In this document: in pieces, positions 1 through 32,000 of the stretch
Layout of the letters: every line of letters starts with the position of its first letter
Numbering within the stretch: the stretch's first letter is position 1
Source of the DNA: Candidatus Nitrosomarinus catalinensis
GTDB taxonomy: Archaea; Thermoproteota; Nitrososphaeria; Nitrososphaerales; Nitrosopumilaceae
Direction: 5' to 3'
Assembly (NCBI RefSeq): GCF_002156965.1
Contig: NZ_CP021324.1
Location: forward strand, 600,681-632,680
DNA length: 32,000 nucleotides
Made by a program: the position numbers and the translations under genes
Notes under the pieces: generated by a model
The model's input: the letters and a program-made list of their open reading frames with translations, nothing else
What the model was told of the DNA's origin: nothing
The model's database searches: none

Positions 1-1
1 T

Positions 2-934
2 GATAATTCTGTTTATGCTGCACGAGATCCTAAAGGATTTCGTCCGATGGTTTTAGGACATAAGGAATCTGATGATACATACATTGTAACTTCTGAATCA
101 GCAGCTGTAACTGCAGTTGCTGCAACGTTACAACGTGATGTAACTCCTGGTGAATTAATCAAATTAAGTAAAAATGGTTTGGAGACTGAAAAGTTTTCAG
201 ATGACAAGTCTCGTGCACATTGTTCTTTTGAATTTACTTACTTTGCACATCCATCAAGTATGATGGAAGGCCATAACATTTACGTTTCTAGAAAAAACAT
301 TGGAAGATTTATGGCAAAAAAATTCCCAATTAAAGATGCAGATTTAGTAATACCTGTTCCAGATTCAGCAAGACCTGCAGCCTTGGGTTACGCACAAGAA
401 CTTGGAGTATCCTTTGATGAAGGCCTTCTCAAAGATAGATACAGCAAGAAAGGTCCTTTGAGAAGTTTTATTGAACCACATCAAAGTGACAGAGTAGAAA
501 TTAACAGATGGATTATTCCAATTAGTGAAATAATTAGAGACAGACATGTTGTAGTTATTGATGATAGTTTGGTAAGGGGAACAAGTTCTAAAGCTATTAT
601 CAAAGCACTCAGAAGAGCAGGGGCTAAAAAAATCAGCATGTTAATAACATATCCTCAAATCAATTATCCTTGTTATGCTGGAATTGATTTCCCATCTCAA
701 GAGGAACTTGCAACATTCACTAATGGTAAAGAAATGACTACTGAGGAAATAACTGAAATGGTTAGAAAAAGTATCGGTGTTGACTTTTTGGGATACAATG
801 ATGCTGAGAATTTAGCTGATGCAGTTGGAATGCCAAAGGATTCCATGTGCTTTACATGTTCATCTGGAAATTATGATTCTCTTGGAATAAAACCTGACTT
901 TACAAAACGTGAACAAGTCAAAGCAAAAATTTAG
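2..934 (+). CDS. purF: Amidophosphoribosyltransferase, C-terminal part (5' end outside window)
   Basis: The frame is open from nt 2 (DNSVYAARDPKGFRPMVLG...), so the ATG at 47 is internal. PRTase motif VVVIDDSLVRGTSS and PurF-like sequence throughout. Stop at 932-934. Confidence 0.9.
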   Translation, partial: DNSVYAARDPKGFRPMVLGHKESDDTYIVTSESAAVTAVAATLQRDVTPGELIKLSKNGLETEKFSDDKSRAHCSFEFTYFAHPSSMMEGHNIYVSRKNIGRFMAKKFPIKDADLVIPVPDSARPAALGYAQELGVSFDEGLLKDRYSKKGPLRSFIEPHQSDRVEINRWIIPISEIIRDRHVVVIDDSLVRGTSSKAIIKALRRAGAKKISMLITYPQINYPCYAGIDFPSQEELATFTNGKEMTTEEITEMVRKSIGVDFLGYNDAENLADAVGMPKDSMCFTCSSGNYDSLGIKPDFTKREQVKAKI

Positions 935-1023
935 TTTGATAACAAAGTTTTAGGTAATTTAAATTATAAATTATCCACAAACGATTAAGATTTGATTAAA
1001 TATGGTAATTTTCTAATAATTTC

Positions 1024-1302
1024 ATGAAAGCAATGTGGAACAATGTTGTAATTGCTGAAAGTGACAATACTGAAATTGTTGAAGGAAATCATTATTTCCC
1101 ATTTGATTCGATAAAGTTGGAATTTTTTACAAAAACTGAACTAACTACAGTATGCGGTTGGAAAGGAAAAGCAAATTATTATTCGGTAACTGTAGATGGT
1201 AAAACCAACAAAGATTGTGCATGGTATTATGCCGAACCTAATGATGCAGCAAATAAGATCAAGGGTATGGTTGCATTTTGGAATGGAATAGACATAAAAT
1301 AA
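1024..1302 (+). CDS. DUF427 domain protein
   Basis: 92 aa. Pattern EGNHYFPFDSI...CGWKGKANYYSV...AWYYAEP...VAFW matches the DUF427 signature as I remember it. Confidence 0.7.
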   Translation: MKAMWNNVVIAESDNTEIVEGNHYFPFDSIKLEFFTKTELTTVCGWKGKANYYSVTVDGKTNKDCAWYYAEPNDAANKIKGMVAFWNGIDIK

Positions 1303-1361
1303 ATATTATTTTTAATACTTTTTCCTATCAGTTAAATTCTATTAAATTTCAACATAATTAA

Positions 1362-2186
1362 TTGAAGTTTCTAACTAGTGGAAAAGTAAAAGATCTATAT
1401 GAAAAAGATGAATATTCACTACTTTTCAAATTTTCTGATAGGGTATCTGCTTATGATGTAAAATTTAGTCAGGATATTCCAAAAAAAGGCCAAGTTTTGT
1501 GTCATTTTGCTGAATTTTGGTTTGATAAACTAGATGTTCCAAATCATTTCATAAAAAGAGAATCTGAAACTGAAATTTCAGTAAAAAAAATGAAAATGAT
1601 TCCTATGGAATGTGTAGTTCGAGGCTATTTTTATGGTAGTTTAATTGGTCGATGGAAAAATGGTGATGTAGAATTACCAGAGGATACTGATACCCAAATG
1701 GCTGCAAAATTAACTGAACCGTTTTTTGATCCAACTACAAAGTCTGAACATGATATTCCTGTTGACAAAACAAAAGCATTAGAAATGAATCTAGTTTCTG
1801 AAGAACAGTACTCCTGGTTGGAACAAACATCTGTTGATATTTATGCTCAAATGGCAACTATTGCCGATAATGCTGGTTTTATTTTAGCTGATTTAAAATT
1901 AGAATTTGGAATTTTAGATGGTAAAATTGTTTTAGGGGATTCAATTGGACCTGATGAATATAGATTGTGGCCAAAAGAATCCTATGCTATTGGAAAAATT
2001 CAAGAATCATACGACAAACAAATTTTGCGTGATTGGCTAACTGCTAATGGTTATCAAAAACAATTTGAAGATAATAGAAAAAACGGTAAAGAACCTGTTG
2101 CTCCAGAAATTCCTTCTGAAATAATTCAAACAATTACTGAACGTTATGTAATTGCATATGAGAAATTAACTGGATTATCTCTTTAG
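1362..2186 (+). CDS. purC: Phosphoribosylaminoimidazole-succinocarboxamide (SAICAR) synthase
   Basis: 274 aa with a TTG start. N-terminus GKVKDLYE...FSDRVSAYDV and LADLKLEFG are typical of PurC. Confidence 0.9.
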   Translation: MKFLTSGKVKDLYEKDEYSLLFKFSDRVSAYDVKFSQDIPKKGQVLCHFAEFWFDKLDVPNHFIKRESETEISVKKMKMIPMECVVRGYFYGSLIGRWKNGDVELPEDTDTQMAAKLTEPFFDPTTKSEHDIPVDKTKALEMNLVSEEQYSWLEQTSVDIYAQMATIADNAGFILADLKLEFGILDGKIVLGDSIGPDEYRLWPKESYAIGKIQESYDKQILRDWLTANGYQKQFEDNRKNGKEPVAPEIPSEIIQTITERYVIAYEKLTGLSL

Positions 2187-2542
2187 ATAACTTCTATACG
2201 TAATGTTGACTGTTAGCTAACTTTCAACTCGAATATTGATTTTCATATTATCTTGATCATATCCCTACATGGCCTATTTGACGACATATGTTTTGAAATT
2301 TCATTTTTTTCATATTTTTTTAACCCCTACAATATTATTCAATGCAGTATTAATTACTATCAAACGCTATTATGATTATTGTAGTGCTACTATATTATTT
2401 AGATGCATTACAATAGTTTTTGTAGCATAAGGTATTTTTTTAAAATTGGTACTAAGTTTATTAAAGTAAACAAAAATTGATGCGATTAGACAAAAAAATA
2501 TGATACAAGGATCTTTTAGATCAGATTAAAATCAATTCTTGT

Positions 2543-3046
2543 ATGTCTACATTATTAGAAAAAGAGATTAAAGTAAATCGTATTGTTACTACGAGCACAG
2601 ATGATGCACGCGCAATTGAAGACCCTGCACGAGCAAAAATAGTAGAAATTCTATATCGACAGACAATGTCTGCTGATCAAATATCCACTGCACTAAAAAA
2701 ACACGGATTCAAAAAAGCACTTACTACAGTAAGACATCATTTGGAAATTTTAAAAAATTCTGGATTAATTGAAATTGCAAGAATTGAAGAATCTAGAGGT
2801 GCTATCACTAAATTTTACAGCACTTCTACAAAACTCTTAGATTTTCAAACACCTGAAAACTTTGATTCAACATATTCAAAAATCATTGATAATACATCTG
2901 AGAAAATTGAAAAGATTCTCAAATCTCTTGGACCTAAAACTGGTAAATCTAAGGGTAAGAAATCTAATGAATATTCGCAATATTTGGTAATGGAAATTAT
3001 GAATAGGGCGATGACTAACGTGCTTGAAAAATCCAATAAAAAATAA
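2543..3046 (+). CDS. ArsR-family winged-helix transcriptional regulator with C-terminal extension
   Basis: ARAKIVEILYRQTMSADQISTAL...TVRHHLEILKNSGLIEI is a classic ArsR/SmtB wHTH. About 350 bp of AT-rich non-coding leader lies upstream. Confidence 0.75.
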   Translation: MSTLLEKEIKVNRIVTTSTDDARAIEDPARAKIVEILYRQTMSADQISTALKKHGFKKALTTVRHHLEILKNSGLIEIARIEESRGAITKFYSTSTKLLDFQTPENFDSTYSKIIDNTSEKIEKILKSLGPKTGKSKGKKSNEYSQYLVMEIMNRAMTNVLEKSNKK

Positions 3047-3154
3047 TTTGTATTGTTTTTTATTTTGCGATCTGTTCATTCTTTCATTGTAAAACCAAAA
3101 TGCTCAAAATTTTGATAAAAATATGATAAATTTTGCATATCCAAACTTTATTTT

Positions 3155-3586
3155 ATGGATGTTACAAATTGTAGAAAAATGACTGATGAAAAAGTTGTAA
3201 AATTATTTTCAGAAAAAAATCTTGTTTTCATTGCAACTATAATGAAAGATGGCTCTCCCCAGGTTTCTCCTGTTTGGGCAAATTATGAGGATGGACTTAT
3301 CTTAGTAAATACTGCTGAGGGTAGGATAAAACACAAAAATATCTTACGTGATCCTCGTGTTGCAGTGTCCGTTACCTCCAATGACAATCCTCTTGATATG
3401 ACCACAATTCGAGGTAAAGTAATTGAAATAATTTCTGATGCCGATTACTCTCATGCAGATAAATTAACTCAACAGTATATGGGACGTCCTAATTATCCCT
3501 TTAAGCAAGAAAATGAGAAACGAATCATTTTGAAAATTAAGCCTGAAAAAATTTTTGTTTTACCTGAGTTGCAGATGTCTGATTGA
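3155..3586 (+). CDS. Pyridoxamine 5'-phosphate oxidase (PPOX) family / FMN-binding split-barrel protein
   Basis: 143 aa. LVFIATIMKDGSPQVSPVWANYEDGLILVNTAEGRIKHKNILRDPRVAVSV is a typical PPOX-class pattern. Confidence 0.7.
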   Translation: MDVTNCRKMTDEKVVKLFSEKNLVFIATIMKDGSPQVSPVWANYEDGLILVNTAEGRIKHKNILRDPRVAVSVTSNDNPLDMTTIRGKVIEIISDADYSHADKLTQQYMGRPNYPFKQENEKRIILKIKPEKIFVLPELQMSD

Positions 3587-3606
3587 TTTACGTCTGTGGA
3601 TTTATA

Positions 3607-3633
3607 ATGTTTCTAAATTCGAATTTAGAAATA
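3607..3633. repeat. Palindromic 27-nt intergenic repeat, copy 1 (ATGTTTCTAAATTCGAATTTAGAAATA)
   Basis: Perfect 22-bp palindrome TTTCTAAATTC/GAATTTAGAAA at 3610-3631. Lies between convergent gene ends (3586 and 3679). Confidence 0.9.
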
Positions 3634-3678
3634 TGGTATATCTAATACGTTAATTTTTAAAAAAGGTGATTTGACAGC

Positions 3679-4089
3679 TTAACGTTTTCGTTTAGCTGCC
3701 TTTCTCTTTGGAGCGGCTTTGCGTTTTGGAGCAGCTTTACGTTTTGGTGCTGCTTTCTTTTTAGCTGCCTTTCTCTTTGGAGCTGCTTTCTTAGCTGCAG
3801 TTTTTCGTTTTGGAGCGGCCTTTTTCTTAGCTGCCTTACGTTTTGGTGCTGCTTTCTTTTTAGCTGCCTTACGTTTTGGAGCGGCCTTTTTCTTAGCTGC
3901 AGTTTTTCTCTTTGGTGCTGCTTTCTTAGCTGCATTCTTCCTTCGAGTTGCTGCTGCCTTTCTCTTACGAGCTGCTGCTGCCTTTAGTGCTTCAGCTGCT
4001 TTCTTAGCTGCATTCCTCTTACGAGTTCTTGCTGCTTTCTTAGCTGCTTCAGCTCTTTTGGCTTTAGATATTGCCATGACTTTTTTCAA
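3679..4089 (-). CDS. Highly basic Lys/Ala/Pro-repeat protein (histone H1 C-terminal tail / AlgP / Hc1-like); likely true start is the ATG at 4077
   Basis: About 8 tandem AAPKRKAAKKK-type units follow a non-repetitive N-terminus MAISKAKRAEAAKKAARTRKRN. Position 4089 is TTG and the in-frame ATG is at 4075-4077. An AT-rich TATA-like stretch lies upstream on the minus strand. Confidence 0.7.
   Translation of the reverse strand: MKKVMAISKAKRAEAAKKAARTRKRNAAKKAAEALKAAAARKRKAAATRRKNAAKKAAPKRKTAAKKKAAPKRKAAKKKAAPKRKAAKKKAAPKRKTAAKKAAPKRKAAKKKAAPKRKAAPKRKAAPKRKAAKRKR
3690..3930. repeat. Coding tandem repeat (about 33-nt period, imperfect) inside the Lys/Ala-rich gene
   Basis: Repeated GCTGCCTT(A/T)CG/CTTTTGG(A/T)GC(G/T)GC... 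units. Differences between copies are mostly synonymous at the protein level (AAPKRK kept). Confidence 0.85.
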
Positions 4090-4179
4090 AAATAGTATGT
4101 GTTATGTAGTAAAAGTCACACAATACTACGCTTACTATAATAAAATTTGACACTTTTTTTATTTTTTAAAATTTATCGA

Positions 4180-4665
4180 TCAACAATTTGTTAGACAAAT
4201 TGATGCCGTATCTACTGTTGCTTGATCCTTTTGCGGTCTTATGACAATTTTATAATTTTCATCTTCATCAAATGGAATGTCAAATTGTGTTGTAACTTCA
4301 ATTGGTTTGTTTGGTTCTAATCCTACCAACCATAGGTCTTTTGATGAAAATTCACCAAAAACTGCCTTATGTTTTTGATCCTTTTCATCAATCAGGAAAA
4401 ATTGTCCTCCAGACACAACTGTATTTTCATCACTGATATTTTTTGCAATAATGCCAATTTTTACAAATGTATTTTCTGGCTCTGTCTCTTTATCCCCATC
4501 ATGTGTGCCCTCAAAAGTTACTATGTATTCCACTGGCCCTACGATGACTGTTTCTCCTTCACTAACTTCGATGAAATTGGTTTGATATTGCATGTACATG
4601 TAATTTGCTAGTACCATTGAACCAATTATTGCTCCAATTACAATTACTAAGCCCATTCGTGCCAT
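4180..4665 (-). CDS. N-terminally membrane-anchored extracytoplasmic protein (possible DUF4352-like beta-sandwich)
   Basis: 161 aa. N-terminal TM segment GLVIVIGAIIGSMVLANYMY is followed by a beta-rich domain (FVKIGIIAKNISDENTVVSGGQFFLIDEKDQKHKAV). The family assignment is tentative. Confidence 0.55.
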   Translation of the reverse strand: MARMGLVIVIGAIIGSMVLANYMYMQYQTNFIEVSEGETVIVGPVEYIVTFEGTHDGDKETEPENTFVKIGIIAKNISDENTVVSGGQFFLIDEKDQKHKAVFGEFSSKDLWLVGLEPNKPIEVTTQFDIPFDEDENYKIVIRPQKDQATVDTASICLTNC

Positions 4666-4759
4666 AATTTGTCACTCATTTTTTGATATATAGTTGCAAC
4701 GTAAATTTTCATTTTAGTATTTTGAAGTTTTTTATATTGTAGGGAAAAATTATGTCAAA

Positions 4760-5265
4760 ATAGGGGGGTATTTGGGACGATTAATTGACTATTTTTTCAT
4801 AAATTTCATTATTTTGAATTATTTTTTACCTGGATTGTACTTGTTTTCAAATTCATTTTTGGGAAATATTTGCTCAATTTCTATGAATTTTTTCTACAAA
4901 TTCACTTAATTTGTGGGGGTTTAGCTTTTACGCCTACTTTAGAAAGATTACCCATCCTTTGTTGGGATACCTTGGTGGAATTGCCCTTGCTTTTTGTATC
5001 TAGGCATAAGTGTTAAACCCCCCATCAAAATGCCTGTTTTCCAAAATTTCATCATATGCCTGAAACCCTTTTTTTCATAGGGGGGTTTAACGCGTAGGCA
5101 TGAACTTGTAGTTTTATCATTATTTGCAATTTTGTTCATTCATTTTCAAAAATATTTTTTATGAATATTTTTGTCCATTTTTTAAACAATATCCTTTCCA
5201 AAAATTTCATCATATTATCACATGATTTGTTTTTTGATAATATTTTGTTGTTTTACCCCCCCCCT
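4760..5265. other. Gene-free region with G/C homopolymer runs and complementary hairpins (candidate structured ncRNA or regulatory DNA; strand unknown)
   Basis: G6 at 4763-4768, G5 at 4915-4919, C6 at 5018-5023, G6 at 5080-5085, C9 at 5256-5264. A 12-bp perfect inverted repeat pairs 5012-5023 with 5080-5091. See findings. Confidence 0.4.
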
Positions 5266-5306
5266 TTAAGGAAGAAATAGTTTGTCCATTTTTCATCTAT
5301 GATTTT

Positions 5307-5756
5307 TTAAAATGTTTTTAATAGAAATCTGGCTGTTTTTTCATGTTTATCTGAAACACTGTCTATTGCTTCAAACATTGCTTGTTGGTTGATGTTATCT
5401 TTGTCATCTAATACGACATAGACTGCAATTTTTTGTTTTCCATCTTCGTTGATTATTTTACTTATTGCTTCAATTGAATTGCAAAAATCTGAAACTTTGT
5501 TGGCAAATTTTGTTCTTTCTTCTTCATTAAATCCTCTGTATCTGATAATTTGATTATTCTTCATTTCTATTTTTGCCCCTATTACTAGAATTCCTAATTG
5601 TGCTTTTGGTTCAAAAATTTCTACTGGTATTCCGTATTGGCCTGCATGTTTTACTAAAATTTGGAATGTGTTTTCTTCATTCTTGACTTGATCAAATGAC
5701 AAACTTTCATGAATTAACCATCTTTCTACATTATCTCTCATTCTTGATGCACTCAT
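5307..5756 (-). CDS. Hypothetical cytoplasmic protein (possibly DUF2299/YbjN-like; uncertain)
   Basis: 149-aa ORF with normal composition and an ATG start. No motif I can assign securely. Confidence 0.5.
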   Translation of the reverse strand: MSASRMRDNVERWLIHESLSFDQVKNEENTFQILVKHAGQYGIPVEIFEPKAQLGILVIGAKIEMKNNQIIRYRGFNEEERTKFANKVSDFCNSIEAISKIINEDGKQKIAVYVVLDDKDNINQQAMFEAIDSVSDKHEKTARFLLKTF

Positions 5757-5821
5757 TGTTGAATTTTTGAATTTACTTCTATATGATTCTAAATTTGATA
5801 AATTGCTAGTATCAATTAGAT

Positions 5822-5848
5822 ATGTTTCTAAATTCGAATTTAGAAATA
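5822..5848. repeat. Palindromic 27-nt intergenic repeat, copy 2
   Basis: Core identical to copy 1, with the perfect palindrome at 5825-5846. Lies between two minus-strand genes (3' end at 5882, start at 5756). Confidence 0.9.
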
Positions 5849-5881
5849 AGTTAAATTTAGGATGGGAAATTAGCGTGTTGG

Positions 5882-6109
5882 CTAGACGTTAACATTAAAG
5901 CCTGGATTGCTCACAACGTCAACTCCTAATAGCATGATGTTGAAAATAATTCCAATTACCATCATCACAATTCCTATGTATATGCAATTTTTTGCTTTAC
6001 GAGGATCATCTTTTCTGATGATCAAATAGCCAATAATTCCTCCAATCATTCCTATGAATATTGGAAGCAAATACCATGCATTACTTCTTGGTTTTTCTGA
6101 ATAAGTCAT
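5882..6109 (-). CDS. Small two-TM membrane protein
   Basis: 75 aa. Two hydrophobic helices (WYLLPIFIGMIGGIIGYLII and IYIGIVMMVIGIIFNIMLLGV) flank a basic loop RKDDPRKAK. Begins 4 nt after the upstream gene's stop. Confidence 0.55.
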   Translation of the reverse strand: MTYSEKPRSNAWYLLPIFIGMIGGIIGYLIIRKDDPRKAKNCIYIGIVMMVIGIIFNIMLLGVDVVSNPGFNVNV

Positions 6110-6113
6110 AAAA

Positions 6114-6362
6114 TTATTTTGTTAAAGCTACTTTTTTCTGTAACTGTGTAATCTCAATTTCTACAGTTTCTAGTGGATCTTCTACTTGATTTCTTTTTAT
6201 TGAAAACATTTTTGGTTTTTCAAAGTCATCTGTACAATCTGGACATGCATAAACTAACACTCTGTGTTCATTCGGTGCTTTTGGATTGGATAATCTGGGA
6301 TAATATACCAGTCTTGCACCACAATCCACACAATATCTATTGGCTCTTCTAGTTCTAACCAA
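6114..6362 (-). CDS. Small zinc-ribbon protein
   Basis: 82 aa. CVDC...(23 aa)...CPDC four-Cys ribbon with a coiled-coil-like C-terminus. TTG start, and no in-frame ATG nearby. Confidence 0.55.
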   Translation of the reverse strand: MVRTRRANRYCVDCGARLVYYPRLSNPKAPNEHRVLVYACPDCTDDFEKPKMFSIKRNQVEDPLETVEIEITQLQKKVALTK

Positions 6363-6449
6363 TGTAAACTTCCTGCATATTGTTATTGCCCGATCATGTA
6401 TTAGATCTATGTTGTCTAATTGAGTAAACCAATTACTTACAACCGATCA

Positions 6450-6476
6450 ATGTTTCTAAACTCGAATTTAGAAATA
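6450..6476. repeat. Palindromic 27-nt intergenic repeat, copy 3 (one T>C change)
   Basis: ATGTTTCTAAACTCGAATTTAGAAATA. The substitution becomes a G-U wobble only if the minus strand is transcribed. Confidence 0.85.
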
Positions 6477-6519
6477 TAATCTTCTTTCTGTTAGTGATAC
6501 ACTAGATTAAAGATAAAAA

Positions 6520-6546
6520 ATGTTTCAAAACTCGAATTTAGAAATA
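6520..6546. repeat. Palindromic 27-nt intergenic repeat, copy 4 (two changes); candidate terminator or processing hairpin for tRNA-Asn
   Basis: ATGTTTCAAAACTCGAATTTAGAAATA begins 7 nt after the tRNA 3' end on the minus strand. A T6 run follows it on that strand (A6 at 6515-6520 on the plus strand). Confidence 0.8.
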
Positions 6547-6553
6547 TAAAATG

Positions 6554-6627
6554 CGCCTCCCACCAGACTTGAACTGGTGACCCACTGGTTAACAGCCAGT
6601 TGCTCTACCACGCTGAGCTAGGGAGGC
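6554..6627 (-). tRNA. tRNA-Asn (anticodon GUU), no intron, CCA not encoded
   Basis: Reverse complement is GCCUCCC-UA-GCUC-AGCGUGGUA-GAGC-A-ACUGG-CUGUUAA-CCAGU-GGGUC-ACCAG-UUCAAGU-CUGGU-GGGAGGC-G. Perfect cloverleaf of 74 nt. It is the only strongly GC-rich segment in this part of the window. Confidence 0.93.
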
Positions 6628-6694
6628 ACATGGTTTAACCTTGACAAAAGTGATTTAATCTTTGCGACTTAGGACTTTGAAGGATTTAATGAAG

Positions 6695-6985
6695 TTAATT
6701 ATTAAATTTTGAAAAGAATTCTTTAATTTCTTTAGAACGACTTTCTACTAAACCGACAATTTCTAAATGTTCATCGGCAGTAGGATCTCTTTTTTGTGAA
6801 TATTGAAATGCACTCAGTATTGAGCCAACTAATTCTCCTACAAAAAACCCACACAGAAAATCTCCCACATTTTCACAATCCCAAATATCTCCTACAGTTG
6901 GAGATACACCTGCTGCTTTGTAAGCCTCTAATGTTTGATCAATAAATTCTGTAGTTGTTTTAACAAACTCTGGATCAATATTCAT
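6695..6985 (-). CDS. Hypothetical protein, last gene of the r-protein transcription unit
   Basis: 96-aa ORF starting 16 nt after the uL6 stop. No recognisable motif. Confidence 0.5.
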   Translation of the reverse strand: MNIDPEFVKTTTEFIDQTLEAYKAAGVSPTVGDIWDCENVGDFLCGFFVGELVGSILSAFQYSQKRDPTADEHLEIVGLVESRSKEIKEFFSKFNN

Positions 6986-7000
6986 AAGTTAGTAGAAATT

Positions 7001-7558
7001 TTATTTGTCGATACCTTTTTTCTTTTCAAAAGCATAGATACCATCTAAGAATACTCTATGATCTTTGTTCTTTACTTTGGTTTTTAATTCAATATTTGCT
7101 GCAGTTTGAGTGATATCTGTCCAAACTTCTCCAGTGAGAATAACATCCTCTCCTTTTGGAATAACTTTGGTATTTCCAACTATGACTGTTTTTCTTGGTG
7201 CTCTTTCTCCTTGAAAGTTTTCAATGATTACATCCTTTCCTTCTACTTTCACTGTTATTGGAAAGTGTGCAAAAACAACTTTCATTTTAATCGTATATCC
7301 TGTAATCAGTCCTTCACAAATATTTCTAATCAATGATCTTGCTGCATGTAAAATTGCATAGTCTTTTTTTCTTTGATCAATTGTTGTTAGTAGAACTTTG
7401 CTATCTGTAATTTCTAAATTTACTGGAATCTTGCGGAAACTTTGATGTGTTTTTCCTAATGGACCTACAAATGTTAACATGTGTTTTTTTTGTGTAATTG
7501 TAACTCCTTCTGGAATCTCCACTTCGTCTTGAAATTTTTCTAATTGACTAGTAGACAT
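7001..7558 (-). CDS. rpl6: 50S ribosomal protein uL6
   Basis: 185 aa with an uL6-like two-domain sequence (VEIPEGVTIT...LTFVGPLGK...). Canonical position after uS8. Overlaps uS8 by 11 nt. Confidence 0.9.
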   Translation of the reverse strand: MSTSQLEKFQDEVEIPEGVTITQKKHMLTFVGPLGKTHQSFRKIPVNLEITDSKVLLTTIDQRKKDYAILHAARSLIRNICEGLITGYTIKMKVVFAHFPITVKVEGKDVIIENFQGERAPRKTVIVGNTKVIPKGEDVILTGEVWTDITQTAANIELKTKVKNKDHRVFLDGIYAFEKKKGIDK

Positions 7559-7940
7559 ATCCGATTAAAAATCCTCCAATTCCTTTTTCTATGGCATCGT
7601 GATGTGACATGACACCTTGATTTGTTGTAACTAGTAACATTCCTCTATCATATGAAGGCAAGTACTGCTGTTCCCAGTTATTATATTCATCATTTTTTAC
7701 TTTGAATCTTGGTGAGATAGCCCCACATTTGGTAATTTTTGCTAACAAGTTTATCTTGAATTTGCCGCCTCTTTTATCGTCAATATGTTCGAATTCTCCA
7801 ATATATCCATCTTTTTGAAGTGTTTTTAGGACTTCAACACCTAATTTCGAAGTTGGTAAGATAATGCAATCTGATTTCCTTCTTGTCTCGTTATTGTAAA
7901 GTGTAACGAACAAATTTGCTAAAATATTGGTTGCTGGCAT
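7548..7940 (-). CDS. rps8: 30S ribosomal protein uS8
   Basis: 130 aa. LANLFVTLYNNETRRK...LKTLQKDGYIGEFEHIDD is typical of archaeal S8. Confidence 0.9.
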   Translation of the reverse strand: MPATNILANLFVTLYNNETRRKSDCIILPTSKLGVEVLKTLQKDGYIGEFEHIDDKRGGKFKINLLAKITKCGAISPRFKVKNDEYNNWEQQYLPSYDRGMLLVTTNQGVMSHHDAIEKGIGGFLIGYVY

Positions 7941-7946
7941 CTATAA

Positions 7947-8126
7947 TCACCGATTTTTCCTGAACCCTAAAGATGTTGCTACTTCTCTAAAGCATCGTCT
8001 GCATAACATTAAGTCATATTTTTGAATAACAGCTGTATAATCTCCACATCTTTTACACCATCTGGAACCTCTTCCAAAATCATGTTTTTTTCTACCAGTG
8101 GCTTCATAGGATCTATCTTTAGGCAT
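7947..8126 (-). CDS. rps14: 30S ribosomal protein uS14 (zinc-binding type), 59 aa, absent from the ORF track
   Basis: Hand translation gives MPKDRSYEATGRKKHDFGRGSRWCKRCGDYTAVIQKYDLMLCRRCFREVATSLGFRKNR. Contains CxxC...CxxC. The ATG shares 1 nt with the uL5 stop (TAATG). Canonical slot between uL5 and uS8. Confidence 0.9.
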   Translation of the reverse strand: MPKDRSYEATGRKKHDFGRGSRWCKRCGDYTAVIQKYDLMLCRRCFREVATSLGFRKNR

Positions 8127-8647
8127 TATACTATCGTAACTCCATATTCTTTTGTTAGATAATCCTTTGCTTCTTGATTCGTAATGATATGTGATTTTCC
8201 TACACTAGCTTTGTGTTTACTTCTCTTACGAATTGAATAACCTGGTCTGGTTAATGTAACTGAAATTCCAAGTCCTAAAATTCCTATTTGTGGATCATAT
8301 TTTACACCTGGAATATCGATATGTTCATTAATTCCAAATGAATAATTTCCAAAATTATCAAATGATCTACCATTAACAGAATTTCCTTTTGCTTCGAGTA
8401 ATCTTTTCAATAATGCTATTGCGTCATCACCTCTGATTGTTACTGCAACTCCTATTGGCTCTCCTTTTCTTACTCCCCATTCTCTTTGGGTATCTTTTGC
8501 ATTTCTTGTTGATGGTTTTTTACCTGAAATTTGTTCTAATGCTTTTTTTGCAATATCTATTACATCACCTGATTTACCAATTCCCATATTCAAAACTACT
8601 TTCTCTAATGAGATTTTTTTCATTGGGGATTCTGTTACTTGAGACAT
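8126..8647 (-). CDS. rpl5: 50S ribosomal protein uL5
   Basis: 173 aa. LEKVVLNMGIGKSGD and conserved operon position. Confidence 0.9.
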   Translation of the reverse strand: MSQVTESPMKKISLEKVVLNMGIGKSGDVIDIAKKALEQISGKKPSTRNAKDTQREWGVRKGEPIGVAVTIRGDDAIALLKRLLEAKGNSVNGRSFDNFGNYSFGINEHIDIPGVKYDPQIGILGLGISVTLTRPGYSIRKRSKHKASVGKSHIITNQEAKDYLTKEYGVTIV

Positions 8648-8651
8648 ATTA

Positions 8652-9368
8652 TCACTTTAATTGAATTACAGGCTCCTCTTTACCTATTGGCATAATAACA
8701 TCAGCTGGGATTTCGATTTTTCTATCACCTAGAGTTAGAATGACTCTTTTTGGAAGAATAAAAGTTCCTTCTTCTACACTTTCAACTTTGCCTATTTGTC
8801 CTGCATTTACACCACGTGTAACTAGTCCTTGGCATCCTGCTTCAAGTTTGATTATTTCTAAAACTTTTTGATCTGGAATTTGCATAACACATGTGTCGCC
8901 AATTTTTCCATTTACTTCTGCAAGTGTTGAGCGACCATCATGAAATCCTGTCTGTGTTTTACCTTTGTTTATTGTTGTTTTAGTAACAATTGTTACTAAT
9001 TTTTTAGATTTTTCTGCATCTGTAATTTTAATTGGTTTCAATATTTTTCCTTCTGTTGGCACAAGACGATAGATATCTGAAACATTTTCTAATTCTATAA
9101 CGTCCATTAATCCAATTGCATGATGTAATGATTTTCTAACAACTCCATCGATTTTGACTTTACCCGAATAAATTGATGCTTTAGCTTCTCTAAGACTTGA
9201 AACTATCTTTAATGTGTCTCTAAGAAATACAGCTGTTGGAATTGCATAACTCTTTTTGTGTGGACCTGGTCTTGTTGTAATTACAAATCGTTTATCTTTT
9301 CTTGCAATGCCCCAGAATTGTGGAGCCATTTGTCGTTTGAGTTTTTTACTTCCTGCTATACTAACCAT
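8652..9368 (-). CDS. rps4e: 30S ribosomal protein eS4
   Basis: 238 aa. N-terminal GSKKLKRQMAPQFWGI plus a KOW-like region. Archaea/eukaryote-specific protein. Confidence 0.9.
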   Translation of the reverse strand: MVSIAGSKKLKRQMAPQFWGIARKDKRFVITTRPGPHKKSYAIPTAVFLRDTLKIVSSLREAKASIYSGKVKIDGVVRKSLHHAIGLMDVIELENVSDIYRLVPTEGKILKPIKITDAEKSKKLVTIVTKTTINKGKTQTGFHDGRSTLAEVNGKIGDTCVMQIPDQKVLEIIKLEAGCQGLVTRGVNAGQIGKVESVEEGTFILPKRVILTLGDRKIEIPADVIMPIGKEEPVIQLK

Positions 9369-9808
9369 TAATTCTCATCTTCCTTTTTTTCGACTTCTTT
9401 TTCTACTTTTGTTTCTTTACTATTTTCTTTTGGAGTTTCTTTAGGTTGTTTTCTAGGATCTTTTCCTTGTAATTTGGCCATTCTCCATTTGTCATCTCCG
9501 TTTAATGATGTAATTACTAGATTTGATGTGTGTATGTAAACGTCAAATTTATCACCTTTAGTTTTTTCTTTCTTAACTCCTTCAATTGCAACACTAGATT
9601 TTGATGTTGAAATATTTGAAACTTTACCATCTACTCCTTTGAATTCTCCTCTAAGAATGGTTACGCTGTCCCCTTCTACTACTCTAGCACTTTTTTTACC
9701 GTATTTTTTTTGTAAGTCTTTTGATAAATTAGCGCCCAATTGTTTACTTCTAGTTTGAATTGTAGCTTGGAAAATCATTCGATTGCGCATTTTTGTTGGT
9801 TTTACCAT
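9368..9808 (-). CDS. rpl24: 50S ribosomal protein uL24 with Lys/Glu-rich C-terminal tail
   Basis: KOW motif [19 protein letters not shown]-terminal tail [24 protein letters not shown]. Confidence 0.88.
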
Positions 9809-9812
9809 TTTA

Positions 9813-10235
9813 TCATATCACCGTTGATGCCAAGTTAGCTACTCTAGGCCATTTTTCTGAGGCTTCTGCTGCTACTGGTCCTTTAATGTCAGTTCCTTTT
9901 GTTTCTCCTTCAGGAGTAATTAATACTGCTGCGTTATCTTCAAAACAAACTCTAACTCCGTTTAATCTACGTACTGCATATTTTTGTCTAACAATTACTG
10001 CACCATACACTTGTTTTCTTAATTCTGCTGGTCCTTTCTTTACTACAACATTACAAAAATCACCTACTGCTGCTGCAGGAAGTCTTGATGCTCTTGTTTT
10101 GTGTCTTGGAACATTGATTACTTCTAAAATTTTTGCACCTGAATTATCTGCACATGTGATGTTTGCACCTACTGGTATTGATCTTGTTACATATGGACGG
10201 AACTCTTCAACGCCTTTACCTGCTTGTTTTGCCAT
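9813..10235 (-). CDS. rpl14: 50S ribosomal protein uL14
   Basis: 140 aa. [21 protein letters not shown] is a typical uL14 motif. Confidence 0.92.
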
Positions 10236-10564
10236 TATGCTTTTACCTCAATTACTACGTATGATACGGATTTTGCTATTGGTCTGCACTCTGCAGCCAG
10301 TACTACATCTCCTTCTTTTACTACTAAGTTTGATGGTACGTGTGCATGAATGGTACTTGTATTTCTAGCATATCTTTTAAATTTAGTAAAGTAAACAGGA
10401 GATTCTTTTTGAATAACTACTGTGTCTTTTGCTTTTGATTTAATGACTTTACCTTCAAATAACTTACCACGAATTGAAAGTGTTCCATTAAATGGATTTT
10501 TTGTATCCCCATCTTTTGGTTCCTCTTTAGGTGCGTTTACTTTGATTCCTATGTTTCTAGTCAT
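10235..10564 (-). CDS. rps17: 30S ribosomal protein uS17
   Basis: 109 aa. GKVIKSKAKDTVVIQ...GDVVLAAECRPIAKS is uS17 OB-fold sequence. Confidence 0.88.
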   Translation of the reverse strand: MTRNIGIKVNAPKEEPKDGDTKNPFNGTLSIRGKLFEGKVIKSKAKDTVVIQKESPVYFTKFKRYARNTSTIHAHVPSNLVVKEGDVVLAAECRPIAKSVSYVVIEVKA

Positions 10565-10827
10565 GCTTTTGCTCCTATTCTTTCAAATGGTCTCTTTGCA
10601 ATTGATGATCCATTAACTAAGAAACTTTCACCTTTGATGAAAAATTTCAAATTACTGGTTAATTTTGGAATCATTTTTTTACCTTTTTTTGTGTTTATTG
10701 TTAACATAGATTTTGTTTCATTGATTACTCTTCCATTTAATCCTACTAATTGTAAATTACTTGATTCTACTACTTGTGTATCTAAACCGATTAACTCATG
10801 TCTAGCAATTGTATCTATGGTAATCAT
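10561..10827 (-). CDS. rnp1: RNase P protein component 1 (Rpp29/Pop4)
   Basis: 88 aa. HELIGLDTQVVESSN...GRVINETKSMLTI...KRPFERI. Canonical archaeal position between uL29 and uS17. 4-nt overlaps on both sides. Confidence 0.8.
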   Translation of the reverse strand: MITIDTIARHELIGLDTQVVESSNLQLVGLNGRVINETKSMLTINTKKGKKMIPKLTSNLKFFIKGESFLVNGSSIAKRPFERIGAKA

Positions 10828-11030
10828 TGCTTTTTCTCCATTTCATTTAATCTAGTTAACATTCTTGCAATATTGTGACGAATTGGTTTTAATTTGCCAC
10901 TTTCTTTTCTTAATGTTCCTTTAGATGAATCTACTCTGAGTTTTGCTAATTCTGTTCTGCTTTCTTGAATTTTACTTTTAAGATCTTTCTCATTCAAATT
11001 GTTTACTGTTTTCATACTGATTTTGGTCAT
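10824..11030 (-). CDS. rpl29: 50S ribosomal protein uL29
   Basis: 68 aa. [21 protein letters not shown] and operon position. Confidence 0.85.
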
Positions 11031-11815
11031 TTCATTGTTGCCTCATCTTCTTCTAATGTTTCTAAAGTTTTCATTTTTTCAGCTTCAATTGCAATTTGTT
11101 CTGATTCTGATTTAGCTTTCTCTTCATCTGTCTCTACCTTAATGACTTCAACTTTAACATCTCCGTCAACTTTAACTTCTTCAACTTTTTTGACTGGTTT
11201 TTCTTTTGCCTCTTTCTTTTTCTTTTCTTTAATTAATTCAAATTCTGGAATGACTTTTTCTTTATTTGCAATTCTTATTCTAATTCCAATTAGACCCATT
11301 GCTGTTTCTACGTGTGCAATATCTTCATCAACTATAACCTCTGCATGATGACCTGCTCTAGGTAAAATTCCTGCAACATGTTTCTCAAATGCAGAACGGT
11401 CACCTCTAAGTTTTCCTGAAATTGTAATCTGAACACCCATTGCACCACTTTCCATAATTTGTTTCATAGTCCACATGGTTGCTCTTCTAAATGCTGTTCC
11501 TCTCTCCAAATGTGATGCCATTCTATTACACATTACACTTGATGATAAATCTGGTTTTTCTATTTCATTAACTGAAATCTGAGGATTTTTCAAACCAAAA
11601 TCTGTTGCCAGTTTTTCTGTAAGGTCTCTAATTCCTGAACCTTTTCTTCCGATAACTATACCTGGTCTTGTAACGTGTAATGCAACTCTTGTACCTGTTG
11701 GTGTCTTTGATATTTCTGCATGAGAAAATCCTGCATCTTTAATTGCAATTTTCAAATAATCTTTTAACAACATCATGTTGTAATTATCTTTGATAACATT
11801 TTTCACTGCTGACAT
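11027..11815 (-). CDS. rps3: 30S ribosomal protein uS3 with long Lys/Glu-rich C-terminal extension
   Basis: KH domain [29 protein letters not shown]. About 70 C-terminal residues are K/E/V-rich. Confidence 0.9.
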
Positions 11816-11817
11816 AT

Positions 11818-12285
11818 CTAAATCTCCTGGGCCACCAATTCCACGTGTGTTAATACATTATTCTTTGGAGTTGCTCTGCCCATTGCTCTTGGAATGAATC
11901 TTTTTACAATAACTCCTTTGTGTACTGTAGCGTTTACAATTTTTAATCTGTCTAAATCCATTCCTTTGTATTCTGCATTTGATTCTAAATTATCTAAAAC
12001 TTTGATGAATTCTTTTGCTGTTTTTTGTGGATAACGACCTGACATTACTCCAGGATCTGCTTTGTGTCCAACTTGATTTTTGTATCTTCTAAATGGAACT
12101 GCTCTTTTCTGATTGATTACTGCTAACAAAAAGTCTCTAGCTTTTTCAATGGATAGTCCTTTGATTGCAACTGCAACTTCTCTTGCGTGTTTGTGAGACA
12201 TGTCTTTTTCTCTTACTGATGATCTAACATGTCTAGTTGCATCATAATTTTGGAAAGCGTAATCGAATCTACCCATAATAATCAC
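11818..12285 (-). CDS. rpl22: 50S ribosomal protein uL22
   Basis: 155 aa. [21 protein letters not shown] and operon position. Confidence 0.88.
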
Positions 12286-12677
12286 TTCAATGGTACGTAA
12301 AGGCTGGATCTTGATGCTCCTACTCCTGGTGCACCGTGTTGTACCTTCTTGTTTGTTATGACATATTCTCCCAAATATCGACCAACCATTTCTGTTGTAA
12401 TATTTACTGGACGAAATTCTTTTCCTGAGAAAACATTTACTGTAACGCCTACCATGTATGGTAGAATAATTAAATCCCTAAGATGTGTCTTGATTGGATT
12501 TTTCAATTTTCCTGCTTTTGCAGCTTTAATTTCTTCAATTAATTTTCTTTTTCCATCTGTAATCCCTCTTGTAAGAGATCTTCTTTGTCTGGAATTGAAT
12601 AATAAGAATAATTTTTCTAATGAAGTATTATCTAACTCTTCTTTAGTTAGTCCTCTATATTGAAATTCTTTAACCAA
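12282..12677 (-). CDS. rps19: 30S ribosomal protein uS19
   Basis: 131 aa. HLRDLIILPYMVGVTVNVFSGKEF. TTG start with a GGAGG motif a few nt upstream on the minus strand. Confidence 0.88.
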   Translation of the reverse strand: MVKEFQYRGLTKEELDNTSLEKLFLLFNSRQRRSLTRGITDGKRKLIEEIKAAKAGKLKNPIKTHLRDLIILPYMVGVTVNVFSGKEFRPVNITTEMVGRYLGEYVITNKKVQHGAPGVGASRSSLYVPLK

Positions 12678-12721
12678 TTTTTTCCTCCAATGTTAATCTA
12701 CTTCGAGTTTTATCGTCCATA

Positions 12722-12988
12722 TTAGAGCATTCCTATCTTTGTTGCGAGATCTCTAGCTTTTTCAGTGGTTTCAAATTGAACAAATGCCTTTTTACCATAA
12801 ATTGTTCTTGCTGTGTTTACTTTGATTACTTTTTGTTTGTAAAGTGTATTGACTGCTTCTGCTATTTCTGGTTTTTTTGCAGATAATTCAACAATAAAGC
12901 AGATTTTATTTTCATTTTCTATCATGGCAAATGTCTTTTCAGTAATGTATGGTTTGACAATTATTTTCATTGCTGTTTCTACATTCAT
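12722..12988 (-). CDS. rpl23: 50S ribosomal protein uL23
   Basis: 88 aa. IIVKPYITEKTFAMIENENKICFIV...KVNT, following uL4. Confidence 0.85.
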   Translation of the reverse strand: MNVETAMKIIVKPYITEKTFAMIENENKICFIVELSAKKPEIAEAVNTLYKQKVIKVNTARTIYGKKAFVQFETTEKARDLATKIGML

Positions 12989-13797
12989 TGTGATTTCACC
13001 ATTACTTCTAGATGTGTTGATTTAATTTTTGCAATTTCTTCTATTGCTGATTTTGAATACACTGTTAATCTGATTGGATGTGAACCTGGAGCTAAATCTA
13101 AGACACTCAAGTCTTTTACACTTTTTACTTCTACTCCTGGTAATGCGCCTATTGCTTTAGACACTTCTTTATCATCTTTAGTAACAAACAAAACACTTTT
13201 TCCGACTTTTTTACTTCTGCCTCTTAGTCGAGATTGTCCTGAACGTGATTTTCTTGATTCTAATCTATCTGTATCTTGTGTTAGTTTTAGAGATTCTAGT
13301 ACTTTGACCATTTCATTTGATTTTGAAATTGATTCAATATCATCTGAAACAATTATTGGGAATGATTCTATGCCCTCGATTTTATGACCTCTTGATTCTA
13401 TTATTGTCTTTGATGATGTAGCAGCAATAGCTGAACACAATGCTAATTTGTTTTCTTTTTTGTTTAATTTTTTGTAAATTACTTTTCCTACAATTGGTGG
13501 ATGTGCTTGTCTTCCACCTCTAGTTGAAGCAACTTCTGCACCTTGACCTTGTCTTCCACCGCCCCCGCCTTGAGCTCTTGCAACACGAGATACACCTTGA
13601 CCTGTTGGTGGATCATTTGAATCTGCAACAACATCTTGACCGGCACTTGGATGTCTTCCTTGTGGTTGGAATTTGTGAGATGTAAGATTTATCCATGCTT
13701 TGTGAATTAATTCTCTTCTAAATGGTGTTGAGAAAATTATTGGTAATTCGATTTCTCCATCTTTAGTTCCTGTAGTTGTATATGTTGTAATTTTCAT
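12985..13797 (-). CDS. rpl4: 50S ribosomal protein uL4
   Basis: 270 aa. Gly/Arg-rich loop RAQGGGGGRQGQGAEVASTRGGRQAHPP and operon position. Confidence 0.88.
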   Translation of the reverse strand: MKITTYTTTGTKDGEIELPIIFSTPFRRELIHKAWINLTSHKFQPQGRHPSAGQDVVADSNDPPTGQGVSRVARAQGGGGGRQGQGAEVASTRGGRQAHPPIVGKVIYKKLNKKENKLALCSAIAATSSKTIIESRGHKIEGIESFPIIVSDDIESISKSNEMVKVLESLKLTQDTDRLESRKSRSGQSRLRGRSKKVGKSVLFVTKDDKEVSKAIGALPGVEVKSVKDLSVLDLAPGSHPIRLTVYSKSAIEEIAKIKSTHLEVMVKSQ

Positions 13798-14792
13798 TAT
13801 ATTACAACCTCCAAGATATTTGGTTTGTTAACTTTAACTGGTGCATTTCTAATTTGACTTCTTAATTTGATTAGTCTTCTATATGTTCCTGGAACTGAAC
13901 CTTTCAAAATAATGAAATCTCCTTTAACCAAACCAAAGTGTTTGTATCCTCCATCTGGATTAATTTTTAATTTATCGTTATCTGTATTACCCATAACTAG
14001 AATTCTTTTATCATATTCAACTCTTTGATGAAAACCTGTTTGTCCTGCTCTTGGGACTGTGTACATGATACTTTGTGGTGAAATTGGACCTAGTGAACCA
14101 ACTTCTCTAACTGTCTTTCTTGATTTGTGTTGTTTCTTTTTTACATTCCATCTTCTCATTACACCTTGCCATCCGTGACCTTTTGTAATTGCTGCAACAT
14201 CTACTGTTGAACCTGTTTCAAAAATTTGATCAATTTTAATTTCTTTTCCTAATACTTCTTTTACATGTGCAAATTGTTTTTCAATGTCTCCACCGCTAAC
14301 CATTGCTTCAAAAATATATGGTTTCTTCATTTCTAATCCTGCAGCTCTTGGAGATACTGCAACGATTGCAAATATTTCTTTAATTTTCTTTAAACTTTTT
14401 TCTGCGTTTTCTAATGCGCCCTCTTTATTTTTAAAAGTCATTTCTTTTGAAATGTATTTTGGAATATCTTCTGAATAAACATCAAACTCAGCATGTAATC
14501 CGTCATGATCTTTTGAATAACCTCTAATTCCTAAAATTAAAACTGGTGGTGTAACTAAGACAGTTCCTAAACTAACTAATTGCTTTCCTGCATTAGGAAC
14601 TTTTTCACGATCATCAATACTTACTACTTGAACACAACCTGCTTTGAATCCGCAATGAGCTAAAATTTTTGGTTCTTCTGATGCTGATCTACTTGGCCAT
14701 GCTCTAATTCTTGCTTCCATAGTTTTTGCGCGAACTCTACGTGAGTATGCTAAACTACCTCTACGTGGTGAATGTCTTTTTCGAGCTCCCAT
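13797..14792 (-). CDS. rpl3: 50S ribosomal protein uL3 (first gene of the operon)
   Basis: 331 aa. N-terminus MGARKRHSPRRGSLAY and GHGWQGVMRRW are typical of archaeal L3. Confidence 0.92.
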   Translation of the reverse strand: MGARKRHSPRRGSLAYSRRVRAKTMEARIRAWPSRSASEEPKILAHCGFKAGCVQVVSIDDREKVPNAGKQLVSLGTVLVTPPVLILGIRGYSKDHDGLHAEFDVYSEDIPKYISKEMTFKNKEGALENAEKSLKKIKEIFAIVAVSPRAAGLEMKKPYIFEAMVSGGDIEKQFAHVKEVLGKEIKIDQIFETGSTVDVAAITKGHGWQGVMRRWNVKKKQHKSRKTVREVGSLGPISPQSIMYTVPRAGQTGFHQRVEYDKRILVMGNTDNDKLKINPDGGYKHFGLVKGDFIILKGSVPGTYRRLIKLRSQIRNAPVKVNKPNILEVVI

Positions 14793-14834
14793 TGTTAAAT
14801 CGTCTCTCGAATTCCCTCTATTAAACCCTGTTAG

Positions 14835-14870
14835 TTGTCGTTAACCAAAATATTTTAACAGGTTAACCAT
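14835..14870 (-). promoter_or_regulatory. Candidate promoter of the r-protein operon (TATA-like AAAATATTTTAA flanked by two GGTTAAC copies)
   Basis: On the minus strand, GGTTAACCTGTTAAAATATTTTGGTTAACG lies about 45-75 nt upstream of the uL3 ATG. Assignment rests on position and AT-box appearance only. Confidence 0.3.
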
Positions 14871-15002
14871 CATGACTAAATTAAGTTATTTTAAAACATC
14901 TGAAATCATATTCCAAATAGTTATTCCGCCAATAATTACTCCCATAACACCTATGCCTATTGCAAATATCAAAAAATTTTTTCTTTCTGCCATGTTTTAT
15001 AA

Positions 15003-15809
15003 TTATTTTTGAGCATTAATTATTGCTAACGTGCCGAGCAATGCTTCTTCCAAACGTACTGTTTCAGTTGCTTGATTAGGGAAAAAATTCAATGATTTTG
15101 AATTTTGAACTTTGTTCATTCTTCCACCAATTATTTCATGAACTCCTTTTTCTGGAGATCCAAATACAACTAGTAAGTTTTCTTCAGATTTAGTATATTT
15201 TTCAAGATGTTCTTTAGTTACTGTTTTGCCTTTTCTTGATGTGATAATGATATTTCCTTTCCATTCTGATAGCAATGAAAATAAGTTGGATCTTTCTTTG
15301 ACATCATAGCCCCAATACGTTTTTGATTCGCTATTGTCAATTTCTTTAACTGATAATCTTGGATATCCTTCTTTAAATTGAATTGTCACTCTTTTTCCAG
15401 TTGGGGTTTTGCCATAAAATTGAATTAATTGATTAATTCCTACATCGACAAATTTTTTACCTTTGACTGTTACTATTACTCCCTCCCTGATATCTCCTGC
15501 AACAATTTTTTTTGCATTCGTTGGAGTATTATGACTTGGAATTCTTAATGGATGTAATACTCCTGCAAATTTAAGATCATTTACTTTTTGAAATAGTCTT
15601 CTTCTCAAGAATTGGGGAGTCTCTAAATATCTTAGAATCATTGTCATGAAACTTCCATCTGAACCATTATTGCCTTCGTTATAGACATAGATTGTATCAA
15701 TTTTAAAAATTGCACATGCTCTTGCTAGAACTGAAATTTTTCTAGTTTTATCTATCTTAAGTGATTCATCTTGTAATGAGGATGTGGGAATTGCAACAGA
15801 TATTTTCAA
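15003..15809 (-). CDS. SPOUT-superfamily putative RNA methyltransferase (DUF171 / SPOUT1-C9orf114-like)
   Basis: 268 aa. N-terminus ISVAIPTSSLQDE...ISVLARACAIFKIDTIYVY is the DUF171 pattern as I remember it. This family commonly neighbours r-protein and proteasome genes in archaea. Confidence 0.6.
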   Translation of the reverse strand: MKISVAIPTSSLQDESLKIDKTRKISVLARACAIFKIDTIYVYNEGNNGSDGSFMTMILRYLETPQFLRRRLFQKVNDLKFAGVLHPLRIPSHNTPTNAKKIVAGDIREGVIVTVKGKKFVDVGINQLIQFYGKTPTGKRVTIQFKEGYPRLSVKEIDNSESKTYWGYDVKERSNLFSLLSEWKGNIIITSRKGKTVTKEHLEKYTKSEENLLVVFGSPEKGVHEIIGGRMNKVQNSKSLNFFPNQATETVRLEEALLGTLAIINAQK

Positions 15810-15840
15810 TGTAATTTAATCTCACAGTAGTTTTAACTAG

Positions 15841-16578
15841 TTAATTTTTTCCGTGTGGATATTTTTCTTTAGCAGTATTTGCATAATTAACGATTTGTTC
15901 ATCTGAAACTAATTCGTACAAACCTGTTTCTGTCTTAATGTGTGCCATTCTGATATGACTTGTTCCCTCTTTATCTTCACTTGAAAGATAAATTCCGGCA
16001 GCTGCTAATGTTGATGCTTCATCTAATGTTAATTCTTCTTTGTATGTTTTTTCTAAAAAGTCTGTAACACTATCAGAACCTGAACCAATAGAAATTGCAT
16101 CATATGAAATGTAAGTTCCACTTGGGTCTGTAAGGTATAGTTGAGGTGTATTGTTTACTACTCCACCCAAAATTAAAGCAACACCATATGGTCTTACTCC
16201 TGCATATTGTGTATATTGTTGACATTGATCAGCTAAATGTTTTGCAATTGTTTCAACTTCAACTTCTTCATCATAAATCATTTTGTTACTTTGAGAAAAG
16301 AATCTTGCATTATCTACTTGACTTCTTGCATCTGGAATATATCCTGCTGCAGCCACTCCTACATGATCATCAATTTGAAATATCTTTTGAGCAGTTTCTG
16401 AAATTTGTAATTTTCTTGGTTTCTCCTCTACTGCTATGACAATTCCTTCTTTACATTTTACTCCAACAGCAACTGTTCCTCTTCTTACAGTTTCAATTGC
16501 ATATTCTACTTGGTATAATCTACCGTCAGGAGAAAATACAGTAATTGCTCGATCATAACCTTGTTGTGCAGGAAGCAT
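15841..16578 (-). CDS. psmA: Proteasome subunit alpha
   Basis: 245 aa. N-terminal GYDRAITVFSPDGRLYQVEYA is the alpha-subunit signature. Confidence 0.93.
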   Translation of the reverse strand: MLPAQQGYDRAITVFSPDGRLYQVEYAIETVRRGTVAVGVKCKEGIVIAVEEKPRKLQISETAQKIFQIDDHVGVAAAGYIPDARSQVDNARFFSQSNKMIYDEEVEVETIAKHLADQCQQYTQYAGVRPYGVALILGGVVNNTPQLYLTDPSGTYISYDAISIGSGSDSVTDFLEKTYKEELTLDEASTLAAAGIYLSSEDKEGTSHIRMAHIKTETGLYELVSDEQIVNYANTAKEKYPHGKN

Positions 16579-16630
16579 TTGATCAAAATGCCGTGAAGGA
16601 TTAATTTAAGTCTAGCCTATTAGATTTGGC

Positions 16631-17047
16631 GTGAAGTATGAAATTGAATTTTTTGGCCATGAAAACATTAGATCAAATCATAAAAATACTATAGAGATTA
16701 CAAAAGAATCTCATCTAACCACTCGTGGTGATTGTATTGTAGGTGTTAGTGCTAACTCTTCATGCAATGATTTACCTGAAGAATTAAAAAATAAATTAAA
16801 AAATCCTGAAACTAATGTTAAATTTTTGATTAAAGTTGGAGATAATGAATTCTCTATACAAGGAAAAGGACATCCAAATTTAACCTTGACTCATCAAGAG
16901 GATATTGTTTTACGAAAAAGTGATTTTACATGTCCTAGAACATTGTCTGTAAAATGTGATAAAGCCTCTGATTTGGTGCCTAGAGAAATGGTTACTAAAT
17001 TACAAAATCCAAAAACAAAAGGAGTTTTTATTATTACAGTTGATTAG
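16631..17047 (+). CDS. DUF371 domain protein
   Basis: 138 aa with a GTG start. HENIRSNHKNTIEITKESHLTTRGDCIVGV matches the DUF371 pattern. Confidence 0.65.
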   Translation: MKYEIEFFGHENIRSNHKNTIEITKESHLTTRGDCIVGVSANSSCNDLPEELKNKLKNPETNVKFLIKVGDNEFSIQGKGHPNLTLTHQEDIVLRKSDFTCPRTLSVKCDKASDLVPREMVTKLQNPKTKGVFIITVD

Positions 17048-17088
17048 AAACTGTCACAACTTTATAGTCGTGTTTATTTTTAATTTTT

Positions 17089-17208
17089 ATGGGACGTAAA
17101 ACTAATTTTTTCCTTTTAGTGCCGTTAGGGACTTTTGCATCCATAATTTTTGGTTTTGCCATATACAACACATTATGTAAAAACTCGAATATTCCATTAG
17201 GATGTTAA
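17089..17208 (+). CDS. Possible 39-aa single-TM micropeptide
   Basis: Hand translation gives MGRKTNFFLLVPLGTFASIIFGFAIYNTLCKNSNIPLGC. ATG start and one hydrophobic helix. No other support. Confidence 0.25.
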   Translation: MGRKTNFFLLVPLGTFASIIFGFAIYNTLCKNSNIPLGC

Positions 17209-17349
17209 AAATCTAAGAATTTTTTATTCGTCGTCAGTTTCGTTTGCTTTGTCACGAACTTTTTTCATTATGCAAAACTTTGCAAGGCTTTTCTTTAAAT
17301 TCATAATTATTTGATAATTCTATAGTATTTATTTCTAATTTATTTTGAT

Positions 17350-17994
17350 CTATGCTTTGTTCTTTTTAGATTGTTTTGTGCCTGTACTGGATTTCTTTTT
17401 TAGTTTGACTACATTGTTATTTTGAATTTTCAAATTTTGATTAATTGTTTCCAATAAAGTAATTATTTGTGGATATTTTGTATGCATTGCAAGATCTTTT
17501 TCAATTATTAAAAGATAATATCTTAGTTCTCTAAGAATACGTCTTTTTTTAGATTTTGAAATAACTTGATTTTTTAATTCACTTAAGTTTGCTGATATGT
17601 CGCATAATTTAATTAATTTTGCATCTAATTCTGATTCTTTGATCTTTATTCCATATTCTTTTTGCCTTTGTTTTTTTGAAATAGTTCTTTTTTTTGTTAA
17701 CGATAATGTTGAATTATCATTTGTATCAATTACTAGTTTGGTTTCTGTTAATGATAAAATTAATGTTGAAACTCTTCTACCAAATTTTTCAAACAATTCA
17801 TCAAAACTTGTATCAGTGTGTTCCAAAATATCTTGTAACCATCCTGCACAAAGTACTTCCTCATCAATCACCCCTAAGCTTTTGAGCCTATTTACAACAT
17901 TTTCTAAGTGATTTGAAAATGAGACTCCAATCCCATTCAATTTCCCTCCATGTTTTGTCTTTGCAAATAATTCTGCATTTTTTAGTGAATTCAT
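17350..17994 (-). CDS. HD-domain protein of the RelA/SpoT/Mesh1 (HD_4-like) type with degenerate HD dyad and Lys-rich C-terminal tail
   Basis: AELFAKTKHGGK...NHLENV...LCAGWLQDILEHTDTSFDELFEKFGRRVSTLILSLTE...LIKLCDISANL aligns with the SpoT hydrolase pattern A..fA..aH.gQ...H...VA...aaLLHDvvEDT...FG..V..lV..vTk...IKLADRlhN. The ATG overlaps the helicase stop (ATGA). Confidence 0.6.
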   Translation of the reverse strand: MNSLKNAELFAKTKHGGKLNGIGVSFSNHLENVVNRLKSLGVIDEEVLCAGWLQDILEHTDTSFDELFEKFGRRVSTLILSLTETKLVIDTNDNSTLSLTKKRTISKKQRQKEYGIKIKESELDAKLIKLCDISANLSELKNQVISKSKKRRILRELRYYLLIIEKDLAMHTKYPQIITLLETINQNLKIQNNNVVKLKKKSSTGTKQSKKNKA

Positions 17995-20654
17995 TTACTT
18001 ACACTACACATGATTGAAAAAAAATCTAATGCTGATTTTTTTGATAAATTTTTGTTTTTTGTTTGACAATAATTTGTTGTAAATGTACATTTTGGACACC
18101 CTCCCCATTCATCTGATGCTGATTCTTGATCTGTATTTGATTCCTCCTTGCAATTACATTCACTAATCAAATCAAAACAGGTTTTCATAACTTCTTCAAA
18201 ATTTTCATAAATTATTTTGCTACACCCATTGTATCCGTCTGACGTGTTGTCAAACAAATGAATAATTCCATTTTCATAATATGCATCAATATCATTTGAT
18301 TCTGATTTTGTCAATATTTTGCTTGCATTAACTAAAACATGAGTAATTGTATGTATTTTTGAATCTGATGTAAATGAATTTTTTACATCTCCATTTATTT
18401 TAGATATGAATTCAGTTGGTATAGTAATACTCGTACAATAATGTTTTGAACTCCAACTAAAATTATTCCAATTTGATATTGTTTTTCCATCAAACGTTTC
18501 AAACTTATCTGACGTATCGTTATAATTTCCTTTTAGATACCCTGTAATCGTTCTATCTATTTTTATCAATCCATAACGTAAAGATAATTTTTTTAGATGT
18601 GAATTAATTTCTTTTTTAATTGATTCTTTTTCTGTCACTTGCATTAATGATGTCTTTACTATGGGAATAGTCCTTTTGTGAATTTCATTAGATTTTTCTA
18701 AAAATGCATTTGCACCGTTTTCAGTTTTATCTATTGATTTTACCTGATAATTTTCTTTATTAAAATGATATATTCCATTTTGATGAAGTTGATAATATCC
18801 AACAGGTGTGTCTCTGGTTCCGATTTTTTTTGAGTTGTGAAAAATTGTGATTTCTCCTGACGCTCCTCTTAGATTAATGCTATTTGCAAAATCAAAAAAT
18901 TTGGATTTGTCTGATTCTAATGCTGCATGTTTTTCCATTCCAATTGATAGAGTATGTTTTTCTGAAATTATGGAGTTTTCTTTGTTAATTTCAACATGAT
19001 GATTTTGATTCAGATATGCAGGGATATTTCGTGCAAAATAATGACATGCTGCATCCTCTGGATCAAAAACACAGATTGCATATGATTTTTGTCCTTTTCT
19101 TCCTGCTCTTCCAATTCTTTGAATAAATGAATCATATTCATTTTTGAATGCAGAAATTACTACGTCTACATTACCAATGTCAATTCCCAGCTCTAATGTA
19201 GGCGTACATGATAAAATATCTAACTCCCCTTCTTTCATTTGTGATTCATACATCTTTCTATCTTTTTGTTCTAAACCGCCACGATGAATTTGTATTCTTA
19301 TTTTTTCATTCATAGATTCTACATTTGATGCTAAAAATTCTGCATCATTATGACTATTGCTGAATACTAATTGTTTGGATTTTTTTTTATTGCATATTGT
19401 TGTAATCATTTCCATAGTTGTTCTTTGACCATATTTTCTTGGCATAATGAAAAATCGATGCATGTTTTGTTTTCTTTTTGACTCACTTTTGATATGTGTG
19501 AAAGATTTTTCAGGTAAATCATACATGTTTGAAAAAAATTCTTTAGGGTTATCTAACGTAGCAGATGCTCCTATGATTTGAAATTTTTTCATATAGTTTT
19601 TCATTCTTTTTAATACATGGTAAACATTAGAGCCGTGAAAACTTGTGTATGAATGTGCTTCATCCATTACAATTATTTTTGCATTTTTAAATAACTGATT
19701 CCATTTTTTATCTTGTAAAATTAAATGATAATTAATGAAATCAAAGTTTGTTGCTAGAATAATTGATTTCTTATATGACTCTGAAATTATTTTATCTTTG
19801 TACTGTGAATTCTGTCCGCCGTGAATTGAATATGTGGAAATTATATCATTTAATTCACATTTATCAATTAAATCTGAAATTTTTGAAACTTGATCATCAA
19901 TTAATGCATTTAATGGATAAACCAATAATACAAAAACACCTTCAATTGGTTTCTCTAATATTTTTTGCAAAATTGGAATTATGAATGCCTCTGTTTTTCC
20001 TGAACCTGTAGGTGCAGAAATAATTGAATTATCTCCATTTAAAATTGACCTAATTGATTCATTTTGAAATGGTAGAACTCCTGAAAAACCATATTTTTTT
20101 AATCCTTCAATAATTTTTGTTGATAAAACATCTTTGAGATTTTCTACTGGTATTTTTTCTGGCTCTAAGGAAAGTAATTTTTCATAATGAATAATTGCTA
20201 ATGTTTGATTCCTATGACCTTCTACTAATTCGTGAATAATTATATCGTTATCCACTTCTAATTTTGGTATTTTATTTACATCAAATAAAATATTTTCAGG
20301 TATTAAAATTTTTAATTCTGTTTTAATTTTTTTAGGAGTTACTATCTTTCCAATATTTTTTATTTCATCTGGAAAATAACCTGCTGAAATTTCTGGACCA
20401 TTACAACTATGTGGCTCATCTGTTCTTGCATCAAGAGGAATGAATTTACCACTATCTGATTTGAATTCATCATCCCAGTAAATTTCTGAACCGCAGCCCT
20501 TAGAACACTGTTTTGTTCTTCCTGAATAATTGACTCCGTATGTTGGTTTTCTTGGAATAATTTTTTCAGGATTGCATTTTGGACATATTCCTGGAGCTGC
20601 AACATCTTTCAAATTTTTTGAAAGTTTTGTATCGCATGTTGGGCAAAACTTCAT
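17991..20654 (-). CDS. Superfamily-2 DEAH-box helicase with N-terminal zinc ribbons and C-terminal DUF1998/MrfA-type Cys cluster (COG1205, YprA/MrfA-like)
   Basis: Helicase motifs: I SAPTGSGKTEAF, II VMDEAHSY, III GASATL, V TPTLELGIDIG, VI QRIGRAGRKG. N-terminus has CPTC...CPKC plus CSKGC...HSC. C-terminus has ECNC...GGCPKCTFTTNYCQTKNKNLSKKSA. Confidence 0.85.
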   Translation of the reverse strand: MKFCPTCDTKLSKNLKDVAAPGICPKCNPEKIIPRKPTYGVNYSGRTKQCSKGCGSEIYWDDEFKSDSGKFIPLDARTDEPHSCNGPEISAGYFPDEIKNIGKIVTPKKIKTELKILIPENILFDVNKIPKLEVDNDIIIHELVEGHRNQTLAIIHYEKLLSLEPEKIPVENLKDVLSTKIIEGLKKYGFSGVLPFQNESIRSILNGDNSIISAPTGSGKTEAFIIPILQKILEKPIEGVFVLLVYPLNALIDDQVSKISDLIDKCELNDIISTYSIHGGQNSQYKDKIISESYKKSIILATNFDFINYHLILQDKKWNQLFKNAKIIVMDEAHSYTSFHGSNVYHVLKRMKNYMKKFQIIGASATLDNPKEFFSNMYDLPEKSFTHIKSESKRKQNMHRFFIMPRKYGQRTTMEMITTICNKKKSKQLVFSNSHNDAEFLASNVESMNEKIRIQIHRGGLEQKDRKMYESQMKEGELDILSCTPTLELGIDIGNVDVVISAFKNEYDSFIQRIGRAGRKGQKSYAICVFDPEDAACHYFARNIPAYLNQNHHVEINKENSIISEKHTLSIGMEKHAALESDKSKFFDFANSINLRGASGEITIFHNSKKIGTRDTPVGYYQLHQNGIYHFNKENYQVKSIDKTENGANAFLEKSNEIHKRTIPIVKTSLMQVTEKESIKKEINSHLKKLSLRYGLIKIDRTITGYLKGNYNDTSDKFETFDGKTISNWNNFSWSSKHYCTSITIPTEFISKINGDVKNSFTSDSKIHTITHVLVNASKILTKSESNDIDAYYENGIIHLFDNTSDGYNGCSKIIYENFEEVMKTCFDLISECNCKEESNTDQESASDEWGGCPKCTFTTNYCQTKNKNLSKKSALDFFSIMCSVSK

Positions 20655-20971
20655 CTCTCTTGCTTTACTTTATTTTTGTCATAAAAGGATTTTTTAATAA
20701 TTTCATAAATTAGTTAATTGACTACGAGCTATTGGTTTACCCAAATTAAAAAGACAATATTATTTCTAGTTTAGTTGTAAATTAATTATGAAAAATAACA
20801 AAGAATTGAGATCATTAAAAATCGAATTAATGAAATCTCTAGATGGATCAAATAATGGATATTTTGGATTATCTTTAGAAACTTTAATTGATAATTGATA
20901 ATTTCATTCCTAGATCTGATTAATTATCCTACTTTTTCAAAATTCTTAAGTTATGATGTTTTAGGAATTTC

Positions 20972-21313
20972 ATGGCAAAATTTAGTGTTGAACTCCCAAT
21001 TTCAAAAAAACCTACAGATCTTGAATTAAAAAAACTAAAAGAATATTTCAAGGAAATGCCTGTCAATGAAATAATTACTGGCCTTAAATTTGCAAAAAGT
21101 AGATGGCATGCTAAAGATTCTGGAACTCTAAAAGTTGGAAGAAAAAGTATTGTTCAAAAAGAAGTACATTCAGTTACTGCCGAACAAGCTCAATGGAGAT
21201 TAAAAAATTGGAAAATGATGATTTCAAATTACCGTCGTAGAGGCTATAGTTATCCAACAATATCCAGAATTAAAAAAATTCTAATTCAAAAGAGTAAAAA
21301 GAAATCAAAGTAA
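20972..21313 (+). CDS. Hypothetical basic protein
   Basis: 113-aa ORF, Lys/Arg-rich with a KKSKKKSK tail. Divergent from the helicase. No recognisable motif. Confidence 0.45.
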   Translation: MAKFSVELPISKKPTDLELKKLKEYFKEMPVNEIITGLKFAKSRWHAKDSGTLKVGRKSIVQKEVHSVTAEQAQWRLKNWKMMISNYRRRGYSYPTISRIKKILIQKSKKKSK

Positions 21314-21330
21314 CTGTGTATTAGTTAATT

Positions 21331-21981
21331 CTAAATGAAGATATCTGCTTTTTTCTGTGCTACTTGTTGTCTTAATTCTGTTGGAACTTCTGGAATTGAT
21401 GATTTTGTTTGTCCTGCAATAACATTGTGTGCTTCTTCTAATATTGCAAGTGTGTCTGAATTTGTTTCAGTTTGTGTAGTAAAGTTATCTTCCATTCCTA
21501 CGGATGATCCTGACATAACATCTCCAAGTATTTGTGATAAGTCTTGCATTGAAGCATTTGCTTCAGGCATAATTCCACTTAATGATGGACTTAATCCTTT
21601 GATTATTGACATACATGGACTCAATGTTACAACAACATCTCCTAATTCTGAAACAGTGTCTAATCTAAGTTTAACTTGCTCCATGGATAGTTTTGCTCCA
21701 CTTACCATGTTTTTCATTTTTCTAACTTGTGCTAATTCTCCTGCATATGCTTGTGCATAAACTGGTTTGTTATTTCTCTGTGCATTTACACATTTTTCAA
21801 AAATTTTGTCATGTTTTGCTTGTAATTTTTCATTAATTCCTGATAATTTTGTAATTTGTGATTGTAGTTTTTTCTGAGCAAAATCAATTCTATTTTTTAA
21901 TGGTTCATCAGGCTTTACCTTGCCCATTACTTTTTGAGATATTGATTCTCCTTCTGTTTTATTCCATGAATTACTTATCAT
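21331..21981 (-). CDS. ESCRT-III / Snf7-family protein (CdvB-like paralogue)
   Basis: 216 aa. Long N-terminal coiled-coil hairpin (KNRIDFAQKKLQSQITKLSGINEKLQAKHDKIFEKCV...AGELAQVRKMKNM) and an acidic C-terminal region. Assignment is by overall Snf7-like architecture, not a strict motif. Confidence 0.55.
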   Translation of the reverse strand: MISNSWNKTEGESISQKVMGKVKPDEPLKNRIDFAQKKLQSQITKLSGINEKLQAKHDKIFEKCVNAQRNNKPVYAQAYAGELAQVRKMKNMVSGAKLSMEQVKLRLDTVSELGDVVVTLSPCMSIIKGLSPSLSGIMPEANASMQDLSQILGDVMSGSSVGMEDNFTTQTETNSDTLAILEEAHNVIAGQTKSSIPEVPTELRQQVAQKKADIFI

Positions 21982-22073
21982 ACTGATTTCGTAATTTTTC
22001 TTAATTTTTTTCTTTTAAACAGATTTGTAACTCTGGTTTGTGTACCTTCGGTTACACTATACACGGTTACATC

Positions 22074-23180
22074 TTATCCAAACGTAAAAGTGAATGCTTG
22101 AAATCCTTTGCCTTGGATATCCATTTGTAATATACCTGAGATGCTATTTTCACTATCAATGATGTTATACATTCCAGGATCACTTACAATCAATTTTCCA
22201 TTTAATGAAATATCTTTACCAGTATTTTTTTCATTAAGGGGAATTCCATCGAGGAATATTTCTATTTCTGCATAACTATTTGTTACAATATTGACTTCTT
22301 TTGCTTCAAAGTACATTTTGATACTTCCATTACTTTCAGTTAATTCCATACTGTCTGAATAATTTTTCCAATCTCCTACTGGATAGAATTTGTTTAATTC
22401 TATTTTTTTAGGCTCTGCATATGTTACAATTTTTTCTGGTTGAAATCCTTCATTACTTCCTAAATTATTTCTATTTTGTGCAAATTTATGTCCAAAATAT
22501 AATTCTGGAGTTCTAAATGGTGTATGTTCAAATTCTTCAATGTTAACTAATTCTTTGTTTGATACTGTTTTGATTCCCATTGACTGAGCTCTTTCATCAA
22601 GTAATTGCTGAATAATTTTTTCAGTTTCTTCATATGCCCCTTCCCCAATATGATCATATCTTAAATTCCCTTCATGATCTGCGATGTATTTTCTTGGCCA
22701 GTAATTGTTTTCAAATGCCTTCCAAGTTTCCATTTTGTTATCCATGACTATCGGATAATCAATTTCATATTTTTCTATTGCATCTTGTACGTTACTAGGA
22801 TCTTTTTCAAACTCAAATTCAGGTGAATGTATGCCAATAATTAGCAAACCTTCATCAGAATATTTTTCGTCCCATGATGTAATGAATGGTAATGTTCTGA
22901 TACAATTAATGCAACTGTAGGTCCATATGTCATAAAGTACAACTTTGTTGTCCATTTCTTGTTCTAATTTTTCAGGTGTTGTATTGAGGTAATGCTCTAT
23001 TCCTACTAGTTCAGGTGCTTTTTTTACTCCTGAATCATTAATGTTCAAAAATACTCCTGTTGTTGAACCTTGATTTTGTAATGATAAATCATCTAATCCC
23101 ACGAAAATTATGCCTAAAAATACTACTGCTGATATTATAATTCCCCCAAAAATGGATATGTTCTTTATTTCTGAATTCAT
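22074..23180 (-). CDS. Membrane-anchored thioredoxin-fold thiol:disulfide oxidoreductase with DipZ-like C-terminal domain
   Basis: N-terminal TM segment. Redox motif WTYSCINCIRTLP. LLIIGIHSPEFEFEKD...YPIVMDN...WPRKYIADHEGNLRYDHIGEG resembles the thioredoxin part of DipZ. 4-nt overlap with ccdA. Confidence 0.7.
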   Translation of the reverse strand: MNSEIKNISIFGGIIISAVVFLGIIFVGLDDLSLQNQGSTTGVFLNINDSGVKKAPELVGIEHYLNTTPEKLEQEMDNKVVLYDIWTYSCINCIRTLPFITSWDEKYSDEGLLIIGIHSPEFEFEKDPSNVQDAIEKYEIDYPIVMDNKMETWKAFENNYWPRKYIADHEGNLRYDHIGEGAYEETEKIIQQLLDERAQSMGIKTVSNKELVNIEEFEHTPFRTPELYFGHKFAQNRNNLGSNEGFQPEKIVTYAEPKKIELNKFYPVGDWKNYSDSMELTESNGSIKMYFEAKEVNIVTNSYAEIEIFLDGIPLNEKNTGKDISLNGKLIVSDPGMYNIIDSENSISGILQMDIQGKGFQAFTFTFG

Positions 23181-23908
23181 CCTAACATCACAATCTCATT
23201 GAGTAATGGAAAATTTGCAATATATGCAAGTTGATTTGTAAATATCAAAATTCCTAACATTATGATTAATCCTCCAATTAACAAATTATAATATTTTAGA
23301 TGTTTTGTCATGGAAGAAATTATTTTTGTTGATTTTGAAAAAAATATTCCCATTAAAATAAATGGAATTCCTAAACCTGCTGAATATGCTAATAATAAAC
23401 TGAATGAAACTGATGGTATTGTTGCAGCTAATGTTAGAATCGTTCCCAATATTGGACCAACACATGGTGTCCATCCAATCGCAAATGCTAAACCAAATAC
23501 GAAAGACATTGGATAACTTGATCTGAATTTTTTAATTTGAATTTTTTTTTCTTTATTTATAAAATTTATTTTTTGTGATAGTAATAGGAACACTCCAAAT
23601 ATGATCACAATTATTCCTGCAATTGAATTTAAATCCCCTAAAAATTGAGTAACTGAACTTGATAAAATACTATTAATTAAAACCCCTAAAGTTGAAAAAA
23701 CAACTGAAAACCCTAATACAAAAAATATTGTATTTGCAATAATGCTTCCTCTATTAATTTGAAAATTACTTTTTTGATTATGTTTAATCTCGTTTAATGT
23801 TGTTCCTGAAATATATGCCAAAAAGGCTGGAATCATAGGTAAAATACATGGAGCAATAAATGATCCTAGACCTGCAGTAAATGCAATTAGTATTGTAGGG
23901 TCAGCCAT
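23177..23908 (-). CDS. ccdA: Cytochrome c biogenesis / DsbD-family transmembrane electron transporter CcdA
   Basis: 243 aa and polytopic. Conserved Cys-Pro motifs SFIAPCILPMIP and GWTPCVGPILG. Confidence 0.85.
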   Translation of the reverse strand: MADPTILIAFTAGLGSFIAPCILPMIPAFLAYISGTTLNEIKHNQKSNFQINRGSIIANTIFFVLGFSVVFSTLGVLINSILSSSVTQFLGDLNSIAGIIVIIFGVFLLLSQKINFINKEKKIQIKKFRSSYPMSFVFGLAFAIGWTPCVGPILGTILTLAATIPSVSFSLLLAYSAGLGIPFILMGIFFSKSTKIISSMTKHLKYYNLLIGGLIIMLGILIFTNQLAYIANFPLLNEIVMLG

Positions 23909-24002
23909 GTGTTAAATTCATTATTTTTATTTTAAAGCCTTATTACAAATTTTGTCTGTTTCTAATACGCTCCTTTTTATCTAGGTATTTTGGATATAAT
24001 TT

Positions 24003-24125
24003 ATGAATATGCGATTTGTAATTGTAGGAATTTCATTAGGTATACTAGTTACCATCGCTGTGATTATTGGCTCTCCAGCTAACCCATTAAACTTGGACTT
24101 TGGTGGAATGGATGCATCACGATAA
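24003..24125 (+). CDS. Possible 40-aa single-TM micropeptide
   Basis: Hand translation gives MNMRFVIVGISLGILVTIAVIIGSPANPLNLDFGGMDASR. One clear TM helix. No other support. Confidence 0.25.
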   Translation: MNMRFVIVGISLGILVTIAVIIGSPANPLNLDFGGMDASR

Positions 24126-25256
24126 TTAGTAAAATTTCTTAAAACCTTTTTCAAATATTTGTAAGGATTCCTCTATATCTGATTTTTTTAGCCATGCTGT
24201 GACTGAAATTCTTAGTCTAGCTTGATTTTTTGCAACCGTTGGATATCTGATTGGTTGAGCAAATATTCCATTTTTAAATAAAAATTTTCCAAATTCCATC
24301 GCTGTTTTTTCTTTTCCTATGATTATTGGTATAATTTGTGATTTAGAATTAATTTCATACCCGATTGATTTTAGACCCTCTGATAATTTTGCTATATTGT
24401 CATGTAATTTTTTTTGCTGAATTTCTCTGTTTGACTGAATTCTCTTAATTGAATGCTCCACTAAAAATGATGGTAGAGCTGATGTATAGATAAATGATTT
24501 TGACTTGTTTATGCATGAATCAATAACGTTATTTTGTGATGACACATAGCCTCCAAACGATCCTAGTCCCTTGCTTAAACTACTGATATACAAATCAATT
24601 TTTTTTGCCACGTTAAAATAGTTTGGTGTACCTTTTCCATCTTTTCCAATTACAAAATCTCCATGTGCATCATCTACAATTGTAATGGCATTTGTTTTTT
24701 CTGAAATTTCTGTAATTTCCTTTAGTGATGATACATCCCCATCCATGCTGAAAATCCCTTCAGTTATGATGAACTTGTTTTTTCCTTGTAATTTAATTTT
24801 TTTTGATAAGTCATTCATGTCATTATGTTTGTAAATTGATATTTTGGCACCCGATAATTTACATGATTCAATAATGCTGGCATGATTTAATTCGTCACTT
24901 AGAATTAAATCTCCTTTTTTTGCTATTGCTGAAATTGAACCTAAATTAGCCATGTATCCAGTAGGAAAAATTAAACTATTTTGTTGTCCTTTGTGCTTGG
25001 ATAGAATTTTTTCAAGTTTTCTATATGATTCATCATTTCCTGAAACTAATCTGGAACTTGATTGAAGTTGATTTGTTTGAATTTTGGTTATTGGAATTCC
25101 AAGATAATCATTTGAGCATAAATTAATTAATTTTTTTTCTTTAATTGTTATGTATGCGCCTTGTGCTTTTCCATATTGTAATTTTCTATGTAAATTATCA
25201 TTCTTAATTTTGGATAACTCTGAATCAATAAAATTGAGTTTATGCTTCAAGACCAA
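24126..25256 (-). CDS. bioF: 8-amino-7-oxononanoate synthase
   Basis: 376 aa. Class-II aminotransferase pattern (DDAHG, SLSKGLGSFGG with the PLP lysine). Located in the bio cluster. Confidence 0.85.
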   Translation of the reverse strand: MVLKHKLNFIDSELSKIKNDNLHRKLQYGKAQGAYITIKEKKLINLCSNDYLGIPITKIQTNQLQSSSRLVSGNDESYRKLEKILSKHKGQQNSLIFPTGYMANLGSISAIAKKGDLILSDELNHASIIESCKLSGAKISIYKHNDMNDLSKKIKLQGKNKFIITEGIFSMDGDVSSLKEITEISEKTNAITIVDDAHGDFVIGKDGKGTPNYFNVAKKIDLYISSLSKGLGSFGGYVSSQNNVIDSCINKSKSFIYTSALPSFLVEHSIKRIQSNREIQQKKLHDNIAKLSEGLKSIGYEINSKSQIIPIIIGKEKTAMEFGKFLFKNGIFAQPIRYPTVAKNQARLRISVTAWLKKSDIEESLQIFEKGFKKFY

Positions 25257-26223
25257 TTTTTTCTATCATTTTGCGGTCTTTTTGGGCATCGTTTCCATCC
25301 ATCGTTAAGTATCCTTGTGTAATAATTCCATTTGCTCCACTTTGTAACAATTCTTCACCTGAATCATCCAAGTTTGTCTCTCTTCCTCCAGAAATTTTAA
25401 TGACTGATTCAGGCAATAAGAAACGTATGACTGAAAATATTCTGGTAATTTCAGAATTAGGTAAATCCACTTGTAATTCTAAAGGTGTTCCTGGAACCGG
25501 AACTAGTATGTTTATTGTTACTTCTTCAGGATATATTCTTGCTAACTCTAATGTCATTTCGATTCTCTGGTCTCTTGTTTCTCCTAAACCAATAATTCCT
25601 CCAGTACACAACTCCAAACCTGCCTCTCTTGCAATTTCAAGTGTGTCTAATCTGTCTTGGTAAGTGTGAGTTGTACATATTTCTGGAAATTTTGACTTTG
25701 CTGTTTCTAAATTATGATTATATCTTTTTACTTTTAGTTCTTTGAGTTTAGTTGCTTGTTCTTTTGTTAGAAAACCCAAACTACATTCAACACTAATTCC
25801 AACTTTATTATTAATTTCTGAAATGATTTTACAAACATTTGTAAAATCTTTTGATGAAGGTTCTCTCCATGCTGCAACTAGACAATATGATTCTGCACCC
25901 TCATCTTTTGCTTTTTGAGCTTTTGTAACTACCTCTTCTGGTGTTGGTAATTGATATGTTTCAATACCTGTATCAAAAAATGCTGATTGTCCACAAAAGG
26001 TACAATCTTCACTACATGCATTTTTTTTAATATTGTTTAATTGTTCAACATCTACTTTATTTCCATTATAGTCTCTAGTTATTTCATTGGCACATCTAGC
26101 TAATTCTTTGAGATCATCTTCTGGAACGTTAAATAACTTCTTTGCATCTTCTGAGGAAATCCTTTCTCCTGAAAATACTTTTTCTTGACACTCCTTGATA
26201 AATTCCAAATTGCTCATGTTCAA
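25240..26223 (-). CDS. bioB: Biotin synthase (radical SAM)
   Basis: 327 aa. CSEDCTFCGQS radical-SAM CxxxCxxC motif and YNHNLET. Overlaps bioF by 17 nt. Confidence 0.9.
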   Translation of the reverse strand: MNMSNLEFIKECQEKVFSGERISSEDAKKLFNVPEDDLKELARCANEITRDYNGNKVDVEQLNNIKKNACSEDCTFCGQSAFFDTGIETYQLPTPEEVVTKAQKAKDEGAESYCLVAAWREPSSKDFTNVCKIISEINNKVGISVECSLGFLTKEQATKLKELKVKRYNHNLETAKSKFPEICTTHTYQDRLDTLEIAREAGLELCTGGIIGLGETRDQRIEMTLELARIYPEEVTINILVPVPGTPLELQVDLPNSEITRIFSVIRFLLPESVIKISGGRETNLDDSGEELLQSGANGIITQGYLTMDGNDAQKDRKMIEKIGLEA

Positions 26224-26288
26224 AGTTTTTTATTTCCATTTATAAAAATATGGTAATTGTTAACCCTAAGAAATTCCCTAGTTAACAG

Positions 26289-27605
26289 TCAAATAATATG
26301 TGATTTTGCTGCCTGAATAGTCTTAATTGTCTTTTTTAGGAGTGATTCCAACTCATTTTCCTCAATTGATAAAGGAGGTACCAACATCACGATATTTCCA
26401 AGAGTTCTTAGGTATATCCCATTTTTCTTTCCTTCTTCAAAGAATACTTTGTTAATTGATTTTTTTGTTTTAATTGGAATTTTCTTTTTCCTATCTGATA
26501 CCAGTTCGATTCCCATCAACATTCCTTTATGTCTAATGTCTCCTACAATGTCTATTGCAGATATATCATCATAATACTGTGAAAATATTTTGGATGTCTT
26601 TTGTATTTTTTTAATTAAATCATACTTCTCATACATCAAAATATTCTGATTGGCAACAGATGCTGCAATTGGATTTCCAGTATATGTGTGTCCATGAAAG
26701 AGATGTTTCCATTGATTAAACTCTCCTGAAAAAGAATCATAAATTTTTTTACTTGATAGTGTAGCTGCCATAGTAAGATACCCTCCGGTTAACATTTTTC
26801 CATATGCCACAATATCTGGAATACTTTTTTGTTCTTTGTATTGAATCATTGATCCTAATCTGCCAAAACCAGTTGCAATCTCATCTAAAACAAATAGTAT
26901 TCCATGCTTCTTGCATAATTTACTAATTTTTCTTTGAAAATCATTTGGATAGATAATCACTCCGCCTGCCATTTGTGCACCACTTTCCATTATGAAGGCA
27001 GCAATGTTGTTGTCTTTAGAAAATCTTTTTTCCATTTTTTCTAAACAATCATTTTGGTAATCAGTTAATGTCAATCCTTTAGGAATCCTGTACTTGTTTG
27101 GAACTGGAAATTGTATAGTTGAAAATAATTGTTTTTTAAATTTACCAAAAAATTCAGGAACATATCCCACTGACATGGCTCCAAATGTGTCCCCATGATA
27201 TCCATTTTCAATAGTTGCAATCTGTGTTTTTTTTGATTCTCCTATATTTTTCCAATATTGCAATGCAATTTTTATGGCTATTTCCATTGCAGATGAACCG
27301 TTATCTGAATAAAACACCTTATTCATTCCCGGAGAAATTCTTATCAGATTTTTTGCCAATTTTTCAACAGGGTCATTTGTAAGATTAAACATTGATGAGT
27401 GCTGAATTTTTTTACTCTGATTTGTAATTGCTTTGACTAATTCTGGGTTGGAATGTCCCCAAACATTGCACCACATTGATCCTACTGCATCAATTATTTT
27501 ATTACCTTTAGAATCAATTAGCCATATTCCTTTACCTTTTGATATTGTATCAAAAGTGCCCCATTCTTTCATCTGGGTATTTGGATGCCATACAGAACTA
27601 GTCAA
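26289..27605 (-). CDS. bioA: Adenosylmethionine-8-amino-7-oxononanoate aminotransferase
   Basis: 438 aa. Class-III aminotransferase (WCNVWGH, FVLDEIATGFGRLG, YGKMLTGGY). Confidence 0.88.
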   Translation of the reverse strand: MTSSVWHPNTQMKEWGTFDTISKGKGIWLIDSKGNKIIDAVGSMWCNVWGHSNPELVKAITNQSKKIQHSSMFNLTNDPVEKLAKNLIRISPGMNKVFYSDNGSSAMEIAIKIALQYWKNIGESKKTQIATIENGYHGDTFGAMSVGYVPEFFGKFKKQLFSTIQFPVPNKYRIPKGLTLTDYQNDCLEKMEKRFSKDNNIAAFIMESGAQMAGGVIIYPNDFQRKISKLCKKHGILFVLDEIATGFGRLGSMIQYKEQKSIPDIVAYGKMLTGGYLTMAATLSSKKIYDSFSGEFNQWKHLFHGHTYTGNPIAASVANQNILMYEKYDLIKKIQKTSKIFSQYYDDISAIDIVGDIRHKGMLMGIELVSDRKKKIPIKTKKSINKVFFEEGKKNGIYLRTLGNIVMLVPPLSIEENELESLLKKTIKTIQAAKSHII

Positions 27606-27682
27606 GTATTTTGATATACTTTCTGAACTTAATAATTTCTTGTAATTGTTTTTATTTTAAATAAAAAAATACGCTTAAAAAT

Positions 27683-27841
27683 TTAGTTTTTTAGACGTTT
27701 TTTTTCAAAATTTTCTCTATGGTATGCAAGCTGTTTTTTTAAATTTATAACTTCTCTGTATTTTTCACGATATCTTTTATTCTGTTCTCGTCGTAATTCT
27801 TTATTCTCTTTTTTTAATTCATTTAGAAACTGCAAATCCAT
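27683..27841 (-). CDS. Possible 52-aa Lys/Glu/Arg-rich coiled-coil peptide
   Basis: Hand translation gives MDLQFLNELKKENKELRREQNKRYREKYREVINLKKQLAYHRENFEKKRLKN. Below the ORF-track cutoff. Confidence 0.3.
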   Translation of the reverse strand: MDLQFLNELKKENKELRREQNKRYREKYREVINLKKQLAYHRENFEKKRLKN

Positions 27842-27902
27842 TATTTGCAGTACATGATATTTGTATTAAAACGATAATTTTTTTTCATAGTACTTAGATT
27901 TT

Positions 27903-28133
27903 TTACTCTTTTTCTTTCATTTGACTGCGTAATTTTTTTTCATTACCTCTCCAAATTTCTTCCATTTGAAAATGATATTTTATTTTCTTTTGAGATTTTT
28001 CATCCGATATTCTGGTTTTTTTCATTTCTTCTTCTAGTTTTTTTCTGGTGGATTCATGAAACTGTATTTTAAATAAAATTTCATCCAATTTTTTTTCCTG
28101 AAACTTTTTTACCTTATTTTTGAAAAAATCCAT
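27903..28133 (-). CDS. Small Lys/Glu-rich coiled-coil protein
   Basis: 76-aa ORF of highly charged helical sequence, similar in character to the adjacent 52-aa ORF. Confidence 0.4.
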   Translation of the reverse strand: MDFFKNKVKKFQEKKLDEILFKIQFHESTRKKLEEEMKKTRISDEKSQKKIKYHFQMEEIWRGNEKKLRSQMKEKE

Positions 28134-28188
28134 ATCTTTAGTTAATGATAATTCCGCATAAAAATAATTAGATTATAATGTAGATGAA

Positions 28189-28752
28189 ATGGGATTTAAC
28201 CATATGTCTGAGGAATCTAATCCAATCAAAGACTATCTTTTTGATTACATTGACAAATCAAAAACCATTCCTAAATTAATTGCTGAACAAAAATTTGATG
28301 TTATTATCGATGAAATTATTCAAAATTGCTATGATGATATTATAGTAATGGATGAAAAAGAGGAGGCAATTGGAATACTGGCAACAGGGTTGCTCCACTA
28401 TTTGCTTACAAATGCTCTTTTAAACAGTCAAAGAAAAGTGGAATATCAAGGATTAGAACTTGATATTGTAATACCTGATGTTAGGACATTGGAAAAAGAT
28501 TCAAAAATGACTCTGTTAATATTAATTCCAAAATCTTCTGATAAACAAATTATTGATCAAAAGATCTCTCAATTAAAGTCTGTACAACCAACTATTGAAA
28601 ATATTTGGGTTGTTTTATCCAAAGATGTCAATACAAATTGTAAATCATTTGTTTTATCCAAAGAAAATAATTCCTTTTCAAAAATAATATTTGAAATCTC
28701 ACAATTTTCAAATGTTGGTAAATCAAACAAGTTCAAAATTCTAAGAATTTAA
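28189..28752 (+). CDS. Hypothetical protein
   Basis: 187-aa ORF on the strand opposite to the bio genes. No secure motif. Confidence 0.5.
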   Translation: MGFNHMSEESNPIKDYLFDYIDKSKTIPKLIAEQKFDVIIDEIIQNCYDDIIVMDEKEEAIGILATGLLHYLLTNALLNSQRKVEYQGLELDIVIPDVRTLEKDSKMTLLILIPKSSDKQIIDQKISQLKSVQPTIENIWVVLSKDVNTNCKSFVLSKENNSFSKIIFEISQFSNVGKSNKFKILRI

Positions 28753-28754
28753 AA

Positions 28755-29438
28755 TTATTTTAAAACTAATTTCATATCTATATTTTTTTTAAAAATTCTG
28801 TATAGTGATTTATCGCTCATATCTTTAATGAATGGAATTGAACCTAACACCTTAATTCCAGTTAAACTTTCTAAATCTTTTTTTAATTGATTAATTGGAT
28901 ATCCCTTATCAAAATTATTGATAATTATGCCCTTGATTGGAATTTTGTATTTTTGACACATCTTTACTGTCATAATTGTGTGATTGACTGTACCTACTTT
29001 ACTTCGTGTAACTATAATTGTAGGAATTTTCATATCCTTTATCAAATCCGTTACAAAATAATTTTTAAGAATTGGAGTCATAGTTCCGCCCATTCCTTCT
29101 ACCAACATCATCTCGTGTTTTTTTGATAATTTTTTAAAACTAGAAAGAATTAGTGGGATCTTTGGTTTAATTTTTAATTTCTTCCATGCAGTATAGGGTG
29201 AGGCTGAAATTGGGAAAAATTGTGGATTTACTAATTCTTCTGGATCATCTATTTTAGCTGAGTTTGATAAAATTTCTACATCTTCTGACTTGAAACCTTT
29301 TTTTTGCTTTACACCTGCAGCAAAAGGTTTCATCACGCCTACATCTATGTTCATTTTTCGTAAAGTGATTGCTAATCCTGCAGTGATGTATGTTTTTCCA
29401 ACATCTGTGTCAGTCCCTGTAATAAAAATTGACTTCAT
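28755..29438 (-). CDS. bioD: Dethiobiotin synthase
   Basis: 227 aa. P-loop IFITGTDTDVGKT and EGMGG motif. Confidence 0.88.
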   Translation of the reverse strand: MKSIFITGTDTDVGKTYITAGLAITLRKMNIDVGVMKPFAAGVKQKKGFKSEDVEILSNSAKIDDPEELVNPQFFPISASPYTAWKKLKIKPKIPLILSSFKKLSKKHEMMLVEGMGGTMTPILKNYFVTDLIKDMKIPTIIVTRSKVGTVNHTIMTVKMCQKYKIPIKGIIINNFDKGYPINQLKKDLESLTGIKVLGSIPFIKDMSDKSLYRIFKKNIDMKLVLK

Positions 29439-29484
29439 TAGTTTTGTTAATAACTATCCCTTGATTAATTCATCGGTTTTGAGA

Positions 29485-30018
29485 TTACTTATGAATATCT
29501 AGAAAAATTTTTAGTTCTGGATAGCACAAATCAAACTCATTAATGTTATTAGTAATTTCAGGATATGTTTTTTCTAATTTTTCAAATACCCTTTCTTTGT
29601 TGATAATTTGGTATGTGGAAAATGGTGCATGATAATTTCTCTGAATAATTCTACTATCTAATAATTCTTTTAATCCTCTTGATATTGATGGATTTGATTT
29701 TTCAGTAAGTGCCACTAACTCAATTTGAGATAATGGCTTTTGTGATTTGAGTAAACCAATTACGATTGCCTTGACTGTTGGATTTAGAAGTAACTCGTAA
29801 AACTCTACAACTGTTTTATCTAATTCTGGTGAATATATTATCCTGAATTTACCTTTTTTTTGTTTAACTATAGTATCTTCGAGAAATATTGATAGATATT
29901 TCTCAACAGTTTCTGTTGCACATTGTGTCTCAGATACTAATTTCATAAATGTGACAGGTCTTTTCAATACACATTCTTTTACTGATTCCTTACACGGACT
30001 TAACTTTTGATTTGACAT
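29485..30018 (-). CDS. Putative transcriptional regulator with two winged-helix-like modules
   Basis: 177 aa. C-terminal module PLSQIELVALTEKSNPSISRGLKELLDSRIIQR is ArsR/MarR-like. The N-terminal part VTFMKLVSETQCATETVEKYLSIFLEDTIV is also HTH-like. Confidence 0.55.
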   Translation of the reverse strand: MSNQKLSPCKESVKECVLKRPVTFMKLVSETQCATETVEKYLSIFLEDTIVKQKKGKFRIIYSPELDKTVVEFYELLLNPTVKAIVIGLLKSQKPLSQIELVALTEKSNPSISRGLKELLDSRIIQRNYHAPFSTYQIINKERVFEKLEKTYPEITNNINEFDLCYPELKIFLDIHK

Positions 30019-30108
30019 CTATTACAATGTATTATGATAATTTCTTAAATAACAAATTGGTACATTTATCGAATAGTTAATTCTAATTTTATGTTCTATG
30101 AATGTAGA

Positions 30109-31503
30109 TTAGTTTGTAAAGACATAGCGTCTTTCGCCTCTGCTTTCTGTTTCAGTTTTTACATCAACTAAAACAAATTCCTTTTTAGTATGCATTTTGG
30201 ATTCCTCAGGAGTTAGTTTGTTTTCATGTAGATCCTCGTATTCACTCCAAGTTAATCTTCTTCTTGGTCCAATCTCTGCCTCTAGGTTCATGGATTTGAC
30301 AATATCTTCGTATTCTGGTTGGACTACGCCACTGAAAACCATTGCACTGCTTCCACTGCCATATGATCCAAATCCAATTCTTTTACCTTCTAAATCTACT
30401 CCTTTTTGATACTCAAATTCTAAACTACTTCTAAATCCAAGATACAATGATGCCGTATACAAATTACCAATCATGGATGAAGCAATAAGTGAACTTGATA
30501 ATTTTGATTCATACACATCTTGGTATTCTTGTGTTTTTGTAAACATTTTTGTAAATTCATGATCTTTGGCCATAAACTCTTCATCCCCTAATACTGATTC
30601 AATAGTTCCACGCGGATCTTTTGGAATTGGTTCTTCTGTTCCTATTTGTTCTAGGATATTTTTCCATCTAGGTAATTGACGCCACTCATGTCTAACTAAA
30701 TATGCCAATGCCTTCTTTCCCATGTTGCTGTAAGGTAAGTGCATGTTGATGTAGTCCATATGATCCAAAATTGTTTCACCTTCTTTCATCTCGATTAAAT
30801 TAGTTGCAACTACTCTTTTCTTGTATGCCTCTAATGCCTTTCTAACCTGAATCATGTATAGTAAATTTGAATATTGTCCATGTACAATTGGAGTTTCTTT
30901 TCCAAATGGTCTGTAGAAATCATATTCGTCTTTAATTGACGTTGATGTGACTTTTGGATCAAACTCTAATAATCTTGGCTTGTCATTTAGTAACATTACA
31001 ACTGAACCTGCACCTTGTGTCATTTCCCCGCTTGAACCCATGTCATATTTTGCAATATCAGAAACAACTACTAGGGCGCTTTTCCCTTCTGCCTCTCCTG
31101 CCCTAATCCAATTAGTATTATCATAAAGTGCATAAGATCCACTTACACAAGCAAATTTTGTTTCAACTCCTCCACAGTGTTCAAATGAGCCTTGACCGTA
31201 AACTTGTTCTAACATTCCAATAACGTAAGAATTCATTGCTTTTGATTCATCAAATGCAGATTCTGTGGAGATATACAGTCTTCCTATGTCGTCTGGTGAT
31301 AAATTATTTTTTTCCATAATTCGTAGACAAGCATTTGCAGCCAAACATGCAGGATCTTGATTTGCATCAACTATTGCCATTTGAGAAACACCTAATCCTT
31401 TTTGTAATTTTACAGGATCTAGTCCTCTTGCGTTTGCAAAATCTGCTGCATCAAGATATAATCTTGGAATATAGATTGCAACATCATCAATACCGGCTGC
31501 CAT
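30109..31503 (-). CDS. Hydroxymethylglutaryl-CoA synthase (long, about 460-aa form)
   Basis: 464 aa. Thiolase-fold condensing-enzyme pattern with STESAFDESKA, the catalytic-Cys context FACVSGSYAL and GFGSYGSGSS. Confidence 0.75.
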   Translation of the reverse strand: MAAGIDDVAIYIPRLYLDAADFANARGLDPVKLQKGLGVSQMAIVDANQDPACLAANACLRIMEKNNLSPDDIGRLYISTESAFDESKAMNSYVIGMLEQVYGQGSFEHCGGVETKFACVSGSYALYDNTNWIRAGEAEGKSALVVVSDIAKYDMGSSGEMTQGAGSVVMLLNDKPRLLEFDPKVTSTSIKDEYDFYRPFGKETPIVHGQYSNLLYMIQVRKALEAYKKRVVATNLIEMKEGETILDHMDYINMHLPYSNMGKKALAYLVRHEWRQLPRWKNILEQIGTEEPIPKDPRGTIESVLGDEEFMAKDHEFTKMFTKTQEYQDVYESKLSSSLIASSMIGNLYTASLYLGFRSSLEFEYQKGVDLEGKRIGFGSYGSGSSAMVFSGVVQPEYEDIVKSMNLEAEIGPRRRLTWSEYEDLHENKLTPEESKMHTKKEFVLVDVKTETESRGERRYVFTN

Positions 31504-31603
31504 AAGCTTCGTCTTCTACATGAGTAATTAAGTATTTGTTGTAAATTCTAGTTAACTAGGAATGAATTTTTTATTCTGTTTTGAGATTTTTACGCACAGA
31601 TCG

Positions 31604-32000
31604 CTAGTTTTCAAGTTGTTCATCAAACACTCTTTCAAAGACTTCAAATGGTTGTGCTCCAAACAATTTTGAAACTTGTCCATCGGAATTGATTACAAAA
31701 AATGCCGGAGTTCCAGTCAACTGCAATTTTTTGGCATCTTCATTACTAGTTAAGATTGTCTTTGAATGAGGTTTTTCATCCATACATTCAACCCATTGAT
31801 CCATATCCAAATTGATTTCTTTTGCAAATGATGTTAGGTTTTCTGGAGATGCCCATCCATTATTTTCGCCTGTCCAGTTTGAATAAAGAATATCGTGATA
31901 CTCCCAAAACATTCCTTGATCTTTTGCACAATGAGCACCATGTGAAGCATTTACTGAATCAGAACCAATTATGTTGAAATCTTTAAAAATTATTTTTACC
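31604..32000 (-). CDS. DsbA-family thiol:disulfide oxidoreductase, C-terminal part (N-terminus with the CxxC site lies beyond the window end)
   Basis: The frame stays open upstream of the ATG at 31912 to nt 31999 (...NASHGAHCAKDQGMFWEYHDILY...GTPAFFVIN). This is a typical DsbA/Thioredoxin_4 helical-insert and cis-Pro region. Confidence 0.7.
   Translation of the reverse strand, partial: VKIIFKDFNIIGSDSVNASHGAHCAKDQGMFWEYHDILYSNWTGENNGWASPENLTSFAKEINLDMDQWVECMDEKPHSKTILTSNEDAKKLQLTGTPAFFVINSDGQVSKLFGAQPFEVFERVFDEQLEN

Follow-up and report, generated by a model that had tools for sequence, protein, structure and literature searches.

The window, that is, the whole stretch of 32,000 nucleotides that was analysed, carries four copies of a short palindrome, set among the following genes and features:

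2543..3046, plus strand: ArsR-type winged-helix regulator with weak resemblance to Phr and MsvR
3155..3586, plus strand: PNPOx-family protein
3607..3634, no strand: site 1, the 28-bp palindrome ATGTTTCTAAATTCGAATTTAGAAATAT (27-mer and core search)
3679..4089, minus strand: 136-aa lysine/alanine-rich repeat protein (AAKKKAAPKRK units), last gene before site 1
4180..4665, minus strand: DUF4352 protein with an N-terminal membrane helix
4901..5110, plus strand: conserved non-coding element within the site 2 to site 1 cassette
5307..5756, minus strand: DUF2299 protein, first gene of the site 2 to site 1 cassette
5822..5849, no strand: site 2, palindrome with a core identical to that of site 1 (27-mer and core search)
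5882..6109, minus strand: two-helix membrane protein of 75 aa (TM75)
6114..6362, minus strand: four-cysteine zinc-ribbon protein of 82 aa (Zn82)
6363..6449, minus strand: conserved leader/promoter region, from site 3 to the zinc-ribbon gene
6450..6477, no strand: site 3, palindrome with one change (T>C) (27-mer and core search)
6520..6547, no strand: site 4, palindrome with two changes (27-mer search)
6553..6627, minus strand: tRNA-Asn (GTT), final gene of the ribosomal-protein array ahead of the sites

An earlier note on this DNA had described a 27-mer recurring four times between genes, and this repeat is real. The copies at 3607-3633 and 5822-5848 have no mismatches, the copy at 6450-6476 has one (T>C) and the copy at 6520-6546 has two (T>A and T>C); all four are intergenic, and the chance expectation is nil (0 in 100 shuffles). 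The true unit is 28 bp long, ATR-TTTCWAAAY-TCGA-RTTTWGAAA-YAT, its A-T-R and Y-A-T flanks being conserved as well (T 96%, A 80% among 112 related sites). These 28-mers start at 3607, 5822, 6450 and 6520, and the 32 kb hold no other copy: the 22-bp core has no fifth match with up to 3 mismatches allowed, and the only isolated half-site is a 1-mismatch match at 20935, where about 2 are expected by chance. No published description of the 28-bp palindrome was found.

Site 1 lies 20 nt past the PNPOx stop, between the convergent 3' ends of this gene (stop 3586) and of the lysine/alanine-rich gene (stop 3679), whose product has no family match. Site 2 is placed 34 nt past the stop of the TM75 gene. 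As the earlier note had it, copies 2 and 3 stand upstream of minus-strand starts, at 66 nt from DUF2299 and, measured from the 27-mer, 88 nt from the zinc-ribbon gene, and copy 4 comes just after the tRNA-Asn 3' end (6553; distance 5-6 nt), with T6 on the minus strand at 6515-6520. The leader ahead of the zinc-ribbon gene contains an ATTAGA-N9-TCTAAT inverted repeat (6400-6420) and a GGAGG-like ribosome-binding site. Zn82 and TM75 make up the cassette between sites 3 and 2; Zn82 has no family assignment, shows 71-95% identity among its 120 homologues listed, and those of them that are named all come from Nitrosopumilales-type genomes. The ArsR-type regulator gene is syntenic with PNPOx and site 1; no other gene next to the site cluster of Nitrosopumilales codes for a DNA-binding protein that can be recognised as such. 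The regulator is a candidate binder of the palindrome.

The same 28-mer was found throughout Nitrososphaerota, its range extending from Nitrosopumilus as far as Nitrososphaera. Across 581 kb of DNA from this phylum, 154 sites depart from the degenerate 28-mer by 0-4 mismatches and none by 5-6, 7 mismatches being the chance level. Occurrence is all-or-none; weak or decayed copies do not exist. The central TCGA is conserved along with the flanks of the palindrome, and among near-identical strains the core stays fixed while the surrounding sequence drifts. Each chromosome has 1-6 copies clustered in one neighbourhood of some 30 kb, and the positions that they occupy are few, intergenic and orthologous: behind tRNA-Asn and ahead of the 82-aa zinc-ribbon gene; between the 75-aa membrane-protein gene and DUF2299, orthologous in many genera; just past the stop codon of PNPOx; next to cdvB; and next to the bio genes. 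In a metagenome sample of 120 contigs with 150 sites, 143 sites fall in the same few contexts or in one virus family, and 61 lie a few to about 45 nt (mostly 5-26 nt) past the PNPOx stop. Of the refuting case named in the earlier note, a duplication remnant confined to this locus, the confinement to a single neighbourhood holds, but the element is no duplication remnant.

A positional bias relative to gene ends, which the earlier note had proposed to look for, is evident across relatives as a few fixed gene borders. On the upstream side, sites follow 0-16 nt past the stop codon of five different genes and 4-7 nt past the end of tRNA-Asn, which directly precedes a site in 9 other Nitrosopumilales loci. 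On the downstream side, the spacing is 90-91 nt from the 22-bp core to the Zn82 start (16 genomes of several genera), 64-68 nt to the DUF2299 start, 66 nt to bioB, where a BirA-type operator and a TATA box belonging to this gene lie 27-30 nt beyond the site, 34-39 nt to the start of a conserved 111-aa gene whose TATA box abuts the site, and 36 nt to the LLM-thiolase operon start. In Nitrososphaerales, a site also follows the C40 gene, facing the ribosomal protein L6 gene at the end of the ribosomal-protein operon.

The palindrome is also carried by viruses. Circular virus-like elements of 4.1-4.7 kb (n=48) have exactly one site each, in the control region, and the first genes on either side, which diverge, begin 30-32 nt from the 22-bp core; a non-coding region of about 600 nt is free elsewhere in these genomes. 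In NMJ1, a spindle-shaped virus of Nitrosopumilaceae, the single site precedes ORF12 by 62 nt; a distant relative has it 36 nt ahead of the ORF11 homologue. Neither virus group has the site at 3' ends; it is found between divergent gene starts. No integrated virus copy was seen among 50 IMG/VR contigs, 85 protein clusters and 120 metagenome contigs.

Near letter-for-letter conservation at a few fixed gene borders and in viruses makes a docking site on DNA most likely. Our leading reading, to which we give somewhat less than an even chance, is that a conserved dimeric protein of the host recognises the palindrome in double-stranded DNA, and that the palindrome acts as an operator or boundary at the edges of transcription units and has been borrowed by viruses. 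It is the sequence that is conserved and not the pairing, and the half-sites are largely independent of each other: position 3/26 is asymmetric in 71 sites against 72 expected, and position 8/21 in 41 of 141. The positions are orthologous and promoter-related, with fixed spacings to Zn82, DUF2299, bioB, the 111-aa gene and the LLM-thiolase operon, the distribution is narrow, and the small viruses keep their single site between divergent starts in spite of the free non-coding region. Precedents exist. CIRCE, the HrcA operator, is a 27-bp inverted repeat with 1-3 copies per genome, conserved across phyla, and resembles the present element in size (27-28 bp), in its few fixed operons, in its near-unchanged sequence across distant lineages and in its all-or-none occurrence; however, its 9-nt centre is not conserved whereas all 28 positions are constrained here, and CIRCE always overlaps chaperone-operon promoters, while the neighbours here are not chaperones and the best-kept site lies at a 3'-3' junction. 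Phages GIL01 and CTX-phi carry host LexA boxes in their control regions, likewise a single host-type operator at a key promoter, although here two unrelated virus groups carry the site and the host regulator is putative. Against an operator, the best-conserved position, past the PNPOx stop, lies between convergent 3' ends and, like the C40/L6 site of Nitrososphaerales, has no promoter to control. The operator for a dimeric protein, one of the alternatives in the earlier note, is compatible with the data and ranks first. No gene for a candidate binder stands beside the sites in all lineages, site-adjacent ArsR/Phr-like and Zn82 genes being restricted to Nitrosopumilales, and serine recombinase and RHH protein genes to Nitrososphaerales. 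In addition, symmetric states are over-represented at position 12/17 (42 asymmetric sites against 66 expected), unbroken conservation over 28 bp with all-or-none occurrence is more typical of recombination or partition sites, and palindromes are the exact end points of two cassette inversions.

Site-specific recombination is a less probable contender. Under this reading a small serine recombinase would cross over at the palindrome, or it would be a XerA/dif-like site of 11-6-11 layout; chromosomal gene cassettes would be bounded by such sites, in the manner of pdif modules on Acinetobacter plasmids, and for the small circular viruses, which have no integrase, the palindrome would serve as a cer/dif-like site. 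The 28 bp parse as 11-bp arms (ATRTTTCWAAA) around a 6-bp centre (YTCGAR), and each viral replicon has a single site. The bioB-bioF cassette between two sites is inverted in three loci (L030, L125, L272) when these are compared with more than 10 others from Nitrososphaera; the genes outside it are unchanged and a site adjoins each of its flanks. The DUF2299 cassette is inverted in another (L286), where the alignment changes strand inside the palindrome. Site 1 also coincides with gene-orientation convergence and a GC-skew switch. A DNA-invertase-family gene (PF00239 and PF02796; 68-75% identity across the Nitrososphaerales loci compared, up to 95% among database homologues) always adjoins the site-flanked bio segment in Nitrososphaeraceae, as gin, cin and pin adjoin their invertible segments. 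The hix, gix and cix sites of the Hin/Gin family are likewise made of palindromic half-sites, 13-14 bp long, whose A-tract lies 4-7 bp from the centre, and the Nitrososphaeraceae arrangement, a segment of about 2.2 kb between two sites with the invertase-family gene just outside and both orientations found among species, is like theirs. Here, however, the central dinucleotide is palindromic (CG), and Nitrosopumilales have sites but no recombinase or invertase gene nearby in the loci examined. Inversion of the bio segment would moreover switch nothing, since the housekeeping bioB-bioF has its own promoter. Dif/XerA and pdif sites share the length, the parse, the intergenic and phylum-wide occurrence, the place beside cassettes and at inversion end points, and single copies on small circles without a recombinase; archaeal dif arms are also symmetric (PMC2958812, PMC8371274). 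Yet chromosomal dif is single-copy, the centre is palindromic here, and the archaeal dif hallmark TAA-N6-TTA (PMC11840125) is found only with an 8-nt gap. Three to five near-identical sites have stood side by side since the order-level radiation with the intervening genes kept, some genomes having further sites beyond the essential ribosomal-protein operon, which argues against an active recombinase, as this would delete or randomise segments. The inversions are rare (few lineages in about 200 contigs), as expected of occasional homologous exchange between short repeats, integrated viruses are missing from the collections above, and the small-virus site is wedged between two promoters. A role in chromosome architecture, as a parS-like centromere, a matS/Ter-like terminus organiser or an SMC-positioning site with a dedicated protein, copied by persistent viruses to hitch-hike, is rather unlikely. 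Bacterial parS sites show the same pattern of perfect, phylum-invariant palindromes, few and clustered in one chromosomal region, and one copy per extrachromosomal replicon and a best-kept site at a promoterless convergent junction would suit such a function. Neither parS nor matS needs the strictly intergenic placement and fixed promoter spacing observed here, however, and the window has no ParA/ParB/Seg-type gene, the only ParA-like match being the dethiobiotin synthase BioD.

The remaining explanations fare worse. It is improbable that the palindrome is a symmetric bidirectional core promoter with back-to-back BRE and TATA-like halves (TCGAA and TTTAGAAA) for a particular TFB/TBP pair. The start distances in the small viruses (30-32 nt from the core edges), the 111-aa gene and the LLM operon would agree, as would the similar word ATTTAGAAT in the putative DUF2299 promoter; but TATA boxes typical of the genome resemble GATTAAATC or TTAATTAA and precede leaderless starts by 22-25 nt, a separate TATA box lies beyond the site at both bioB and the 111-aa gene, and the two halves are equally conserved although at most host sites one of them (both at site 1) would fire antisense into a gene 3' end. 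The main reading of the earlier note, in which transcripts of the gene strand form a hairpin for termination or processing, is very doubtful. The short distances past stops and tRNA-Asn, the T6 after copy 4 and T-A to C-G double changes at pair 12-17 speak for it. The stem is weak, however (-5.2 kcal/mol in copies 1 and 2, -0.9 in copy 4), one stem pair is broken in 28% of sites, and among 61 sites with a defined transcription direction the sense strand has U-U or A-A in mid-stem (pair 8-21) in 17, A-C at pair 3-26 in 27, and at pair 12-17 G-U in 9 and mismatches in 6. G-U versus A-C is not strand-consistent: the shared T>C, said to favour the minus strand, does so at the inner T/G pair of copies 3 and 4, whereas the outer G..T pair favours the plus strand. 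The covariation suggested as a check is absent, conservation covering the would-be loop and every stem base; copies 1-3 have no T-run downstream, separate T5/A6 runs lie beside site 1, and both viral groups place the site away from 3' ends. Intrinsic terminators and REP elements are also short palindromes directly after genes, but here the stem is AT-rich and weak, sequence and not structure is conserved, and copies are few. A REP/MITE-like selfish family or local duplication remnant has next to no probability: the element is a short intergenic palindrome in several copies, with tandem 70-71-nt duplications of site plus spacer in one locus (L116), but it was rejected because genomes from Nitrosopumilus to Nitrososphaera have only a few copies each, at orthologous positions, because the flanks are unrelated, and because target duplications, terminal structures and decayed copies are lacking.

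Under the preferred operator or boundary reading, for which we infer protein binding at the palindrome and an effect on transcription, a conserved, probably dimeric DNA-binding protein of ammonia-oxidizing archaea would recognise the 28-bp palindrome as double-stranded DNA. Sites would mark the limits of a few transcription units: each comes right behind the upstream gene and either touches the BRE/TATA region of the promoter that follows or precedes this region by about 27-30 nt. There they would most likely repress, activate or insulate the flanking promoters. The copy in viral control regions would let viruses plug into the same host factor. The non-coding element at 4901..5110 is a candidate structured RNA with no Rfam match. 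Its stem GGGGGTTTAGC (4915) / GTTAAACCCCCC (5012) encloses some 86 nt of loop, and there is a third copy, GGGGGGTTTAAC, at 5080; this element is also present in the small circular viruses.

The earlier note had reported a 27-mer occurring four times within 3 kb, and this recurrence was confirmed: the match is exact at 3607 and 5822, with one change at 6450 and two at 6520 (sites 1, 2, 3 and 4). Shuffling of the window did not yield a single match, in agreement with the claim that chance cannot account for the element, and the intergenic placement holds for all four copies, which lie on the strand-switch side of a ribosomal-protein array. The 22-bp core has no further match in the 32 kb, even with up to three mismatches allowed, and isolated half-sites are absent from it apart from one match with a single mismatch at 20935, the chance expectation being about two. 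By comparing 112 related sites, it was found that the conserved unit is 28 bp long and that conservation ends there; beyond the 22-mer come A (80%), T (96%) and R, in mirror image at the other end. The window is AT-rich (about 31% GC) and comes from a Nitrosopumilus-type genome.

Gene order around the four sites of the palindrome in the window
6627-6553, minus strand: tRNA-Asn
6520: site 4
6450: site 3
6114-6362, minus strand: Zn82, an 82-aa zinc-ribbon gene
TM75, a 75-aa membrane-protein gene
5822: site 2
DUF2299 gene
640-nt non-coding stretch
DUF4352 gene
3679-4089, minus strand: gene of a K/A-rich protein
3607: site 1
convergent PNPOx and ArsR-type genes

Several further features accompany this array. 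The site and a spacer of about 43 nt are tandemly duplicated with a period of 70-71 nt, giving two copies in the window (6450-6547) and three in the fetched locus L116 (4530-4700), where two of the units are identical. The stretch from site 3 to Zn82 (6363-6449, minus strand) is conserved across genera and holds an ATTAGA-N9-TCTAAT inverted repeat at 6400-6420, along with several GATC motifs and, ahead of a TTG start, a GGAGG-like ribosome-binding site; this stretch may serve as another operator or as a structured leader. Zn82, with its four cysteines, is 77-99% identical among the fetched loci (tblastn), against 44-84% for the neighbouring ribosomal protein L6, and it is labelled RpoP in some JGI records, a name for which neither its length nor its genomic context speaks. 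The K/A-rich protein (136 aa) has AAKKKAAPKRK-like repeats, a histone H1- or AlgP-like composition and no family match, and its length varies from 99 to 132 aa among close strains.

Conservation of the palindrome extends far beyond this genome. All four sites are retained, with drifting flanks, in ten near-identical metagenome contigs. When one genome of each prokaryotic species was scanned, at least 120 stretches were matched; bacterial ones aside, all the matches listed are from Nitrososphaerota, with GC from 0.26 to 0.61, and the genera among them are Nitrosopumilus, Nitrosarchaeum, Nitrosopelagicus, Nitrosotenuis, Nitrosotalea, Nitrososphaera and Nitrosocosmicus. In 581 kb of Nitrososphaerota DNA, 154 sites have zero to four mismatches to ATRTTTCWAAAYTCGARTTTWGAAAYAT and none has five or six, seven mismatches being the chance level. 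A remnant of local duplication, as considered in the earlier note, is not borne out, since the same 28-mer is present throughout Nitrososphaerota, and a selfish repeat of the REP or MITE type, also raised there, is hardly tenable given the few copies, the handful of orthologous positions, the phylum-wide identity and the complete lack of degenerate copies. The bacterial matches were rejected as true sites: they sit within tandem TTCGAAA/ATTTCGA heptamer runs, which are unrelated, in L015, L017, L019, L021, L064, L067, L085 and other loci of metagenome-assembled genomes, above all from Pyrinomonadaceae and other Acidobacteriota.

Within the phylum, the palindrome occupies a small set of recurring gene junctions, which were defined by clustering of the flanking ORFs.

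Recurring junctions occupied by the palindrome
Downstream of tRNA-Asn and 90-91 nt upstream of Zn82
Between TM75 and DUF2299, 64-68 nt upstream of the start of the latter
Past the PNPOx stop, at a distance of a few to about 45 nt (mostly 5-26 nt)
18 nt past a thioredoxin-like gene (ORF cluster C42), 80-127 nt before cdvB
Nitrososphaerales: 51-66 nt before bioB
Nitrososphaerales: 5 nt past bioF
Nitrososphaerales: 34-39 nt ahead of a conserved gene of 111 aa that is paired with cdvB
Nitrososphaerales: 54-90 nt before bioA
Nitrososphaerales: 5 nt past the last gene (ORF cluster C40) of an LLM-thiolase-DUF35 operon

The window also contains cdvB, the 113-aa gene and bioF, bioB, bioA and bioD, 15-25 kb away from the sites; all these junctions are therefore part of a single neighbourhood. 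In an independent set of 120 metagenome contigs bearing the exact 28-mer there were 150 sites, of which 61 follow the PNPOx stop, 35 lie after tRNA-Asn or upstream of Zn82 and 32 at DUF2299, the others being at cdvB (5), at bio genes (2), in one virus family (8) and elsewhere (7). A single context differed, upstream of a nuclease-like gene with transposase fragments alongside. Most host sites abut a stop codon, and the spacing is fixed to Zn82, DUF2299, bioB, the 111-aa gene, LLM and the viral genes.

The sites around bioB, bioF, bioA and bioD had suggested an operator of the biotin regulon, which was rejected. The BirA/bioO operator is of the type TTGTAAACC-N14-15-GGTTTACAA and lies over the bio promoter, and bioB has such a site apart from the palindrome and 27-30 nt beyond it, in the form TTGTAAACC-N15-GGTTTACAA over a TTTTAATTA box. 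In the window, a TGTTAAC-N16-GTTAACA palindrome lies over the bioB promoter at 26258-26287 (minus strand; bioB, 25240-26223) and is the local counterpart of the TTGTAAACC-N15-GGTTTACAA BirA-type operator of Nitrososphaera loci. The region upstream of cdvB (22026-22056, minus strand; cdvB, 21331-21981) likewise has a conserved GTAAC...GTTAC inverted repeat, found also in other Nitrosopumilaceae and in Nitrosotalea, which is probably the site of a separate regulator. The cdvB gene is always tail-to-tail with a conserved uncharacterised gene of 111-113 aa (20972-21313 in the window); the AlphaFold model of the 113-aa protein, another candidate binder, was unusable (pLDDT 44), and a sequence search of the PDB returned nothing.

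The palindrome is carried by viruses as well. A scan of IMG/VR returned 50 contigs, 48 of them from one family of circular elements of 4.1-4.7 kb with one site each and a GC content of about 0.39 (members from IMG/VR and assemblies: L131-L154, L156-L160 and L162-L187). The family was also found in marine Tara Oceans assemblies, where the coverage given in contig names reaches about 3100x. Among their roughly 10 ORFs, no Pfam family was detected, the sole PHROG match was marginal (E about 0.01, unknown function), and neither a replicase nor an integrase was recognisable. In these elements an intergenic stretch of some 88 bp holds the site, and the two divergent first genes begin 30-32 nt from the core, even though a second non-coding region of about 600 nt exists. 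A search for integrated copies among 50 IMG/VR contigs, 85 protein clusters and 120 metagenome contigs found none, the long contigs being tandem concatemers; some of the scaffolds are concatemers of different variants. The spindle-shaped virus NMJ1 of Nitrosopumilaceae has exactly one site in 34 kb (one mismatch), between the divergent ORF11 and ORF12, and in a distant relative (35-49% protein identity) the site is 36 nt before the ORF11 homologue. Viral sites lie between divergent gene starts. Between the proteins of the viruses and those of the host loci, no homology was found by tblastn, and profile-profile comparison with HHalign gave probabilities below 2%.

The earlier note had read the change shared by copies 3 and 4 as a hint of function as RNA on the minus strand, where it would form a G-U wobble. 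This argument fails within those very copies, as on the minus strand pair 12-17 of the 28-mer is U-G but pair 3-26 is A-C. Across 61 sites with both neighbouring genes on one strand, pair 12-17 on the sense strand is G-U in 9 and mismatched in 6, pair 3-26 is an A-C mismatch in 27, and pair 8-21 is broken (U-U or A-A) in 17. Related genomes did not reveal a stable stem with compensatory changes on the transcribed strand, nor a strand-consistent G-U; the hairpin folds at -5.2 kcal/mol in copies 1 and 2 and at -0.9 kcal/mol in copy 4, and the would-be loop TCGA is invariant. As for the proposed terminator, the T6 run is present 3' of the stem at copy 4 and absent at copies 1-3. An RNA hairpin is therefore very improbable. 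At position 3/26 the half-sites vary almost independently (71 asymmetric sites against 72 expected), and less so at 8/21 (41 against 53.5) and at 12/17 (42 against 66), where the excess of symmetric states may partly come from the relatedness of the sites. As in an operator, there is dyad symmetry, with each half-site conserved in sequence and not in pairing. This pattern of substitution points to a constraint on the sequence of double-stranded DNA and hence to a symmetric protein as its predicted reader. All the data fit a predicted protein site on DNA, which we regard as very probable.

Rearrangements with end points at the sites were detected in two groups. In Nitrososphaera, the loci L030, L125 and L272 have the bioB-bioF segment, which two sites enclose, in inverse orientation relative to L043-45, L060, L071, L074 and others; both flanks abut sites within 5 nt, and the outer genes are unmoved (serine recombinase and bioA on one side, the 111-aa gene and cdvB on the other). 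In a marine lineage (L286), the DUF2299 segment is inverted relative to L288 and L238, with the collinear and inverted alignments overlapping only in the palindrome. A further candidate, L225, was rejected, as it aligns collinearly with its relatives. In Nitrososphaeraceae alone, the bio sites are in synteny with a DNA-invertase-family gene (PF00239 and PF02796). It encodes the small serine recombinase (resolvase domain and HTH_7, about 205 aa), which is 68-75% identical across the Nitrososphaerales loci fetched (L012, L024, L027, L030, L043-L045, L057, L060, L071, L083, L103, L105, L106 and L125) and, among homologues in the database, up to 95%; without exception its gene stands tail-to-tail with bioA and adjoins the palindrome-flanked bioB-bioF segment, inverted in some species.

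As to what the predicted protein would do, we tentatively hold that it binds the palindrome as an operator or boundary element. The spacing to several putative promoters is fixed, the site is wedged between both putative viral promoters, and identical copies coexist stably over the long term; CIRCE is a precedent of an invariant, low-copy operator, and the single copy at each viral control region resembles the LexA boxes of the host that some phages carry at theirs. The main weakness is that convergent 3' ends surround the best-kept site and that a universal binder is not evident; the PNPOx and C40 sites are without a promoter. The candidate binders (ArsR/Phr-like, Zn82, ribbon-helix-helix and serine recombinase) are each confined to one lineage: Zn82 and the serine recombinase were both rejected as universal binders, the former having at least 120 homologues, those listed being 71-95% identical and the named ones all from Nitrosopumilales-type genomes, and the latter at least 120, those listed being at least 74% identical to the query and the named ones all from Nitrososphaeraceae. 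Small ribbon-helix-helix (CopG-like) genes, whose products are further candidate binders, adjoin the palindrome in some low-GC Nitrososphaerales contigs and in one spindle-virus relative (L247, 1172-1381; L106, 3581-3787; L198, 2342-2524). That the element is itself a bidirectional core promoter is quite improbable.

A recombination site is possible, if somewhat unlikely. It would account for the 28-bp length in 11-6-11 format, for a conservation that is all or none, for the inversions and the synteny with an invertase, and for the single copy per virus; however, an active system would be expected to lose or scramble the cassettes, some of which enclose essential genes, and inversions are rare, no recombinase was seen near the sites in the Nitrosopumilales loci examined and no integrated virus was found. 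The dif site is defined as 28 bp with two 11-bp inverted arms and a 6-bp spacer (PMC8371274), and the palindrome parses in the same way (ATRTTTCWAAA / YTCGAR / TTTWGAAAYAT), with conservation stopping at 28 bp. In contrast to the single dif per chromosome, the palindrome occurs four times in 3 kb here and two to four times in many relatives, and the TAA-N6-TTA core common to reported archaeal dif sites (PMC11840125) is replaced by AAA-N6-TTT, or by TAA-N8-TTA when W is T. A Hin/Gin-type invertible segment has two inverted crossover sites around it and an invertase gene next to it. In Nitrososphaeraceae this arrangement occurs, in both orientations, whereas near the Nitrosopumilales sites, those of the window included, no recombinase gene was found. 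In its specific form, which we consider unlikely, the palindrome would be where a host system of site-specific recombination (XerA/dif-like or a domesticated serine recombinase) binds and carries out the crossover, the array of sites splitting a conserved chromosomal region into invertible or exchangeable cassettes, and the tiny circular viruses, lacking a recognisable replicase and integrase, would carry the site to use the host enzyme. An architectural, centromere-like or terminus-like site is improbable: the clustering, a trait of parS-type centromeres, and the convergent junction would fit, but the strict promoter geometry does not, and no ParB/ParA-type partner gene is present in the window. 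Gene orientation and GC skew both converge at site 1, the only hint, and an indirect one, at a replication terminus, where dif would be expected. Origin recognition boxes occur as several boxes flanking an AT-rich unwinding element beside orc1/cdc6; such an origin is unlikely here, as genes separate the sites, orientation converges instead of diverging and the 32 kb contain no orc1/cdc6 gene. The literature searched gave no origin coordinates for N. maritimus.

The core sequence was absent from the searchable literature, and the palindrome is unmentioned in reviews that cover archaeal dif sites, origins or the viruses of Thaumarchaeota and in a paper on relatives of the spindle-shaped virus. 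It is best filed as a conserved, predicted protein-binding palindrome, unusual in its single neighbourhood, its carriage by viruses and its place at inversion end points. Ammonia-oxidizing archaea are globally important, and to our knowledge they have no genetic system and almost nothing is known of their gene control. A signal invariant from marine Nitrosopumilus to soil Nitrososphaera offers a bait for a core DNA-binding protein, be it a regulator, a recombinase or an organiser, and it ties circular elements of about 4.3 kb with no known protein family, together with a spindle-shaped virus lineage, to these archaea. Were the sites to serve recombination or partition, no chromosomal system of this kind would have been described in Nitrososphaerota before, and a recombination array would be the equivalent, on an archaeal chromosome, of pdif modules and of Xer-exploiting mobile elements (IMEX).

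Another element shared with the viruses is non-coding and lies inside the cassette between sites 2 and 1, with 70-80% identity across Nitrosopumilales genera.

The non-coding element in the window
4901-5110, plus strand: whole element
4915-4930 and 5008-5023, plus strand: stem arms
5080, plus strand: third copy

The stem, GGGGTTTAGC... / ...GYTAAACCCC, is G-rich on one arm and C-rich on the other and closes a loop of constant length (86 nt). Rfam recognised only tRNA in the window and nothing in the viruses, leaving the element without a match, and RNAalifold found no covariation in a first alignment. Double changes occur in the stem (TTTA/TAAA to TTGA/TCAA, and GC to AC/GT), and its G-T wobbles fall consistently on the plus strand of the window; the element is a candidate for a new structured RNA. 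The same stem recurs in about one third of the small viruses, where it lies in the large non-coding region and closes a loop of 85 nt (best nhmmer E-value 2e-4). The palindrome and this G-rich stem are the only ties of the small viruses to Nitrosopumilaceae, and the element strengthens the link between host and virus.

Follow-up and report, generated by a model that had tools for sequence, protein, structure and literature searches.

Within the window, by which we mean the whole 32,000-nucleotide stretch of DNA that was analysed, from a marine ammonia-oxidising archaeon (Nitrosopumilus), a gene encoding an SF2 helicase of the YprA/MrfA family overlaps a downstream gene encoding a small HD_4 protein. 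We consider it probable that these genes represent a "YprA-only" repair-type helicase beside a catalytically degenerate MESH1-like protein, co-transcribed in a lineage-specific manner, rather than a conserved repair or defence system. As the pairing is confined to a narrow subclade and the HD protein has lost catalytic residues, we see in the pair an operonic juxtaposition peculiar to its lineage, a local curiosity of gene order, and not a dedicated, conserved two-gene system.

Layout of the locus and the gene junction

The open reading frames, the ATGA junction, the helicase motifs and the C-terminal Cys cluster that had been read from the sequence in an initial annotation were all found where it had placed them. 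The locus comprises the following features:

17991..20654 (-): helicase gene, an 887-aa YprA/MrfA-family SF2 helicase ORF
17350..17994 (-): HD gene, a 214-aa MESH1/small-alarmone-hydrolase-like HD_4 ORF
17991..17994 (-): ATGA stop/start overlap of the helicase and HD genes, read from the sequence
17048..17349 (no strand): conserved spacer 3′ of the pair, at the edge of the difference in HD presence/absence
20655..20971 (no strand): divergent intergenic region 5′ of the helicase, candidate promoter region for the pair

The junction reads ...agt aaA TGA att..., such that the HD ATG (17994-17992) and the helicase TGA (17993-17991) have 4 bp in common. The identical overlap is present in the related loci L001, L005 and L087-L090, where dS spans up to about 0.9. 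As read from the sequence, the ATGA junction supports co-transcription but alone is no proof of a functional partnership. Overlapping genes are commonplace in this compact genome, and overlaps are seen in 8 of the window's 28 co-directional ORF pairs.

The divergent region upstream of the helicase is AT-rich, carries a TTTTAT element ~30 nt ahead of the helicase ATG and is likely to serve as the promoter region of the pair. On the other side, the spacer contains two conserved micro-ORFs and is 74-78% identical in nucleotide sequence to the DNA that directly follows the helicase stop in locus L004. In that locus the helicase occupies the same slot and the flanking homology is intact, with the HD ORF precisely absent. 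Genes for CdvB/Snf7, a 113-aa protein, DUF371 and proteasome alpha surround the pair, and the GC content of the region (26-28%) is below that of its flanks.

The helicase and its relation to repair and defence systems

The initial annotation had described an MrfA/YprA-type helicase with a C-terminal zinc-binding domain together with a SpoT/MESH1-type HD_4 fold, and had proposed HMM searches as a check. Both domain calls stood, with Pfam, PDB, phmmer and Foldseek in agreement and all four Pfam models above cut-off: DEAD (113.7 bits), Helicase_C (68.7 bits) and MZB in the helicase, and HD_4 in the downstream protein. The Pfam search of the helicase returned no domain C-terminal to MZB. The helicase is divided as follows:

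20403..20654 (-): N-terminal double Zn-binding module, aa 1-84, with ligands C4/C7/C24/C27 + C50/C54/H82/C84
19092..20072 (-): RecA1/RecA2 helicase core, aa 195-521 (Pfam DEAD aa 195-372, Helicase_C aa 417-521)
18375..18896 (-): beta-rich stretch separating the core from MZB, aa ~587-760, a possible counterpart of the OB-CON region of MrfA
18084..18344 (-): MZB/DUF1998 Zn-binding domain, aa 771-857 (Pfam PF09369, 31.2 bits, cut-off 24.2)

In an alignment of 31 homologues, motifs I (GSGKT, aa 217-221), II (DEAH, aa 331-334), III (SAT, aa 364-366) and VI (QRIGRAGR, aa 512-519) are invariant, as are C833, C835, C853, C856 and C863. The first four of these cysteines form the four-Cys zinc site of the MZB domain in the C-terminal part of the protein, an arrangement described for YprA/MrfA (Roske et al., 2021). 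All eight ligands of the N-terminal zinc module are likewise 100% conserved among the 31 homologues. This module, which the initial annotation had overlooked, has no Pfam match; a free-standing 84-aa homologue of it occurs in Nitrosopelagicus-like loci (L054, 2096-2350).

The best match in the PDB was B. subtilis YprA/MrfA (6znp), with an E value of 1e-38 for the single sequence and 4e-43 for the profile, and the alignment is collinear along the helicase chain. In YprA/MrfA helicases, OB and CON domains sit between RecA2 and MZB and make up the "canopy" architecture. For the candidate OB region and for MZB, the profile search gave weak collinear matches to residues 487-557 and 685-723 of 6znp, and a low-confidence AF2 model (pLDDT 57) has beta strands at aa 600-744. 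Another solved match was 9tu7_Y, a 2108-aa chain labelled "DEAD/DEAH box helicase" (E 2e-19 versus 1e-38 for MrfA). We take 9tu7_Y to be a Druantia DruE-type helicase, although the PDB entry itself is silent on this.

Like MrfA, SftH and the "YprA only" branch, the helicase has an SF2 DEAH core followed by the C-terminal four-Cys MZB/DUF1998 domain (Roske et al., 2021; Bell et al., 2025). It also resembles the "YprA only" branch, which a 2025 preprint assigns to repair or housekeeping and describes as lacking a conserved genomic context (Bell et al., 2025), in that most genomes show no conserved operon partner for it. Unlike MrfA and SftH, it is archaeal (Nitrosopumilus), bears an additional ~170-aa N-terminal extension with two conserved zinc sites that no Pfam model matches, and in one subclade has its stop codon overlapped by an HD_4 gene. 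We read it as a YprA/MrfA-family helicase of the "YprA-only" type that carries a double zinc module at its N-terminus in addition. Since it is homologous to MrfA of B. subtilis and SftH of M. smegmatis, we infer that it is most likely an ATP-driven 3′-to-5′ DNA translocase/helicase, and its role most likely lies in DNA repair or genome maintenance.

In having a YprA-type helicase gene followed by a small gene in the same operon, the locus resembles the MrfAB (YprA-YprB) pair that repairs mitomycin adducts. Unlike in MrfAB, the downstream gene encodes a degenerate MESH1-like HD_4 protein instead of a DnaQ-like 3′-5′ exonuclease, and the pairing occurs in one subclade only. No exonuclease gene lies near the pair, either here or in related loci, and with HD_4 as the downstream gene, membership in MrfAB was rejected.

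The helicase superfamily and the DUF1998/MZB module are also common to DISARM, Druantia, ARMADA and Dpd, and we asked how well an antiviral role fits, either for the helicase alone or for the pair, with the HD protein as effector or alarmone-degrading component of a system akin to DISARM, Druantia or ARMADA. The helicase occupies varied chromosomal slots, often amid small hypothetical ORFs, the GC content of the region is low, and in Nitrosopumilus sp. S4 the HD gene adjoins DndB-like, methyltransferase and HsdR-like genes, all of which would fit defence. However, none of the defining partners of those systems (DrmB/DrmC, a PglX-like methylase, BrxHII, Dpd genes or a fused Vsr/PLD nuclease) is present at the locus, and no nuclease, methylase or other defence partner lies near the helicase in the window or related loci. 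The surroundings are those of the core genome (ribosomal operon, proteasome alpha, CdvB), the helicase is widely retained under strong purifying selection (dN/dS 0.08-0.13), its relatives were not found in viral contigs, and the repair helicase MrfA is well ahead of 9tu7_Y as its nearest solved relative. PADLOC models matched the helicase over the core only and did not match the HD protein at all, the Cas3 HD model included. Thus a defence role is very unlikely. With signature partners and a C-terminal nuclease fusion both missing, we rejected membership in DISARM, Druantia, ARMADA or Dpd. The initial annotation had suggested that the combination belongs to no named system. This was borne out by the PADLOC results and by the 2025 survey of YprA helicases, which makes no mention of an HD partner.

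The HD protein and its degenerate active site

The 214-aa protein matches Pfam HD_4 (PF13328; 35.2 bits, cut-off 27.2), and MESH1 was among its phmmer matches. Its AF2 model (pLDDT 87.8) gave Foldseek matches with E values down to 6e-8 and a target TM of about 0.79, the top ones being MESH1 (3nqw, 5vxa and 9chy) and small alarmone hydrolase (SAH) structures (6yvc and 7qoc). It is thus a MESH1/small-alarmone-hydrolase-type HD_4 protein, of a stand-alone family that is widespread in Nitrosopumilaceae and normally sited elsewhere in the genome. Three features set it apart:

17812..17841 (-): degenerate catalytic signature WLQDILEHTD, aa 52-61 (canonical in the family, WLHDxxEDTD)
17695..17745 (-): clade-specific 17-aa insertion ETKLVIDTNDNSTLSLT, aa 84-100, a predicted beta-hairpin
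17353..17385 (-): Lys-rich C-terminal tail, aa 204-214, predicted to be disordered (pLDDT <50)

The protein has the single-domain, all-helical HD_4 fold of human and Drosophila MESH1, bacterial SAH, RelH and PaSAH, and has in common with MESH1/SAH the first His, the dyad Asp, the ED Glu, the distal Asp and the Asn. Unlike those enzymes, it has Gln for the dyad His and His for the ED Asp (Tyr, Asn or Asp in relatives), carries the hairpin insertion and the Lys-rich tail, and comes from an archaeon without a known (p)ppGpp synthetase. The MESH1 sequence LLHDvvEDTD aligns with WLQDILEHTD, such that the HD protein reads QD...EH where the family reads HD...ED, with Q54 in place of the dyad His and E58-H59 as the pair. 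The initial annotation had overlooked this non-canonical signature. The metal-binding H...HD...D set therefore lacks one member, with H29, D55 and D132 in place and Q54 where the dyad His would be. The catalytic ED pair is likewise incomplete, and its second residue in close homologues is H, Y, N or D. Residues lining the pocket (H29, D55, E58, D132 and N136) show little or no variation.

The dyad His is missing from all 120 of the closest homologues. Most read QD..EH (52) or QD..EY (52), and the remainder QN..EY (6), QE..EH (3), QD..ED (3), QD..EN (3) or QG..EH (1); relatives at 58% identity or less have the canonical signature. The dyad is also lost in L159 and L160, where the HD gene lies near a helicase (CS/CN), compared with 1 of ~55 unlinked genes, and in L006. 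In L005, the HD gene is linked to the helicase and its signature is still canonical, which indicates that the linkage is older than the loss of catalytic residues.

The 17-aa insertion is confined to HD proteins linked to a helicase (those of the window, P0013, P0241 and L005), and unlinked relatives are without it. The strands of the hairpin are modelled at aa 87-89 and 99-101, where pLDDT is lower. The linked HD proteins sit on a long stem branch of the HD tree, and dN/dS is 0.17-0.23 for the linked genes versus a median of 0.10 for unlinked ones. With dN/dS of about 0.2, purifying selection still acts on the linked HD gene despite its lost catalytic residues. Since the dyad His and the ED Asp are lost in most members and purifying selection has been kept, the likeliest reading of these sequences is a weak or non-catalytic nucleotide-binding protein rather than a nuclease or hydrolase effector.

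In its leading idea, the initial annotation had cast the HD protein as nuclease or phosphohydrolase effector for the helicase, comparable to the HD domain of Cas3 or to MrfB with MrfA. Its gene does hold the downstream position that nucleases hold in other YprA operons, and the junction sequence suggests that the two genes are co-transcribed. However, the HD_4/MESH1/SAH family hydrolyses small-molecule nucleotides, as a nucleotide pyrophosphohydrolase/phosphatase family whose characteristic activity is the Mn-dependent hydrolysis of (p)ppGpp, NADPH or other 3′-phosphorylated nucleotides, and is no nuclease HD family. Moreover, the metal-binding His has given way to Gln and one catalytic acid to His, Tyr or Asn, and both positions drift within the clade, which would be unexpected under selection for catalysis. 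In human MESH1, E65A, a neighbouring change, is catalytically null, and D66K is the variant that was crystallised with substrates bound. We therefore regard an effector role as extremely improbable. The likeness to Cas3, an HD-superfamily protein combined with an SF2 helicase, is superficial: the HD domain here is HD_4 instead of the Cas3 HD nuclease and lacks the dyad, and CRISPR and Cascade genes are absent. A Cas3-type HD nuclease was rejected as a candidate, with matches to HD_4 only.

Distribution of the pair and the question of a partnership

The initial annotation had proposed a two-gene module and suggested examining its synteny in related genomes. Synteny was largely lacking there, which counts against the module. 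We scanned 5 kb around the HD relative in 80 GTDB species-level genomes. A co-directional helicase lay directly upstream in 1/80 (L005) and a convergent one in 1/80 (L048), and the remaining loci had no helicase within 5 kb. We also scanned 80 metagenomic loci centred on the helicase, scoring absences on loci with at least 3 kb of downstream flank. Where the helicase was at least 78% identical to the one in the window, the overlapping pair was found in all 38 loci with enough flank; at 67-70% identity it was found in 0 of 17. The overlapping pair is limited to one Nitrosopumilus subclade, and the proposed module does not extend beyond it: in L004 the HD gene is absent from the slot, and in two complete Nitrosopumilus genomes it is far away, at about 700 kb and about 530 kb from the helicase. 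N. adriaticus and L094 have the helicase with no HD gene nearby. The helicase itself, at identities of 65-97%, is found throughout Nitrosopumilus; it occupies at least five different chromosomal slots and mostly has no partner gene.

We propose that an ancestor of this subclade acquired the HD ORF precisely at the stop codon of the helicase (ATGA), and that the two genes would since have been co-transcribed and probably translationally coupled. After the juxtaposition, the HD protein would have acquired the hairpin insertion and evolved at about twice the rate, and most members would have lost the metal-binding dyad His and the ED Asp while purifying selection stayed.

A different explanation is that, in Nitrosopumilus, the YprA-type helicase has recruited the MESH1-like protein as a subunit that binds nucleotides without catalysis and has a regulatory or structural role. 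There is precedent in RelA, which keeps an inactive HD domain in a structural or regulatory role (Atkinson et al., 2011); as in RelA, an HD_4 fold has remained under selection after its hydrolase residues were lost, although the RelA domain is fused inside a multi-domain protein and the HD protein here is separate. The retained pocket residues and the persistence of purifying selection on the HD gene also fit this explanation. If it were true, helicase activity would be tied to the level of a 3′-phosphorylated nucleotide (alarmone, NADPH, CoA or pAp-like), and the tight operon would represent a looser association in its most derived state.

Evidence for such an association comes from two other lineages (B and C), in two other chromosomal slots, which brings the lineages with an HD gene 3′ of the helicase to three, each with its own slot. 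In one of the two, the HD gene is adjacent to and convergent with the helicase (L048, L161 and L200); in the other, it is convergent at a distance of 2.0-2.6 kb (L093, L162, L207, L159 and L160). Such recurrent proximity would be unexpected under random placement in a genome of ~1.8 Mb, and since the dyad is lost in one of these lineages, there may be a loose functional link between the helicase and the HD protein. However, because the genes are convergent in lineages B and C, they are not co-transcribed there, and in lineage B the HD gene is part of a distinct array on the minus strand, together with SHOCT and further small genes. In most lineages, complete genomes included, the two genes are far apart or no HD gene is near the helicase, and in unlinked genomes the HD gene has a different recurrent neighbour, a 132-147-aa protein. 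L006 has lost the dyad with no helicase on its short contig. Finally, both genes tend to occupy variable regions, which raises the chance of co-localisation. We consider a partnership possible but unlikely, and retain juxtaposition as the preferred reading.

Three observations nonetheless count against mere juxtaposition and in favour of a partnership. The 4-bp overlap has persisted throughout the clade, over dS of about 0.9. The derived insertion and basic tail are common to the linked HD proteins and could reflect adaptation to a partner. Lastly, dyad loss appears enriched in helicase-proximal lineages, namely most of the clade with the overlapping pair and L159/L160.

Overlap of the helicase and HD genes

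The helicase and HD genes are members of known families in a lineage-restricted arrangement. Both open reading frames (ORFs) named in the initial annotation are present exactly as described, on the minus strand of the window:

17991..20654, minus strand, helicase ORF, 887 aa
17350..17994, minus strand, HD ORF, 214 aa

The junction reads ...AGT AAA TGA ATT..., and the four bases ATGA (17991-17994) serve as both HD start and helicase stop, confirming the overlap from which co-expression had been deduced. This overlap argues for co-transcription; it is not proof of a functional pair, since stop/start overlaps are common in this compact genome (the window has 28 co-directional ORF pairs, 8 of them overlapping).

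The helicase-HD region has a GC content of 26-28%, and its flanks 30-34%. Neighbors of the helicase include genes for CdvB/Snf7, a 113-aa protein, a DUF371 protein and proteasome alpha, and a ribosomal protein operon. Upstream, the CdvB/Snf7-like gene (21331-21981, minus strand; Pfam Snf7, 28 bits) and a DsbD-Redoxin pair (22074-23908, minus strand), the latter likewise joined by a 4-bp overlap, are ordinary core genes kept in all related loci. An Rfam scan of the window returned tRNA-Asn alone. Two micro-ORFs lie in the spacer that separates the HD gene from DUF371; they are conserved in related loci L001, L004, L005, and L087 and absent from the called genes of related contigs:

17224-17304, minus strand, 26-aa micro-ORF, MNLKKSLAKFCIMKKVRDKANETDDE
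17089-17208, plus strand, micro-ORF for a 39-aa hydrophobic peptide, MGRKTNFFLLVPLGTFASIIFGFAIYNTLCKNSNIPLGC

A YprA/MrfA-family helicase

Pfam matched DEAD (113.7 bits), Helicase_C (68.7 bits), and MZB/DUF1998 (31.2 bits, cut-off 24.2; aa 771-857) in the helicase. The helicase motifs and C833, C835, C853, C856, and C863 are invariant among 31 homologues, bearing out the domains, motifs, and C-terminal Cys cluster read from the sequence earlier. That reading missed an N-terminal extension of ~170 aa with two fully conserved Zn-type sites (C4/C7/C24/C27 and C50/C54/H82/C84). A stand-alone 84-aa protein with 36% identity to helicase aa 1-84 (window 20403-20654) is encoded at L054 2096-2350 (minus strand), and also at L056 790-1014. 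These Zn-module genes occur in Nitrosopelagicus-like genomes, with a different, 570-aa DEAH helicase two genes away and an SNase-like gene and an HD_4 gene within the following 3 kb.

The AF2 model of the helicase (pLDDT 57, pTM 0.38), built from a shallow alignment of 31 sequences with 68-97% identity, was too poor for a fold search, and we used a profile-versus-PDB search in its place. The closest solved structure by sequence was B. subtilis YprA/MrfA (6znp; E 1e-38 with the single sequence, 4e-43 with the profile). This match was far better than those to generic DEAD-box proteins or to the 2108-aa "DEAD/DEAH box helicase" chain 9tu7, which we take to be a Druantia-type helicase, although the PDB entry itself is silent on that. 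The profile also gave weak yet collinear matches in the MrfA OB and MZB regions. NCBIfam/PADLOC models for Lhr-like/BrxHI, SngC, DruE, DrmA, and Cas3 matched the RecA core alone, far under their family cut-offs.

The YprA/MrfA family is defined by a four-Cys DUF1998 Zn site within MZB (Roske et al., 2021); both MZB and the Zn site were found here, giving the helicase the family-defining features that we tested. According to the available text of a preprint surveying ~52,000 YprA homologues, the family has two branches (Bell et al., 2025). Members of the defense branch (DISARM, Dpd, Druantia, ARMADA, BRIGADE, and TALON) have characteristic partner genes or fused nucleases, while repair/housekeeping members are either "YprA only," which lack a conserved genomic context, or paired with MrfB; an HD partner is not mentioned in that text (Bell et al., 2025). 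The window helicase differs from MrfAB in that MrfB is missing, and it lacks the defining features of the YprA-based defense systems. Since we found no fused nuclease in the protein and no defense partner genes in its neighborhood, and since its neighbors are core genes and it is under strong purifying selection (dN/dS 0.08-0.13), we assigned it to the "YprA-only" type of the YprA/MrfA family and infer, by homology, a role as a 3'-5' DNA helicase in repair or genome maintenance.

A viral or mobile-element origin was rejected, as IMG/VR contigs contained no helicase relatives; HD relatives on these contigs were ≤39% identical, and none adjoined a helicase. Helicase orthologues with 65-76% identity (L085, L086, L092, L093, L094, and L048) occupy at least five chromosomal slots in Nitrosopumilus, where small hypothetical ORFs often surround them. 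This variety of slots, together with the low GC content, resembles flexible-genome behavior, though the helicase is under strong purifying selection.

Distribution of the gene pair

A two-gene module would be expected to be conserved in related genomes, and this proposal failed the synteny test. A diverse HD alignment, used to scan GTDB genomes at one per species, yielded 343 relatives, of which we kept the best 80 loci; these came from Nitrosopumilus, Nitrosarchaeum, Nitrosotalea, Nitrosotenuis, Nitrosopelagicus, Nitrososphaera, and a few DPANN archaea and bacteria. By tblastn, a co-directional helicase lay directly upstream in just one of the best 80 (L005, whose HD protein is 74% identical). 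At L048, a helicase orthologue adjoins the HD gene in convergent orientation, with 3' ends overlapping by 4 bp. No YprA-like helicase was detected within 5 kb at the remaining loci of the best 80 by tblastn with the window proteins. Unlinked HD genes reside in varied, lineage-specific housekeeping contexts. The helicase and HD gene are at ~252 kb and ~961 kb of CATOSM010000001.1 (1.86 Mb) and ~530 kb apart in Nitrosopumilus sp. S4; in N. adriaticus and L094 the helicase has no HD gene near it.

L004, in a 2.19-Mb genome, lacks the HD gene; its helicase (70% identical) occupies the slot used in the window, flanked by the 113-aa gene and DUF371. What directly follows the helicase stop in L004 matches, at 74-78% identity, what directly follows the HD stop in the window. 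As tblastn revealed no HD remnant in this spacer, only the flanking spacer homology, recent in-place pseudogenization was rejected. Thus, the HD ORF is a precise presence/absence difference of ~650 bp.

We also scanned metagenomes with helicases of unlinked lineages, obtaining 80 helicase-centered loci in four groups. In group A (helicase at least 78% identical to that of the window), a co-directional HD gene is directly downstream in every locus whose flank is long enough (38 of 38), and the slot is the 113-aa/DUF371 one each time. In group B (70-77%; L162, L207, L159, and L160, plus L093 from a separate search outside these 80 loci), the HD gene is 2.0-2.6 kb downstream on the opposite strand. 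Group C (65-67%; L161 and L200, arranged as L048) has an adjacent, convergent HD gene. Group D (67-70%) comprises 17 loci whose downstream flank reaches at least 3 kb, and none has an HD gene. The slot is the same in groups B and D (PDDEXK_1 gene, helicase, Trp operon); group B additionally contains a minus-strand array of 4-5 kb that holds small ORFs, a gene for a SHOCT protein, and the HD gene. In an unrooted helicase tree, A was monophyletic, B fell in two separate places, and C was nested among D; a 54%-identity group was unusable as a root, as its contigs lacked a full-length ORF. From this grouping and tree, the tight operon is confined to clade A, the Nitrosopumilus subclade in which the HD gene overlaps the helicase stop, and looser proximity is patchy.

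If these are simply two known-family genes in a lineage-restricted arrangement, the result is mainly corrective: an overlap plus an appealing set of domains is not enough for a system, and the pair should be kept out of catalogues of defense and repair modules.

The slot between the 113-aa gene and the helicase is an insertion hotspot. Some clade A contigs carry an extra 404-aa ORF there (L088 169-1383 and L090 783-1997), whose C-terminal ~88 aa resemble the C terminus of a 791-aa protein in the lineage B island. Just upstream of the L004 helicase, ~0.8 kb (5160-5940) contains unusually high-GC, Ala/Ser/Pro/Arg-rich ORFs in a genome of ~30% GC; no Rfam family was found in this stretch, which could be a foreign insertion or an assembly artifact.

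Active-site loss in the HD protein and the question of partnership

The SpoT/MESH1-type HD fold originally proposed for the short protein held up. HD_4 scored 35.2 bits (cut-off 27.2), and a PDB sequence search returned Drosophila and human MESH1 and bacterial small alarmone hydrolases (SAHs). A confident AF2 model (pLDDT 87.8, pTM 0.84; alignment of 45 sequences) had as its top structural matches MESH1 (3nqw, 5vxa, and 9chy), P. aeruginosa SAH (6yvc), and RelH (7qoc), with target TM ~0.79. HD_4 genes of the MESH1/SAH-like kind occur widely across Nitrosopumilaceae and related ammonia oxidizers (loci L005-L074 of the genome scan); no (p)ppGpp/alarmone synthetase is known in Nitrosopumilaceae. 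Such abundance runs against the view that these hydrolases are sporadic in archaea, where a 2011 survey recorded none in this group (Atkinson et al., 2011).

Although the protein fits the MESH1/SAH family by profile and fold, it lacks a complete set of metal ligands and an intact ED pair, a non-canonical signature that the initial annotation overlooked. Where MESH1 has "LLHDtvEDTD," the HD protein has "WLQDILEHTD": Gln54 replaces the His of the metal-binding HD dyad, and His59 the Asp of the catalytic ED pair, while H29, D55, E58, D132, and N136 are retained. All of the 120 closest homologues, which are from Nitrosopumilus and ≥75% identical, lack the dyad His; their motifs are QD..EH (52), QD..EY (52), QN..EY (6), QE..EH, QD..ED, and QD..EN (3 each), and QG..EH (1). 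At ≤58% identity, relatives nearly all have HD, either in canonical HD..ED or followed by a second acid that varies. In human MESH1, E65A is catalytically null, and D66K is the variant in PDB entries with bound NADPH or PAPS. RelA, with its retained inactive HD domain, offers a likeness in principle.

Selection for catalysis would not be expected to let an enzyme drift in this way. The linked HD gene is clearly maintained by selection, with dN/dS of 0.17-0.23, roughly double the median (0.10) seen in unlinked HD genes of similar divergence. Because catalytic positions drift while the gene stays maintained, the protein is most likely a weak or non-catalytic derivative. The nuclease or phosphohydrolase effector proposed earlier fares poorly given the Gln54 and His59 substitutions, which drift across the 120 homologues, and a role as nuclease effector is very unlikely.

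L005 is linked with the same ATGA overlap and already carries a 17-aa insertion (aa 84-100, a predicted beta-hairpin in the AF2 model), yet has canonical HD and ED motifs. It follows that linkage and insertion preceded the loss of catalytic residues. In the HD tree, a long stem leads to the linked clade. Further Nitrosopumilus HD_4 genes have lost the dyad independently:

L159 ~6806-7336, minus strand, HD_4 gene with WLCS
L160 7192-7737, minus strand, HD_4 gene with WLCN
L006 2357-2935, plus strand, HD_4 gene with WLQD

The second residue of the ED pair is D, N, K, Y, S, A, Q, G, or H across Nitrosopumilaceae, and the HD_4 family here may not depend on canonical MESH1 chemistry. That the dyad is repeatedly lost while the gene remains under selection, notably beside a YprA-type helicase, is of modest interest.

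These losses bear on whether helicase and HD protein are functionally partnered. Their proximity recurs in three configurations, and in clade A it has gone as far as complete operonic fusion, accompanied by the new hairpin insertion. Naive random placement would predict fewer cases of an HD gene downstream of the helicase than the three lineages, three configurations, and three slots found, and the dyad is lost in helicase-proximal L159 (CS..EN) and L160 (CN..ED) versus one (L006) of ~55 unlinked genes with a readable motif. However, the numbers are low, the cases are not phylogenetically independent, and some were ascertained through the finding itself; both genes favor variable regions, which raises the chance of co-localization; and in five unlinked Nitrosopumilus genomes the HD_4 gene has its own recurrent neighbor directly downstream, a helical protein of 132-147 aa with no Pfam family:

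L010, L011, L014, L017, and L018 ~5607-6010, plus strand, 132-147-aa HD neighbor, recurrent adjacency
L162 13146-13589 and L093 6875-7312, minus strand, 132-147-aa protein between HD gene and helicase (lineage B), island gene

For these reasons we consider a functional partnership unlikely. The fuller proposal, that in several Nitrosopumilus lineages a MESH1-like hydrolase became a non-catalytic, nucleotide-binding pseudoenzyme serving as a metabolite- or alarmone-sensing regulatory subunit of a YprA-type helicase, seems to us quite improbable. Were the partnership true, a YprA helicase would for the first time have a non-nuclease, pseudoenzyme partner, and nucleotide signaling might be linked to DNA repair in abundant marine archaea.

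The window contains no homologue of the 132-147-aa protein; when Pfam was run on this protein, the 113-aa protein, and the small island proteins, SHOCT and Snf7 alone were recognized. Other HD_4 genes have distinct neighbors. In Nitrosopumilus sp. S4 (L091 1-8561), what looks like a defense island surrounds the HD_4 gene, with genes for a DndB-like protein, two N6/N4 DNA methyltransferases, a metallo-beta-lactamase-fold protein, and a type I restriction HsdR-like helicase. At L015 4992-6970, an HD_4 gene is followed after 66 bp, on the same strand, by a gene for a DEAD-box RNA helicase (451 aa, RGG-rich tail), a different and apparently sporadic adjacency.
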